Origin: an uncultured Candidatus Rokubacteria bacterium
GTDB lineage: Bacteria; Methylomirabilota; Methylomirabilia; Rokubacteriales; CSP1-6
DNA: 64,000 nucleotides
Assembly: GCA_963762145.1 (NCBI GenBank)
Contig: CAVXJS010000015.1
Coordinates: 64,001 to 128,000 of the forward strand
Reading direction: 5' to 3'
Position numbers and translations under genes: made by a program. Shown here piece after piece: positions 1 to 64,000 of this stretch. Positions within the stretch are counted from its first letter, which is position 1, and each line of letters opens with the position of its first letter. The notes beneath the pieces were generated by a model. The model saw only the letters and a program-made list of their open reading frames with translations. It had not been told where the DNA came from and made no database searches.

Positions 1-1189
1 CGACGCCACTTCCACCGCCGGGCCCGTCTCCCCGCTGGCCGCCTTGCTGTCGCGGCTGAGCCGAAGGCTGAAAACCCGAAGCGCCGCCACCACGCGAGAT
101 ATCCTGGCGGCCCTGCTCGGCCCGCCCGCGGAAGTTCTCGCGCGACTGAGTCGCCTGGGGATTGCCGCCCCGGTTATATTTCTGCTGGGTCGCCGAGTCG
201 CGATACTGGGCCCCGCGCCGATTCTCCGGGTTGTGCTGAAAGTTCTCTCGGTTGCCCTGCCGCTCGGTGCGCTTGTTCGCGATGTCGGTCTTGTTCACGT
301 TGTTCGAGAAGCTGTTGTACTGATTGTTGTTGATGTTCACGTCTCCGCTTCCCCAGTTGCAGTTACCCCACAGGGCGCCGCCCACCGCGACGCCGGCCGC
401 GAAGGAGAACAGGCCCACGCCGGCCACGTAGCCCGGCGGGTAGTACGCGTACGGCGGGTACGCCGGGTAGGGCCAGGCGCCGTAGACGACGGTCGGATTG
501 TACGTCGGGACGTAGACGACCTGAGGGTTCGTGGGCACGATCGTGATGACCGTCGGCGGCGCCTGCTCGACGATCACCTGCTGGGGCGCCGGCGCGGGCT
601 GACCCGCAACAGGCGGAGGCGGCGGCGCCGGGGCCGCCGCGGCGGCCGGCTCGACCGTGACGGTCTGCTCCGCGGTGGTCTTGAGATTCCCCGAGGCCTG
701 CGCCTTCGCCCGCAGGCGCTGGATCGCGTCCATCAGCTCCTTCTGCTGCGCCAGAAAGGCGTCCCCGAGCTTCTGGGTCCAGTCGAGCTTGCTGTCCATC
801 ATGCCGAGAACCTGCGGGAAGGTGGTGAGCGACTTCACGCTGTCGTCCCAGGTCTGTTCCTGGAGCGCCTGGGCGAGCGGATCGCCGGTCAGGCTCGGGT
901 TGTCCTTCATGAACCGCGCGGCCTGGACGATCTCGAGCGGGTAGGTCGAGGCCATCAGGACCTGCGCCACCAGCGGATCAGGGTACAGCGCGATCGGGGC
1001 GGCGATCTGGTCGAGCTCCTCGGCCTTGAACGGCGCGGGAGCCGGGGCAGCCAGGGGCGGTGCGGGCGGAGCCGTCTGGGCAGGTAGCAGGGGTGGCACC
1101 GCCAGGGTCAGTGCGACCACGCAGGCAAGGATCCGGTTGATCAAACGCGCGCTCACCGGACGAAGGCCATGGCATCGCTCGCAAACCAT
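1..1189 (-). CDS. DUF3300 domain-containing secreted protein (runs off left edge)
   Basis: Manual translation gives a signal-like N-terminus then FKAEELDQIAAPIALYPDPLVAQVLMASTYPLEIVQAARF, the typical DUF3300 start. Start is ATG 1189 or GTG 1156. Absent from the ORF track because it is truncated. Confidence 0.85.
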   Translation of the reverse strand, partial: MVCERCHGLRPVSARLINRILACVVALTLAVPPLLPAQTAPPAPPLAAPAPAPFKAEELDQIAAPIALYPDPLVAQVLMASTYPLEIVQAARFMKDNPSLTGDPLAQALQEQTWDDSVKSLTTFPQVLGMMDSKLDWTQKLGDAFLAQQKELMDAIQRLRAKAQASGNLKTTAEQTVTVEPAAAAAPAPPPPPVAGQPAPAPQQVIVEQAPPTVITIVPTNPQVVYVPTYNPTVVYGAWPYPAYPPYAYYPPGYVAGVGLFSFAAGVAVGGALWGNCNWGSGDVNINNNQYNSFSNNVNKTDIANKRTERQGNRENFQHNPENRRGAQYRDSATQQKYNRGGNPQATQSRENFRGRAEQGRQDISRGGGASGFQPSAQPRQQGGQRGDGPGGGSGV

Positions 1190-1304
1190 TGAACTGACAT
1201 GGGGACTCCTTTCCCGTCGACAGACCCGTCGCGCGATTCTGCTGCGGGTCCGGTGGAAAAGCCATAAGACTTTGGTCCTATGGAGCCCCCGGCTCAGCGC
1301 AGGC

Positions 1305-1850
1305 TCAGCTTACCGAGTAGCCACGCCCCGTCATGCACACGCCGAACGCGCGATTGTAGTTGGCCCGCCCCTGATCGAGGGTGTTCTGCTGCTGCGACGC
1401 GTAACTCGCCTGTTGCTGCCGATCCTGCTCGACCTGCTCCGCCCGCCGCATGAGCCCGAAGAGACCGCCGACCGCGGCCCCGATGGCGGCCCCCTTGCCG
1501 GCGTCCCCGCCGATGGCGCCGCCGACCGCGCCGAGGGCCGCGCCGCCGAAGGCCCCCCGGAGCAGCCCATCCTGGGGAGCCGCCTGCATGGGCGGCGGTG
1601 CCGTGGGCGGCGGGGGATTTGCGGAATCGAATCCGCTCTGCTGAACGGCCCAGCTATAGCACTGACCCCGATCGAACTCCTGCCGCTGCCCAGACTGACC
1701 TTTCTCGGGATAGACGAAGGTCTGTGCGGCGCCGAGGAGGCCGGCAGGGGCGGGGTGGCTGCCATCGGAGGGACACCCATCGCCGGGCTCACCCCCATTC
1801 TGGGCGCAGCCCGCCATCGTCAGCAGGACACACGCTCCCGCCAACCTGCA
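1305..1850 (-). CDS. Glycine-zipper (YMGG-like) lipoprotein
   Basis: VYPEKGQSGQRQEFDRGQCYSWA, GAFGGAALGAVGGAIGG zipper, C-terminal CMTGRGYSV and a lipobox-like LLTMAGC. Start uncertain. Confidence 0.75.
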   Translation of the reverse strand, partial: CRLAGACVLLTMAGCAQNGGEPGDGCPSDGSHPAPAGLLGAAQTFVYPEKGQSGQRQEFDRGQCYSWAVQQSGFDSANPPPPTAPPPMQAAPQDGLLRGAFGGAALGAVGGAIGGDAGKGAAIGAAVGGLFGLMRRAEQVEQDRQQQASYASQQQNTLDQGRANYNRAFGVCMTGRGYSVS

Positions 1851-2208
1851 TGGCGGCTCGCGAGGCTCGCATGAGGACACGGTCGGCTCGTAGCACCTCG
1901 GCGCGCATGACGTGAGTTCCTCTCTTCCCTGGTGGGCTGGACGCGCGAGAGTGTAAACGTCGGGTCGGGGCGATCCGCCATCGTCCCTTCGTCTCACGGC
2001 GCATGAGACCAAAGTCCTATACCGCTCCGCCATCCGCGCGTTGAATATTGCCCCAGCGGTGAGTCACGCTCGGGATGGCAACGCATATCTGCTATGATCC
2101 GCCGACGGCACGCATGACACCTTGGTGCTATAGGCATCCTGCCTGGAAGTTGCTTAGATTCTGAAAGCTGGTGACTGGGTACCGGTACCCCGGCAGAGGA
2201 GGCGCACG

Positions 2209-3600
2209 ATGATGTTCGACCTGCAATCGACGTTCTGGCGGCGACGGTCGCTCGGCTTGTGGCTCGGCGGCATGGGCTTGCTGGCCCTGACCGCGGGGTG
2301 CGACAAGGCCAAGAGCAAGGAAGTCGCGGCGGCCCCGCCCAGCGTGATCGTGGTCGAGGTCGTGCAGCGCACGGTGCCCATCGTGCGCGACTTCACGGCC
2401 CGGACCGAGGCCATCCCGACCGTCGAGGTGAGGGCCCGCGTCGCGGGCATGCTCGAGGAGGTGCTGTTCAAGGAAGGCAGCGAGGTCAAGCAGGGACAGC
2501 CCCTGTTCACCATCCAGCGCGAGGAGTACACGGCCTCGCTGGAAACAGCAAAGGCCCAGCTCGCCAAGGCGCAGGCCGACCTCACGCGGGCCCGGGACAC
2601 GTCCGTGGTGGATCGCGCGCGCGCTCAGCTCGACGAGCGTAAGGCCGATCTCGGCAAGGCGCAGAAGGACGTCGCCCGGTATAAGCCGCTGGCCGAGGCT
2701 CGGGCCATCCCGCAGCAGGACCTCGACACATCTCAGGCCCAGGAGAAGGTGGCCCTGGCCGCGGTCGAGGTCGGGGAAGCCGCCCTCAGGGACGCGGTGC
2801 TCGTCCAGCGTACCCAGGTCCAGCTTTCCGAAGCGGCGATTCTGTCGGCACGGGCGTCCGTGACCCAGGCGGATCTGAACCTCGGTTACACGACGGTGCG
2901 GGCTCCCATCAGCGGGATGATCGGGAAGATCAAGGTGGACCGGGGCAACCTGGTCGGCAAGAGCGAGCCCACGCTCCTGGCCACGGTCTCCGCCCTGGAC
3001 CCGATCTACGTCGAGTTCGCGGTCGCCGAGGCGGACTACCTCCGGCTCGCCCCGCGCGTTCGCGTCGACCCCCAGGGGCGGGTGCAGAGCCGGGACGCCG
3101 CCCAGCTCGAGCTGTTCCTGGCCGACGACAGCCGCTTCCCGCAGAAGGGGCGCCTGGTCTTCGTGGACCGGGCGCTCGACCAGAAGAGCGGCACCATCGG
3201 CGTGCAGGCCGAGTTCCCCAACCCGAGCAGGCTGCTCCGGCCGGGACAGTTCGCCCGCATACGCGGAGTGGTCGACGAGCGGACGGATGCGGTGCTCGTC
3301 CCGCAGCTCGCCGTGCAGGAGCAGCAGGGGTCCAAGACGGTGCTGGTCGTGGAAGACGGCGACAAGGTGGCGCTTCGGCCCGTGACCCTCGATGAGCGCA
3401 TCGGGGAGCTCTACATCGTGACGTCCGGGCTCAAGGCCGGCGAGCGGGTCATCGTGGATGGAGTCCAGAAGGTGCGGCCCGGCATGCAGGTCAAGGCCGA
3501 GCTCAAGGCGGCCGCCGGCTCCGCGCCTGCGCCCGCGCCGACACCGGCACCGGCGCCGACCCCCGCGCCGCCGGCCGCCAAGCCGAAGAGCGGAGGGTAG
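2209..3600 (+). CDS. RND efflux periplasmic adaptor (MFP, AcrA-like)
   Basis: Lipobox LTAGC, VEVRARVAG, TVRAPISG and LLRPGQF motifs; lies upstream of the RND permease. Confidence 0.93.
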   Translation: MMFDLQSTFWRRRSLGLWLGGMGLLALTAGCDKAKSKEVAAAPPSVIVVEVVQRTVPIVRDFTARTEAIPTVEVRARVAGMLEEVLFKEGSEVKQGQPLFTIQREEYTASLETAKAQLAKAQADLTRARDTSVVDRARAQLDERKADLGKAQKDVARYKPLAEARAIPQQDLDTSQAQEKVALAAVEVGEAALRDAVLVQRTQVQLSEAAILSARASVTQADLNLGYTTVRAPISGMIGKIKVDRGNLVGKSEPTLLATVSALDPIYVEFAVAEADYLRLAPRVRVDPQGRVQSRDAAQLELFLADDSRFPQKGRLVFVDRALDQKSGTIGVQAEFPNPSRLLRPGQFARIRGVVDERTDAVLVPQLAVQEQQGSKTVLVVEDGDKVALRPVTLDERIGELYIVTSGLKAGERVIVDGVQKVRPGMQVKAELKAAAGSAPAPAPTPAPAPTPAPPAAKPKSGG

Positions 3601-3603
3601 CCC

Positions 3604-6600
3604 TTGGCCCAGTTCTTCATCAATCGCCCGATCGTCGCGATCGTCATCGCGATCATGACCGTCCTGCTCGGGGGCTTCGCGCTCACCGGGCTCAGCATCG
3701 AGCAGTATCCCTTCCTCGCCCCGCCCACGATCCGCGTCACGGCCACGTATCCGGGCGCCTCGGCGGTCGCGGTGGAGCAGTCGGTGGCCACGCCGGTCGA
3801 GCAGGAAGTCAACGGCGTGGAGTCGATGATCTACATGCAATCGTCCAACACGAGCGACGGCCGCATGCTGCTGGACGTCAGCTTCACGGTGGGCGTCGAT
3901 CAGGACAAGGCCAACGTGCTCACCCAGAACCGCGTCACGTCGGCCCAGGCGCGCCTGCCGCAGGAAGTGAACGCCCAGGGCGTGACCGTGAAGAAGCAGA
4001 GCCCGAGCATCCTGATGCTCATCTCGGTCTACTCGCCCAAAGGGGCCTACGACGCGAACTACCTGATCAACTACTGCGGGATCAACCTGCGGGACCAGCT
4101 CCTGCGCATCCCCGGCATCGCCCAGGTGGACCTGTTCGGCGGCACCGACTACGGCATGCGCATCTGGCTCAAGCCCGACAGGCTGGCCAAGCTGGGGTTG
4201 ACGCCGGCAGACGTCATCTCCTCGATCAAGGAGCAGAACCTCCAGGCTCCGGCGGGCCGGATCGGCGCAGCGCCCTCGCCCAAGGACCAGCAGTTCACCT
4301 ACACCGTGTCCGCTCCCGGCCGGCTCACCCTGCCCTCGGAGTTCGAGAACATCATCATTCGGGGCACGGAGGCCGCCGCCCAGGTCCGCGTCCGGGACGT
4401 GGGCCGTGCCGAGCTCGGCTCCCAGGACTACAACTCGTTCGGACGCCTCGACGGCAAGCCCGCCGGGGCGATGGCGATCTACCTGCTGCCGGGGGCCAAC
4501 CAGCTCCAGGCATCTCAGGCGATCTACGACACGATGGAGCGGGCGAAGGGTCTCTTCCCGCCGGACATGGACTACAAGATCGTCTACGACACGACTCCCG
4601 CCGTCAAGGCGTCGATCGAGGGGATCATCCACACGTTCGTCGAGGCGATCATCCTCGTGACCCTCGTCGTGTTCATCTTCCTGCAGAGCGTGCGGGCGAC
4701 GATCATCCCTCTCCTCACCGTGCCCGTCTCGCTCATCGGCACCTTCCTGTTCTTCCCCCTGCTGGGCTTCTCGGTGAACACGCTGTCGATGTTCGGCCTC
4801 GTGCTCGCCATCGGCATCGTCGTCGACGACGCCATCGTCGTGGTCGAGGCGGTGATGCACCATATCGAGCACGGCCTGGCCCCGCGGGAGGCAACCGTCC
4901 AGGCCATGAAGGAGGTGTCGGCTCCGGTCATCGGCATCGCCCTCATCCTCTCGGCCGTGTTCGTCCCGGTCGCGTTCCTGGGCGGCCTCACCGGCCAGAT
5001 GTACCAGCAGTTCGCCCTGACCATCGCCATCTCGGTGCTGCTGTCGGCCTTCAGCGCGCTCTCGCTCGCGCCGGCGCTCTCGGTGATGCTGCTCAAGCCT
5101 GCCCACGGGCCGATGAGGGGCCCGCTCGGGAAGTTCTTCGGATTGTTCAATCGCGGGTTCGATCGGGCGACCAACGGCTACATCCACGTCACGCGGCTGC
5201 TCGTTCGACGCGCGGTACTGACGATCGTGCTCGTCGCGGTGGTGGCGGTGGGCGCGGGCCTCTTCGGCCGCGCGCTGCCGGCGGGGTTCATCCCGGACGA
5301 GGACCAGGGCATCATGGGGGTCAACATCCAGCTCCCGCCCGGGGCGTCCCTCGAGCGGACGGGCGCGGTGCTGACCCAGGTCGAGCAGATCGTGGCGAAG
5401 ACCCCGGGGGTCGACTCGTTCTCGACGATCGGTGGCTTCGGGCTCGTCACCAACACCTTCCAGCCTAACTTCGGGACCCTCTTCGTCCGCCTCAAGCCCT
5501 GGGGCGAGCGTCACGGCCCCGACCTCCACGTCAAGGGGGTCATGGCCAGCCTGCAGCGAGACTTCTCGAAGATTCCCGAGGCGATCATCTTCCCCTTCAA
5601 CATTCCGACGATCTCGGGGTTCGGCGCCTCGGCGGGCTTCAAGATGCTGCTCCAGGACCGGAGCGGCACGCTCTCGGTGCAACAGCTCGGGGCCGAGATC
5701 GGCAAGTTCCTGGCCGCCGCCCGCCAGCGGCCCGAGCTCGGCAACCTCTTCACCTCGTTCGACCCGAACTACCCTCAGGTCAAGGTCGAGCTCGACCGGG
5801 AGAAGGCGCGCTCGCTCGGTGTCCCCGTCAACGAGGTGTTCCAGGCGATGTCGGCGGCCATGGGCGGGACCTACGTGAACGACTTCAACCGGTTCGGGCG
5901 GCTCTTCCGGGTGTACGTGCAGGCGGAGGCCGACTACCGTCGCAAGCCTCGCGACATCGGCGACATCTACGTCCGCAGCGCGAGCGGAACCATGATCCCC
6001 CTCTCGACGCTCGTGACCATCTCGTCGGAGGCGGGCAGCGAGATCACCACGCGCTTCAACCTGTTCCGCTCCGTCGAGATCAGCGGGGCCCCGGCGCGCG
6101 GCTACACGTCCGGACAGGCGCTGGCCGCTCTCGAGGAGGTCTTCGCGCAGACCATGCCGAAGGAGATGGGCTTCGCCTACTCCGGCCTGTCCTATCAGGA
6201 GAAGGTGGCGCCGCCCGCGGGGCCGATCTTCGTCCTCGCCATCGTGTTCGTGTTCCTCCTGCTCGCCGCCATGTACGAGAGCTGGCGCCTGCCCTGGGCG
6301 GTGCTGCTCGGCTCTCCGCTGGTCGCCCTCGGCGCCTTCTTCGGGGTCTGGCTGATGGGCTACGACAACAACGTGTACGTCCAGGTCGGCCTCATCATGC
6401 TCATCGGCCTCGCGGCCAAGAACGCGATCCTCATCGTCGAGTTCGCGAAGGCCAAGCACGACGCGGGCGCCTCGGCCCAGGAGGCGGCGATCGAGTCCGC
6501 GCGGCTGCGCTTCCGGCCCATCCTGATGACGGCCTTCGCCTTCATCCTGGGCGTGGTGCCGCTTGATGCTCGCGAGCGGCGCGGGCTCCGGGCGCCCAGA

Positions 6601-6776
6601 ACGTCATGGGCACCGCGGTGTTCTGGGGCATGCTGGTGGCGACCGCGCTCGGGGTGTTCCTCATCCCCGGCAACTTCGCCTTCGTCGAGGGGCTGGGGCG
6701 GTCCAAGACAAAGCGCCCCGCGCCGGCGCCCGCGCCGCACACCGGCGTGGCGCTGGGCGAGCAGGGGCATCCGTGA
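3604..6776 (+). CDS. RND efflux permease (HAE1, AcrB-like); frameshift near 6565
   Basis: MAQFFINRPI, GIVVDDAIVVVE, AKNAILIVEFAK and RFRPILMT motifs. The C-terminal TM continues in another frame to TGA 6776. Confidence 0.93.
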
Positions 6777-8161
6777 GACGCGCGGCGCTGATACCGGCGG
6801 CGGCCCTCCTCCTGGCCGCGCTGTACCGTGGGGCCCGACTATCGCCGGCCCACGGTGGACACGCCCCCTGACTTCCGCGGCGCCATCGTGCCCGCGAGCG
6901 GGCAGTCACTCGCCGATCTCACCTGGTGGGAGATCTTCCCGGACGAGGCCCTGCAGTCGCTCATCCGCACCGCGCTCGCCCAGAACTACGACGTGCGCAT
7001 CGCGGCCGCCCGCATCCTCGACGCGCGCGCCCAGGTCACGATCGCCCGCTCGTTCCAGTTCCCGGAAGCGGCGGGCTCCGCCAGCGCCCAGTACCAGCGG
7101 GTCGAGGGAACGCTCGCTCCCTTCCAGATAAAGGAGACCTTGGCCCCGGTCGGGGGGCTCGACTTGTTCTTCGAGCTCGACCTCTGGGGCCGGTACCGCC
7201 GCGGGTCGGAGGCGGCGCGGGCCGAGCTGCTCGCCAGCGAAGAGTCCCGGCGGTTCGTGATCAACACGTTGGTCTCCGACGTGGGCTCGGCCTACTTCCA
7301 GCTCCGGTCGCTGGACGAGGAGCTCGAGATCTCCCGCCGGACGCTCGACTCGCGAACGGCGTCGCTGGACCTGGTCAAGCTGCGCGAGGCCGGCGGCGTG
7401 GCGGGCATGCTGGACGTGCGGCAGTCGGAGATCCTGGTGGCCACCGCGGCCGAGGCGATCCCGGACATCGAGCGCCAGATCGAGCAGACGGAGAACGTGA
7501 TCAGCGTGCTCCTGGGGCGGCCCCCGGGGCCCATACCGCGCGGCCGCCCCCTCGGCGAGCAGATCACCGTGCCCGCAGTCCCCGCCGGTCTGCCCTCGAC
7601 CCTGCTCGAGCGGCGACCCGACGTTCGCCAGGTCGAGGAGCAGCTCGCCGCGGCCACGGCGCGCATCGGGGTCGCCAAGTCCGACTACTTCCCGCGCGTG
7701 TTCCTGACGCGGCGCCGTGGGGGCCGGCGGCATCATGGTGGATGGCCGGATGTTCGGCCCGCAAGGCATCTTCTCGGCCCTCCCGTCGTTCACGGTCCCG
7801 ATCTTCAACTCGGGCCGCGTCTCGGCCGGGGTCAAGTCCGCCGAGGCGCAGGCCCAGGCGGCCGATGTTCCAGTACCAGCAGGTGGTGCTCGGGGCCTTC
7901 CGCGACGTGTCCGACTCGCTCGTGGAATTCCGCAAGCGCCGCGAGTCCCGGGTCCAGCAGGAGCTACTGGCCATCGCCGCCGGCGACGCGACGCGGCTGT
8001 CGAACATGCGCTACACGGGCGGGGTGTCGCCGTACCTGGAGGTCCTCGACTCCGAGCGCCAGCTCTTCGACGCCGAGCTGAGGCTGGTCCGGAATCAGCG
8101 CGACGAGCTGCTCGCCGTCGTCCGGCTCTACAAGGCGCTGGGCGGCGGATGGAAGGAATGA
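6773..8161 (+). CDS. Outer-membrane efflux lipoprotein (NodT/OprM family); several frameshifts
   Basis: GPDYRRP, WWEIF, ELDLWGRYRR, LLERRPDV and LYKALGGGW, spread over three frames. Confidence 0.9.
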
Positions 8162-8203
8162 GCAGCGCGGATCCGCCCCGCCTCTGATCCTCGAAGTCCG
8201 CGG

Positions 8204-9604
8204 ATGAGCGAGCGCTACGATCTGGTCGTGATCGGCTCCGGTCCCGCCGGCCAGCGGGGCGCCATCGCCGCCGCCAAGCTCGGCAAGCGCGTCGCGATCA
8301 TCGACCGGCAGGCCGCGCTCGGTGGCGTGTGCCTGCACACCGGGACCATCCCCAGCAAGACCCTGCGCGAGGCGATCCTCTATCTCAGCGGACGGCGCGT
8401 GCGGAGCTTCTACGGGCCTGACTACGCGCTCAAGCACCAGATCCGCATCGAGGACCTTCGCCTGAGGGTAGACCAGGTGGTCGCTAGACAGCAGGAGGTG
8501 GTGCGCGACCAGATCCGGCGGAACAGCATCGACTTCGTCGACGGCCTGGCGCGCTTCGTCGATCCGCACACCCTCGAGGTGGAACGGGAAGACGGGCCGC
8601 CACCCGGACGGCTCGAGGCGGACCACGTCCTCATCGCCTGCGGCACGCGACCCGCGCGGCGGGAGGACGTCCCGTTCGACCACCTCGGCATCCGCGACGC
8701 CGACCAGATCTGGGAGACCACCGAAGGCGTCCTCCCCGGCTCGGTCGTCGTCATCGGCGGCGGCGTGATCGGGCTCGAGTACGCCTCGATGCTGGCCGCG
8801 ATGGGAATCGCGGTGACGCTGGTGGACGCGCGCGCCGAGCTCCTGGAATTCGTGGACCGCGAGATCCTCGGCCACCTGCTCGATCACCTGCGGCAGGCCG
8901 GCATGGTGTTCAAGCTGGGCCAGGAGGTCACCGCCGTCCGGGGGAGCCGGGCCGAGGGCGTGAAGGTGGACCTCGCGTCGGGCGAGACGCTGGAAGCCGA
9001 GGCCATGCTCTACGCGGCCGGCCGCCAGCCCAACACCGATCGGTTGAACCTGGCCGCGAGCGGGCTGACGGCGGGCCGGCGCGGCCGGCTCGAGGTCAAC
9101 GGCCAGCTCCAGACGCGCATCCCGCACATCTACGCGGCCGGCGATGTGGTGGGCTTCCCGGCCCTCGCCTCCGTCTCGATGGAGCAGGGACGAGTGGCCG
9201 CCTGCCACATGTTCGGCCAGCCCGCGTCGCTGCCGACCGGACTCCAGCCGTACGGCATCTACACGATCCCCGAGATCTCCACGGTCGGCCAGACCGAGCA
9301 CGAGCTGGCCGCGGCGGGCCGGGCGTACATGGTCGGGCGATCGCGCTTCGACGAGCTCGCCCGGGCCCAGATCATCGGGGACCGGACGGGCCTGCTCAAG
9401 ATCGTCTTCGACCCGGGCAGCCTGCGCCTGCTCGGCGTGCATCTCATCGGCGAGAGCGCGTGCGAGCTGGTCTCCATCGGCCAGGTGATCATGAGCACCG
9501 GCGGCACCCTCGAGACGATCCGGGACACAGTCTTCAACTATCCGACCCTGGCCGAAGCCTACAAGGTCGCGGCGCTGGACGGCCTGAACCGGGCCTCCGC
9601 ATAG
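8204..9604 (+). CDS. sthA: Soluble Si-specific NAD(P)+ transhydrogenase
   Basis: [33 protein letters not shown] and [20 protein letters not shown]. Confidence 0.92.
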
Positions 9605-9606
9605 AG

Positions 9607-12255
9607 ATGCTCGCCGAGCAGCGGCGGTTGCTCGAAGCGGAGGCCCGCACCGCGCACTGGCGGCGCTGGGGCCCCTACCTCTCCGAGCGTCAGTGGGGCA
9701 CGGTCCGCGAGGACTACAGCGCGGACGGCAACGCCTGGGAGTACTTCCCGCACGATCACGCGCGCTCGCGCGCCTATCGCTGGGGGGAGGACGGGCTGGG
9801 GGGCATCTCGGACAACCACCAGCGGCTCTGCTTCGCGCTGGCATTGTGGAATGGGCGCGACCCCATCCTCAAGGAGCGTGCCTTCGGGCTGAGCGGGCCG
9901 GAGGGCAACCACGGCGAGGACGTGAAGGAGTACTACTTTTACCTCGATTCCACGCCCACGCACTCGTACATGAAGTTCCTCTACAAGTACCCTCACGCGG
10001 CCTTCCCGTACGCCCGCCTCGTCCAGGAGAATGCCCGGCGCGGTCGGAACGAGCCCGAGTTCGAGCTGGTCGACACCGGGGTCTTCGCCGAGAGCCGTTA
10101 CTTCGACGTCACCGTCGAGTACGCGAAGGCCGGGGCCGACGATATCCTGGTGCGCATCACCGCGGTCAACCGGGGCCCCGAGGACGCGGAGGTTCACCTC
10201 CTGCCGACCCTCTGGTTCCGCAACACCTGGGACTGGGACGTGGGCGCGCCCAAGCCCCGCCTGAGCGCGCCGGAGGGCGTCTCGGGCGCGGCCGCGATCG
10301 CGGCGGAGCACCCGACGCTCGGGCACTACCGGCTTCTCGCCGAGGGGACGCCCGAGCTCCTGTTCGTGGAGAATGAAACCAACGTCGCGCGTCTCTTCCG
10401 CGCCGCCGAGCCTACCCGCTTCCCGAAGGACGGGATCAACGACCACGTCGTCGAGGGGCGGGCCGGGGCCGTGAACCCGGCGCGCGAGGGCACCAAGGCC
10501 GCCGCGCACTACCACCTGACGCTCAAGCCCGGCCAGAACGCGACCCTCCGGCTCCGGCTGAGCGCCGCCGCCCCGACCTCCCCCAGCGGGCCGTTCGGGC
10601 GCGGATTCGACCGGACGATGGCGGCGCGCCTCGAGGAGGCGGACGAGTTCTACGGCCTCGTCATCCCGGCCACCCTGTCGGCCGACGGGCGCTCCGTCAT
10701 GCGGCAGGCGCTCGGGGGCATGCTCTGGAGCAAGCAGTTCTACCACTACGACGTCAAGCGGTGGCTGGCGGGCGATCCGACCCAGCCGCCCCCTCCCCCG
10801 GAGCGCCGGTCCGGACGGAACAGCGACTGGACCCACCTCTACAACGAGGACATCATCTCGATGCCGGACAAATGGGAGTTCCCGTGGTACGCCACGTGGG
10901 ACCTCGCGTTCCATACCATCCCGCTCGCTCTCGTGGACCCCGAGTTCGCCAAGTCGCAGCTCATCCTGTTCCTGCGCGAGTGGTACATGCACCCGAACGG
11001 CCAGAGCCCCGCCTACGAGTGGGCGCTGGGTGACGTCAACCCCCCGGTCCAGGCGTGGGCGGCCTGGCGAGTGTACAAGATCGACCGTCGGATCCGCGGC
11101 GTGGCGGACCGGGACTTCCTCCAGAAGGTCTTCCACAAGCATCTCCTGAACTTCACCTGGTGGGTCAACCGCAAGGACCCGACGGGGCGCAATGTCTTCC
11201 AGGGCGGATTCCTGGGCCTGGACAACATCGGCGTCTTCGACCGCTCGGCGCCGCTGCCGACCGGGGGCTTCCTCGAGCAGTCCGACGGCACCAGCTGGAT
11301 GGCCATGTATTGCCTGAACATGCTCGCGATGGCCCTCGAGCTCGCGCGCGAGGATCCGGCCTACGAAGACGTCGCGAGCAAGTTCCTCGAGCACTTCGTG
11401 TACATCGCGTACGCCACGTGTCACGTGGGCGGACAGGACGTGAACCTCTGGGACGAGGAGGACGGCTTCTTCTACGACGTCCTGGCGCTCCCGGACGGGC
11501 AGCGGCACCGCCTGAAGGTGCGCTCGCTGGTGGGCCTGATCCCCCTCTTCGCGGTCGCGACGTGGGACAGCGAGCACACCGACCGCCTCCCGGGCTTCAT
11601 GCGGCGGGCCCGATGGTTCAGCGCCAACAATCCCGAGTTCCGCGAGCACGTCGCGGCGATCGACAAGCCGGGCGGCGGAAAGCGCTTCCTCACCTCGATC
11701 GTCACGACGGCCCAGCTCCCCCGACTCCTCCGCTTCATGCTGGACGAAACCGAGTTCCTCTCGCCGTACGGCGTCCGGGCCCTGTCGCGCCACCACAAGG
11801 ATCACCCGTACGTCCTGCACGTCGACGGCCGGGATCACCGGGTGAGCTACGATCCGGCGGAGTCCTCCACCAGCCTCTTCGGAGGCAACTCGAACTGGCG
11901 CGGGCCGGTGTGGTTTCCCGTCAATTTCCTCCTCATCGACTCGCTCCAGAAGTTCCACCACTTCTTCGGCGACGACTTCAAGATCGCGTGCCCGACGGGC
12001 TCCGACCAGATGATGAGCCTCTCGCAGGTCGCCGCGGAGCTGTCGCGGCGGCTCTCGCGCATCTTCCTCCCCGGGGAGGACGGGAGCTGCCCCGTCCACG
12101 GCGGCACCGAGCCCTTGTGGCGCGACCCGCACTGGCGCGGCCTGATCCCCTTCCACGAGTACTTCCACGGCGACACCGGCGCCGGGCTCGGCGCCAGCCA
12201 CCAGACCGGCTGGACGGGCCTCGTCGCCAAGCTCCTCCAGCAGAGCGGCGAGTGA
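9607..12255 (+). CDS. MGH1/GH63-like glycoside hydrolase (glucosidase)
   Basis: [40 protein letters not shown] and [15 protein letters not shown]. Confidence 0.88.
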
Positions 12256-12256
12256 C

Positions 12257-13588
12257 GTGAGCGTGAGCTCCCCGCGACCGGCAGTCTGGGGCGTCTTCGC
12301 CCGGTTCATCCACGCGGAAGTGACCGGGAGCATCCTGCTCCTGGCCAGCACGGTCGTCGCCCTCGCCTGGGCCAACTCGCCGTGGCGCGAGAGCTATGAC
12401 CACCTGCTCCACATGAAGCTCGGGCTGACGTGGGGCGCGCAGTCCTTCGCACTCTCGCTTCACGAGTGGGTCAACGACGGTCTCATGGTCCTCTTCTTCT
12501 TCGTGGTCGGCCTGGAGATCAAGCGCGAGGTCGTCGTCGGGCACCTGTCCTCGTTGCGACTCGCCGTTCTCCCCGCCTCCGCGGCGGTGGGTGGCATGCT
12601 GCTGCCCGCCGCCATCTATGCCGTCTTCAACGCGACCGGACCGGGCGCCCGCGGGTGGGGCATCCCGATGGCCACCGACATCGCGTTCGCGCTGGGCGTG
12701 CTGGCCCTGCTCGGCTCCCGGGCCCCGGTGGCGCTGAAGGTCTTCCTCACCGCGCTCGCCATCGCCGACGACCTGGGCGCCGTGCTCGTCATCGCGCTCT
12801 TCTACACCGAGACCATCCGCTTGGACGCGCTGGTCTACGCCGCGGTCTTTCTCGCCGGGTTCTTCGTTCTGCTCCGCGCGAGGGTGCGGCAGCCGCTGGT
12901 GCTGCTCATCCCGGTGCTCGCGGTGTGGCTGGCCGTCTTCGCCTCGGGCCTCCACGCGACCGTGGCCGGGATCCTGGTCGCCCTGATGGTGCCGATGAAA
13001 TCACCGATCCGACCGCAGCGCTTCGTGGAGATCGTCCGGAGCCGTCTGCCCGAGCTCGAGCGGGGCGACGTGACCCGGCAGAGCGTTCTGCTCGAGGAGC
13101 GGCAGCTCGACACCGTCCTCGAGCTGCACGAGGCGGCCGCCGATCTCCGACCGCCCGGGCTCACCCTCGAGCGCCTCCTGCATCCGGTGCAGGCCTACCT
13201 GGTCTTGCCGCTTTTCGCCCTCTTCAACGCCGGGATCGCGATCGACGGGCACGTGCTCGATGTCGTGACGGGCCCGATCAGCGTGGGCGTGATCCTGGGC
13301 CTCCTGATCGGCAAGCCGCTCGGCATCATGCTCTTCAGCTGGCTGGCCGTGCGGACCGGGCTGGCCGGCCTCCCACCCGACCTCGGGTGGCCCGCACTGG
13401 GCGCCGTGAGTTTTCTCGCCGGCATCGGGTTCACCATGTCGCTCTTCGTGAGCGAGCTCGCCGTCAAGGCGGGGCCGGCGCTCAGCCAGGCCAAGATCGG
13501 GGTCCTCGCCGCCTCGCTGCTGGCGGGGGCGATCGGCTACCTGCTCCTGCGTCTCACGCTGCCGCGGGCTGCGGACACGCGCCGATGA
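12257..13588 (+). CDS. nhaA: Na+/H+ antiporter NhaA
   Basis: WVNDGLM, GLEIKRE, GWGIPMATDIAF, LAIADDLGA and AGIGFTMSLF. Confidence 0.95.
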   Translation: MSVSSPRPAVWGVFARFIHAEVTGSILLLASTVVALAWANSPWRESYDHLLHMKLGLTWGAQSFALSLHEWVNDGLMVLFFFVVGLEIKREVVVGHLSSLRLAVLPASAAVGGMLLPAAIYAVFNATGPGARGWGIPMATDIAFALGVLALLGSRAPVALKVFLTALAIADDLGAVLVIALFYTETIRLDALVYAAVFLAGFFVLLRARVRQPLVLLIPVLAVWLAVFASGLHATVAGILVALMVPMKSPIRPQRFVEIVRSRLPELERGDVTRQSVLLEERQLDTVLELHEAAADLRPPGLTLERLLHPVQAYLVLPLFALFNAGIAIDGHVLDVVTGPISVGVILGLLIGKPLGIMLFSWLAVRTGLAGLPPDLGWPALGAVSFLAGIGFTMSLFVSELAVKAGPALSQAKIGVLAASLLAGAIGYLLLRLTLPRAADTRR

Positions 13589-13598
13589 TCAACGGGCG

Positions 13599-15371
13599 CT
13601 AGACGGAACCGGGCGCGGACAGGGCCTTGGCGCTCGAGATTAGCGCCAGGTGCGTGAACGCCTGGGGGAAGTTGCCCACGAGGCGCTTGAGGCCCGGGTC
13701 GTATTCCTCGGCGAACAGGCCGACGTCGTTCTGCACGGCCAGAAGCCGGCGGAACAGAGCCTCGGCCTCCGGCCGGCGGCCGATCAGCGCCAGCGCGTTG
13801 ACCAGCCAGAAGCTGCACGCCAGGAACGCGCCCTCGCCGGGCGGCAGCCCGTCCGCCGCATGGTCGTCCGGTATGTAGCGCATCACGAAGCCATCCCGGA
13901 CGAGCTCGCGCTGGACGGCCTCGACGGTCCCGACGACGCGCGGATCGGACGGCGGGAGGAATCCGACCTGCGGGATCAGCAGCAGTGCGGCATCGAGCTG
14001 CCTGGAGCCGTAGTACTGCGTGAACGTGTTGCGGCCGGCGTCGTAGCCCTCGCGGCACACCTCCGCGTGGATGTCGGCGCGCATCTGCCGGAAGCGTTCC
14101 ACCGGGCCGTCGAGCCCCAGCTCCTCGATCGCCCGGATCGTGCGGTCGGCGGCCACCCAGGCCATGACCTTCGAGTGCACGAAGTGCCGCTTCGGGCCGC
14201 GCACCTCCCATATTCCTTCATCGGGCTCCCGCCAGTGCGACTCGAGCCACTCGATGACACGCCGCTGCACGCTCCATCCCTGGGGTGCCGGCGGCATCCC
14301 GAGCTGCCGAGCCCGAGACACGGTGTCGATCACCTCGCCATATACGTCCAGCTGTCGCTGACCGGACGCGGCGTTGCCGACCCGGACCGGACGCGAGTTC
14401 TCGTAGCCGGGCAGCCAGTCGAGCTCGTACTCGTCGAGCCGGCGCTCTCCGCCGAGGCCGTACATGATCTGGAGCTCCTCGGGATCACCCGCGACCGCGC
14501 GCAGCACCCAGTCACGCCACCTGACCGCCTCGTCCACGTAACCGGCCGACATCAGCGCGTCCAGCGTGAAGACGGCATCCCGCAGCCAGCAGAAGCGGTA
14601 GTCCCAGTTCCGGACCCCGCCGATGAACTCCGGCAGCGAGGTCGTCGGGGCGGCCACGATCCCGCCCGTCGGCGCGTACGTCAGCGCCTTGAGCGTGAGC
14701 AGCGAGCGCCCCACCTCCTCGGGCCAGCCGCCCCGGTAGGTGGAACGGCCCGACCACTCCCGCCACCACGCCTCGGTCTCGCCAAGCGCGGCGGCGGGCT
14801 CGACGGGTGCCGGGGGCGCCTCCCACGAGGGATACGAGGTGAGCAGGAAGCTCACGCGCAGGCCGGGGCCGACCGTGAACTCGGCCGAGTGCTCGAAGTC
14901 GTGGCCGCGAAGCGGCACATCGCCGCGCAGCTCGAGCGCGTCCGGACCGGCGCCCACGCGAAGCGCGTCGCCGTCCTGGCTCACCCAGGGCCGGCTGCGT
15001 CCATAGTCGAAGCGGGGCTTGAAGCGCATCCTCATCGGCACCTCGCCTCGCACGCCCTCGACCACCCGCACGATCCGCGAGTGCGACCTCCACGGCGGCA
15101 TGCAGTCGACGACGCGCGCGGCGCCGTCCGCGGTCTCGAACTCCGTCTCGAGCACGAGCGTCGGACCCCGGTAGCGCCGCGTGGTCCGGGCCACCTCGGC
15201 GCGAGGGGCCACGTCCCAGAATCCGTGCTCGCCCGTCCCGAGCAACGACGCGAAGCACGCGGGGGCGTCAAAACGGGGCAGGCAGAGCCAGTCGATGGAC
15301 CCGTTGGTGCCGACCAGCGCGATCGTATGCGTGTCGCCGATCAGCGCGTAATCCTCTATGCGCAGTGACAT
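13599..15371 (-). CDS. Glycoside hydrolase family 15 (trehalase/glucoamylase-like)
   Basis: IEDYALIGD, AAPTTSLPE, RNWDYRFCWLRD and GNFPQAFTH. Confidence 0.92.
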   Translation of the reverse strand: MSLRIEDYALIGDTHTIALVGTNGSIDWLCLPRFDAPACFASLLGTGEHGFWDVAPRAEVARTTRRYRGPTLVLETEFETADGAARVVDCMPPWRSHSRIVRVVEGVRGEVPMRMRFKPRFDYGRSRPWVSQDGDALRVGAGPDALELRGDVPLRGHDFEHSAEFTVGPGLRVSFLLTSYPSWEAPPAPVEPAAALGETEAWWREWSGRSTYRGGWPEEVGRSLLTLKALTYAPTGGIVAAPTTSLPEFIGGVRNWDYRFCWLRDAVFTLDALMSAGYVDEAVRWRDWVLRAVAGDPEELQIMYGLGGERRLDEYELDWLPGYENSRPVRVGNAASGQRQLDVYGEVIDTVSRARQLGMPPAPQGWSVQRRVIEWLESHWREPDEGIWEVRGPKRHFVHSKVMAWVAADRTIRAIEELGLDGPVERFRQMRADIHAEVCREGYDAGRNTFTQYYGSRQLDAALLLIPQVGFLPPSDPRVVGTVEAVQRELVRDGFVMRYIPDDHAADGLPPGEGAFLACSFWLVNALALIGRRPEAEALFRRLLAVQNDVGLFAEEYDPGLKRLVGNFPQAFTHLALISSAKALSAPGSV

Positions 15372-15444
15372 CCGGGCGATCTTAACCCACCCCGAGAGCC
15401 ACTTGACCTGGAGTTCTTTTCGGCGGATTCTTCAGCGCGTCGAG

Positions 15445-16482
15445 ATGCCAAGGGTGCTCACCAGCAGACTCCTCGCCGTGATCCTGGCCGCCACGCTGCT
15501 CCCCGCCTTCGCCCCCGCGGCCCGGGCCCAGAACCTGGACGATCTCTTCCGCAAGGTGAGCCCGGCCGTCGTCGTCGTGCGGAGCAAGGGGCGCGACGTC
15601 GGCCCCACGGGGATCTTCCGCTTCAGGGAGACGGGGTCCGGGGTCCTGATCTCCAGCAACGGCCAGGTGGCGACGGCCGCGCACGTCGTCAACGGCATGG
15701 ACGAGATCACCGTCGAGGGTGTCGGCGGTGAGGTCGTGCGCGCGACCCTCCTCTCAGCCGATGCGGCCGCCGATGTCGCGCTCCTGCAGCTCGAGCGGGT
15801 GACCAAGGCCATGCGGGTCGCGCAGATGGGCGACTCCGACACGGTGCAGGTGGGCCAGCAGGCCCTCATCGTCGGCGCGCCCTACGGGCTCTCGTACTCG
15901 ATGAGCGTGGGCTGGATCAGCGCCCGCTGGCCGCCCAACACGATCTTCCCCGACATGCCCCTGGCGGAGTTTCTTCAGACCACCGCCACCATCAACACCG
16001 GCAACTCCGGGGGCCCCCTGTTCAACATGGCAGGCGAGGTCATCGGCATCGTCAGCCAGAACATCTCGAAGTCCGGCGGCAGCGAGGGGCTGGGCTTCGT
16101 CGTGACCATCAACAGCGCGCGACGCCTCCTGGTCCCCCGGAAGGTGTTCTGGGGTGCGCTCCAGGGCCTCCTCCTCACCGGCGACCTCGCGGCGATCTTC
16201 AACGTCCCCGCGCCGGCCGGGTTCCTCGTCAAGACGGTCGCCCAGGGCTCGACGGCGTGGAACATGGGGCTGCAGGGGGGCGACCGGGTCGTCACCATCG
16301 GCGGGAAGGAGATCGCCCTGGGTGGCGACATCATCCTCTCGGTCGACGGCATCCCCGTGGTGTCCGAGGACAGCATCGAGATGATCCGCAACCGGCTGGC
16401 CGGCGGGTCCCCGGGCACCACGCTCAAGATGAGCGTGCTCCGCGCCGGCAAGGTCCTCGAGCTCACCGGCACGAGCCAGTAG
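15445..16482 (+). CDS. HtrA/DegP-like serine protease with PDZ domain
   Basis: Signal peptide, GSGVLI, TAAHVV and GNSGGPL, with a C-terminal PDZ-like region. Confidence 0.88.
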   Translation: MPRVLTSRLLAVILAATLLPAFAPAARAQNLDDLFRKVSPAVVVVRSKGRDVGPTGIFRFRETGSGVLISSNGQVATAAHVVNGMDEITVEGVGGEVVRATLLSADAAADVALLQLERVTKAMRVAQMGDSDTVQVGQQALIVGAPYGLSYSMSVGWISARWPPNTIFPDMPLAEFLQTTATINTGNSGGPLFNMAGEVIGIVSQNISKSGGSEGLGFVVTINSARRLLVPRKVFWGALQGLLLTGDLAAIFNVPAPAGFLVKTVAQGSTAWNMGLQGGDRVVTIGGKEIALGGDIILSVDGIPVVSEDSIEMIRNRLAGGSPGTTLKMSVLRAGKVLELTGTSQ

Positions 16483-16592
16483 CCGGTCCGGCCCGAGGCG
16501 TAGCACCAAGGTCTTATAGACCCGGCTCCTCGTGTCCGCGACTCTAAGATCGCACGACGTCCGCTACCCGAGCCGTGCCTGGAGGTGACGCG

Positions 16593-17687
16593 ATGAAGGC
16601 AACGCAGATGCTTCACGAGCTGGGCCAGAGCCTGTGGCTCGACAACATCACGCGTGACATGCTGCAGAACGGCACGCTCAAGCGGTACATCGACGAGCTG
16701 TCGGTCACCGGCCTCACGTCCAACCCGACGATCTTCAACCAGGCCATCAAGAGCAGCACCGCCTACGATGCCGCGATCCACCAGAAGCTCCGGGAGGGCA
16801 AGACCGGAGAGGCGCTGTTCTTCGAGCTGGCGCTCGCCGACCTCACCCAGGCCGCCGATCTGTTCCGGCCGATCTGGGACCGGACGAACGGCGTGGACGG
16901 CTGGGTGTCGCTCGAGGTCTCGCCACTGCTCGCCTACGATACGGCCAGCACCCTCGCCGCGGCCAAGGACCTGCACGCCCGCGCGGGGCGCCCCAACCTC
17001 TTCATCAAGATCCCCGGCACCTCGGAGGGCTTACCCGCCATCGAGGAGGCGATCTTCGCGGGGGTCCCGATCAACGTGACGCTCCTGTTCTCGCGCCAGC
17101 AGTACGTGGCGGCCGCCGAGGCGTTCCTTCGCGGCATCGAGCGGCGCATCGCGGCCGGGCTCAAGCCCGAGGTCGGGTCGGTGGCCTCGGTGTTCGTCAG
17201 CCGATGGGACGCCGCCGTCGCGGCCAAGGTGCCGGAGGCGCTGCACAACCAGCTGGGCATCGCCATCGCGAAGCGCACCTACAAGGCGGCCCGCGCCCTG
17301 CTCGGCTCGCCGCGCTGGGGGCGCGCCTACAATGCCGGCGCCCGTCCGCAACGCCCCCTGTGGGCCAGCACGGGAACCAAGGACCCGCAGGCGTCCGACG
17401 TGCTCTACGTCAAGGCGCTCGCCGCCCCGTTCACGGTGAACACGATGCCCGAGGGCACCTTGAAGGCGCTCGCCGACCACGGCCAGCTCAGCGAGATCCT
17501 GCCCGCGGACGGGGGTAACTGTGAAGAGGTGATCGCGCAGTTCGCGCGGGCCGGCGTCGATGTCGATGCCCTCGCCGCCCAGCTCCAGGACGAAGGGGCG
17601 AAGTCCTTCGTGAAGTCCTGGCACGAGCTCATGACGGTCCTCGACTCCAAGAGCGCGGCCCTGGGGACCGCGCGCAAGGCTCCGTGA
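16593..17687 (+). CDS. tal: Transaldolase
   Basis: GQSLWLDNI, GLTSNPTIF, FIKIPGT, NVTLLFS and LWASTGTK. Confidence 0.95.
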   Translation: MKATQMLHELGQSLWLDNITRDMLQNGTLKRYIDELSVTGLTSNPTIFNQAIKSSTAYDAAIHQKLREGKTGEALFFELALADLTQAADLFRPIWDRTNGVDGWVSLEVSPLLAYDTASTLAAAKDLHARAGRPNLFIKIPGTSEGLPAIEEAIFAGVPINVTLLFSRQQYVAAAEAFLRGIERRIAAGLKPEVGSVASVFVSRWDAAVAAKVPEALHNQLGIAIAKRTYKAARALLGSPRWGRAYNAGARPQRPLWASTGTKDPQASDVLYVKALAAPFTVNTMPEGTLKALADHGQLSEILPADGGNCEEVIAQFARAGVDVDALAAQLQDEGAKSFVKSWHELMTVLDSKSAALGTARKAP

Positions 17688-18400
17688 AGATCCTGGTCGT
17701 CGACATCGGCGGGACCAACGTCAAGATGCTCGCGAGCGGGCAGCGCGAGCCACGCAAGTTCCCTTCCGGCCCGACCCTGACGCCCCGGCAGATGGCGGCT
17801 GGAGTCAAGCAGGCTGTCCAGGGGTGGCAGTACGATGCGGTATCGATCGGCTACCCGGGGCCGGTGCGCCTTGGCCAGCCCGCCTCGGAGCCCCACAATC
17901 TCGGCAAGGGATGGGTCGCGTTCAACTATCGCGCCGCCTTCGGGCGACCCGTGAAGATCATCAACGACGCGGCGATGCAGGCGCTGGGAAGCTACGAGGG
18001 CGGGAGGATGCTGTTCCTGGGGCTCGGGACCGGGCTCGGCTCGACCCTGATCGCCGACGGCGTCATCCAGCCGATGGAGCTCGGTCACCTGCCCTACCGG
18101 AAGGGCACCTTCGAGGATTACCTGGGGATACGGGGCCTGGAGCAGAGGGGGAAGAAGAAGTGGCGGGCCGCGGTCGAGGACGCCGTCGCCCGTCTCGTCG
18201 CGGCCCTGCAACCCGATACCGTGGTGCTCGGGGGAGGCAACGTCAAGAAGCTGAAGGCGCTACCGCCCCTCTCTCGGGCCGGCGTCAACGCCAACGCATT
18301 CCGGGGAGGCTTCCGCCTGTGGGAGGCGACGGACGACGGCAAGATGTCCGTCAAGCCGAGCCGGCTGCTCTCCCCGGAAAGACACCTGAAGCTCCGCTAA
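17684..18400 (+). CDS. ROK family sugar kinase (polyphosphate glucokinase-like)
   Basis: [27 protein letters not shown] and ELGHL. Confidence 0.85.
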
Positions 18401-18410
18401 GGAGGCACCA

Positions 18411-19432
18411 ATGCAGCTCGGAATGATCGGCCTCGGTCGGATGGGCGCCAACATGGTGCGCCGGCTCATCGCGGGCGGCCATCAGTGCGTGGTCTTCGAC
18501 ATGTCCCCGAACGCGGTGAAGGAGCTGGCCCAGGAGAACGCGATCGGGGCGGCCTCGCCCGCCGACTTCGTGAAGAAGCTGGACAAGCCGCGCGCGCTCT
18601 GGCTGATGGTCCCGGCGGCCGTCGTGGACAGCACCATCGACGCCGTGCTGCCCCATCTCGAGCGGGGCGACATCGTCATCGACGGCGGCAATTCCTACTA
18701 CGTCGACGACATCCGGCGCGCCAAGGAGCTCGCCGCCAAGGGCATCCACTACGTGGACGTGGGGACGAGCGGTGGGGTGTGGGGCCTGACCCGCGGGTAC
18801 TGCATGATGATCGGCGGCGAGGAGGCGGTGGTCAAGCACCTCGATCCGATCTTCGCCCGCCTGGCTCCCGGTGCGACCGAGATCGAGCGCACCCCGGGGC
18901 GCGAGAAGATCAAGGGCACCGCCGAGCAGGGATATCTCCACTGCGGGCCGAACGGCGCCGGCCATTTCGTCAAGATGGTGCACAACGGCATCGAGTACGG
19001 CGCTGATGGCCGCCTATGCCGAGGGCATGGGCATCCTGCGGTCCGCCAATGTCGGCAAGCAGGACCACGCCAGCGACGCCGAGACGACGCCGCTGCGCGA
19101 CCCCGAGCACTACCAGTACGACTTCAACCTGCCCGACATCGCCGAGGTGTGGCGGCGCGGCAGCGTCATCGCCTCGTGGCTGCTCGACCTGACCGCGATC
19201 GCCCTGATCAAGGATCCCGACCCTCTCCAAATTCGCGGGCCGGGTCTCCGACTCGGGCGAGGGGCGGTGGACGATCAAGGCCGCCATCGACGAGGCCGTG
19301 CCGGCGCACGGTCCTGTCGCCGCCCTGTACGAGCGATTCAGCTCGCGCGGCGAGGCAGAGTTCCAGGACAAGCTGCTCTCGGCCATGCGCTTCGAGTTCG
19401 GCGGCCACCACGAGAAGCCGGGCGGCAAGTAG
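18411..19432 (+). CDS. gnd: 6-phosphogluconate dehydrogenase (decarboxylating, short type); frameshifted
   Basis: [33 protein letters not shown], then WRRGSVI and AMRFEFGGH in shifted frames. Confidence 0.9.
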
Positions 19433-19454
19433 CGCCCCGCCGGAAGGAGCTGCC

Positions 19455-20850
19455 GTGAGCACGTCCCACTCCGACGCCCTGGTCTTCTTCGGCGCCACCG
19501 GCGACCTGGCCTACAAGAAGATCTTCCCGTCGCTCCAGGCGATGGCGAAGCGCGGCCACCTCGACGTGCCGGTCATCGGCGTGGCCAAGGCGGGCTGGAG
19601 CCTCGAGCAGCTCAAGGCCCGGGCGAAGGACAGCCTCGAGAAGCACGGCGGACTCGATCCGGCCGCGTTCGCCAAGCTCGCCGGCCTGCTGCGCTACGTC
19701 GACGGCGACTACCACGATCCGGCGACGTTCGCGGCGATTCGCGAAGCGAGCTCGGCTCGGCCCAGCGCCCGGCGCACTACCTGGCCATCCCGCCCGTCCT
19801 GTTCGGGCTGGTGGTGGAGCAGCTCGCCGGTCGGGCTGCGCCAAGGCGGCCCGCGTCATCGTCGAGAAGCCCTTCGGGACCGACCTCGCCTCGGCCAGGA
19901 GCTGAACCGGATCCTGCTCAGCACCTTCGACGAGAAGTCGATCTTCCGCATCGACCACTACCTCGGCAAGCGGCCGGTCCACAACATGCTCTTCTTCCGC
20001 TTCGCGAACACGTTCCTCGAGCCGTTCTGGAACCGCCAGCACGTCGAGAGCGTGCAGATCACCATGGCCGAGAACTTCGGCGTCCAGGGCCGCGGCGCGT
20101 TCTACGACGCGACCGGCACCATCCGCGACGTGATCCAGAACCACCTGCTTCCAGGTCCTGACCAACCTGGCCATGGAACCGCCGGTCCGGACCGACAGCG
20201 AATCGATCCGCGACGAGAAGGTCAAGGTCCTCAAGGCGATGCCGCCGCTCGGCGCCGAAGAACGTCGTCCGCGGCCAGTTCCGCGGCTACCGCCAGGAGA
20301 CGGGCGTGGCGCCGGACTCCAGGTCGAGACCTTCGCCGCGCTGCGAGCTCGACGATCGACTCGTGGCGCTGGAAGAGGCGTGCCGTTCTACATCCGCGCC
20401 GGGAAGACTCTGCCGGTCACCTGCACCGAGATCCTCGTCCGGCTCCGCCAGCCGCCGACGATGTATCCAGCACTTCGACCTCAAGCCGAACTACTTTCGG
20501 CTTCCGCATCAGTCCCGACGTCACGATCGCCCTCGGCATGAACGTCATGGCGCCGGGCGAGGAGATGGTCGGCGAGCGGTCGAGACTGCTGGCAGCCGCC
20601 ACCCCGCGCGGACGAGATGGACGCCTACGAGCGGGTGCTCGGCGACGCGATGGACGGCGACGCGACCCTGTTCGCCCGCGAGGACTACGTCGAGGAGGCG
20701 TGGCGCATCGTCGACCCGGTGCTGAAGGCGAGCACACCGGTCTACGAATACGAGCCCGGCACCTGGGGACCGCCAAGGAGGTCGTGACCAGCAGATGTCG
20801 CCTCCCGGCGGCTGGCATGGCCCGACGATCGACCGCCGGCCGCCCGGCGC
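19455..20850 (+). CDS. zwf: Glucose-6-phosphate 1-dehydrogenase; multiple frameshifts, end approximate
   Basis: [40 protein letters not shown] and AYERVL across frames. Confidence 0.88.
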
Positions 20851-20890
20851 AGCGAGGAGAGACCGATGAGGGTCGCCGCATCGTGACCCG

Positions 20891-22970
20891 ATGACCGACG
20901 CAGAGCTCGACCAGCTCGCGATCAACACCATCCGCACCCTCTCGATCGACGCGGTCCAGCAGGCGAAGTCCGGACACCCCGGCACGCCGATGGCGCTCGC
21001 CCCGCTCGTCTACACGATCTGGAACCGCGTCATGCGCTTCGATCCCGCAGGACCCGATCTGGCCCAACCGCGATCGGTTCGTGCTCTCGAACGGCCACGC
21101 CTCGATGCTGCTCTGGTCCGTGCTCCACCTGACCGGCGACCCAGGCGGTGAACGCCGACTACGAGCGGCTCGGGCACGCCTCGGTGACGCTCGACGACAT
21201 CCGCCACTTCCGCCAGCTCGACAGCAAGGCGCCCGGGCATCCCGAGTATCACTGGGTCTCCGGCGTCGAGACGACGACCGGCCCGCTCGGGCAGGGCGTC
21301 GCCACCAGCGTCGGCATGGCCATCGCACAGAAGTGGCTCGCCGACCGCTACAACCGGCCCGGCTTCGAGATCTTCGACTACGACATCTACGCCGTCTGCG
21401 GCGACGGCTGCCTGATGGAGGGCGTCGCGTCCGAGGCGGCGTCGCTGGCCGGGCACCTCGGGCCTCGACAACCTCTGCTGGGTCTACGACAACAACCACA
21501 TCACGATCGAAGGGCAGCACCGACATCGCCTTCACCGAGGATGTCGCGGCCCGGTTCCTCGCGTACGGCTGGAACGTGCTGCGCGTGGGCGACGCCAACG
21601 ACATCGATCGCATCGAGCACGCGCCTCGACGTCTTCCGGAAGACGAAGGGCCGCCCGACCTTCATCGTCCTCGACAGCCACATCGGCTACGGCTCCCCGC
21701 ACAAGCAGGACACCGCCGCCGCCCACGGCGAGCCGCTCGGCGACGACGAGGTCCGGCTCGCCAAGCGCAGCTACGGCTGGCCCGAGGACGCGCAGTTCCT
21801 CGTCCCCGACGGCGTCCGCGAGCACTTCGCCGCCGGCATCGGCGCGCGCGGCGCGGCCGCGCCGGAGCAGCTGGACGGAACTCTTCGCGGCCTATCGCGC
21901 CAAGTATCCCCGAGCTCGCGACCGAGATCGAGCAGATGCAGCGGCGCGAGCTGCCGGCCGGGTGGGACCGCGAACCTCCCGGTCTTCCCGGCCGACGCGA
22001 AGGGCATCGCGGGGCGGGACGCGTCGGGCAAGGTGCTGAACGTGCTCGCGCAGAACATCCCCTGGTTCCTCGGCGGCTCGGCGGACCTCGGCCCGTCGAA
22101 CAAGACGCACGCTGACTACGAGGGCGCCGGCGACTTCCAGGCCGACACGCCGGGCGGCAAGAACCTGCACTTCGGCATCCGCGAGCACGCGATGGCCGCG
22201 ATCGTGAACGGCCTGTCGCTCTCGAAGCTCCGGGCCTTCGGCGCGACCTTCTTCATCTTCAGCGACTACGCGCGGCCGGCGATCCGGCTCTCGGCGCTGA
22301 TGGAGCTGCCGGCCCTCTTCGTCTTCACGCACGACGCCATGGGCGACGGCGAGGACGGCCCGACCCACCAGCCGGTCGAGCAGCTGGCGTCGCTGCGCGC
22401 CATCCCCGGGCTGGTCATCGCTGCGGCCCGGCGACGCCAACGAGGTCGTCGAGGCCTATCGCTACATCATGCAGCTGCGCCACCAGCCGGCGGTGCTGGC
22501 GCTGTCGCGCCAGCCCCTGCCGACCCTGGATCGGCAGCAAGTACGCGCCGGCCGCCGGCGTCGCCCGCGGCGCCTACGTGCTCGCCGACGCCCCGGCGGC
22601 AAGCCCGAGGTGATCCTCATCGCTCGGGCAGCGAGGTGATCCTCGCGGTCGCAGGCCCACGAGAAGCTACGTCGCCGAGGGCATCCGCTCGCGCGTGGTC
22701 TCGATGCCGTCCTGGGACATCTTCGAGCACCAGACGCCGGAGTACCGGGAGAGCGTGCTGCCGCCGACAGTGAAGGCGCGCGTCGCCGTGGAGCAGGCCT
22801 CGACGATCGGCTGGGAGCGCTACGTCGGCGACGCGGGCCGCGTCATCGGCATGAAGACCTTCGGCGCCTCGGCGCCGCTCAAGGAGCTGCAGAAGAAGTT
22901 CGGCTTCGAGCCCGACCACGTGGTGGCGGCGGCGAAGGAGGTGCTGGGCCGGAACCGAGCACGCGCATGA
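20891..22970 (+). CDS. tkt: Transketolase; multiple frameshifts
   Basis: [48 protein letters not shown] and FGASAP. Confidence 0.92.
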
Positions 22971-23018
22971 TCACCGCCGGCCCTTGCTCCCGGGCGTTCA
23001 CCGTGATCGGATAGCGCC

Positions 23019-23606
23019 GTGACGCCACAGCCCGCCGCCGCATCGACCGCACCACCCACGAACTACCCGGTCCAGTGGGCGCTCACGTCTCGGGCGGTCC
23101 TGGCGATGCTTTTCGGCCTGGCCGAGGGCGCGATGATCCTCCTGGCGTTCTGGCTACCCCGCATCACGGCGGGCCTGATGGGCACGATGTTCATGGGCTT
23201 CGCACTGCTGGACGGCCTCGTGGCCCTCTTCGCAGCCGTCTGGGGGTGGCGCCGCGGCGGCCGCTGGCGTCTACTCGCCTGCAAGGGCGTGACCGGAGTC
23301 ACCGCGGGGGTCGCGGTCATGTTCCAGACTCCCGGTCAAAAGCCGGGCGCGCTGGCCATCTTCGCGTGGTGGGCGATCATCACCGGATTGCTCCAGGGCG
23401 TGGAGGCCATCTTCCTCGGTGCCCACCGGGGCCGACCGGTCCTCGTGGCGACCGCCGTGCTCTCGCTGGCCTTCGGGTCACTGATCCTGGGCCGGCCGCC
23501 CCGGGACCTGATGACGCTGGTCATGCATGTCGCCGCCTACGGCATCCTGCTCGGCATCCTGCGTCTGATCGTGGCCACTCGGCTGCGGAGCCCCGACCTG
23601 GTCTGA
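23019..23606 (+). CDS. HdeD/DUF308 family membrane protein
   Basis: About six hydrophobic segments, with FALLDG and WAIITG patterns. Confidence 0.65.
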   Translation: MTPQPAAASTAPPTNYPVQWALTSRAVLAMLFGLAEGAMILLAFWLPRITAGLMGTMFMGFALLDGLVALFAAVWGWRRGGRWRLLACKGVTGVTAGVAVMFQTPGQKPGALAIFAWWAIITGLLQGVEAIFLGAHRGRPVLVATAVLSLAFGSLILGRPPRDLMTLVMHVAAYGILLGILRLIVATRLRSPDLV

Positions 23607-23610
23607 AGCA

Positions 23611-24378
23611 TCACGCAACAGGTCGGCCGTGCATGGCGGCCAACGCCGCGTCGTGCAGGAGCCCGTTGCTGGCGAAAACGGTACTGCCGTGGATCCCGTC
23701 CCGCCCATCGAGATCGGTGAGGCGGCCGCCCGCCTCTTCCACGATGACCTTCAGCGCGGCCACGTCCCACGCCTTCACGGTGGTCGAGAGCGCGATCTCG
23801 CCCTGCCCCTCGGCCACCCAGAGATAGGCCGAGAAGTCGCCGAAGCCGCGCTGGACCTGCGTCCGATCGGCCAGGCGCAGGAACCCGTCCCAGTAGGCGC
23901 TCCGCCGCAGGAAGTTCACCGAGGAGTGCACGACCAGCGCGCGGTCGAGCGCGTCCACCGAGGACACGCGGATCCGCGTCCCGTCGCGCCAGGCCCCCTG
24001 CCCGCGCCAGGCGGTGTGCAGCACGCCCGGGACCGGCTGGAACACCGCGCCGGCCGTCACCACGCCGTGCTCCTCGAGGCCGATGAGCACCGCCCAGGTG
24101 GGGATGCGCCGCACGAAGTTCCGGGTCCCGTCGATGGGGTCGATGATGAAGCGCCGATCCGGCGGGCCCGCCTCGCCCAGCTCCTCGCCCAGCACGCCGT
24201 GGTCGGGACAGCGCGCGCGCAGCACGGCCGCGATCGTCCGCTCGGCCTCCCGATCGGCCTCGGTGACCGGGGAGCGGTCGGGCTTGAGCGAGACCGCGAG
24301 CTCACGCCGGTAGTGTTCGAGCGCCACCGCGCCGCCCGCGCGGGCCGCTTCCACCATGATCTCGAGCCGTGGATCCAT
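23611..24378 (-). CDS. Inositol monophosphatase family (histidinol-phosphatase HisN-like)
   Basis: SPVTEADREAE, GEE, IIDPIDGTRNF and WDVAA. Confidence 0.88.
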   Translation of the reverse strand: MDPRLEIMVEAARAGGAVALEHYRRELAVSLKPDRSPVTEADREAERTIAAVLRARCPDHGVLGEELGEAGPPDRRFIIDPIDGTRNFVRRIPTWAVLIGLEEHGVVTAGAVFQPVPGVLHTAWRGQGAWRDGTRIRVSSVDALDRALVVHSSVNFLRRSAYWDGFLRLADRTQVQRGFGDFSAYLWVAEGQGEIALSTTVKAWDVAALKVIVEEAGGRLTDLDGRDGIHGSTVFASNGLLHDAALAAMHGRPVA

Positions 24379-24397
24379 GCCGAGAGGGAATTGTCCC

Positions 24398-25429
24398 TCA
24401 ACGGACCGGCGCCGCCAGCAGGAATTCTCGGATCGTGGCCGCGACCCCGTTCAGCCGGTGGACGCCGATCGACATGTGGTTGCGGTCGGCGATCTGCTGC
24501 ACCTTCACGTCCGGCAATTCCTGCCGGATACGCTCCATGCTGGCGTGCCGGAACGGCACCATCGTGTTCTGCTCGAAGTCGCGCAGCTTCTGCGCCAGCG
24601 CCGCATCGCTCCGATCGGTGGAAAAGAACGCGGTGGCATACAACGCCAGCGCGGGTGTCCGCACCTTCGTGTAGTCGCGCTTCCACGCGCCGAGCGTCGC
24701 GACCAGCAAGTCCACCGCTTTCCCGGCCGGCACCGGATGCAGAGTGCCGTCCGCGTCGGGCTGCGCGAGGTCGCGGAGATAGGCCTCGAGTCCGTTCGTC
24801 CACGGGGTGTCGCCGAGCCACGCGGCCCGGTACCACGCCCGCAACGCATCCAGCGAGCGCACGTCGGCGGCGCCGGGGCCGTTCACGGCGAGGATCTCAC
24901 CGAACGCGCTGAAGAAGGCCGGGGTGGACCAGTCGTAGCCGGCCTCCAGGTAGACGAGACGCTCCACGCGGGACGGATACTGGCCCGCGAACGCGGTGAT
25001 CTCGTTGCCGCCCATGGACCAGCCGAGCAGGCTGGCGCGCGGGATGCCGAGGTGGTCCAGTAGCTGGCGCAGGTCCTCCACCAGGGTGGCCGCGTCGTAC
25101 GGCCCGGGCGGGGCCTCCGACCGGCCGTGCCCCCGCCGCGCGTAGGCGACGATGCGGAATCGGTCGCGCAAGAGCAGGGCCAGATCGTCGAAGACGTGTG
25201 GATCGTCGCCCAGTCCGTGAATCATCACGAGCGGCGGCCCGTCGCCGCCCCAGTCGAGGTAGTTGAGCCTGACGCCGTTCACCCGGGCGAAGGCGGACCG
25301 GTGAGCGGAGACGTCGATGAAGCCGGCCAGCCCTTGAGCGCTCGTCGCCTCGGGGACCAGCGTCTCGCCGAGGCACACCGCAACCACGACCGCCGTTGAG
25401 ACAACCCCCGCGATGCGATGGAGGAGCAT
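24398..25429 (-). CDS. Secreted alpha/beta hydrolase
   Basis: YLDWGGDG, IHGLGD, RRGHGRS and the GWSMGG nucleophile elbow. Confidence 0.85.
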   Translation of the reverse strand: MLLHRIAGVVSTAVVVAVCLGETLVPEATSAQGLAGFIDVSAHRSAFARVNGVRLNYLDWGGDGPPLVMIHGLGDDPHVFDDLALLLRDRFRIVAYARRGHGRSEAPPGPYDAATLVEDLRQLLDHLGIPRASLLGWSMGGNEITAFAGQYPSRVERLVYLEAGYDWSTPAFFSAFGEILAVNGPGAADVRSLDALRAWYRAAWLGDTPWTNGLEAYLRDLAQPDADGTLHPVPAGKAVDLLVATLGAWKRDYTKVRTPALALYATAFFSTDRSDAALAQKLRDFEQNTMVPFRHASMERIRQELPDVKVQQIADRNHMSIGVHRLNGVAATIREFLLAAPVR

Positions 25430-25440
25430 CACGTCATGCG

Positions 25441-25800
25441 CTAGCGGCGCCAGCCGCCGGCGAATCGACCGCCGCCTCCACCGAACCGGTCGCCCCAGCC
25501 TCCGCCGCCGCCGGACCAGCCGCCTCCACCGGACCAGCCCCCGCCCCGCGGCTCTGGCTGAAGCTGTCGAAGCGGTCATCGCCCCGGGGCGCGCGCCTGC
25601 TGCTCGCCGCTCCCCCACGAGGGCGTGCTCGCGCCTTGCCATCCGCTCGCGCTGTGCTGCTGCCACCCACCCGTGGTGCCCTTGTAGACCTGACCGTTCT
25701 TGTCGGCGTAGACATCGTTGCCTTCGCGAGCTGCTCCGTCGGTCGTGCGCGGTTGGCCGGTACTGGCGGAATAGGCCCCGCTCGTGCCGGTTAGGTTGTC
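25441..25800 (-). pseudogene. Remnant C-terminus of a Gly/Trp-rich secreted protein
   Basis: GNDVYADKNGQVYK...GWQ...DRFDSFSQSR then GGGWSGGGGWSGGGGGGWGDRFGGGGGRFAGGWRR* across frameshifts. No credible start. Confidence 0.5.
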
Positions 25801-25918
25801 AGGCCGGCCGGGGATTGGTCTATAGGACCTTGGGCTTATCGATCCTGGGCGCCCGCGGTATGCTGGAGCGCCGCCGCACCCTGAGCGGGTGGGCGCTACC
25901 CTCACCAGGAGGATGCCG

Positions 25919-26497
25919 ATGAGCCGCTCCGAGACCCCGCCCGGCCCCCGCTTCACGCCTCTCACCGAAGCCGCCATGACCCCGCGCCAGCGCGAGAGCT
26001 ACCAGGCCATCGTCTCGGGGCCGCGCAAGGGAGCCCGCGGGCCCTTCAACGCGCTGCTGCGCAGCCCGGAGGTGGCGGACCGCGTGCAGAAGATCGGCGA
26101 GTACATCCGCTTCCAGTCCTCGATCCCGCCTGCGCTCAACGAGATGGCCATCCTGATCACCGGGCGCTTCTGGGGCGCGCAGTACGAGTTCTGGGCCCAC
26201 AGCCAGCTCGCGCGCACCGCCGGCCTCCCCGACGCGATCATCGACGCGATCGCGGAGAACCGCCGCCCCGCGACGATGACCGACGACCAGCGGATCGTTC
26301 ACGATTTCTGCACCGAGCTGTTCCGCGACAAGGCGGTGTCGGACGCCACCTTCAAGGCCGCCGTCGACCGCTTCGGCGAGCAGGGCGTCATCGACCTGAT
26401 CGCGGCGTCCGGCTACTACTCGATCGTCTCGATGGTGCTGAACGTGGATCGCCATCCCCTGCCCGCCGGGGAGCGCCCGCCGCTCAAGCCGCTCTAG
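25919..26497 (+). CDS. Carboxymuconolactone decarboxylase/AhpD-like family protein
   Basis: GPFNALLRSP, EMAILITGR and YEFWAH; AGGAGG RBS. Confidence 0.8.
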   Translation: MSRSETPPGPRFTPLTEAAMTPRQRESYQAIVSGPRKGARGPFNALLRSPEVADRVQKIGEYIRFQSSIPPALNEMAILITGRFWGAQYEFWAHSQLARTAGLPDAIIDAIAENRRPATMTDDQRIVHDFCTELFRDKAVSDATFKAAVDRFGEQGVIDLIAASGYYSIVSMVLNVDRHPLPAGERPPLKPL

Positions 26498-26550
26498 TCA
26501 CGTCGCGCCCGCCGCCCGCTGATCCCGCCGGCGTGGAGTAAGATACCGGG

Positions 26551-27471
26551 GTGCCGCCGCCCAAGCTCATGTCCATGCGGGACGCCGTCGCCCGCTTCGT
26601 GCCGGACGGCGCCTCGATCTGCATGGGCACGGCGCTCGAAGCGCTCATCCCCTTCGCGGCGGGCCACGAGCTGATCCGCCAGCGCCGGCGCGACCTCACC
26701 CTCATCGGCCCCATCTCCGACATCCTCTTCGACCAGCTCATCGGCGCGGGCTGCGTGCGCCGGGTGATCGCGGCCTGGGTCGGCAACGTCAGCGCCGGCC
26801 TCGGCTACAACTATCGCCGCGCGGTCGAGCAGCGTGAGCCCGGGCCGATCGACGTGGAGGACCACTCGAACCTCTCCATCGCCTTCGCGCTCCAGGCCGC
26901 CGCCCTCGGCGTGCCCTACCTGCCCACGCGGTCGTTGCTCGGCACCGATCTCCCGCGCTCCAACCCGACTTTCAAGGCGGCGACCGATCCCTGGTCGGGC
27001 GCCCCGCTCCTGCTGGTGCCCGCGATCGCGCCCGATGTGGCGATCCTCCACGTGCAGCGCGCCGACGAGGAAGGCCACGCGCACGTCTGGGGCACGCTCG
27101 GGGTGACGCGCCAGGCCGCCTTCGCGGCGAAGCGCGTGATCATCGTGGCCGAGGAGATCCGGCCGCGCGCGCGCATCCTGAGCGATCCGGGCCTCGTGCT
27201 CACCCCCGCGCTCAAGGTGGCCGCCGTCGTCCACGAGCCCTGGGGCGCGTTCCCCTCGCCGGTGCAGGGCTACTACGGCCGCCGTCACGACTTCTATCAC
27301 CGCTTCCACGAGGAGAGCCGGACCCCGGAGGGCTTCCGGCAGTGGCTCGATCATTGGGTCCACGGAGTCCCCGACTGGAAGGCCTTCCTCTCCCGCCTCG
27401 ACGCGGGCGTCCTCGACGCGGTGCGGGTCCGACACCCCTTGCCGTCCGAGCCACTCGACTACGGAGCCTGA
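26551..27471 (+). CDS. CoA-transferase subunit A (glutaconate CoA-transferase-like)
   Basis: IPFAAGHELIRQ, GVPYLPTRSLLGTD and ILHVQRADEEG. Confidence 0.85.
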   Translation: MPPPKLMSMRDAVARFVPDGASICMGTALEALIPFAAGHELIRQRRRDLTLIGPISDILFDQLIGAGCVRRVIAAWVGNVSAGLGYNYRRAVEQREPGPIDVEDHSNLSIAFALQAAALGVPYLPTRSLLGTDLPRSNPTFKAATDPWSGAPLLLVPAIAPDVAILHVQRADEEGHAHVWGTLGVTRQAAFAAKRVIIVAEEIRPRARILSDPGLVLTPALKVAAVVHEPWGAFPSPVQGYYGRRHDFYHRFHEESRTPEGFRQWLDHWVHGVPDWKAFLSRLDAGVLDAVRVRHPLPSEPLDYGA

Positions 27472-27474
27472 GCC

Positions 27475-28593
27475 ATGAAGATCACCGCCATCGAGGCCGT
27501 GCCGCTCGCGATTCCCCTCAAGCCGATGACGCCGCCGTCGCCCTGGACCGGCGGCACGCGCAAGCAGATCTACGTGGTCGTGCACACCGACGAGGGCGTC
27601 ACCGGCCTCGGCGAGGCCTTCGCCTACGGCGCGCCGCTCGCGGTCGTGAGCGTCATCGAGGAGAGCCTGGCCCCGCTCGTGGTCGGGCTCGACCCGCTCG
27701 CGATCGAGGCGGTCGTGGACGTGATGCATCGGGGCACCATGATCTACGGCCGGCGCGGGCTCGGCATGTTCGCGATCAGCGGGATCGAGATCGCGCTGTG
27801 GGACCTGCTCGGCAAGGTGCGCAACGCTCCGGTGTACGAGCTGCTGGGCGGCGCCCGGCGGCCGCGCCTGCCCGCCTACGCGAGCCTCCTGCGCTACGAG
27901 ACGCCGGAGGCGGTCGCGGGCGCCTGCCGCCACTTCGTGGCGCAGGGCTTCCGCATGCTCAAGCTGCACCAGACCGACGTGGCCTCGGTGGCCGCGGCGC
28001 GCGCCGCGGTGGGCCCCGACGTGGAGCTGATGCTCGACACCAACTGCCCCTGGACGCCCTTCGAGGCCATCGCGATGGCCCGCGCGCTCGAGCCGTACCG
28101 CCTCTTCTGGTTGGAGGAGCCGGTGTGGCCGCCGGAGGACTACGCGGGCCTCGCGCGCGTCGCCGCCGCCACCGAGACCCCGATCGCGCTGGGCGAGAAC
28201 GAGTCCACGCTCTACGGCTTCAACGAGATCGTGCGGCAGCGAGCGGGCGACGTGCTGCAGCCGAGCATCACCAAGGTCGGCGGCATCTCGGAGTTCCGGA
28301 AGATCGCCGCGCTGGCCCAGGCCGCGAACCTGCCGATCGCCCCGCACTCGTTCTACTTCGGGCCCGGGCTGGCCGCCACGCTGCACGTGGCCGCGACGTT
28401 CGGCGGGCCCCTGCCGGTGGAGTTCCCGACCGGCGACCAGGAGACGCCGTTCCTGGCCCGGCCGATCCAGGCGCGCGACGGCTGGATGGAGGTGCCGAAG
28501 GGCCCCGGCCTCGGCGTCGAGCTCAACCCCGAAGCCATCCGCCGCCACCCCTTCGTCAAGGGCACCGCCCAGATCTTCGACCTCCGCCCGTGA
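27475..28593 (+). CDS. Mandelate racemase/muconate lactonizing enzyme family
   Basis: TDEGVTGLGE, ISGIEIALWDL, LMLD, WLEEP, IALGEN and QPSITKVGG. Confidence 0.9.
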   Translation: MKITAIEAVPLAIPLKPMTPPSPWTGGTRKQIYVVVHTDEGVTGLGEAFAYGAPLAVVSVIEESLAPLVVGLDPLAIEAVVDVMHRGTMIYGRRGLGMFAISGIEIALWDLLGKVRNAPVYELLGGARRPRLPAYASLLRYETPEAVAGACRHFVAQGFRMLKLHQTDVASVAAARAAVGPDVELMLDTNCPWTPFEAIAMARALEPYRLFWLEEPVWPPEDYAGLARVAAATETPIALGENESTLYGFNEIVRQRAGDVLQPSITKVGGISEFRKIAALAQAANLPIAPHSFYFGPGLAATLHVAATFGGPLPVEFPTGDQETPFLARPIQARDGWMEVPKGPGLGVELNPEAIRRHPFVKGTAQIFDLRP

Positions 28594-28604
28594 CACGCGA
28601 CCGC

Positions 28605-28690
28605 CGGGCCGCGGGATTGAAGGAACAGCGGATTGCCGGGCCGCAAGATTGCCGGACCGCGGGATTGCCTGGCCACCCGGTTGCCAGCAC
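28605..28690. repeat. Degenerate ~16-bp tandem repeats (GATTGCCGG-CCGC core)
   Basis: gattgccgggccgcaa / gattgccggaccgcgg / gattgcctggccaccc in an intergenic gap. Confidence 0.55.
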
Positions 28691-28755
28691 GCCCCGATGA
28701 GCCCGCAGGGCGAAGAGGCCAAACCGCAAACCGAGATCATCTACATCCAAGCGCT

Positions 28756-29538
28756 ATGAAAGAGAAGCTTCCGGTAGATTTCACGGAGCGCGAGCTGATG
28801 GTGATAGCCGCCGCGCGCGAGATCCGCGACGACGACGTGGTCTTCGTCGGCATGCGGCTGCCCCTGATCGCGTTCGCCTACGCCAAGCGCACGCATGCGC
28901 CCGGGGCCACCGGCCTCTTCGAGAACGGCATCGTGCGCGATCAGCCGGCGCCCGAGACGCTGATGACCATGAGCGACACGCCGAACATCCCGGGCGCCCT
29001 GTGGTGCACGGGCACGCTCGAGATCATGGCGTTCCTCCAGCAGGGGCTGGTGGACCTGGGGTTCATCGGCGGCGCCGAGATCGACCGGTTCGGCAACCTG
29101 AACACGTCCTACATCGGGGACTGGCGCCGGCCGAAGCTGCGGCTGCCCGGCAGCGGCGGCGGCGCCGACATCGCGAGCCTCGCCCGGCGCTTCGTGGTGA
29201 TCATGCCGCAGGAGAAGCATCGCTTCCGCGAGCGCGTGGACTACATCACCTCGCCCGGCTTCGGCGACGGGCCGGGCTGGCGCGCGCGGGTCGGGCTCAC
29301 CGGCGGCGGGCCCGCCGCGGTCGTCACCACGCTGGGCGTCTTCCGCTTCGACCCCGCAAGCTGCGAGATGTACCTGGCCTCCTATCATCCCGGGCAGAGC
29401 GTGGAGAGCGTCCAGGCCGCGACCGGGTTCACGCTCCGGCCCGCGCCCGACGTGGGACCGACCCCGACGCCCACCGCGGCGGAGCTCGCCATCGTCCGCG
29501 CATGCGACCCCGCCGGCTTCTGGACCCGCAGCGCGTGA
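28756..29538 (+). CDS. CoA-transferase subunit B
   Basis: VFVGMRLP, GGAEIDRFGNLNT, LPGSGGGAD and VDYITSPG. Confidence 0.88.
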   Translation: MKEKLPVDFTERELMVIAAAREIRDDDVVFVGMRLPLIAFAYAKRTHAPGATGLFENGIVRDQPAPETLMTMSDTPNIPGALWCTGTLEIMAFLQQGLVDLGFIGGAEIDRFGNLNTSYIGDWRRPKLRLPGSGGGADIASLARRFVVIMPQEKHRFRERVDYITSPGFGDGPGWRARVGLTGGGPAAVVTTLGVFRFDPASCEMYLASYHPGQSVESVQAATGFTLRPAPDVGPTPTPTAAELAIVRACDPAGFWTRSA

Positions 29539-30873
29539 CCCCGGCCGATCCGGCGGTGGCGGCGGGCCGGCGGTGGCTGATGTGGGGGATCCCGGCCCTC
29601 ATCTTCCTCATCGCGTTCCTGCACCGCGCGGCGCCCGGCGTGATCGCCAAGGAGCTCATGCAGGCGTTCGAGATCACCGGCACCGTGGTGGGCCTGCTCT
29701 CCGCGATGTACTTCTACTCCTACGCGGGCTTCATGGTCCCGGGCGGGGTGCTGATCGACAGCGTGGGCCCGCGCTGGGTGATCGCGGGCGGCGGGGCGGT
29801 GATGGGCGTGGGCTCGCTCGCGATGGGGCTCGCCGCGAGCCCCACCGTGCTCTTCGCCGGCCGCCTGCTGGTGGGCCTGGGCGCGACCGTGACCTTCACC
29901 GGGGCGCTCAAGATCGCGGCGAACTGGTTCCCGCGATCGCAGTTCGGGATGATGTCCGCGCTGACCGCGACGGTGGGCGTGCTCGGCGCGCTCGTCGGCA
30001 GCGCGCCCCTCGCCGCGCTGGCCGGGAGCGTGTCCTGGCGCGGGCGCCCTCATCATCATCGGCGCGGCCACGCTGGCGGCCGCGCTCCTCTGCGCCGCCG
30101 CGGTGCGCGATCAGCCCGCGGACGCGCCGCGTGCGTCCGCCGACGCGGCGTCGCTCCGGGTCGTGCTCGCCGGCACGCTCCAGGTGCTGCGCAACCCGCA
30201 CACCTGGCCGCCCTTCCTCTGCTTCTTCTTCCTCTACGCCGCGATGGGCAACTTCTTCCTGTGGAGCGTGCCGTTCCTCCGGGACGTCTACCAGCTCCCC
30301 ATCACGCAGGCCGCGCTCTACGCCTCCCTGCCCTCGCTCGCGCTCCTGGTCTCCGCGCCGCTGACCGGATATCTGTCCGACCGCGTGCTGCACCGCCGGA
30401 AGCTCCCCTACATCGTCCTGGTCGCCGGGCAGTTCCTGGTGTGGCTCGCGTTCCTCCTGACGCTCGGCACCCTCGCGCTGCCCGGGGTCTGCGCGCTCTT
30501 CGTGCTCCTGGGCGTCATGGGCGGCGCCTTCGTGCTCACCTGGCCGATGGGAGCCGAGGTGAACCCGCCCGAGCTCGCGGGCAGCGCGGTCGCGGTAACC
30601 AACCTGGGCGGCTTCGTGGGCGCCGCCCTCACCCAGGGTCCGGTGGGCGCCGTGCTCGACGCGGGATGGACCGGCGCCCTCGTCGAGGGGGCCCGCGTGT
30701 ACCCGGTGGCGTCCTACCGCGGCGCGTTCGCGCTCTGTGTCCTGTTCGTGCTCCTGGGTGCCGCGATCAGCCTCCTGCTGAAGGAGACGCACGGGGAGAA
30801 CGTCCATCACCGGCTGCGCCCGGCCCATCCGCCCGCGGGAACCGCGCCCCGTAGGGCTCGGGGGGAATCCTGA
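29535..30873 (+). CDS. MFS transporter; frameshift near 30045
   Basis: About 12 TM segments over two frames; motif-A-like GVLIDSVGPR and GYLSDRV. Confidence 0.82.
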
Positions 30874-31371
30874 GCGCGTTGGTGACGAACGCGATCAGGT
30901 GGTAGAACCCGGCCAGCGCGATCAGCTCGATGAGCTGCGGCTCGGTCCACTCGGTCCGCAGCGCGGCCCAGAGGGCGTCGTCCACCCGGGCCCGGTCGTG
31001 GAGGGCGTCCACCAGCCGGAGGAGGAGGCGCTCGCGCTCCGGGAACGCGGCGGCCTCCGCCTCGGGCGCGCAGGTGGCCGCGACCTGGGACGCGGTGAGG
31101 CCGACCCGCTCGGCGAAGAAGGCCACGTGCACGCCCCATTCGTACTCGGAGCCGCAGCGTGCACAGGTCCGGTCGATGACGATCTCGCGCTCGCGCAGGC
31201 TGATCGAGCCGCGGTCCAGCAGGCCGCCCGCCATCACGCGCAGGAAGACCCGCTCGTTGACCGCGAGGGTGCGGAAAGCGCGAGGGGCGCCGGCGGCATG
31301 ACGCGGTCGAGCGCTTCCTGGACCAGCGGCGACTAGGGGGCCTCGAGGGGGGCGATGCGGGCAGCGGTCAT
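30767..31371 (-). pseudogene. CMD/AhpD-like protein with in-frame TAG and frameshift near the 5' end
   Basis: REREIVIDRTCARCGSEYEWGVH; the N-terminus reads MTAARIAPLEAP*. Confidence 0.65.
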
Positions 31372-31393
31372 GGCGTCGATCCTCCGGACATCC

Positions 31394-31442
31394 CTGCTAT
31401 CGTTTCAGTAGCAGACATCCTACCGCTACGTATTCAGTAGCG
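31394..31442. promoter_or_regulatory. Tandem palindromic operators between divergent CMD and HxlR genes
   Basis: CTGCTA-N9-TAGCAG (31394-31414) and CGCTAC-N7-GTAGCG (31424-31442). Confidence 0.65.
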
Positions 31443-31455
31443 CAAGAGAGGCGCG

Positions 31456-31818
31456 ATGGCGGGGACGCCCAGGCTGGGACGGCCGGTCCGGGGCTCGCGG
31501 ACGGGGCGGCCGATCATGGCCCTCCTGGACCTGCTGAGCCGGCGCTGGACGCTGCGGGTGATCTGGGAGCTGCGCGGCGGCCGGCTGACCTTTCGCGCGC
31601 TCCAGGAGGCCTGCGGGGGCGTGAGCCCGACCGTGCTCAACGAGCGGCTGCGCGAGCTGCGGGAGAGCGGGCTGCTCGACTCGGCGGGCGCGGCGGGCTA
31701 CGGCCTCACGCGGATGGGGCGCGATCTGATCGAGCAGTTCCTGCCGCTGGTCGCCTGGTCGGCCCGGTGGGCCGCCGCGGTCACTCGCGGTCGAGGAACC
31801 CCTCGGTCATCGCGTTGA
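31456..31818 (+). CDS. HxlR-family winged-helix regulator
   Basis: LDLLSRRWTLRVIWEL, SPTVLNERLREL and YGLT. Confidence 0.88.
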   Translation: MAGTPRLGRPVRGSRTGRPIMALLDLLSRRWTLRVIWELRGGRLTFRALQEACGGVSPTVLNERLRELRESGLLDSAGAAGYGLTRMGRDLIEQFLPLVAWSARWAAAVTRGRGTPRSSR

Positions 31819-32510
31819 CCTCGGGGATGCCGGTGCGCGCGATCGCGTTGATGCGGGCCTTGACCTCGGCGAGCGGGCGGACCGGCTTCTTGGCCAGGAG
31901 CTGCGCGTACTCGAGCGCGGCCTGCGCCAGCTCCGCCCCCGGCACCACCCGATTCACGAGGCCCCACGCCTGGGCGTCGGCCGCCGAGTAGCGGCGCGCA
32001 GCCCATGATGATCTCCTTGGCGCGCGCCGGCCCGACCAGCCGCACGAAGCGGGTGGTGGTGCCGACCCGAGCGGCACGCCCAGGTCCACCTCCGGGATCC
32101 AGAACTGCGCCTCCGCGGCGGCGATGCGGAAGTCGCACGCGAGCGCGAGGCCCCAGCCGCCGCCGACCGCGTGGCCGTTGACCGCGGCGATCGTGGCCTG
32201 CTCGAGATTCTCCAGCAGCGCGTTCGACGCGCTCGAAGAGGCGACGGAACTGCGACTTGCGCGAGAGGAAGAGCCGGCGGCGCTCCTCCGGCGTCGCGGC
32301 CTTGGCGTGCCCGGCGTCGGCGCCGGCCGAGAAGACGGGCGGTGATCCGGTTAGGATAACGACTCTAGTAGTCGCGTCGTCGCGCAGCTCGGCGAAGGCC
32401 GCGCCCAGGTCGGTGAGCATCTCGTCGCTCAGCGAGTTGCGGCGGTCCGGGCGGTTCAGCGTGACGGTGGCGATGGGGCCGTCGCGGGTCAGAAGGACGT
32501 TGCCGGGCAA
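31781..32510 (-). CDS. Enoyl-CoA hydratase/isomerase; frameshifted
   Basis: TLNRPDRRNSL, FSAGAD, AAVNGHAVGGG and WGLVNRVV across frames. Confidence 0.85.
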
Positions 32511-32515
32511 AGCTA

Positions 32516-32550
32516 CCCCCTCACCTACCCTCTCCCCTGAGGGGAGAGGG
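32516..32550 (-). repeat. REP-like palindrome, copy 1
   Basis: CCCTCTCCCC-tga-GGGGAGAGGG hairpin plus CCCCTCACC tail; reverse complement of the copy at 44996. Confidence 0.75.
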
Positions 32551-34061
32551 AGGACGCGTTCTCGTCGGCTAAGAGGCGGTGGCGGCCCGCGCGCACGAGC
32601 TCGGTCGAGCGCGCAAACCCGGCGCCGGCGCGGCGGTCGGCCTCGATGGCGGGGCGCACCGTGTCGTCGAGGAAGCGCTCGAGCGCGCCCGGAGAGGCGG
32701 CGACGCACGTCGCCGTAGCCCTTCACGATGTTGCCCAGCTCGGCGACCTCCGCGGCCAGGGCCGGGTCGAGAGCGGCGGCCGTCCGCACCGCGTCCTCCC
32801 ACCGGCTCATCAGCGCGAACTCCGCTGCCGCCGCAGCGACGACGGGCGCAGCCCGCGGAGGCGGGCGAGCAGCCAGACGCGCAGGAAGCCCAGCACCGAG
32901 GTGGTCTTCACGTGCTGGCCGATCGTCGGGCGGCCGTCGGGCCACCGCCGCTCCGCCCAGCGGGCGATCGGCGCGCCGATCGCGGCGGGCAGGATGCCGT
33001 AGAGCTCGTCCAGGTCCGGCTTCAGATAGTCCGTGACCACGACGACCGAGCCCTCGGGCGCCGAATTCTCGCGGCGAATGCGCTCGAAGCGGCCGCGGCG
33101 CGTCTTGAGGTCGGCCACGCGGATGGCGTCCTCGTAGGTCATCCAGACCGCCAGGCGCCGCGCGAAGACGCGCGTCAGCCGCGCGCCCGGATCGAGCGCG
33201 TGGACCGGCCGGACGCGCTCGAGGAACAGCTCCGCGTAGCGGACGTCCTGGTAGTCGATGAGCCGCGCGAGCGCTTCCCCCAGGGTCGCGTGAAGCGAGT
33301 CCGGGAACTCGGTCTCGGTCCGGGTCAGCCAGCGCCAGGAACGCGGCGCCGCGCGACCCGAGCGCGGCCGCCCGCTCGGCCTTCACGGCCGGCCACGGCC
33401 GCTCGGCGGGCGGCCCCTCCGCCCCCGCCGCACCGGCCGCCACCAGCTCCTGGCCCGCCTTCAGGCCGCGCACGTTCCGTTCCACCGCGACCCCGCCCTC
33501 GCGGATCGCGGCCTCGAAGTCGGCCGCGGTCATCGGCAGCACGCCGGTGGCCGAGAGCGCGCCCAGCAGCAACGCGTTGACCTCGGTCTGGTGCCGGCGC
33601 GCCGCGGCCAGGGCGTCGAAGCCCACGAAGCGACGGCTCAGCTTGCGGGCCGCGGCCTCCAGGCCCTCGCTCGGGTAGATCCCGTCGCCCGGCACCGACT
33701 TCTCCGCGATCGAGAAGAGCCGGTGGGTGCTCGCGACCAGCGTGGTGCGCCCCGGCGAGGCGTAGTCCATCTCGATGGTGCGCCCGGCCTCGAGCAGCTC
33801 GGAGGCGATGATCACGTCCACGTCACCCGGCGTGGGATAGAGCGAGAAGTTCGGCTCGGCGCCGCCCGCCTCGATGCGCTCGGGAAAGACCTCGACGTAG
33901 TAGGTGGTGGCGCCGGTGCGCTGGGCCACGCCCGGGATCGAGGTGGCCTGGGCCGGGTAGCCCGCGTGGGCGGCCGCGCCCACGAGCCACTCGGTGAGCA
34001 CGCCGCCGCCCTGGCCGCCGAGCGCGGCGATCAGGATCGAGACGGGGCGGCGCGCGGCCAT
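32525..34061 (-). CDS. iorB: Indolepyruvate oxidoreductase beta-subunit family; frameshifted
   Basis: ILIAALGGQGGGVL, SIPGVAQRTGATTYYVE, MTYEDAIRVADLK and KGYGD. Confidence 0.85.
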
Positions 34062-36161
34062 CACGCGGGCTGGAGCCAGCCGATGACGCGGCGCCGCAGC
34101 CCGTCGAGGGCGCGGGAGCCGGCGCCCGGGTTGTGCACGACGCGCGTCTCGTAGAACGACGGGCACAGGACGGCGGCGTGCGCCACCTCCCCGCAGAGAC
34201 CGCAGCCCACGCAGCTCTGCGTCCACGTGGGCCACCGGATCGTCGCGCAGCGGGTCGGGATTGTCCTTCAAGGTGAGCGACGGGCAGCCGTTGAAGCGCA
34301 TGCACGACTTGTCGCCGGTGCACACGTCGGGGTCCACGCCGAAGCGCGGGACCTCGACCCGCCCGCCCGCCTTGAGGCGCGCGGCCGTCTCCGGCTTCAC
34401 GCGCCGCTGGCGCTCGAGCTGGCACTCCGCGCGCGCGATGATCACCTTGAGCCCGCCCGCCGCGGTGGTCATCGCCTCCTTGACCACCTTCAGGGTCTCG
34501 CCGACGCGGTACGGGTTCACGGTCTTGATCCAGGACACGCCGAGGCTCCGGATCGTGTCGGCGATGGACATCTTCACCGCGTCGCCGCGCGGGTTCTTGC
34601 CCGAGGAGGGATTGGCCTGCTGGCCGGTGGCGGAGGTGTAGAAGTTCTCCAGCACCACCACGATCGAGTCCTGCTTGTTGAAGACCGCGTTGGCCACCCC
34701 CGCGGTGAGGCCCGAGTGCCAGAAGCCGCCGTCGCCCAGGATCGAGATCACGCGCTTGTCGAAGCTGGGCGCCACCGCGCTCGCGGACGCCACGCTCATG
34801 CCGTAGCCCAGGATGGTATTGCCCTGGTTGAACGGCGGCAGCGTCGCGAAGGCGTGGCAGCCGATGTCGGCGGCCACGTGGGTCTCACCGAGCTCGCGCT
34901 GAGCGATCTTGAGCGCGCTGAAGACCGGGCGCTCCGGGCAGCCGGTGCAGAACGCGGGCGGGCGCTTGGGCAGCGGCGCGCGGAGCAGCGCCCGGCCCTG
35001 CCCCACGTGTTCGGTGAGCGCCTGCCGCCGCCGCTCCGCGTCGCCGCCCAGGAAGCGCGCGAGCGCGGCGAGCACCACCTCGGGCACGTACTCGCCCTGG
35101 GCCGCCACCAGGTCCTTGCCGTGGATGCGCGTGGTGAGCCCGTGCTCGTAGGCCATCGCCTTCAGCTCCTGCTCGATGAAGCTCGGCATGCCCTCTTCCA
35201 GCACCAGCACGCGCTCCTTGCCCTCGAGGAACGACACGAGCTGCTCGGGCACGAGCGGGTGGATCACGTTGAGCACCAGCATCGGGATGCGGGAGGCGCC
35301 GAAGGGATCGGCCATGCCCAGGAGCTCGAGCCCCCGCAGCGCGGTCGGGGTGAGCCCGCCCTGGAGGATGATGCCGAGCTCCTTCTCCTCGCCGGGGATC
35401 ACCTCGTTGAGACCACGCTCCACGATGAAGCGCCGCGCCGCGGGCAGCCGGCGCTCGAACTTCTGCGCCTCCTGCGTGTAGGTCGACGGCGGGTGGCTCA
35501 GGCGGCCGTAGTCGAAGGAGTGGCGCTCGAGCCGCGCGTTCATGGAGACGGCCGGGCGCACGTTGTCGCGGCAGACCAGGCTCCCGCGCATGTGGGCGGC
35601 CCGGATGCGCAGGCTGATCACGGTGGGGAGGTTGGAGGCCTCGGACAGGGCGAAGCCCTCTTCCACCATGCGCGCGAGGTTCTGGAGCGTCGGGCGCGGG
35701 TCGATGAGCGGCAGCGACGACTTGAGCGCGAAGGAGTGGGTGCGCTCCTGGATGACGCTCGCGCCCGCCCCGTAGTCCTCGCCGACCACGATCAGCGCGC
35801 CGCCGATGACCCCGGCCGACGCCAGGTTCGACAGCGCGTCCGCGGCGACGTTGGTGCCCACGATGGACTTCCACGTCACCGCGCCCCGCATCGGGTAGTT
35901 GATCGAGGCGCCGAGGAGCGCGGCGGCCGCCGCCTCGTTGGCGGAGGCGTCCAGGTAGACGCCCATGGGCCGGAGCAGGGATTCGTTGGCGTCGGCCAGG
36001 ACGTCCAGGAGATGCGAGACGGGGGCGCCCGGATAGCCGCCCACGTAGGAGACCCCGGACTGGAGCAACGCCTTGGTGATGGCGAGGATCCCCTCGCCCC
36101 GGAGCACCTGCCCGTCGCCCAGCGCGAGCTGCTTGACCTCCTCCGCGAAGGACCGTTCCAT
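34061..36161 (-). CDS. iorA: Indolepyruvate ferredoxin oxidoreductase alpha subunit; frameshift near 34215
   Basis: MERSFAEEV, GYPGAPVS, FCTGCPERP, DIGCH, GDGGFWHSG and ferredoxin CTGDKSC...CPS. Confidence 0.9.
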
Positions 36162-36211
36162 GGCGTGGAAACTCTAGCACGCCTCGGGCGGGCCGGCTCG
36201 CCCGAGAAGCG

Positions 36212-36883
36212 CTAGGAGCCCCTGCGCCCGACCCGCGGCACCACGTACGCGTCGATCTCTTTGTTCTGCAGTTTCGCCAGGAGGCCGGCGAACGACGACG
36301 TCCGGATGATCGAGTTGAACTGGCTGCGGTAGTTCGACACCAGGCTCACCCCGTCGAGCACCACGTCGTACACCACCCACCGGGTCCCGGTGTCGAGGAG
36401 CCGGTAGTCGATGGAGATCTCGACCCGCCGATCGGTCGTGATGCGGGATCGCACCTGCGCGTAGGAGCCACTGACCGACTCGCTCAGGAAGGTGATCTTC
36501 TCGCCCGCGTAGTTCTCGATGCTGGAGAGATAGGAGCGCTCGAGCAGCGCGGTGAAGAGCCGGACGAACTCCTGCTGCTCCGAAGGCGTCCGCTCCTTCC
36601 AGTGGCCCGCGAGGGTCAGCCGGCCCATCTCCTTGAAGTCGAACAGCCCGTCGGCGAGCTGCCGGATGTCGGAGCGCCGCCGACCCTCGCTCACCGGCGT
36701 CGGCGAGGCCTGGACGATGGCCAGCACGCGGTCGACCGACGTCTTCACCAGGTCGATCGGACGGGCCCGCCCGGGCTCGGGGGCCGGTGCGGCGGCCTTC
36801 TCGCGCTCCTGGGCATGAGCGAGCGGCGCGACGGAGGATAGCGCAAGGAACAGGAGCGCGAGCGCCCACCTGGAGGTATTCAT
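36212..36883 (-). CDS. mlaC: MlaC/Ttg2D-like phospholipid-binding periplasmic protein
   Basis: FDFKEMGRLTL and WVVYDVVLDGVSLVSNYRSQFNSII. Confidence 0.88.
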   Translation of the reverse strand: MNTSRWALALLFLALSSVAPLAHAQEREKAAAPAPEPGRARPIDLVKTSVDRVLAIVQASPTPVSEGRRRSDIRQLADGLFDFKEMGRLTLAGHWKERTPSEQQEFVRLFTALLERSYLSSIENYAGEKITFLSESVSGSYAQVRSRITTDRRVEISIDYRLLDTGTRWVVYDVVLDGVSLVSNYRSQFNSIIRTSSFAGLLAKLQNKEIDAYVVPRVGRRGS

Positions 36884-37012
36884 GCCCTCAACCCTAGTGA
36901 GAGCCGGGCGGCTCGCATATTGGACCTTGGTCCAACCCCGGATGGCCACCGGTGGACGGGGCCCCCGTCTTGGCGGATACTCGGGGACCGACCGACCTGA
37001 AAGGAGGGGCCC

Positions 37013-37828
37013 ATGGCGCACTTCACCACCAGCGACAGCGTTCGCATCTACTACGAGTCGCACGGCACCGGCGACCCACTCCTCCTGGCCTACGGCATCG
37101 GCGGCAACGCGGGGATGTGGCAGCCGAACATCTCGGCCCTCTCCGCGCGGCACCGGCTGATCCTCTGGGAGCCGCGGGGCCACGCCCGCTCGGAGAGCCC
37201 GGCCGATCCCACCAAGATCACCTTCGGCCACTGGGTGCTCGACCTGCGCGACCTGATGGCCCACCTGGGCCTCGTCCACGCGGTGGTGGGGGGACTCTCG
37301 CTGGGCGGAGGCATCGCCACCCGCTTCACGCTCGCGCACCCCGAGCGGGTGCGGGCCCTCATCGTGGTGGACTCTTCCTCCGCGGTGGGCCTGCCGCTCT
37401 CGGTCGAGAACCTGGTGATGCGCGCGAAGTCGATCGAGGTGACGCTCAAGGGCGGCATGGACGCCATGGCCGAGTTCGCGATCGCGTCGAACCCCAACGT
37501 GGCGGGCCGGCTCCGGCTGGACCCCGGCGCGCGCCAGGAGATCTTCGACTACTACCGGAGGCTGACCCCGATCGGCTACGCGAACGCCCTGCGCGCGCTG
37601 CTGCAGATGGATTACATCACCGAGCGGCTGCCCGAGATCACCGTCCCCACGCTCCTGATCTGCGGCGACGAGGATCCCTCGCTCGAGCCGATGCGGGTGA
37701 TGGAGCGGAAGGTCAAGTCGTCACGCTTCGTGCTGCTCTCCCCCGCGGGTCACTTCGGCAACCGCGACCAGCCGGAGGACTTCAACCACGCGGTGCTGGA
37801 GTTCCTCGACGCGCTCGGACCCGCGTGA
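37013..37828 (+). CDS. Alpha/beta hydrolase
   Basis: PRGHARS, GLSLGG, GDED and GH. Confidence 0.85.
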   Translation: MAHFTTSDSVRIYYESHGTGDPLLLAYGIGGNAGMWQPNISALSARHRLILWEPRGHARSESPADPTKITFGHWVLDLRDLMAHLGLVHAVVGGLSLGGGIATRFTLAHPERVRALIVVDSSSAVGLPLSVENLVMRAKSIEVTLKGGMDAMAEFAIASNPNVAGRLRLDPGARQEIFDYYRRLTPIGYANALRALLQMDYITERLPEITVPTLLICGDEDPSLEPMRVMERKVKSSRFVLLSPAGHFGNRDQPEDFNHAVLEFLDALGPA

Positions 37829-38240
37829 CCGCGACGTCCGCGCCGCGGACCCCTTCCTTGCAGTCCGGGCAGTAGTAGCCGACCGACACCGGGTGCCCGC
37901 ACCCGGAGTGGACGAGCTGGGTCTCGCGGTGCACGTGCCGGCCGCCCCACGCGGCGAGCGCCCCCACCACCATCCCGAGCTCCCGGCCCCGGTCGGTGAG
38001 GTCGTACTGCGCGCGCGGCGGGTGATCCGAGTAGAGCGTGCGCCGGATCAGCCCGTGCGCCTCCATCAGCTTGAGGCGCGCGGACAGCATGTTGGGGGCG
38101 ATGCCGGGCAGGCTGCCGAGAAGATCCTGGAAGCGCTGGGTGCCTCGCAGCAGGTCGCGCACCACCAGGAGCGTCCAGCGATCGCCGATGACCTCGAGCG
38201 ACTTCGCCACCGGACAGGACTGGTTGTATCGCTTCGCCAT
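37782..38240 (-). CDS. HxlR-family transcriptional regulator
   Basis: CPVAKSLEVIGDRWTLLVVRDL, LSARLK and YDLTDRG; C-terminal Cys motif. Confidence 0.9.
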   Translation of the reverse strand: MAKRYNQSCPVAKSLEVIGDRWTLLVVRDLLRGTQRFQDLLGSLPGIAPNMLSARLKLMEAHGLIRRTLYSDHPPRAQYDLTDRGRELGMVVGALAAWGGRHVHRETQLVHSGCGHPVSVGYYCPDCKEGVRGADVAVTRVRARRGTPAPRG

Positions 38241-38260
38241 GGCCCGAGTATACCGGGGGC

Positions 38261-38295
38261 TTGACACGAAAACAAGCTACTAGTATTTTACTAGT
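38261..38295 (+). promoter_or_regulatory. Sigma70 promoter overlapped by a palindromic operator
   Basis: TTGACA 38261-66, 17-bp spacer, TATTTT 38284-89; ACTAGTA-N3-TACTAGT at 38279-95. Confidence 0.7.
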
Positions 38296-38299
38296 CACT

Positions 38300-38737
38300 A
38301 TGGCAAAGGCACTCGACTTCATCCGGATGGTGCAGCGCGGGGAGGCGGCCCCACCCCCGGTGGCGGACCTGATCGGCTTCACCCTCCGCGAGGTGGATCC
38401 CGGCCGCGCGGTCGTCGCGTTCGACGCGGGGCCGCGGCACGCCAACCCGATGGGCACGCTCCACGGCGGCGTGCTGTGCGACATCGCCGACGCGGCCATG
38501 GGCATGGCCTACGCGGCGAGCCTCGACGAGGGGGAGACCTTCACCACGCTGGAGCTCAAGATCAACTTCCTCAAGCCGGTGCGCACCGGCCGGCTGATCG
38601 CCACCGGCCGCCTGGTCAAGGGCGGGCGCACGGTGGGGCTGCTCGAGTGCGACGTGGTGGACGACAAGGATCGTCTGGTCGCGCGCGCGTCCAGCACCTG
38701 CATGACGCTCCGGGGCGAGCAGGCCGAGGGCCGCTGA
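38300..38737 (+). CDS. PaaI family thioesterase
   Basis: NPMGTLHGGVLCDIAD and TLELKINFLKP. Confidence 0.9.
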   Translation: MAKALDFIRMVQRGEAAPPPVADLIGFTLREVDPGRAVVAFDAGPRHANPMGTLHGGVLCDIADAAMGMAYAASLDEGETFTTLELKINFLKPVRTGRLIATGRLVKGGRTVGLLECDVVDDKDRLVARASSTCMTLRGEQAEGR

Positions 38738-40143
38738 TGGGCCCCGCCATCGCCGCGGCGGCGCCGGTCGCGGCCGCCGCGCTGTCGCCGCGCACGCGCC
38801 GGCTCCTCGAGGGGCCGGTGGCGCGCACCCTGCTCGCGCTGGCCGCCCCCAACGTGCTCGTGATGGTGCTGCAGGCCGCGGTGAGCACCCTCGACGCGGT
38901 CTTCGTCGGCTGGCTCGGCTCGGCGGCGCTGGCCGGCGTCTCGATCGTGTTCCCGCTGGTGATGCTGATGCAGACGATGTCGGCGGGCGGAATGGGCGGC
39001 GGGGTGGCCGCCGCGGTGGCGCGGGCCCTCGGGGGAGGCCGCCGCGCCGACGCCGACGCGCTCGTGATCCACGCGGTCGTGATCGCCCTGGTCATGGGCG
39101 GGGCGTTCACGCTCGCCCTCGAGCTGGCCGGCCCCGCGCTCTTCCACGCGATGGGCGGAACGGACGAGGTCCTCGCCGCCGCGGTCACCTACGCGCGCGT
39201 GATCTTCGGCGGCGCCGTCGCCTACTGGCTCTTCAACACGCTGAGCAGCGCGATCCGCGGCAGCGGCAACATGGCGGTGCCCGCGGCGACCATGGTGGCG
39301 ACCGGGATCGTCTACCTGGTGCTCTCCCCCGCCCTGATCCTCGGCTGGGGCCCGCTGCCCCGCCTGGGCATCGCGGGCGCGGCCGCCGCCAGCGTGTTCT
39401 CCTTCGCGCTGGGCAGTGTCGTGCTGCTCGCGTTCCTCTACTCGAGCCGGAGCCTGGTGCGGCCCGCGCTGCGGGGCCAGGGGCTCCGGCGCGGCCTCTT
39501 CTGGGAGATCCTGCGCGTCGGCGCCCCCGGCTCGCTCAACACCGTCGTGACGAATCTCACCGTCGTGGTCCTGACCGCGCTGGTCGGGCCCTTCGGCGCG
39601 ACGGCGCTGGCCGGATACGGCCTGGGCGCGCGGCTCGAGTACCTCCAGATCCCGATCGTCTTCGGCCTCGGGTCGGGGCTCGTCACCATGGTCGGCACCA
39701 GCATCGGCGCGGGCGATCGCGCGCGTGCGGTGCGCGTCGCCTGGGTCGGCTCCGCGATGGCCGCGGGCATCACCGGCGTGATCGGCATCCTGGCCGCGCT
39801 GTTCCCGCTCGCCTGGCTCGGGCTCTTCACCACCGACCCGGGCGTGCTGGCCGCCGGCACGCGCTACCTCACGATCGTGGGCCCGTTCTACGGCTTCTTC
39901 GGCGCGGGGCTCGCGCTCTACTTCGCCTCGCAGGGCGCGGGCCGCCTGCTCTGGCCGCTCCTCGCCGGCTTCACGCGCCTGACCATCGCGGCGGTGGGCG
40001 GCTGGCTCGCCACGCGGTGGCTCGGGGGCGGCCTCACCGGGATCTTCGTGGCCATGGCGGCGGCCCTCGTGGTGTTCGGCACCATCAACGTCATGGCGGT
40101 CCGGCTCGGCGCCTGGCGCGCGCGCGGCCGGCAGTCGGCGTGA
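38737..40143 (+). CDS. MATE family efflux transporter
   Basis: LLEGPVARTLLALAAP, MSAGGMGGG, LGIAGAA and YGLGARLE. Confidence 0.88.
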   Translation: MGPAIAAAAPVAAAALSPRTRRLLEGPVARTLLALAAPNVLVMVLQAAVSTLDAVFVGWLGSAALAGVSIVFPLVMLMQTMSAGGMGGGVAAAVARALGGGRRADADALVIHAVVIALVMGGAFTLALELAGPALFHAMGGTDEVLAAAVTYARVIFGGAVAYWLFNTLSSAIRGSGNMAVPAATMVATGIVYLVLSPALILGWGPLPRLGIAGAAAASVFSFALGSVVLLAFLYSSRSLVRPALRGQGLRRGLFWEILRVGAPGSLNTVVTNLTVVVLTALVGPFGATALAGYGLGARLEYLQIPIVFGLGSGLVTMVGTSIGAGDRARAVRVAWVGSAMAAGITGVIGILAALFPLAWLGLFTTDPGVLAAGTRYLTIVGPFYGFFGAGLALYFASQGAGRLLWPLLAGFTRLTIAAVGGWLATRWLGGGLTGIFVAMAAALVVFGTINVMAVRLGAWRARGRQSA

Positions 40144-40212
40144 ACGCCCGGCCGGGACTCCTTCGCCACCCGCGCTGACCGCCGCGCCCCATTTGCCCGC
40201 GCCGTCACGGAT

Positions 40213-41685
40213 ATGAAACAATCGCGGGCGATGACCCGCCGCGCCCGCGCCGTGCTCACCGTCGCCTGCGGGGCGCACTTCATCCACGACGGCTTCTCCG
40301 ACATCCTGTACGTGCTGCTGCCCGTGTGGGCGTCCGAGTTCGGCCTGAGCTTCGCGCAGGTCGGTCTGCTCAAGACGCTCTACACCGGAGGCATGGCCTC
40401 CTTCCAGGTGCCGGCGAGCATTCTCGCGGAGCGCCGCGGTGAGGCACGGCTGCTGGCGGCGGGCACCGCGGTCACCGCGCTCGGCTTCCTGATCGCCGGC
40501 CTGACCGGCAGCTTCGTCGCGCTGCTCGCCTGCCTCGTGGTCGCGGGCCTCGGCTCCGGCTGCCAGCACCCGCTCTCGTCCTCGCTGGTGGCGCGCGCCT
40601 ACGAGACGGGGCCCCGGCGCACCGCGCTCGGCACCTACAACTTCTCCGGCGACCTCGGCAAGGTCGCGGTGCCCGCCGCGGTGGCGCTCGCCCTGCCCTG
40701 GCTCGGCTGGCGGGGCGCGGTGGAAGCCTACGGCATCGTCGGACTCGCGGCCGCCGCGACGATCCTCGTGCTGCTCGCGCGCCTGGGCGCGGGGGGAAGC
40801 CCCGCGCCGGCGTCGACCGGGGCGGCACCGGCGCGCGGGAGTGGCTCTGGCATCCGTGACGTGCGCGCGTTCACCGCGATCTCCGCGATCCACGTCATCG
40901 ACAACTCCACGCGCACCGGGTTCCTCACCTTCCTGCCCTTCCTGCTGATCGCCAAGGGCGCGACGCTGCCCTCGGTGGGGCTCGCGCTCATGCTGGTCTT
41001 CATCGGGGGCGCGGTGGGGAAGTTCGCGTGCGGAGCCCTCGCGGATCGGGTCGGGGTGATCCGCACCGTGGTGGTCACCGAGCTCGTCACCGGCGCGGGC
41101 ATCCTGTTCCTGCTGACGCTGCCCTTGACTGCCTGCCTCGTCGCGCTCCCGGTGCTCGGCGTGGCGCTCAACGGGACCTCGTCCGTGCTCTACGGGAGTG
41201 TGGCCGAGCTGGTGTCGAGCGAGCGGCGCGCCCGGAGCTACGCGGTCTTCTACACGCTCGGCATCGGGGCTTCCGCGCTGGCGCCCTTCGTCTACGGGCT
41301 GCTCAGCGACTGGGGCGGCGTCCGGCTCACGCTCGCTGTCGTGGGCTGCGTCGTCTTCCTCACGCTGCCGTTCACGCTGCCTCTCCGCTCGGCCCCCGCC
41401 GCCGTCGCGGCTTCTCACTCCGTACGCGTCTGGGCCCGGCGCGCAGGCAGGGCGGCGGGGGGCGGCCGGTGGGCCTCTGACCACGACACGCTTTCTCGTC
41501 TTACGCCCTGGAGAGTTCCCAATCCGGGATCGTGCGGTTCCGGGCTTCCCTCGGCGGGGAACGGGTCACCCGGCCCACCGGCCGCCCCCCGCCGCCCTGC
41601 CGCGCGCCTACCGTGGGATGCTGGGGACGGACACGCGCTCCGTCACCGGGGTTCGGTCGTTTCCCTTGAGCCAGGTGAAGGTTAG
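40213..41685 (+). CDS. MFS transporter; ORF tail reads through the structured element
   Basis: AHFIHDG, HPLSSSLV, YNFSGDLGK and GALADRVG. TM region ends near 41400. Confidence 0.82.
   Translation: MKQSRAMTRRARAVLTVACGAHFIHDGFSDILYVLLPVWASEFGLSFAQVGLLKTLYTGGMASFQVPASILAERRGEARLLAAGTAVTALGFLIAGLTGSFVALLACLVVAGLGSGCQHPLSSSLVARAYETGPRRTALGTYNFSGDLGKVAVPAAVALALPWLGWRGAVEAYGIVGLAAAATILVLLARLGAGGSPAPASTGAAPARGSGSGIRDVRAFTAISAIHVIDNSTRTGFLTFLPFLLIAKGATLPSVGLALMLVFIGGAVGKFACGALADRVGVIRTVVVTELVTGAGILFLLTLPLTACLVALPVLGVALNGTSSVLYGSVAELVSSERRARSYAVFYTLGIGASALAPFVYGLLSDWGGVRLTLAVVGCVVFLTLPFTLPLRSAPAAVAASHSVRVWARRAGRAAGGGRWASDHDTLSRLTPWRVPNPGSCGSGLPSAGNGSPGPPAAPRRPAARLPWDAGDGHALRHRGSVVSLEPGEG
41438..41608 (+). 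repeat. Structured inverted-repeat element, copy A (MITE/REPIN-like or ncRNA)
   Basis: Perfect 30-bp arms (41446-41475 / 41572-41601) extended by 7 bp after a bulge. The core matches the reverse complement of 57118-57229. Confidence 0.85.
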
Positions 41686-42240
41686 GCGGCCGTCGGGGTC
41701 GAAGTGGATTTCGGTGAGGGTGGCGGCGAGTGATGCGCCGGGGGTCCAGTCGCGGGTGATGCGGGCGACTTCGCGGCCCGAGAAGATCTGGCGGACTGCG
41801 ATCGACCTGGCGTCTTCCTGGGCGACGAGGAGGCGGCGGAGGTCGACGTCGAGGACCTGGGGCCTCGGGGGGGAGAGGCGGCGGCGCTTGGCTTCGAAGA
41901 AGTAGCTGGTGTGGCAGGTGGGGCCGCAGGTGAAGCGGATCTCGGCGAAGGTGGCGGCACGCCAGATGACGTCGGGTCTGGGGAGGGTCGGCCAGCCCGT
42001 GGGCGGGTCGAGCCAGACCGGCTTCTCGGGATCGCCGTAGTAGTAGCCGACGCGGCAGTCGCGGTCGGTCCGGCAGTCGGCGATCAGGCCGGTGCTGGGG
42101 AACGCGGAGCGGTAGAGGCAGCGGAAGGGCTGCTCACCGCCCGGCCCCGCGCAGTCGCCCGCGACGGGCTGGGGCGAGGAAGCGGCCGCCATCGAGAGCA
42201 GGCCGGCCAGCAGGAGCGGGGGAAGCGTGAACAGCGCTAC
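41608..42240 (-). CDS. Hypothetical secreted Cys-containing protein
   Basis: Signal-like LLLAGLLSMAAA and an open frame to TAG 41608. Start uncertain. Confidence 0.55.
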   Translation of the reverse strand, partial: VALFTLPPLLLAGLLSMAAASSPQPVAGDCAGPGGEQPFRCLYRSAFPSTGLIADCRTDRDCRVGYYYGDPEKPVWLDPPTGWPTLPRPDVIWRAATFAEIRFTCGPTCHTSYFFEAKRRRLSPPRPQVLDVDLRRLLVAQEDARSIAVRQIFSGREVARITRDWTPGASLAATLTEIHFDPDGRLTFTWLKGNDRTPVTERVSVPSIPR

Positions 42241-42683
42241 GCCGGCTTGGACGTGAGCAGCTCGGTCATCCGGGTGAAGAACTGATCGAGCATCATCTTG
42301 GTGACGCCGCCGAGCATCCGCTGCCCGACGCTCGCGATGAGCCCGCCCACCTGCACGTCGGCGTCGTAGCTCACCTTGGTGCCGCCGGCCACGTCGGACA
42401 TCTGCATGCCCGCGTCGCCGCGGACGAAGCCCGGGCCCCCGCTGCCCTCGACCGCCATGCGGTAACGGTTGGGCGGCTCGAGGTCGCTCAGCTTCACCTT
42501 GCCCTCGAACGTGCCCTTGATGGCCGCGACCCCGACCTTCATGGTGGCCTTGTACTCGTTGGGTCCGATCGCCTCCAGCTTCTCGCAGCCGGGCAGCGCC
42601 TGCGCCAGGATGTCGGGATCGAGGAAGGCAGCCCACACCTTCTCACGCGGGGCCGGGATGTCGGCGGAGCCTTCGATCTTCAT
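42237..42683 (-). CDS. coxG: CoxG/SRPBCC family protein
   Basis: VWAAFLDPDILAQALPGCE and VGGLIASVGQRML. Confidence 0.85.
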   Translation of the reverse strand: MKIEGSADIPAPREKVWAAFLDPDILAQALPGCEKLEAIGPNEYKATMKVGVAAIKGTFEGKVKLSDLEPPNRYRMAVEGSGGPGFVRGDAGMQMSDVAGGTKVSYDADVQVGGLIASVGQRMLGGVTKMMLDQFFTRMTELLTSKPA

Positions 42684-42684
42684 G

Positions 42685-43876
42685 TCAGCCCTCGAGCGTG
42701 CGAACGGCGGCGGCCATCCGTCGTAGCCCTTCGTTGATGGTGTCGAGCCCGGTCGCGTACGAGAGGCGGATGTGGGCGTCGGAGCCGAAGTCCACCCCGG
42801 CCACGGTGGCGATGCGCGCCTCGTCCAGCAGGAACGCGCACACGTCGGCGGAGCCGCGCAGCACGCCGGCCTTCGCGCGCTTGCCGAAGAGCCCGGAGAC
42901 GTTGGGGAACGCGTAGAACGCGCCCTTCGGCATCACGCAGGTCACGCCCGGGATCGCGTTGAGCGCCTCGATGATCACGCGGCGGCGCCGATCGAACTCG
43001 CCCGCCATCTTGGCCACCTCGTCCTGCGGGCCGGCGAGCGCCTCCACCGCGGCCCACTGGGCGACCGACGTGGGATTGGAGGTGACCTGGCTCTGCACGT
43101 CGGTCATCGCCTTGATGACGGGCCTGGGGCCGGCCGCGTACCCGATGCGCCACCCGGTCATCGCGTAGGCCTTCGAGCACGTGTTGACCACGATGGTCCG
43201 CGCCTTCACCTCGGCGGACAGCGACGCGATGGACACGTGCCGCCCCTCGTAGGTGAGCGACTCGTAGCACTCGTCCGAGACGATCCACAGATCGCGCTCC
43301 ACCGCGAGCTTCGCCACCTCGGCCAGCGCGTCCGGGGAGAACACCGCGCCGGTCGGGTTGCCCGGGCTGTCGAGCACGACCAGCTTCGTTCGCGGCGTCA
43401 CCGCCCGGTGAAGCGCAGCCGGGTCGAGATCGAAGCCGGTGGCCTCCTGCGGTGACCACCGGGACCGGCACTCCGCCCAGCAGGCGCACCTGCTCCGGGT
43501 ACGAGACCCAGTACGGGCTCGGGATCAGCACCTCGTCGCCCGGATTGATGAGCGCCATCACGATGTTGTAGAGCGTGTGCTTGGCGCCGCAGGAGGCCGT
43601 CACCTCGTCCGGCGCGTACTCGAGGCCGTGGTCGCGCTTGAACTTCTGGCAGATCGCAGCGCGCAGCTCGGGAATGCCCCCGACCTCGGTGTACTTGGTC
43701 TGCCCCTTCTCGATCGCGCGGACCGCGGCGTCCTTGATGCGGGAGGGCGTGTCAAAGTCGGGCTCGCCCGCCCCGAAGGAGATCACGTCGATGCCCTGCG
43801 CGCGCATCGCCTTCGCCTTGGCCTGCATGGCGAGGGTCGGCGAGGGGGCCAGCGTCTTCATCCGGTCTGCCAGCAT
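42685..43876 (-). CDS. PLP-dependent aspartate aminotransferase (class I); frameshift near 43430
   Basis: GAGEPDFDTP, PYWVSYP, SPGNPTG, SDECY and SKAYAMTGWRIGY. Confidence 0.9.
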
Positions 43877-43892
43877 GGGCTCCTGCCTTTGA

Positions 43893-44388
43893 CTATCTGG
43901 GCTTGGAAAACTTCTGGGCCAGGCGCTCTTCCACCGGCGGCGGGACCATGCCGGTGATCGGGCGCGCCCAGCGAGGCGACTTCCTTGATGAGGCGCGAGG
44001 CGATGTAGGTGTAGCGCTCGTGCGGCATCATGAACACGGTCTCCACCGTGTGGCGGAGCTTGCGGTTCATCAGCGCCATCTGGAACTCGTACTCGAAGTC
44101 GGAGACGGCCCGGAGGCCGCGCACGATGCAGTCCGCGCCCTCGCGCTCCACCAGGTCGATCAGCAGGCCATCGAACGACGTGATGCGCATCCGGCCCATC
44201 CCGATGCCGGCGGTGCACTCGTCGATCAGCTCGAGACGCTCCTTGACCGTGAAGAGCGGCTCCTTGGAGGGGTTCGCGACGACCGCCACGATCAGCTCGT
44301 CGAAGATGCGCAGGCTGCGCTCGATCAGATCCAGATGCCCGTTGTGCATCGGATCGAACATCCCGGGATACACCGCCCGCTTGCCCAC
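43893..44388 (-). CDS. coaD: Pantetheine-phosphate adenylyltransferase; 3' frameshift
   Basis: YPGMFDPMHNGHLD and RGLRAVSDFEYEFQMALMN. Confidence 0.93.
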
Positions 44389-44433
44389 GCTCGCCCCCGT
44401 GCGTTCCGTCTGGAAACTGCCCGAAAACGTTGC

Positions 44434-44991
44434 TCAGTCTACGCGTCGGCGAAAGAAAGTCAAGGTCGTCTCCCCGAAGCGACGCGCCTTCCAGAGCGTG
44501 AGCGCGCCCGGAGCCGCGGCGGGCGGCGTCTTGGTACCGTGCTGGATCACCACCACCGCGTCCGCCACCAGCACGTGGCCGGCCGCCACCGCGTCGAGCG
44601 CGGCGGACGCGCGCGGCGAGTCGTACGGCGGGTCGAGGAAGACGACGCCGAAGCGCTCGCCCGCCGCTTCGAGCTCGCCGACCGCGCGCGCGGCGTCGCT
44701 CCGCATCACGCGCGCCTGATCCGCTATGCCCAGGCGCTCGACGTTGTCGCGCAGCGCGCGCAGGGCGGCGCCGTCCTGCTCCACGAACACCACCGACGGG
44801 GCCCCGCGGGAGAGCGCCTCGATGCCGACGCCGCCCGCGCCCGCGAAGAGATCGAGAAACGGGCCCGCGTCGAGGTACGGCATCAGGGTGTCGAGGCAGG
44901 CGATGCGCACCTGATCCGCGGTCGGCCGCGTGGTCCGTCCGCGCGGCGTGGTCAGCCGCTGGCCCTTCAGCGCCCCCGCCAGCACCCTCAC
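44434..44991 (-). CDS. rsmD: 16S rRNA m2G966 methyltransferase
   Basis: TRPTADQVR, LDLFAGAG and FLDPPY. Confidence 0.92.
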   Translation of the reverse strand: MRVLAGALKGQRLTTPRGRTTRPTADQVRIACLDTLMPYLDAGPFLDLFAGAGGVGIEALSRGAPSVVFVEQDGAALRALRDNVERLGIADQARVMRSDAARAVGELEAAGERFGVVFLDPPYDSPRASAALDAVAAGHVLVADAVVVIQHGTKTPPAAAPGALTLWKARRFGETTLTFFRRRVD

Positions 44992-44995
44992 GGAA

Positions 44996-45062
44996 CCCTC
45001 TCCCCTCTGGGGAGAGGGCAGGGTGAGGGGGTGAGTGATGAGGGGGTGAGTGGTGAGGGGGT
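44996..45062 (+). repeat. REP-like palindrome, copy 2, with 15-bp tandem tail
   Basis: CCCTCTCCCC-tct-GGGGAGAGGG-CAGGGTGAGGGG, then about 2.6 copies of TGAGGGGGTGAGTG(A/G). Confidence 0.75.
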
Positions 45063-45064
45063 CC

Positions 45065-45508
45065 TCACGGCGTCGTCTCCGACGCCCCCACGCGGCGCCC
45101 GTCGACTCTCCACTGCTCCCCCTCGCGCAGCACCGCGTACTCGACGCGGTCGGGCACCCCGTCCCTCTCCGCGGCCCGGGTGGCCTCGACCAGGAACACC
45201 ACGCGCGAGGGGCTGCGCCGGATCTGCTGCACGCGGAAGTCGGCGTAGCGCGGCTCGCTCGCCGCCCGCGACTCCGCGTACTCGGCGTCGGTGCCCCGCC
45301 CCTGCCGCGTCCACTCGGCCTGCACGCGCTTCGATAGGCGCGGCCAGCACGGCGCGAAGCGCCGCGTGCGCTCGCATGCGAAGTAGTCCTCGAGCGTCTG
45401 GCGGGCGCGGGCCAGCTCCACGCTGTTCTGGCCCGCCGCCGGCGCCGGCGCGCCCAGCGCGCCCAGCGCGAGCGCGCCCACCAGGGCCCACCGCGCGCGG
45501 ACGCGCAT
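45065..45508 (-). CDS. Hypothetical secreted protein (possibly NTF2-like)
   Basis: ATG overlaps the recG stop; signal peptide; ends with REGEQWRVDG. Confidence 0.6.
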   Translation of the reverse strand: MRVRARWALVGALALGALGAPAPAAGQNSVELARARQTLEDYFACERTRRFAPCWPRLSKRVQAEWTRQGRGTDAEYAESRAASEPRYADFRVQQIRRSPSRVVFLVEATRAAERDGVPDRVEYAVLREGEQWRVDGRRVGASETTP

Positions 45509-47655
45509 CAGCCCACCCCGGCCAGGTCCAGCTTGCCGCGCCATCGCTGGAGCAGCGCGGCCCGCAGGGCCCGGTGGGGCGGCAGCGACGAGATTGGGGT
45601 CCTCGCGGATCAGCGCGACCGCGTCGCGCCGCGCGGCCTCGAGCGCGGCCGCGTCGCGGAGCAGGTCGGCGACGCGGAACTCGGGCAGGCCAGACTGGCG
45701 CGTGCCGAAGAAGTCGCCGGGGCCCCGCAGCGACAGATCGGCCTCCGCGATCTTGAAGCCGTCGTTGGTGGCGGTCATCGCCTCGAGGCGCCGCTTGGCG
45801 TCGTCGGACGAGGCGCCGGAGAGCAGGATGCAGTAGCTCTTCCACGGGCCGCGGCCGACGCGCCCGCGAAGCTGGTGGAGCTGGGAGAGGCCGAACCGCT
45901 CCGCGTGCTCGACGAGCATCACCGAAGCGTTCGGCACGTCGATCCCGACCTCGATGACGGTGGTCGACACCAGGACGTGGATGGCGCCCGCCTTGAACTC
46001 CCGCATCACGCGATCCTTCTCGGCGAAGGGCATGCGCCCGTGCAGCAGACCGATGGTGAGATCGGTGAAGACCTCGCCCTGCAGGCGCTCGGCCATCTCG
46101 GTCGCCGCCTGCAGATCGAGGGCCTCGGACTCCTCCACCAGCGGGCAGACCACGTAGACCTGGCGGCCGTCGCTCACCTGCTCGCGCAGGAAGCGGTAGA
46201 TCTTCCCGCGCGCCGAGCCGGGGCGCGACCGGGTGAGCACCGGCTTGCGCCCGGGCGGGAGCTGGTCGATCACCGAGACCTCGAGGTCGCCGTAGAGCGT
46301 GAGGGCGAGCGTGCGCGGGATCGGGGTGGCGGTCATCACCAGCACGTCCGGGCTCTCGCCCTTGCGCTTGAGCGTCGCGCGCTGGTGCACGCCGAACCGG
46401 TGCTGCTCGTCGACCACGGCCAGACCGAGGCGCCGGAAGCTCACCGCCTCCTGGACGAGCGCGTGCGTGCCGATCACGCAGCGGATCTCGCCCGCCGCGG
46501 CGGCCGCGAGCACCCGCTCGCGCGCCTTGCCCTTGACCGCGTTGGTCAGGAGCCCGACCTCCACGTCGAGAGGCCCGAGGAGCTGGGTCAGGGTCATGAA
46601 GTGCTGCTCGGCCAGGATCTCGGTCGGCGCCATCAGGGCCGCCTGGTAGCCGGCCTCGACCGCGGTGAGGATCGCGAGGGCCGCCACCATCGTCTTGCCC
46701 GACCCCACGTCGCCCTGGAGCAGCCGGTTCATCGGATAGGGCTCCGCCATGTCCTGGCGGATCTCGCGCCACACGCGCTCCTGCGCTTCCGTCAGCGCGA
46801 ACGGCAGCGAGCCGAGGAGGCGCCGGGCGAGCGCGCCGGGCGGGTTCATCGCGAGGCCGGGCTGACGGCCCTGCCGCTGCCGGCGGATCGCCAAGCCCAG
46901 CTGGAGCAGCAGGAACTCGTCGTAGACGAGGCGGCGCCGGGCCCCCGCGTAGTCGGTGTCCGCCTTCGGGAAGTGGCCGGCGCGCAGCGCCTCAGCGAGC
47001 GGCACGAGGCGGTGCTTCGCCCGCAGCGCGTCGGGCAGTGGATCTTCCAGGCCGTCCACGTAGCCGTCCACCAGCCGCTTCATCAGCCGGCGCATCGGCC
47101 GTGCGGTGAGGCCGCGCGTCAGCCCGTACACCGGCACCAGGCGGCCGGTGTGGAGCGTGTCGTCCGACGGCTCCCCTGCGCCCTCCGCGGGGTCGTCCTC
47201 GACGACCTCGTAGTCCTTCACGTTCATCTGAAGCGGCCCCGAGCGGTAGCGCTGCGCCTTGCCGTGGACGATGAGGCGCTGGCCGCGCTGGAAGAGGCGC
47301 TCGAGGTACGCCTGGCCGAACCACACGCAGGTGAGGAAGCCGGTGCCGTCGCTCAGCAGCACCGACAGCGGCACCCGTGGCCGGTTCCGGGGGGCGGGCT
47401 GATCGCCCGGATGGTCCCCGTCACCGTGGTCACGTCATCGGGCTTGAGGCTCCGGAGCGGGGTGAGCTGGCTCCGGTCCTCGTGCCGGAGTGGGAGGTAG
47501 TAGAGCGCGTCCTCCACGGTGTCGAGGCCCAGATTGGCGAGGAGCTTGGCCCGCTGGGGCCCGACGCCCTTGAGGAACTGGAGCGCCGTGGCGAGGGGAT
47601 GGGTCGCGGACGCTCCCGCGCTGCGCGGGGCGCCGGCCGGCTTACTCGGGGCCAA
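45508..47655 (-). CDS. recG: ATP-dependent DNA helicase RecG; frameshifts near 47380 and 45590
   Basis: LKGVGP, QGDVGSGKT, DEQHRFG, MTATPIPRT, QLRGRVGRG and RGPGDFFGTRQSG. Confidence 0.95.
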
Positions 47656-47744
47656 CGGTTTGCCTCATGCCAGCCCTCATGCTATAAAAGGTGGCCGCAT
47701 CCAGCAAACCACACTCAGACCCAGGGATCGGCAGGGGATCAAGC

Positions 47745-47936
47745 ATGGCTCGAATCTGTGATGTCTGCGGGAAGGGTCCGGCCGTCGGCCACAAGATCAG
47801 CCACGCCCACAACGTGACCAAGCGGCGGTGGCTTCCGAATCTGGTCTCGCTGCGCGCCATGGTCAAGGGCCGGCCGCAGCGGATGCGTGTCTGCACGCGC
47901 TGCCTGAAGGCCGGCAAGGTCGTCAAGGTCGTCTAG
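47745..47936 (+). CDS. rpmB: 50S ribosomal protein L28 (Zn-binding form)
   Basis: [12 protein letters not shown]...[15 protein letters not shown]...VCTRCLK. Confidence 0.96.
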
Positions 47937-47943
47937 CTCGGTA

Positions 47944-47978
47944 GAAAAAGAGGGCGGGGGGTGTCACCACCCCCCGCC
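47944..47978 (-). terminator. Intrinsic terminator of the minus-strand AbiEi-like/micropeptide unit
   Basis: 11-bp stem GGCGGGGGGTG / CACCCCCCGCC with a GUGA loop, followed by CTCTTTTT on the minus strand. Confidence 0.8.
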
Positions 47979-48051
47979 GTACTCTGCAGCGTAGCTTCTG
48001 AATGAGTCCCGGTGGGAGGCCGCCACCCCCCACCGCACGACTACCGCACAC

Positions 48052-48093
48052 TTACTTCTTCTTCTTCTTGGCCGCCTTCTTCTTCTTCGCCAT
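48052..48093 (-). CDS. Lys-rich micropeptide MAKKKKAAKKKKK (13 aa)
   Basis: SD AAAGGAGGTGA 8 nt upstream of ATG; all Lys codons are AAG; TAA stop. Confidence 0.7.
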   Translation of the reverse strand: MAKKKKAAKKKKK

Positions 48094-48137
48094 GAGGGTC
48101 GTCACCTCCTTTCATTGAGAAATAACCTCACGCTTCG

Positions 48138-48209
48138 CTACTTCCTCTTACCCTTCTTGGTGGCCTTCTTCTTGCCACCCTTCTTGACCGCCTTCTTGCG
48201 CTTCGGCAT
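48138..48209 (-). CDS. Lys-rich micropeptide MPKRKKAVKKGGKKKATKKGKRK (23 aa)
   Basis: SD GGGAGGTGA 8 nt upstream of ATG; TAG stop; starts 30 nt after the upstream gene's stop. Confidence 0.7.
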   Translation of the reverse strand: MPKRKKAVKKGGKKKATKKGKRK

Positions 48210-48239
48210 GTGAGGTCTCACCTCCCTTCGGTCGTGGAC

Positions 48240-49286
48240 TCAGTAACCCATCGCTTCGCGCCGGAGATGCGCGGCCTGATCCCGGCCGCGGCGCTCGTAG
48301 TGATAGAGGTCCGCGAAGAGCTGGGGCAGGCAGACCACCGGGAGCCCCCCCTTTGCCAGCGGGGCATAGAAGACGCCCTGGTCGTACGGAGAGAGCAGGT
48401 AGACGTTCCCCTCCCCCTCGGCCGGCCGTAGTCCCAGCGCCCGGGCCACCGGCTGCGGGTCGCCCTCCAGATAGCAGTGGATGGCCGGGAAGCGGACGTT
48501 CGGCGCCACAAGCGCGGCGCCCGAATGGAGCGTGAACGCGTACCGGCGGTGCGCCTCGTGGGCCGCCCGGCCCAGCTCCGCCACGAGCCCGCGGGTGATC
48601 CGCTCCGGGGAAAAGTAGGCCTGGACGTCGTTCTGCCGGTACGAGTAGGCCTCCACCCAGGCATCCAGGAGCTCCCCCGGCCGGGTGAGCTGGATACGCT
48701 GCTGGCCGTTCCGCTCGACCCAGGACAGCTCCTCGAGGCGCTTCACCACGTTGTGGGCATGGCCCAGGCTCACGTCGGCGGCCTTGGCCAGCTCCTCGAG
48801 CCGCCAGGCATGCTGGGGGTCTACCAGGATGACCCTGATGACCCTGGTCGCCCGGGGGGCGAACAGCGACTTCAGGGGCCGGTTGGAGGGCCGGAGGTTC
48901 GGCTTGCCCTCCTTCTCGATCAGCACGTTCTCGAAGCTCAGGTAGCAATTGCCGGAAAGGTCCAGGTACCCCAGCCCGCTCCGTTTGAGGAGGGACGCGC
49001 TCTGGGGGCTGATGTACGGGGATACCGCGACCGGGTAGGCCTCCGGCATGTCCTTGCGGATCTCCAAAAGCCTGGTCACGGCCTCCCTGATCTGCCGGGG
49101 TTGGCCGAGAGAACTGACACCAATTGCCAGTGTGTGAGGCCTGTCGCCCATCTTGAATTTCATCAGCAGATCAGCTGTTTGACCGCCTATCTTGACGTCG
49201 GCGGACTGCTCCCACCCACTGGCTTTCGACATCAACTCGCGCACCCGCTGCGCTGCCAGGGTCTTGATATCGTCTGCTTTCGCCAT
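48240..49286 (-). CDS. AbiEi-like (AbiEi_2/DUF2186-type) wHTH protein
   Basis: PYISPQSASLL..GLGYLDLSGNCYL, central HTH RLEELAKAADVSLGHAHNVVKRL, ELLDAW and C-terminal PQLFADL..RGRDQA. Confidence 0.7.
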   Translation of the reverse strand: MAKADDIKTLAAQRVRELMSKASGWEQSADVKIGGQTADLLMKFKMGDRPHTLAIGVSSLGQPRQIREAVTRLLEIRKDMPEAYPVAVSPYISPQSASLLKRSGLGYLDLSGNCYLSFENVLIEKEGKPNLRPSNRPLKSLFAPRATRVIRVILVDPQHAWRLEELAKAADVSLGHAHNVVKRLEELSWVERNGQQRIQLTRPGELLDAWVEAYSYRQNDVQAYFSPERITRGLVAELGRAAHEAHRRYAFTLHSGAALVAPNVRFPAIHCYLEGDPQPVARALGLRPAEGEGNVYLLSPYDQGVFYAPLAKGGLPVVCLPQLFADLYHYERRGRDQAAHLRREAMGY

Positions 49287-49300
49287 TCCTTCTTGTCCAC

Positions 49301-49364
49301 TTTCACTTGTTCCTTCATTTTCAGCGTATGCTGAAACCATATGAACAAATGAAAATCCTGTCAA
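49301..49364 (-). promoter_or_regulatory. Sigma70 promoter with nested dyad operator
   Basis: Minus strand TTGACA(49364-59)-17 bp-TATGGT(49341-36); two concentric inverted repeats. Confidence 0.75.
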
Positions 49365-49380
49365 GCAAAAATCTTCGGGG

Positions 49381-49749
49381 TTACTGGTCCCCAATCCCTT
49401 CCATGGTCTCGTCGTCGAGGCCGAAGTAATGGCCGACCTCGTGGACCACGACGTCACGGACGAGATCAGCCATTTCCTCGGGATCCGCGCAGTCCTCTTC
49501 GATGGGACCCTGGTAGATGTGGATGGTGTCCGGCAGGACATTGCCGTAGGAGGAATCCCGGCGGGTGATGTCGATGCCCCGGTATAGCCCGTAGAGGGTG
49601 TCCGGAGGCTCGATCCCCATCTCGGCGAGCGTCGCGTCGTCGGCCCAGTCCTCGACCACGACGGCAATGTTGGCCAGCTTGTCGCGGAAGGCGCGCGGCA
49701 GCTTGCGGAGGGCCGAGTCGACGAGCGCTTCGAACTGCCGGCGGGTCAT
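49381..49749 (-). CDS. Zincin-like metallopeptidase (DUF1025-like)
   Basis: LYGLYRG, PDTIHIYQGPI and HEVGHYFG. Confidence 0.88.
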   Translation of the reverse strand: MTRRQFEALVDSALRKLPRAFRDKLANIAVVVEDWADDATLAEMGIEPPDTLYGLYRGIDITRRDSSYGNVLPDTIHIYQGPIEEDCADPEEMADLVRDVVVHEVGHYFGLDDETMEGIGDQ

Positions 49750-49788
49750 CAGATGGCTGGCTGGGGACGGCTGGCAACTGCTCGGGGG

Positions 49789-51936
49789 CTAGACCCCTCG
49801 GACCCGCTCGACGTTGGCGATGTCCTTCACCTCGCGGATGGCCTGCATGATGTCCTGGAGCTGGCGCAGGTCGTCCACCTCGACCACGAAGTGGTTGAGG
49901 CCCTTGCGATCCTCGGTGACGGTGATCTCGGCCTTGATGATGTTCCCCTGCCGCGAGGAGATGGCGCTGGTGATCTCCGCCAGCAGGCCCGGGCGGTCCT
50001 GTCCGATGTAGACCGCGATGCGCACCGGCCGCTTGGTCGGCTCGCCCGCCTCCCACTCCACCGCCACCAGCCGCTCCTTCTCGAGCACGTTCTTGACCAC
50101 CGTGAGGCAGTCGCGGGCGTGCACGGTCAGGCCGCGCCCTCGCGTGATGAAGCCCACGATGCCGTCACCGGGCACGGGCGAGCAGCACTTCCCGAAGCGG
50201 ACGAGCAGGTCGTCCACGCCCCGGATCCGGACCGCGGTGCCGTCGGCGCGTCGCGCCGGGCGGGCCGGCTTCGCTTCCGCGGGGGCCTCGCCATCGGCCG
50301 CCGGCGGTGCCACCCGGCCCAGGACCTGCTGGATCGACGTCTTGCCGTAGCCGATCGACGCCAGCAGGTCGTCCACGGTCGGGAACCCCAGCTCGACGGT
50401 GACCTTCTTCATCTCGTCGGAGGCGAGCAGGGTCGACGGAGCCAGCCGGTACTTCCGGGCCTCGCGCTCGAAGAACTCCCGGCCGAGCGCCAGCGAGCGG
50501 GTGCGCTCCTCGATCTTCAGCCACTGGTTGATCTTGGCGCGGGCGCGGTTCGACTTGACGATCTTGAGCCAGTCGCGGCTCGGATGCTGGGTGGGCGACG
50601 TCACGATCTCGACGATGTCGCCCTGGTGGAGCGTGTAGCGAAGCGGGACCAGCTTGCCGTTCACCTTCGCCCCGACGCAGTGATGCCCGACGTCGGTGTG
50701 CACGGTGTAGGCGAAGTCCACCGGGGTGGCGCCGTCGGGAAGGGCCTTCACGTCCCCGCGCGGGGTGAACACGTACACCTCGTCGGGGAACAGGTCGAGG
50801 CGGACGCTGTCGAGGAACTCCTTGGGGTCGCTCGTCTCGTTCTGCGACTCCAGGAGCTGGCGAAGCCAGGTGAACGCGTCGTCGAACTTGTCGCGGTCGC
50901 TCCGCTTCTCCTTGTAGAGCCAGTGGGCCGCGATACCTTCCTCGGCGATCCGGTGCATCTCCCCCGTGCGGATCTGGATCTCGACCGGGTCGCCCTTGGG
51001 CCCGATCACCGTCGTGTGCAGCGACTGGTACATGTTGACCTTGGGCATCGCGATGAAGTCCTTGAAGCGGCCGGGCACCGGCTTCCACAGCGAGTGCACG
51101 ACCCCCAGGGCCCCGTAGCAGTCGCGGACGGTATTGGTCAGCACGCGGACCGCGGTGAGGTCGTAGATCTCGTCGAATTCGCGCCCGCCCTCGTGCATCT
51201 TCTTCCAGATCGAATAGAAGTGCTTCGGCCGGCCCGCGATCTTGGACCCGATCCCCACCTCCCCCAGCTTCTCGTGGAGCAGCGTGATCAGGTGGTTGAT
51301 CTCCGCCTCGCGCTCGAGCCGCCGCTTGGCGACGCGGCGCATCAACTCCTGGTAGTCGTCCGGATGCAGGACCCGGAGGGCCAGGTCCTCGAGCTCCGCC
51401 TTGACCTTGGCCATCCCGAGGCGGTGGGCCAGAGGGGCATAGATGTCGAGGGTCTCCTGAGCGATCTTCCGGGCCTTCTCCGTGGGCAGGTACTGGAGCG
51501 TCCGCATGTTGTGCAACCGGTCGGCCAGCTTGATCATCAGCACGCGGAGGTCCCGTGCCATGGCCACCAGCATCTTGCGGAAGTTCTCGGCCTGGCGCTC
51601 CTCCCGGGAGGAGAAGGCCAGCTTGCCGATCTTCGTCACGCCATCCACCAGCTCGGCGATCTCGGTGCCGAACTCGCGCTGGAGGTCCCCCTTGGTGGCC
51701 TTGGTGTCCTCCAAAACGTCGTGGAGGAGCCCGGCCGTGACCGTGGTCACGTCCATCTTGAAGTTGACGAGGAGGCCGGCAACCTCGAGGGGGTGGGACA
51801 GGTAGGGCTCGCCGGAAGCGCGCTGCTGACCGAGGTGGGAGCGCTCAGAGAATCGGTAGGCGCGCTCCAGGAGATCCAGGTTGGCGGCAGGCTGGTACTT
51901 GGGGATCTCGTCGATCAGCGTCTGCAGTTGGGTCAA
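49789..51936 (-). CDS. relA: Bifunctional (p)ppGpp synthetase/hydrolase (RSH)
   Basis: LLHDVLEDT, KLADRLHNMRT, YQSLHTTV, TGS domain and ACT domain. Confidence 0.95.
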   Translation of the reverse strand: MTQLQTLIDEIPKYQPAANLDLLERAYRFSERSHLGQQRASGEPYLSHPLEVAGLLVNFKMDVTTVTAGLLHDVLEDTKATKGDLQREFGTEIAELVDGVTKIGKLAFSSREERQAENFRKMLVAMARDLRVLMIKLADRLHNMRTLQYLPTEKARKIAQETLDIYAPLAHRLGMAKVKAELEDLALRVLHPDDYQELMRRVAKRRLEREAEINHLITLLHEKLGEVGIGSKIAGRPKHFYSIWKKMHEGGREFDEIYDLTAVRVLTNTVRDCYGALGVVHSLWKPVPGRFKDFIAMPKVNMYQSLHTTVIGPKGDPVEIQIRTGEMHRIAEEGIAAHWLYKEKRSDRDKFDDAFTWLRQLLESQNETSDPKEFLDSVRLDLFPDEVYVFTPRGDVKALPDGATPVDFAYTVHTDVGHHCVGAKVNGKLVPLRYTLHQGDIVEIVTSPTQHPSRDWLKIVKSNRARAKINQWLKIEERTRSLALGREFFEREARKYRLAPSTLLASDEMKKVTVELGFPTVDDLLASIGYGKTSIQQVLGRVAPPAADGEAPAEAKPARPARRADGTAVRIRGVDDLLVRFGKCCSPVPGDGIVGFITRGRGLTVHARDCLTVVKNVLEKERLVAVEWEAGEPTKRPVRIAVYIGQDRPGLLAEITSAISSRQGNIIKAEITVTEDRKGLNHFVVEVDDLRQLQDIMQAIREVKDIANVERVRGV

Positions 51937-51978
51937 CCGTTACCCTCCCCAGGTTGACCACTGATTTTGCCACTAAAA

Positions 51979-52914
51979 TCAAGCTTTTGCTACGGCTTTT
52001 TTCCTCTTGGCGACCCACCGCTCCCGCCAGTTCGACCACTCCACGATGAGGGAGCCGGCGATGTAGATCGTCGAGAAGGTGCCCGTGACGACCCCGACGG
52101 TCAGCACGAAGGCCATATCCTCCAGGACCTTGCCCCCGAAGAAGAAGAGGACGGCGGTGGTGAAGAAGACGGTCAGGGCGGTGAGGACCGTCCGGGACAG
52201 GGTCTGGTTGATGGCGTTGTTGATCTGGGTCGCGAAGGTCTCGCCCCGGCGCCGCTTGGCCCGGTTCTCGCGCACCCGGTCATAGGCCACGATGGTGTCG
52301 TTGACCGAGTAGCCGATGATGGTCAGGAGGGCCGCCAGGATGGCCAGCGACATCTCCCGGTTGGTCAGCGACATGGCGGACAGGCAGATGAGCACGTCGT
52401 GGATGATGGCGGCCACGGAGGCCAGCCCACCCACCAGGTCGAACCGGATCGCAATATAGGCCAGGATGCCGGCCATGCTCCAGAGCACGGCGTAGATGGC
52501 CTGGATCTGGAGATCCCTCCCCACCTGCGGTCCCACGAACTCCACCCGCCGGATCTCGTGCTTGCCGAGCTCCGGGTCCTTGGAGAGGGCCTCCTGGGTG
52601 CGCCGCGTCACCTCCTCGGAGGAGAGGGCGGCCAGGGGGAGGCGCAGCAGGTACTCACGGGTATCCCCGAACTCCTGGATGACGCTCTCGCCCATCTGCA
52701 CGGTCTCGAGCGCGTGCCGGATGCGGTCCACCGCCACCGGCTTCTCGAACCGCACCTGGATCAGGGTGCCGCCGGAGAAATCGATCCCGTAACGCAGGCC
52801 GCCCTTGGCCACCATGGAGGTGAGCCCGGCCAGGATGAAGAGGATCGAGATGACGTAGGCCCAGCGCCGCCGGCCGATGAAGTTGAAGTTGGTGTCCCGG
52901 AACAGCTCGATCAT
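51979..52914 (-). CDS. secF: Protein translocase subunit SecF
   Basis: GIDFSGGT, VGPQVG and IGYSVNDTIVAYDRVREN. Confidence 0.96.
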   Translation of the reverse strand: MIELFRDTNFNFIGRRRWAYVISILFILAGLTSMVAKGGLRYGIDFSGGTLIQVRFEKPVAVDRIRHALETVQMGESVIQEFGDTREYLLRLPLAALSSEEVTRRTQEALSKDPELGKHEIRRVEFVGPQVGRDLQIQAIYAVLWSMAGILAYIAIRFDLVGGLASVAAIIHDVLICLSAMSLTNREMSLAILAALLTIIGYSVNDTIVAYDRVRENRAKRRRGETFATQINNAINQTLSRTVLTALTVFFTTAVLFFFGGKVLEDMAFVLTVGVVTGTFSTIYIAGSLIVEWSNWRERWVAKRKKAVAKA

Positions 52915-54467
52915 ATGGACAGCGTCTCCCGCTTGCGCTGGCCCATGTAGATCAGGTCGAAGAGCAGCCGCGTGAAGAAGACGGCAGTGAACAGGCTGAC
53001 CGCGATCCCGATCATCAGGGTCACCGCGAAGCCCTTGATCGGCCCGGTCCCGAACTGGTAGAGGATGAGGCCCGAGACGAGCACGGTCACGTGGGTGTCG
53101 ATGACCGTCTTGAACGCGCGCGAGAAGCCCGCGTCGATGGCCCCACGTACCGTCTTGCCCCCTCGCAGCTCTTCCCGGATGCGCTCGAAGATCAGGATGT
53201 TCGTGTCCACCGCCATGCCGATGGTGAGCGCGATGCCCGCGATGCCGGGCAGGGTCAGGGTGGCGTGGAAGCCCGCCATCGTCGCCATCAGCAGCAGCAG
53301 GTTGAGGCCCAGCGCCACGTCCGCGATGATGCCGGACAGGCGGTAGTACACCAGCATGAACAGGAACACGAGCGCGGTGGAGGCGAGGATCGCGACGATA
53401 CCCTGGCGGATGGAGTCGGCCCCCAGGGAGGGCCCGACCGTCCGCTCCTCGAGCACCTGGACCGGTGCGGGCAGCGCGCCCGCCCGCAGCACGATAGCCA
53501 GGTCGGTGGCCTCGTCCGTGGTGAAGCCGCCCGTGATCTGGGCCCGCCCGGACGGGATGCGCTCGCGGATCTGCGGGGCCGAGTGGACGTTGCCGTCGAG
53601 CACGATGGCGAGGCGCTTGCCCACGTTGGCGTCGGTCACCTCCGAGAAGGCCCGGGCGCCCGCGGCATTGAAGTCCACCGAGACGTAGGGCTCGCTCGTG
53701 TTCTGGTCGATGGAGACGCGGGCGGTGCTCACGTCGCGACCGGTGATCGCCGCCTTCTTCTGCACGAGGAACGGGACCTTCTTCTCCTCGCGGGTCTGCT
53801 TGTCCACCCGGCGCTGGTAGAGGATCTCGGTGCCCGGCGGCGGCCCGGTCCGGAGCGCGGCCTCCGCCTCGGTGCGCTCGTCCACCATCTTGAACTCGAG
53901 CAGCGCGGTCTTGCCGATGAGGGCCTTGGCGCGCGCCGGATCCTGCACGCCCGGGAGCTGCACCAGGATGCGGTTCTCGCCCTGCTGCTGGATGGATGGC
54001 TCGGCGACGCCGAACTGGTCGACGCGGTTGCGGATGGTCTCGAGCCCCTGGCGCACCGCCAGGTCGCGGATGTGGCTGGCCTCGGACGGCTTGAGCGCCA
54101 GCACGACGCGGCCGGCGGCCTGATCGGCTTCCTTCCGGTCGAAGGTGGGCAGGACCTCTTCGGTGGCCTTCACCGCCGCGTCCCAGCTCTGCGGGTTGGC
54201 GAGCTGGAGGACGAGCTCGGACGTACCGCGCCGCTCGACCCGCGTGACGCCGATCCCGCGCTTCTCCAGCTCGGCCTTCGCGGTGTCCCCCGCCCGCTCG
54301 ACCTGCGCCTCGATGGCCTTGTCCACCTCGACGCCCAGGACGAGATGAATGCCCCCCTGCAGGTCGAGACCCAGATTGATGGTGTTGGCGGGCGGATACA
54401 AGTACCAGATCGACACCGCGATGACGACCACGACGAGGGCGATGCGGATACCGAGCTGACGACGCAT
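52911..54467 (-). CDS. secD: Protein translocase subunit SecD
   Basis: NLGLDLQGG, LRAGALPAP, VGPSLG and GMAVDTNILIFERIREE. Confidence 0.96.
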   Translation of the reverse strand: MRRQLGIRIALVVVVIAVSIWYLYPPANTINLGLDLQGGIHLVLGVEVDKAIEAQVERAGDTAKAELEKRGIGVTRVERRGTSELVLQLANPQSWDAAVKATEEVLPTFDRKEADQAAGRVVLALKPSEASHIRDLAVRQGLETIRNRVDQFGVAEPSIQQQGENRILVQLPGVQDPARAKALIGKTALLEFKMVDERTEAEAALRTGPPPGTEILYQRRVDKQTREEKKVPFLVQKKAAITGRDVSTARVSIDQNTSEPYVSVDFNAAGARAFSEVTDANVGKRLAIVLDGNVHSAPQIRERIPSGRAQITGGFTTDEATDLAIVLRAGALPAPVQVLEERTVGPSLGADSIRQGIVAILASTALVFLFMLVYYRLSGIIADVALGLNLLLLMATMAGFHATLTLPGIAGIALTIGMAVDTNILIFERIREELRGGKTVRGAIDAGFSRAFKTVIDTHVTVLVSGLILYQFGTGPIKGFAVTLMIGIAVSLFTAVFFTRLLFDLIYMGQRKRETLSI

Positions 54468-54468
54468 C

Positions 54469-54807
54469 CTAGGCGCTCGACTCCTTGTCGCCCGCGACGG
54501 GCACGATGCGCCCGATGGAGCCGCGCTCGAAATCGAGCTTCACCTGATCGGCCACCTTGAGCGTCACGGTGTGCTCGGACAGCCCCACCACCGTGCCGTA
54601 GAGCCCACCGGTGGTGACGACCCGATCGCCCTTCTTGATCGCGCGCAGGAGGTTCTCCCGCTCTCGCCGCTGCTTCTGCTGGGGGCGGATGATCAGGAAG
54701 TACATGATGGCGAACATGCCGATCATCAGCGGGAGGACGGACATGATGCCGCCGCCGTTACCGCCGCCGCCGGGCGATGGCGCCATCGCGTATGCGAAAT
54801 CGATCAT
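54469..54807 (-). CDS. yajC: Preprotein translocase subunit YajC
   Basis: YFLIIRPQQKQ and KGDRVVTTGGLYG. Confidence 0.94.
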   Translation of the reverse strand: MIDFAYAMAPSPGGGGNGGGIMSVLPLMIGMFAIMYFLIIRPQQKQRRERENLLRAIKKGDRVVTTGGLYGTVVGLSEHTVTLKVADQVKLDFERGSIGRIVPVAGDKESSA

Positions 54808-54812
54808 GAAAA

Positions 54813-55976
54813 TCAGGCCTCCGAGTCCGCGGGAATGTCGGCCGAGCCGCGCAGGGATTCTACCCCATAACGCTCCAGAAACCGAGACCGGAACGAGGCA
54901 AAGTCGCCGCGCGCGATCGCCTCGCGCATCTGCCGCATGAGGCCCAGGTAGAAGGTGAGGTTGTGCAGGGACAGGAGCCGGTAACCGAGGAGCTCGCGGG
55001 CGCCGAAGAGATGGCGCAGGTACGCACGCGAGAAGCGGCGGCAGGCCTCGCAGGGGCACGCGGCGTCGAGCGGCGCGCCGTCGTGCCGGAAGCGGGCGTT
55101 CTCGATGTTGAGCGGTCCGTCCGGAGTGAAGGCCTGCCCGTTTCGCGCGTTGCGCGTCGGCATCACGCAGTCGAAGAGATCGACGCCGCGGGCCACCGCC
55201 TCCACCAGATCCCCGGGCTTCCCGACGCCCATGAGATAGCGCGGGCGGTCGGCCGGCAAGCTCGAGGCCACCAGCGCCGCGATGTCGTACAGCTCGGGCT
55301 TGGGCTCGCCCACCGCGAGCCCGCCGATGGCGTAGCCCGGCAGGTCGAGCGCGCACGTCTCCTGTACCGCGCGCCGCCGCATCGCGGGCGAGGTGCCGCC
55401 CTGCACGATGCCGAAGAGCGCGCCCGGCGCGCCCGCGGCCCGGTGCGCCGCGACGGCCCGGCGGAGCCATCGCAGCGTCAGCGCGAGCGAGCGCTCGGTC
55501 GCCTCGAGGGTGGCCGGATGCTCCAGACACTCGTCGAGCGGGTGGAGCACGTCGACGCCGAGCGCGTGCTGGACCGCGACGACCGACTCCGGCGTGAGCG
55601 TGCGGAGCGTGCCGTCCACGTGAGAGCGGAACTCGACGCCCTCTTCCCCGATCCGCCGCAGGTTGGCGAGGCTCAACACCTGGAAGCCGCCCGAGTCGGT
55701 CAGGATGGGCCCGTCCCAGGCCATGAAGCGATGGAGGCCGCCGAGCTCGCGCACCAGCTCGGGCCCCGGGCGCAGGAGGAGATGATAGGTATTGGCGAGC
55801 ACGATCTGGGCGCCGGCCGCGATGAGATCGGCCGGGGTCAGGCTCTTGACCGTGCCCTGCGTCGCCACCGGCATGAAGGCCGGCGTCTCGACCGCGCCGT
55901 GCGCGGTGCGGATCCGGCCGAGGCGCGCGGCGCCGTCGGTCCGGATCAGCTCGAAGCCGAAGGGCTCCACGCTCAC
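54813..55976 (-). CDS. tgt: tRNA-guanine transglycosylase
   Basis: TPAFMPVAT, LANTYHL, LTDSGGFQV, RYLMGVG and FDCVMPTRNAR. Confidence 0.96.
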   Translation of the reverse strand: MSVEPFGFELIRTDGAARLGRIRTAHGAVETPAFMPVATQGTVKSLTPADLIAAGAQIVLANTYHLLLRPGPELVRELGGLHRFMAWDGPILTDSGGFQVLSLANLRRIGEEGVEFRSHVDGTLRTLTPESVVAVQHALGVDVLHPLDECLEHPATLEATERSLALTLRWLRRAVAAHRAAGAPGALFGIVQGGTSPAMRRRAVQETCALDLPGYAIGGLAVGEPKPELYDIAALVASSLPADRPRYLMGVGKPGDLVEAVARGVDLFDCVMPTRNARNGQAFTPDGPLNIENARFRHDGAPLDAACPCEACRRFSRAYLRHLFGARELLGYRLLSLHNLTFYLGLMRQMREAIARGDFASFRSRFLERYGVESLRGSADIPADSEA

Positions 55977-57010
55977 TGGATCAGCATCGCGTCGCCGTAC
56001 GAGTAGAAGCGGTAGCGCGCGGCGACCGCGTGTCGGTAGGCGTCCAGGATCAGGTCGCGCCCCGCGAGCGCGGCGACCAGCACCAGCAGGGTCGAGCGCG
56101 GCAGGTGAAAGTTGGTGACGAGCGCGTCCACCACGCGGAAGCGGTGGCCGGGCCGGATGAAGAGGTCGGCCGCGCCCGCGCCCGCTTGGATGCGCCCGTC
56201 CCCGCCCATCGCCCACTCGAGCGCCCGCGTCGTGGTCGTCCCCACCGCGACGACCCGGCGGCCGTCGCGCTTCGCCTCGTCGACCGCGCGCGCGGTCTCG
56301 GCGGGAATCTCGATCGCCTCCGCTTCCAGGTGGTGCTCGTCGAGCCGCGTGGCCCGCAGCGGCCGGAAGGTGCCCGGCCCCACGTGCAGCGTCAGGTAGT
56401 GGGCCGCGATCCCGCGCGCGGCCAGCCGCGCCAGCAGGTCCGGCGTGAAGTGCAGCCCCGCGGTGGGCGCTGCCACCGATCCGTCGTCGCGCGCGTACAC
56501 GGTCTGGTACCGCTCGCGATCCTCCGGCTTCGGCGCATCGTGCCGCGCGATGTACGGCGGCAGCGGCGGCAACCCATGCCGCTCCAGCAGCTCCCGCACC
56601 GGCCACGGCGCCTCGATCTCGACGACCCGCGTCCCCGACTCGCCCTCCCCCACGATGCGCCCGCGCGCCACGCCACCCGCCAGCTCCACGCGTGCCCCCA
56701 CCCGGCACCGCCGCCCCGGCTGCACCAGCGCCTCCCACCGCCCCTCGCCCACCGGCCGCAGCATCAACAGCTCCACCGGCCGCCCGCCCTCGACCGCGGT
56801 CCCCAGCAGCCGCGCCGGGATCACCCGACTCCGATTCGCCACCAGGCAATCCCCCACCCGCAGCAGATCGGGCAGGTCGCGGAACGATCGATCCTCCCAC
56901 GCACTCCGCCCCCGATCGAGCACGAGGAGCCGCGACGTATCCCGCGGCTCCGCCGGCTCCTGCGCAATCAACTCCGCCGGCAGCGCATAGTCAAACAGCG
57001 AAACGTCCAT
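55973..57010 (-). CDS. queA: SAM:tRNA ribosyltransferase-isomerase
   Basis: FDYALPAELIAQ, PLPPYI, AAPTAGLHF, TNFHLP and YRFYSYGDAM. Confidence 0.97.
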   Translation of the reverse strand: MDVSLFDYALPAELIAQEPAEPRDTSRLLVLDRGRSAWEDRSFRDLPDLLRVGDCLVANRSRVIPARLLGTAVEGGRPVELLMLRPVGEGRWEALVQPGRRCRVGARVELAGGVARGRIVGEGESGTRVVEIEAPWPVRELLERHGLPPLPPYIARHDAPKPEDRERYQTVYARDDGSVAAPTAGLHFTPDLLARLAARGIAAHYLTLHVGPGTFRPLRATRLDEHHLEAEAIEIPAETARAVDEAKRDGRRVVAVGTTTTRALEWAMGGDGRIQAGAGAADLFIRPGHRFRVVDALVTNFHLPRSTLLVLVAALAGRDLILDAYRHAVAARYRFYSYGDAMLIQ

Positions 57011-57091
57011 AACCTACGAAGTGTAGCCCGCACCCGCCCAACGAACCAGCCGGACGCCAGAGAGGGACGGGAGGGAACCACGAAGAGAGAC

Positions 57092-57255
57092 CGGGGCGTC
57101 GGGTGGGGCGGGGGGCAGGTGGACCGGGTGACCCGTTCCCCGCCAACGGAAGCCCGGAATCACGCGATCCCAGATTGGGAACTTCCCAGGGCGATAGACG
57201 AGAAAGCGTGTCGTGGTCAGAGGCCCACCTGCCCCCCGCCCCGCCCGACGCCCCG
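57092..57255 (-). repeat. Structured inverted-repeat element, copy B
   Basis: 31-bp arms (57092-57122 / 57225-57255, one mismatch). Core about 90% identical to copy A in reverse orientation. Confidence 0.85.
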
Positions 57256-57275
57256 CCGCCCGCGAGAGCGAGAAG

Positions 57276-57608
57276 CTAGCCGATCCGCGCGCCAGGCGCG
57301 ACGTCGACGTCCGGCGCGAGCAGGATGACCTCGCCGGCCTCGTTGTACGCGCCGAGCACGAGCACCTCGGAGACGAAGGGCCCGATCCGCTTCGGCGGGA
57401 AGTTGACGACCGCGACCACGCGCCGTCCGACCAGCGCGGCCGGCGCGTAGTGATCGGTGATCTGCGCGCTCGAGCGCTTGATGCCGAGCGGCCCGAAGTC
57501 GATCTCGAGCTTGAGCGCGGGCCGCCGGGCCTCCGGGAACTCCTGGGCTGTCACCACCACGCCCACGCGCATGTCCACGCGCGCGAACTCCTCCCAGGAC
57601 AGGCTCAC
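57276..57608 (-). CDS. csaA: CsaA/tRNA-binding OB-fold protein
   Basis: FARVDMRVG, SSAQIT and VVNFPPKRIGPFVSEVLVLG. Confidence 0.9.
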   Translation of the reverse strand: MSLSWEEFARVDMRVGVVVTAQEFPEARRPALKLEIDFGPLGIKRSSAQITDHYAPAALVGRRVVAVVNFPPKRIGPFVSEVLVLGAYNEAGEVILLAPDVDVAPGARIG

Positions 57609-57622
57609 GCCGATCGGCGCGC

Positions 57623-58771
57623 TCAGCGAGCGGTCGGCGCGGGCGGGAGCGTGGCGAGCACCGCGCCCGGATAGTAGTAGGCGACGATCTGCTGCGCCTG
57701 GTAGCCCTGGTCGGCCATGGTCTTGGCGCTCCACTGGTCGAGCCCGACCCCGTGACCGTAGCCGCGACCGACGAAGCGGGCCACCGGGCCCGCCACCGAC
57801 ACCGCGAAGAGCGTGCTCTTGAGCGTGTCGTAGCCGACCAGGCGGCGCAGGTCGTTGCCCCGGAGCATGACGGTGCCCGCGGTGCCGCGAACCGCGATCC
57901 GGGCCACGCGGAGGGACGTGCTCCGCTCCAGGACGTCGAGCGCCACCACGCGTCCGACCGACACCCCGCCCCGCAGGAGCGCGGCCGAGAGATCGGCCAG
58001 GGGCAGATCGAGTCGCCAGCGCTGATGCGGCGAGCCGGAGGGGAACTCGACCCGCACCGGCTTCAGCGCGGGCATGTTCGTGGCCGCGAAGACGACGCGC
58101 GGGTCCTCGGTGTGCCCGCCGCTGTCGGTGTGGTAGAAGGCGGGGAAGAGCTCGCCATTCCACAGCAGCACCTGGCCGGCCGTCTCGTTCACCGCGGCCC
58201 ACACCGGCGAATCCGTCGGCACGCGGCCGCTGTACTGCTGGTTCAGCGTCGAGGCGACGAGGTGGAACGCCTTCTCCGCGTTCAGGCGGCGGTGATAGGC
58301 GGCGTAGGTGCGCGCGACCACCGCCTGCGCCTTCAGCATCTCGACCGGCATCTTGTCGCCCGCCTCGGCCTTGACCGCGCCGGCCAGGTACTCCTCGAGC
58401 GGCAGCTCGTTGATCACGGTGAGCGCATCGCCGGTCTTCACGATCTCGAGCGCGCCGGGATACTCGCGGCCGTTGAAGCGGAGGAACCCGGTGTCGCCGG
58501 CGGCCAGCCGCAGGCCGTCCATCACCCGCCGCCCACCGCCGCTGACCTCGAGCGCGCCACCCTTCCACGTGATGCGAAGCCACGTCGGCGAATCCGCCAC
58601 CACCGCCCGGCCCGCGAGGTCGCTCACCATGATGGGCCCGCCGCCCACCTCGACGACCCGGAGGCCCTCGGCGATGGCCACCCGGATGTCGCCCGAGGCC
58701 GCCGCCGGGCCCGCGCCGAGCAGCAGGGCCAGCGCGACGAGCGCGCCGACCTTCAGGACGCGCGACGACAT
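57623..58771 (-). CDS. SpoIID/LytB domain protein
   Basis: INELPLEEYL, KAQAVVARTYA and GRGYGHGVGL. Confidence 0.92.
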   Translation of the reverse strand: MSSRVLKVGALVALALLLGAGPAAASGDIRVAIAEGLRVVEVGGGPIMVSDLAGRAVVADSPTWLRITWKGGALEVSGGGRRVMDGLRLAAGDTGFLRFNGREYPGALEIVKTGDALTVINELPLEEYLAGAVKAEAGDKMPVEMLKAQAVVARTYAAYHRRLNAEKAFHLVASTLNQQYSGRVPTDSPVWAAVNETAGQVLLWNGELFPAFYHTDSGGHTEDPRVVFAATNMPALKPVRVEFPSGSPHQRWRLDLPLADLSAALLRGGVSVGRVVALDVLERSTSLRVARIAVRGTAGTVMLRGNDLRRLVGYDTLKSTLFAVSVAGPVARFVGRGYGHGVGLDQWSAKTMADQGYQAQQIVAYYYPGAVLATLPPAPTAR

Positions 58772-58998
58772 CAGCGCCGTCCGAAGAGCGAGAAGAGCAG
58801 CGTCAGGATGACGGAGACGATGAGGCAGGTGGCGAGCGGGAAGTAGAAGGTCCAGCCTCCCCGTTCGATATGGATGTCTCCCGGCAACCGTCCGAGCCAT
58901 GGCACCTTCCCCGAGAAGTGCCCCGCGACGAGCAGGGCCGATCCCAGGAGTACCATCCCGAGCCCGAATAGCAGAAGCATTTTGCCCAGCGGAATCAC
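58771..58998 (-). CDS. DUF2905 small membrane protein
   Basis: LGRLPGDI and FYFPLATCLIVS. Confidence 0.88.
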   Translation of the reverse strand: MIPLGKMLLLFGLGMVLLGSALLVAGHFSGKVPWLGRLPGDIHIERGGWTFYFPLATCLIVSVILTLLFSLFGRR

Positions 58999-60029
58999 AA
59001 CGGTAGCTGCCCCTGACCTCCCGGAGCGGCCGGCAGGGCGTGTCCCAGGTGCGCGTACGCCGCGGCGGTCGCGCGGCGGCCGGTCGGGCTACGGACCACG
59101 TAGCCGATCTTGAGCAGGAAGGGCTCCACCACTTCCGCCAGCGTCTCGGCCTCGTCGTTGATGGTGGCGGCGATCGCTTCGAGCCCGACGGGGCCGCCCT
59201 TGTAGTTCTCGATGATCGCGGTGAGGAAGCGCCGATCGAGCCGATCGAGCCCGACCTCGTCGACGCCCTCCTGGTCGAGCGCGCGGACGGCCACCTCCGG
59301 GGTGACGGTGCCGTCCGCCTTCACCTGCGCGTAGTCACGCACCCGCCGAAGCAGGCGGTTGGCGATGCGCGGCGTCCCCCGCGCGCGGCGCGCGATCGCC
59401 TCCGCGCCTCCGGGCGCGATGGGCGCCCCGAGGATGGACGCGGAGCGGTTGATGATCGCGGTCAGATCCTCGCCCGAGTAGAAGTCCAGGTGATGGAAGA
59501 TCCCGAAGCGCTCGCGCAGCGGGGAGGAGAGCATGCCCGGCCGCGTGGTCGCGCCCACCATGGTGAAGGGGCGCAGGGGAATGCGGATCGTGCGGGCGTT
59601 CAGGCCCTTGTCCATCACGAAGTTGACCGAGAAGTCCTCCATCGCCGGATAGAGCAGCTCCTCGACCACGCGCGGCAGCCGGTGGATCTCGTCGATGAAG
59701 AGCACGTCCTTCTCGGCGAGGTTGGTCAGGATCCCCATGAGGTCCGCGCCCCGCTCGAGCGAGGGGCCGGCGGTGGTGATGATGTTCGCCTGCATCTCGT
59801 TGGCCATGATGGTGGCCAGCGTGGTCTTGCCGAGTCCCGGGGGACCCGAGAGCAGGACGTGATCGAGCGGCTCCCCGCGCCGCCGCGCCGCCTCGACCGA
59901 CACGCGCAGGCTGTCGACCGCCGCGCGCTGCCCCACGTACTCGGCGAGGCGCTGCGGCCGGAGCTGCCGCTCGACCTGCGTCTCCTCCGGCAGGGCGACG
60001 CGGCTCATGACGCGGGCCTCGTCGGTCAT
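58995..60029 (-). CDS. ruvB: Holliday junction helicase RuvB
   Basis: LRPQRLAEYVGQ, GPPGLGKTT, FIDEIHRL and RGTPRIANRLLRRVRD. Confidence 0.97.
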   Translation of the reverse strand: MTDEARVMSRVALPEETQVERQLRPQRLAEYVGQRAAVDSLRVSVEAARRRGEPLDHVLLSGPPGLGKTTLATIMANEMQANIITTAGPSLERGADLMGILTNLAEKDVLFIDEIHRLPRVVEELLYPAMEDFSVNFVMDKGLNARTIRIPLRPFTMVGATTRPGMLSSPLRERFGIFHHLDFYSGEDLTAIINRSASILGAPIAPGGAEAIARRARGTPRIANRLLRRVRDYAQVKADGTVTPEVAVRALDQEGVDEVGLDRLDRRFLTAIIENYKGGPVGLEAIAATINDEAETLAEVVEPFLLKIGYVVRSPTGRRATAAAYAHLGHALPAAPGGQGQLPL

Positions 60030-60042
60030 CCCCCCGTCCACG

Positions 60043-60693
60043 TCAGCCCTTTCGGCCGCCACGGTAGATCTCGTCGAGCAGCTCCTCGGGAGTCGTCACG
60101 CCGGGCCGGCGGGCGAGCGCCGCGCCGATGATCGGGGCCGCCTCGCTCGGCCGGTAGCCGAGCTGCTTCACCAGGATGTCGAAGACCATGCCGCGCAGCG
60201 CTTCCTCGTCGGGCGCGACGACCGCGGCCGGCTCCGGGCTCGCCGCCTCGCCCCGGGCGAGCGCGAACTTGGCCACCTTGGCCTGGAGCTGCGCCACGAT
60301 GTTCTTGGCCTTCTGGGGGCCGATGCCGGGCAGGCGGCGCAGATAGCCCTCGTCCTGCCGGGCGATGGCCGCCGCGATCTCGCCGACCGGGGCCGCGAGG
60401 GAGCGGGCCGCCACCATCGGGCCCACGTCCTTCACGGTGATCAGCTTCTCGAAGAACTCGCGGTCGAGCTCCGAGGTGAAGCCGATCAGCACCGGGCGCG
60501 GCTGGTTCTGGGTGGCGTGGTAGTGGATCTCGAGCGCCACCTCGTCGGCCGCGTCCCCGTCCGCGGCCTTGGCGTGCACCAGCTCCTGCTGGGTCACCGG
60601 CGGGACGAAGACCTCGTAGCCCACGCCCGCCGCCTCCACGACCACGCGATCCTCGAGCTTGCGCCGCAGCTTCCCCCGCAAGGACGCGATCAT
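60043..60693 (-). CDS. ruvA: Holliday junction DNA-binding protein RuvA
   Basis: MIASLRG, GVGYEV and LPGIGPQKA HhH. Confidence 0.9.
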   Translation of the reverse strand: MIASLRGKLRRKLEDRVVVEAAGVGYEVFVPPVTQQELVHAKAADGDAADEVALEIHYHATQNQPRPVLIGFTSELDREFFEKLITVKDVGPMVAARSLAAPVGEIAAAIARQDEGYLRRLPGIGPQKAKNIVAQLQAKVAKFALARGEAASPEPAAVVAPDEEALRGMVFDILVKQLGYRPSEAAPIIGAALARRPGVTTPEELLDEIYRGGRKG

Positions 60694-60765
60694 GGCCGTC
60701 CGGTACCCGCGACGCGATGAACCGGCGCACGGCCTCGCTCGTCGGTTGCCCGCCATTGGGGAGTG

Positions 60766-60792
60766 CGGGGGCCATTTCTGGGCCCCCGCAGC
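60766..60792. repeat. REP-like GC hairpin between ruvC and ruvA
   Basis: TGCGGGGGCC-atttctg-GGCCCCCGCA; coordinates approximate. Confidence 0.55.
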
Positions 60793-60819
60793 TGAAGAGA
60801 AGCTTCCGGTTGTCCGGCC

Positions 60820-61314
60820 GCGCCCGGGTGCCGCGACCCTACCGGTGACACGCCCCATCCCGGTCGCCGCCAGCCCGAGCGCGTCCGCCACGTGCGAAGG
60901 CCGCGGCAGCTCCTTGAGCCCGAGCACGGTCTGGACCGCGCGCTGCATCTGTCCCTTGCCCGCCGCGCCGTTGCCGGTCATCGCGCGCTTGACCTCCGAC
61001 GGCGCCAGCGCGAGGACGCTCACCCCGAGCTGACGCGCGGCCAGGTAGATGACGCCCCGGGCGTGGCCCATGAGGATGGCGGTGCGTGGGAACTTGTACT
61101 CGGTGTAGAGATCCTCGACCACGAGCAGCCCGGGCTCCTGCAGCTCGATGATCCGGTGCACCGCCCGATGCAGGGCGTTCAGACGGGCCTCCAGCGGCTG
61201 CCCGGTGGTGGTGCTGATGACACCGGCGTCGCACACCGTCACCCCGCCGGGCCCCACCTCCAGCACGCCGAACCCGGTGGCGACGAGCCCCGGGTCCACC
61301 CCCATGACGCGAAG
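60820..61314 (-). CDS. ruvC: Crossover junction endodeoxyribonuclease RuvC (no stop before ruvA)
   Basis: GVDPGL..TGFG, VVED, GHARGV, VKRAMTGNG and HVADAL. Confidence 0.92.
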
Positions 61315-61318
61315 GGCG

Positions 61319-62071
61319 CTAGGCCGCGGTGATGGCGTCGATGACCTCGTCGGCGATGTCGTAGTTGGAATAGACGGACTGGACGTCGTCCTGCTCCTCG
61401 AGGGCCTCGATGAGCCGCAGCACCGCCGCGGCCTCCTTACCCTCTACCTTCACGGTGGATTGCGGCACCATGTCCACCCGCGCCTCGACCACCGGCATCC
61501 CCTGCCGCTCGAGCGCCTGGCGGACCGTCTCCATTTCATCAGGACTCGCGGTGACCTCGAACACTTTTTCTACCTGCTTGACGTCGGTCGCCCCCGAGTC
61601 GAGGGCCTTCTCGAGCAGATCGTCCTCCTTCACCTTCTGGGCGTCCACCTCGATCATGCCCCGACGGTCGAACATCCAGGCCACGCAGCCCGACGTACCC
61701 ATCCGGCCCTCGTTCTTCTCGAAGATGTGCCGGATCTCGGGCCCGGTGCGGTTCTTGTTGTCGGTCAGCGTTCGCACCATGACCGCCACCCCGCCCGCGC
61801 CGTAGCCCTCGTACGAGATCTCCTCGTAGGACTCGCCGGGAAGCTCCCCGGTCCCCTTCTGGATCGCCCGCTTGATGTTGTCGGCGGGCATGTTGGCCGC
61901 CCTCGCCGACTCGGTGGCCGCCTTCAGGCGCAGGTTGCCCTTGGGATCGCCCCCGCCGTTCTTCGCCGCGACCGTGATCTCACGCAGGATCTTCGAGAAC
62001 AGCTTCCCGCGCTGCACGTCCGTCTTGCCCTTCTTCCGCTTGATCTGCGACCACCGTGAGTGTCCAGACAT
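61319..62071 (-). CDS. yebC: YebC/PmpR family protein
   Basis: MSGHSRWSQIKRKK, YEGYG, TDNKNRT and DDVQSVYSN. Confidence 0.96.
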   Translation of the reverse strand: MSGHSRWSQIKRKKGKTDVQRGKLFSKILREITVAAKNGGGDPKGNLRLKAATESARAANMPADNIKRAIQKGTGELPGESYEEISYEGYGAGGVAVMVRTLTDNKNRTGPEIRHIFEKNEGRMGTSGCVAWMFDRRGMIEVDAQKVKEDDLLEKALDSGATDVKQVEKVFEVTASPDEMETVRQALERQGMPVVEARVDMVPQSTVKVEGKEAAAVLRLIEALEEQDDVQSVYSNYDIADEVIDAITAA

Positions 62072-62080
62072 GCCAATCTC

Positions 62081-63070
62081 CTACGCGCTGAGTGATTGTT
62101 TCAGGGTCTTGACGCGCTCCAGCCGCCGCCCCCGGCGCTCAAGGGCCAGAGCCCAGCGCCGCTGCTCGGCGGGGGTCTCGGGCGTGAAGGACCGGCACGG
62201 CCGGGGCCGCAGCGGAGCGCTCGGATCGGAGCCCAGGTGCACGAAGGTGAGGTAGGCGGTGCAGGCGTGCTTGATCTCGCCGGTCCACGGCACCTCGCTC
62301 AGCACCTTCACCCCGATCTCCAGCGACGACGTCCCCACGTGGTTGAGGCCCGCCTGGAAGGTGACGACCTCGTTCGCATGGACCGGGGCGTAGAAGTCGA
62401 GCGCGTCCAGGCACGCGGTCATGACCAGGCCCCGGCAATACCGCATGGAGAGGATACCCCCCGCCTCGTCGATGTCGAGGAGGAGCTTGCCCGCGAACAT
62501 GGTGTTGCCGAACAGCAGGTCCTCGGGCAGCACCGACCGGCAGGATTCGAATCCCCAGCGGAGCTGCTCCGGCGCGTCGTCCTCGACCTCGCGGTTGCGC
62601 TCGGCACGCCGGGCGAAGCGCGCGAGCCGCTGGGCGCGCCGCTCGCCGGCCGCCGCGTGCAGGGCCTCTTCCTCCGCCCCGCGCGGCGCCACCGTCTGCG
62701 GCACCGGGAGCGGCTTGACGTGCTCGTCCACCTTGACGAAGACGAGGTGGGAGGACAGGGTGAGCGCCCGCTCCCCGGTCGCGGGCTTCTCGGCGTACAC
62801 CCGCACCCCGACCTCGAGCGAGCACCGGCCGACGTACTCCACCTGGGCCCGCAGCACCGCGACCTCGCCCACCTTGACCGGGTGCAGGAAGTCGATGTCG
62901 TCCATGGCGCCCAGCACCACGTTGCCGCGCGCCACCCGCGAGGCCGCGATCGTCCCGCAGGTGGCGATCCACTGCATCATGCGCCCGCCGTGGATCTGCC
63001 CGGGCGCCCCCGCGTGCTCGGGGAACACCCAGTTCACCATCTCGGTAGCCGTGTCGGAGATCGAGAGCAT
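62081..63070 (-). CDS. Double hot-dog acyl-CoA thioesterase
   Basis: Two YciA-like repeats: [20 protein letters not shown] and [21 protein letters not shown]. Confidence 0.85.
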
Positions 63071-63155
63071 GGTCAGCGTCGAATGTCGCGTAAGTCTCGC
63101 ATTTTTCTACCACGGAGGGCCCTCCAAGTCCAGACGCGGAGCCCCCGCCGGGGCG

Positions 63156-63184
63156 TTGACAATCGCGCGGCCCGGCCCTAGGGT
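63156..63184 (+). promoter_or_regulatory. Putative sigma70 promoter
   Basis: TTGACA-17 bp-TAGGGT upstream of the acyl-CoA dehydrogenase. Confidence 0.5.
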
Positions 63185-63245
63185 TGGGGCCACGTCAGGG
63201 GGCGAAGCACACCGTACCAGAGGCACCGGCGCCGGGAGGGCCCAC

Positions 63246-64000
<755 letters not shown>

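Follow-up and report, generated by a model that had tools for sequence, protein, structure and literature searches.

This study analyzed a window of 64,000 nucleotides, the whole stretch of DNA under examination, from an uncultured Candidatus Rokubacteria bacterium and identified two neighboring minus-strand micro-ORFs that encode short lysine-rich peptides. The conclusion that both are genuine protein-coding micro-genes, and that they are translated, is well supported by the sequence evidence. Our best explanation is that the products are polycationic micropeptides acting on RNA or the ribosome and that the operon copies of these genes are auto-repressed, a reading that we hold, as a whole, with a confidence slightly short of even.

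Organization of the proposed micro-ORF operon

Micro-ORF 1 (48138..48209, minus strand) extends from an ATG at 48209 to a TAG at 48138 and encodes the 23-aa peptide MPKRKKAVKKGGKKKATKKGKRK, and micro-ORF 2 (48052..48093, minus strand) extends from an ATG at 48093 to a TAA at 48052 and encodes the 13-aa peptide MAKKKKAAKKKKK. Each ORF is preceded by an extended Shine-Dalgarno (SD) site, AAGGGAGGTGA (48218..48228, minus strand) for the first and AAAGGAGGTGA (48102..48112, minus strand) for the second. The two sites share the core GGAGGTGA, spaced exactly 8 nt from each ATG, and the perfect SD is 8-11 nt long at both ORFs. The original prediction had described this minus-strand pair and its SD spacing, and both ORFs were found where it had placed them. 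Lys occupies 12 of the 23 codons of micro-ORF 1, whose peptide is 65% K/R, and 9 of the 13 codons of micro-ORF 2; the net charges are about +14 and +9, respectively. The use of AAG for every Lys, which had also been pointed out, is true of both ORFs but is not special, because across 916 long ORFs of this genome AAG accounts for 96.3% of all Lys codons.

The genome has a GC content of 70%, and Lys makes up 2.3% of its codons. We scanned both strands of the whole genome (6.26 Mb) for ATG-initiated ORFs 8-45 aa long in which Lys makes up at least 40% of the residues. The scan yielded 13 rows, with an SD-like site upstream of only five distinct ORFs, two of which are the neighboring pair described here; the motif AAAGGAGGTGA occurs four times in the genome. 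Given the low Lys content and the rarity of SD-bearing Lys-rich ORFs, chance or base bias was rejected as the origin of the micro-ORFs.

An AbiEi_2-like gene of 348 aa (48240..49286, minus strand; Pfam AbiEi_2) lies upstream of the micro-ORFs. It is preceded by a promoter (49336..49364, minus strand) that comprises TTGACA at 49364-49359, a 17-nt spacer, and TATGGT at 49341-49336, with a T-run ahead, and that agrees with the consensus at 10 of 12 positions. A perfect palindrome, TTTCAGC-N4-GCTGAAA (49319..49336), is located at the -10/start site. Co-transcription of the micro-ORFs with the AbiEi-like gene, as originally proposed, is very probable: only 15 nt separate its stop codon from the first SD site, no promoter was found between the gene and micro-ORF 1, and, among 40 relatives, 39 of 40 loci retain the order AbiEi-like gene, micro-ORFs, convergent L28 gene, and recG.

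Only two micro-ORFs are present between the AbiEi-like stop codon and the terminator. The spacer between them, 25 nt in this genus, is unfolded (dG -3.7, z -0.6). Micro-ORF 2 is followed by a stem-loop element (48002..48035, minus strand) in which CGGTGGGGGG-UGGCGG-CCUCCCACCG at 48035-48010 is succeeded by GGACUCAU at 48009-48002, and then by an intrinsic terminator (47943..47978, minus strand), the 11-bp stem of which (47978-47953, 10 G-C pairs) precedes CTCTTTTTCT; this is the G+C-rich stem and T-run of a rho-independent terminator. A hairpin and terminator had been claimed after both ORFs; the claim stands for micro-ORF 2 and fails for micro-ORF 1. The rpmB gene for ribosomal protein L28 (47745..47936, plus strand; Pfam Ribosomal_L28, 77 bits) is convergent with the micro-ORFs and is a context gene outside the unit.

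We propose that these elements form one operon, running from the promoter through the palindromic operator, the AbiEi_2-like gene, ORF1, ORF2, and the stem-loop to the terminator, with the micro-ORFs as its last cistrons. The regulator gene begins with a weak SD or none. Ribosome loading would be far better at the 8-11-nt SD sites, and the micro-ORFs would therefore yield much more product than the regulator gene.

The stem-loop at 48035-48010 has an identity of 0.99 within the genus and is unique in the genome. RNAalifold produced no consensus for it, the stems being out of register in the MAFFT alignment, and the folding values are those of single sequences, with no covariation statistics: the 41 distinct sequences folded had a mean dG of -24.9, with z below -2 in 30 of them, and a stable hairpin occupied this position in 14 of the 14 shown. 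Rfam searches covered 47940-48260 at E up to 1 and, at gathering scores, the micro-ORFs in 17 other loci, and neither gave a match; the rows for Ysr141 and MIR6426 were weak, fell far under the gathering scores, and lay away from the locus.

Two other candidates at the locus were rejected. A plus-strand ORF at 48002-48118, which would encode a hydrophobic peptide with F- or L-runs, begins with ACG in 4 of 18 relatives and was not found in 4, and its frame alternates between Phe and Leu runs with lengths of 14 to 82 aa in relatives. Read-through of the AbiEi-like stop codon into ORF1 would be in frame in this genome, and the offset varies in relatives (62, 63, 64, 66, 83, and others).

Conservation and distribution of the micro-ORFs

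The cassette consists of the AbiEi_2-like gene, one to three micro-ORFs, rpmB, and recG. Both of its flanks were present at 67 loci across the order, and these loci gave 49 distinct intergenic regions. At least one K-rich micro-ORF was present in all 49, and conserved SD sites and K-rich ORFs were thus found downstream of the orthologs of the gene at 48240-49286, where the original prediction had suggested looking. The filter counted two micro-ORFs in 45 regions, one in 3, and three in 1; one further region carries a third micro-ORF that the filter overlooked. Several other genera, like this one, keep micro-ORF 1 as a 22-24-aa peptide. The peptide of micro-ORF 2 is identical in 21 of the 49 regions, and the remainder are 11-13-aa variants. 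Within the order, 137 of 182 other genomes matched a strict pattern; in the rest of the phylum 1 of 68 genomes did so, and the reversed control gave no matches. These tallies of 182 genomes include the unpublished genomes G116, G232, and G233, which also account for a few of the pattern matches listed and on which alone no claim rests, and the related sequences counted are kin rather than independent samples.

The results of an 18-sequence alignment revealed column identities of 0.92-0.995 over the SD sites and ORFs. The mean was 0.92 at the first SD site, whose flanking spacers reached 0.80 and 0.83, and 0.995 at the second; the spacer between the micro-ORFs reached 0.65 and contained 40 inserted columns. 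Indels within the ORFs comprise whole codons, being 3 nt within micro-ORF 1. The variable columns of micro-ORF 1 are distributed 4/5/9 over the three codon positions. Minor-allele counts by codon position are 4/0/23, and variation in the syntenic regions only falls in third codon positions or exchanges K and R. The Ala positions and the exact length are conserved, while the Ala codons carry all four third bases, and A-to-G changes lead to Arg codons only, never to Glu. The starts comprise 86 ATG and 10 GTG, and the stops comprise 57 TAG, 39 TAA, and 0 TGA, compared with a genome background of 54% TGA.

The residue repertoire is limited to K, A, R, G, T, V, P, and one S; Glu, Asp, Gln, and Asn are absent from about 1,360 micro-ORF codons. 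As a side observation, GAG or GAA would preserve the purine tract, yet Glu never appears.

The substitution pattern is of the coding type, and the SD sites, starts, and frames are kept in relatives, as expected of ORFs that encode polycationic peptides, which is what had been predicted. These findings are strong evidence that genes of 11-24 codons are under purifying selection in about 180 species of the order, and we infer that they are translated in vivo.

A third, solo copy in the same genome, near position 513,200 of contig 11, encodes MAKKKAAKKKKKK and has its own UP-like/-35/-10 promoter. The solo layout, in which a UP-like tract, TTGACA-17-TAGAGT/TAGCAT, an SD site, a 12-13-aa ORF, and two hairpins follow one another, was observed in 20 of the 21 loci shown. 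PRT-like and EamA-like neighbors accompany only some of these 21 loci, and the neighbors vary between genera. Because the solo copy combines its own promoter with changing neighbors in the same genome, the peptide is not tied to the regulator, and it would act as a product rather than as a cis-regulator. The solo gene would supply the same type of 13-mer from its own strong promoter. The notion of a regulator-plus-micropeptide system was consequently too narrow in view of the solo copy and of AbiEi-free relatives elsewhere, although the order of AbiEi-like gene and micro-ORFs on which it was based is conserved.

A scan of species genomes returned, among the matches listed, records labelled Nanoarchaeota, Woesearchaeota, Brocadiales, Nitrospirota, Eisenbacteria, Spirochaetia, and others. 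The listed cross-phylum ORFs comprise 11-19 aa (one has 47 aa), and each has an SD site and a TAA or TAG stop. Relatives of three of the cross-phylum matches keep K/A-rich micro-ORFs; two sets of syntenic loci have them at 9 of 15 and 9 of 12, a third set has them at 5 of 8 spots examined, and syntenic micro-ORFs of 11-26 codons occur in lineages labelled Planctomycetota, Nitrospirota, and Woesearchaeota. Among the relatives of genome G252, none of the 11 other syntenic loci has a micro-ORF, and the micro-ORFs are located elsewhere in those genomes. The cross-phylum and archaeal micro-ORFs have no AbiEi-like gene nearby. Part of the cross-phylum likeness may be convergence, since the strict motif is sporadic outside the order; in each of two other orders it was found in 1 of 61 genomes.

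The AbiEi-like protein and its putative operator

The protein encoded upstream of the micro-ORFs matches AbiEi_2 (PF09952) over residues 199-342 with 24.3 bits, compared with a cut-off of 21, and its matches to HTH_IclR and MarR fall under the cut-off. It comprises an N-terminal PD-(D/E)xK-like domain, a winged helix-turn-helix (wHTH), and the C-terminal AbiEi_2 domain; its structure model (pLDDT 73.7) gave Foldseek matches to AF1548, NucS/EndoMS, and XisH at E about 1e-4. Of the 182 other genomes of the order, 175 carry the gene.

The palindrome is conserved across the order, is the sole perfect copy in the 6.26-Mb genome, and has extra TTTCA/TGAAA half-sites beside it. The T-run, -35, and -10 elements recur in nearly all of the upstream regions compared, which cover family f1 and other families of the order, and three of these regions read TTGACT at -35. 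AbiEi antitoxins auto-repress their own promoters through inverted repeats. We regard the palindrome as the putative operator of the AbiEi-like wHTH protein, which, like those antitoxins, would repress the operon copies there; the operon copy is probably auto-regulated in this manner.

No adjacent AbiEii nucleotidyltransferase gene is present at this locus. Homologues of the AbiEi-like protein outside the order (36-42% identity) have a nucleotidyltransferase gene directly after them and no micro-ORFs; of three such nucleotidyltransferases scanned, one passes the Pfam AbiEii cut-off and two fall under it. Elsewhere in the same phylum, no K-rich micro-ORF was found in five rpmB loci or in six loci of AbiEi homologues.

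Possible functions and comparison with known systems

We propose that the peptides are the functional product and that they would act as free polycations, by charge, on a polyanion. The most probable target would be structured RNA or the ribosome, DNA would rank second, and the closest likeness would be to the tiny basic ribosomal proteins bS22, eL41, bL37, and bTHX. Membership of the bTHX, eL41, bS22, or histone-H1-like families, which had been suggested for the peptides, was not supported by any sequence test that could be run. No NCBIfam family was matched at E up to 10 by micro-ORF 1 and 11 orthologues, no Pfam family (HC2, PF07382, included) by nine peptides of 21-47 aa, and no PDB chain of at least 20 residues at E up to 10 in a phmmer search with ORF1 or an hmmsearch with a 12-sequence profile. 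Such searches perform poorly with low-complexity peptides, matches may be lost to HMMER bias filters, and the 13-mer is under every length limit. The bS22/mS38 model (PF08213, COX24_C) had no match in this genome at E up to 1, and the best bTHX match (PF17070) scored 15.4 bits, compared with a cut-off of 29.7, at an unrelated place. The eL41 model (PF05162) matched none of five carrier genomes at E up to 10 and reaches its cut-off in none of 14 control genomes, so that this search had no power. The peptide strings and such genes were not found in open-access papers or preprints; a description may exist in a table or a subscription journal.

Several points count against a ribosomal role as such: a length of 11-13 residues is half that of the smallest known ribosomal protein, and ribosomal protein genes rarely occur in three copies. 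Specific RNA contacts are disfavored by the lack of suitably placed Arg or aromatic residues, and the drift in length (11-26 aa) and sequence outside the order is easier to reconcile with a loose electrostatic role than with a fixed pocket in the ribosome. The likeness to tiny basic ribosomal proteins is reasonable as a functional analogy. A substitute for missing spermidine synthesis was ruled out, because the genome contains a spermidine synthase gene (146 bits) next to a SAM decarboxylase gene (138 bits). Fourteen DNA runs from soil or metagenomes contained 0.38-0.88 of the sampled words, which is not evidence of habitat, and six metatranscriptome runs contained only 0.12-0.17, which is no evidence of expression or habitat.

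The hisL, pheL, and thrL leaders have 11-16 codons dominated by one amino acid, a strong ribosome binding site (RBS), and hairpins just downstream. The micro-ORFs, with 7-9 Lys codons in 11-13, resemble hisL and pheL and might likewise act in cis, translation of the Lys run sensing Lys-tRNA charging or polybasic stalling and remodeling the downstream hairpins as in his/phe attenuators or arrest peptides. Every lineage has a stem-loop after the ORF, an EamA-type transporter gene is located downstream of the solo copy here and in 6 of 21 related loci, and a separate K/E-rich 19-aa ORF precedes an ABC-F ATPase gene. We nevertheless consider this explanation improbable. A strong terminator and then the convergent rpmB follow in 39 of 40 loci, which leaves no downstream same-strand gene placed for control, and the solo neighbors differ between genera. 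Inspection revealed no antiterminator pairing, as the stop codon abuts hairpin A and no complement to a terminator arm is present; moreover, the Ala positions, the exact length, and the restriction to K/R substitutions are conserved, and the ORFs occur two to three at a time. The likeness to attenuator leaders lies in a short Lys-run ORF with a strong RBS and hairpins, and the locus differs from them in its tandem copies and in having neither a regulated same-strand gene nor exclusive pairings.

A role as DNA or nucleoid condensers, similar to protamines or histone H1 tails and possibly shared with the neighboring AbiEi-like protein, is in our judgment just as unlikely as control in cis. It would accord with the K/A-rich composition and with an operon partner that has wHTH and nuclease-like domains. 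The ESM Atlas placed the 47-aa Planctomycetota-labelled relative among unnamed clusters of 40-43 aa, the nearest Pfam-carrying cluster being HC2 (score 0.87, 17% of members), which is a lead only and is offset by the lack of any HC2 or other family match. At cellular salt, peptides of 11-13 residues have only a weak affinity for DNA, and the solo and other-phylum copies have no DNA-binding partner.

The micro-ORFs also occupy the slot in which homologues outside the order have a nucleotidyltransferase gene, and the palindrome fits AbiEi-type auto-repression. They could accordingly encode toxic polycations restrained by the AbiEi-like protein, in a degenerate or novel toxin-antitoxin or abortive-infection module. 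We regard this as highly unlikely: the cassette is core, syntenic, and single-locus across the order near rpmB and recG rather than a mobile island, the SD of the would-be toxin is far stronger than that of the would-be antitoxin, and the genome also carries a solo copy that has a strong promoter and no such guard. Least likely of all, with only a slight chance, is an untranslated purine-rich RNA element with SD-like motifs, such as a sponge for a protein or the 30S subunit, which would suit the low-complexity AAG repeats, the very strong anti-SD complementarity, and the conserved flanking stem-loops but not the starts and stops that are always kept, the whole-codon indels, the third-position variation, the A-to-G changes that yield Arg and never Glu, the four third bases of Ala, or the absence of an Rfam family match.

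Polycationic micropeptides acting on RNA or the ribosome remain our preferred reading. A broader proposal, which we consider possible but doubtful, is that the micro-ORFs belong to a cross-domain family of the shortest conserved prokaryotic protein-coding genes (11-13 codons, M-A-K-K-K-A-A/T-K-K-K-K(-K)), missed by every gene caller, whose product would be abundant in the translation apparatus or on cellular RNA and which in Rokubacteriales would comprise three genes, with a domesticated AbiEi-type repressor controlling two. Such genes escape annotation because ORFs shorter than about 30 codons are dropped by gene callers, and they escape proteomics because Lys-rich peptides do not survive trypsin. 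The host is a major uncultured soil order, and a looser form of these 11-24-codon genes occurs in Planctomycetota-, Nitrospirota-, and DPANN-labelled genomes. If bound to the ribosome or RNA, the peptides would be an added component of translation in lineages without a solved ribosome structure and would extend the recent series of unannotated ribosomal micro-proteins bS22, bL37, and bL38; if they are general polycations, they would constitute a genetically encoded polyamine analogue. The locus also presents an AbiEi-type antitoxin or regulator domesticated into a core operon without a toxin.

Similar to AbiE type IV toxin-antitoxin systems, the locus combines an AbiEi_2 domain, a wHTH, and an inverted repeat in the promoter. 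In contrast to those systems, it has no AbiEii nucleotidyltransferase and is chromosomal, core, and syntenic across the order; AbiEi_2/AbiEii-like pairs were found only outside the order.

bTHX of Thermus and bL37 of mycobacteria have 24-27 aa. They resemble the micro-ORFs in having tiny genes, their peptides fill rRNA cavities, and the Thx model and micro-ORF 1 do not match. The Hc1/Hc2 and protamine-like condensers are likewise K/A-rich low-complexity polycations, but the micropeptides are ten-fold shorter and have no PF07382 match. Both bS22 and eL41 are characterized by a position in the h27/h44/h45 pocket of 16S rRNA in the small subunit. According to one report, bS22 in Borreliella is encoded by an unannotated 93-nt gene, is 61% K/R, and lies in a 16S rRNA pocket, eL41 is a single helix of 24 aa, and bL37 is small and helical and lies close to the peptidyl transferase centre (PMC10618245). 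The micro-ORFs share with bS22, eL41, and mS38 easily missed genes, a high K/R content, a probable single short helix, and lineage specificity, and micro-ORF 1 with its 23 aa is of the same size as eL41. They differ in the 11-13-aa form, which is half the size, in a Lys/Ala composition with almost no Arg, and in the three gene copies.

In Drosophila tarsal-less/polished rice (11-aa peptides) and in Staphylococcus PSM-alpha, tandem very short ORFs on one RNA are each separately initiated and encode near-identical peptides. Although these systems differ from the micro-ORFs in sequence, organism, and chemistry, their peptides not being polycations, they are alike in that several very short tandem ORFs share one RNA.

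Tandem micro-ORFs in a probable operon and among relatives

On re-reading of the sequence, the coordinates, peptides, Shine-Dalgarno (SD) spacing, and terminator given for the two micro-ORFs in the original prediction were all correct. On the minus strand, a promoter identified by its score (TTGACA-17-TATGGT, 49364-49336) and a perfect palindrome (TTTCAGC-N4-GCTGAAA, 49336-49319) precede the AbiEi-like gene of 348 aa (49286-48240). SD site 1, AAGGGAGGTGA (core 48218-48225), lies 15 nt past the end of this gene and 8 nt ahead of ORF1 (MPKRKKAVKKGGKKKATKKGKRK, stop TAG, 48209-48138). The ORF1-ORF2 spacer is 25 nt, and SD site 2, AAAGGAGGTGA (core 48102-48109), lies 8 nt ahead of ORF2 (MAKKKKAAKKKKK, stop TAA, 48093-48052). 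A stem-loop (48035-48010) followed by GGACUCAU (whole element 48002-48035) and a terminator with an 11-bp G+C stem and a T-run (47978-47943) complete the predicted operon. Facing this terminator from the plus strand is the convergent L28 gene rpmB (47745-47936), with recG beyond it on the minus strand. The proposal that a hairpin follows each micro-ORF held for ORF2 but not for ORF1, the spacer between them being unfolded in the window's genus. In the source genome, a CCUC within each SD-to-ATG spacer could pair with the SD core to form a small SD-sequestering hairpin; this hairpin is probably incidental because the spacer is not kept among relatives.

The source genome has a GC content of 70%, and Lys accounts for 2.3% of its codons; a Lys-rich ORF is therein very unusual. 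The use of AAG for every Lys was observed, but it is expected rather than special because AAG makes up 96.3% of the Lys codons of the genome. When the whole genome was scanned for ATG-initiated ORFs of 8-45 aa in which Lys made up 40% or more, 13 rows were returned, and an SD-like site was present upstream of only five distinct ORFs, two of them the neighbours ORF1 and ORF2. The 6.26-Mb genome contains four copies of AAAGGAGGTGA. Strong GGAGGTGA sites were also located upstream of further genuine small genes, for example a 32-aa ORF (MSWETPEFIEVKMDAEINSYQDDFEREPDDRF, with GGGAGGTGA upstream; contig C10, ~69,030, plus strand), which we take to resemble PqqA. Strong SDs in this genome mark genuine small genes, and the Lys-rich pair is not explained by chance.

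Two further micro-ORF loci were observed outside the window. A 19-aa K/E-rich micro-ORF (MAKGRSMKKEKKKPKKEKK, SD GGGAGGTGA; contig C21, ~997,250-997,330, minus strand) lies directly upstream of an ABC-F-type ATPase gene; it may be a polybasic stalling sensor, since ABC-F proteins have the ribosome as their target, and leader peptides frequently control them. On contig C9, two identical 13-aa Cys-rich micro-ORFs (MCTPTVICEVVTS; ~872,411, minus, and 874,953, plus), each with AAGGGAGGTGA, stand in inverted orientation ~2.5 kb apart; they could represent RiPP-like precursors or the ends of a repeat.

A DNA search found the region in 40 of 40 relatives, and the order AbiEi-like gene, micro-ORFs, convergent L28, and recG was intact at 39 of the 40 loci, across which AbiEi-like protein identity fell to 54%. 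The conservation of SDs and Lys-rich ORFs downstream of AbiEi-like orthologs, on which the original prediction depended, was confirmed. The 67 loci with both flanking genes yielded 49 distinct intergenic sequences, and all 49 carried at least one Lys-rich micro-ORF with GG(A/G)GGTGA 5-9 nt upstream. By this filter, 45 regions held two micro-ORFs, three held one, and one held three; a third micro-ORF present at locus L033 was missed. The last ORF of the tandem was MAKKKKAAKKKKK in 21 of the 49 regions and an 11-13 aa variant in the remainder, for example MAKKKAAKKKK(K) or MAKKKATKKKKK. ORF1 is 22-24 aa long in the window's genus and in certain others; where this form is missing, a further 11-13-mer comes first. 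The stem-loop and GGACUCAU after ORF2, unique in the source genome, showed 0.99 identity, above that of the adjacent coding sequence; other families carry a differing stem sequence there, often followed by GGGACUCAU or GGCACUCAU. This element may serve 3'-end stability, processing, or as a protein site. In another family of Rokubacteriales (L027, L030-L034, L037, L040), a hairpin with the conserved apex GGGGGUGCAGCCCC and without a T-run lies between the tandem micro-ORFs; it is absent from the window's genus.

A solo gene and distribution beyond the order

A third K/A-rich micro-gene (MAKKKAAKKKKKK, SD GGGAGGGGGGTGA, stop TAA) was located alone on contig 11 of the source genome, preceded by a T-rich UP-like tract, TTGACA-17-TAGAGT, and a ~45-nt 5' leader, and accompanied by two conserved hairpins. 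The solo unit with a 12-13 aa peptide recurred in 20 of the 21 loci listed (other genera and one other family), the sole exception lying outside the order. Its flanks vary, with a PRT-like gene upstream in 9 and an EamA-like gene downstream in 6 of these 21 loci. The hypothesis that these are cis-regulatory mini-ORFs is unlikely; a unit that stands alone behind its own strong promoter, next to genes that differ between loci, suggests that the peptide is the product rather than a means of controlling any one gene.

A strict pattern (GGTGA, 4-9 nt, RTG GCN AAR AAR AAR GCN RCN AAR AAR AAR) was present in 137 of 182 other genomes of the order and in 1 of 68 in the rest of Methylomirabilota, whereas the reversed-pattern control gave no matches in 251 genomes. 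Outside the order, rpmB was examined at five loci, and no micro-ORFs were found there. A species-genome scan revealed at least 118 stretches with the pattern. Among the matches listed, seven otherwise-labelled loci (L125, L136, L138, L141, L146, L157, L160) bear Rokubacterial solo-locus or operon hairpins, and their labels or binning probably differ from GTDB placement; L125, L136, L141, L146, and L157 are titled Nitrosocosmicus, Acidoferrum, Gemmatimonadales, or Deferrimicrobiaceae, yet have ~70% GC and these hairpins. Also among the matches listed, 17 rows were clearly different DNA (28-73% GC), with labels including Nanoarchaeota, Woesearchaeota, uncultured archaeon, Bdellovibrionales, Brocadiales, Eisenbacteria, FCPU426, Spirochaetia, Nitrospirota, and Planctomycetota. 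Each of the 17 combined an SD with an ORF of 11-19 aa (47 aa in one case) ending in TAA or TAG, and the neighbours were unrelated. On L127, a contig labelled Planctomycetota, the 47-aa K-rich ORF has two Acido-Lenti-1 RNA matches ~110-300 nt away (6695-6881; 47.3 and 38.4 bits against a gathering score of 37).

Outside the phylum the strict motif was sporadic (1 of 61 genomes in each of two orders). Looser K/A-rich micro-ORFs nevertheless occurred at 9 of 15 orthologous loci in relatives of genome G251 (11-26 aa, all starting MAKK), at 9 of 12 loci in relatives of the archaeal G254 (12-21 aa; genomes ~0.8 Mb), and at 5 of 8 separate BLAST spots in relatives of G252 (13-23 aa; two being exactly the ORF2 peptide), with none in 11 other syntenic loci of the latter. 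Composition and start are therefore retained while length drifts, and convergence may account for some of the resemblance across phyla. Consistent with an abundant polycation that binds RNA or ribosomes are the strong promoter with its UP-like tract, the perfect SDs, the presence of three genes, the adjoining rpmB, and the survival of such genes in very small archaeal genomes. A looser electrostatic role is favoured by the minute size, the restriction to Lys and Ala, the multiple copies, and the drift in length outside the order; DNA condensation is as improbable as cis-regulation.

The AbiEi-like gene and its predicted control

The 348-aa protein matched Pfam AbiEi_2 at 24.3 bits (cut-off 21), and wHTH families fell below their cut-offs. 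In its structure model (pLDDT 73.7), the N-terminal part gave weak Foldseek matches to the PD-(D/E)xK nucleases AF1548, NucS/EndoMS, and XisH (E about 1e-4), and the middle part matched IclR/MarR wHTH proteins. The T-run, -35, -10, palindrome, and extra TTTCA/TGAAA half-sites upstream of the gene are conserved across the order, and the perfect palindrome is unique in the source genome. AbiEi proteins repress their own promoters, and by this analogy the palindrome is a putative dedicated operator. The SD of the AbiEi-like gene is weak or absent, so the micro-ORFs would be translated much more than the regulator from what is very probably one RNA.

The gene was found in 175 of 182 genomes of the order and in 13 of 68 outside it, where a nucleotidyltransferase gene comes directly after the homologues (36-42% identity). 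Three such genes from the same phylum were scanned (L229, L230, L233); one exceeded the AbiEii cut-off and two fell below theirs. None of these three loci had micro-ORFs. Because homologues outside the order precede AbiEii-like genes, the Rokubacteriales copy looks like a domesticated orphan antitoxin or regulator, without a toxin and with the micro-ORFs in the toxin's position. That position is what suggests toxin-slot peptides, a reading we consider very improbable.

Coding signature and possible function

In an 18-sequence alignment, the SDs and ORFs were 0.92-0.995 identical, the SD-to-ATG spacers 0.79-0.83, and the ORF1-ORF2 spacer 0.65 with 40 inserted columns. Internal indels in ORF1 were single codons. 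In 15 distinct sequences sharing the most frequent architecture, the minor alleles at codon positions 1/2/3 numbered 4/0/23, Ala was encoded by GCG, GCC, GCA, and GCT, and replacements were K to R and A to T only. No residues other than K, A, R, G, T, V, P, and a single S occurred over ~1,360 codons; Glu and Asp were absent although GAG would keep the purine tract, which argues for selection on charge rather than RNA sequence. An untranslated RNA is accordingly the least credible alternative. Starts were ATG (86) or GTG (10). Stops were TAG (57) or TAA (39) and never TGA, which ends 54% of the long ORFs of the source genome; these counts come from related sequences rather than independent samples, and even so the apparent avoidance of TGA, the leakiest stop codon, is striking.

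Judged from these sequence patterns, the micro-genes are very probably real, translated, and selected. That they also have a nucleic-acid target (RNA or ribosome first) and that the AbiEi-like protein regulates itself is, taken jointly, a tentative reading, plausible but somewhat short of probable. A role as polyamine substitute was unsupported because speE and speD are both in the source genome. No family, structure, or RNA family matching the micro-ORFs was found with sequence tools, which are weak at such short lengths, nor any paper describing such genes in the main texts of the open-access literature. The source genome contained no match to bS22 and none to Thx above the cut-off. The closest working analogy is with the very small basic ribosomal proteins that annotation misses. 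In one report, bS22 of Borreliella is the product of a 93-nt unannotated gene, has 61% K/R, and sits in a 16S rRNA pocket, and eL41 is a 24-aa helix (PMC10618245).
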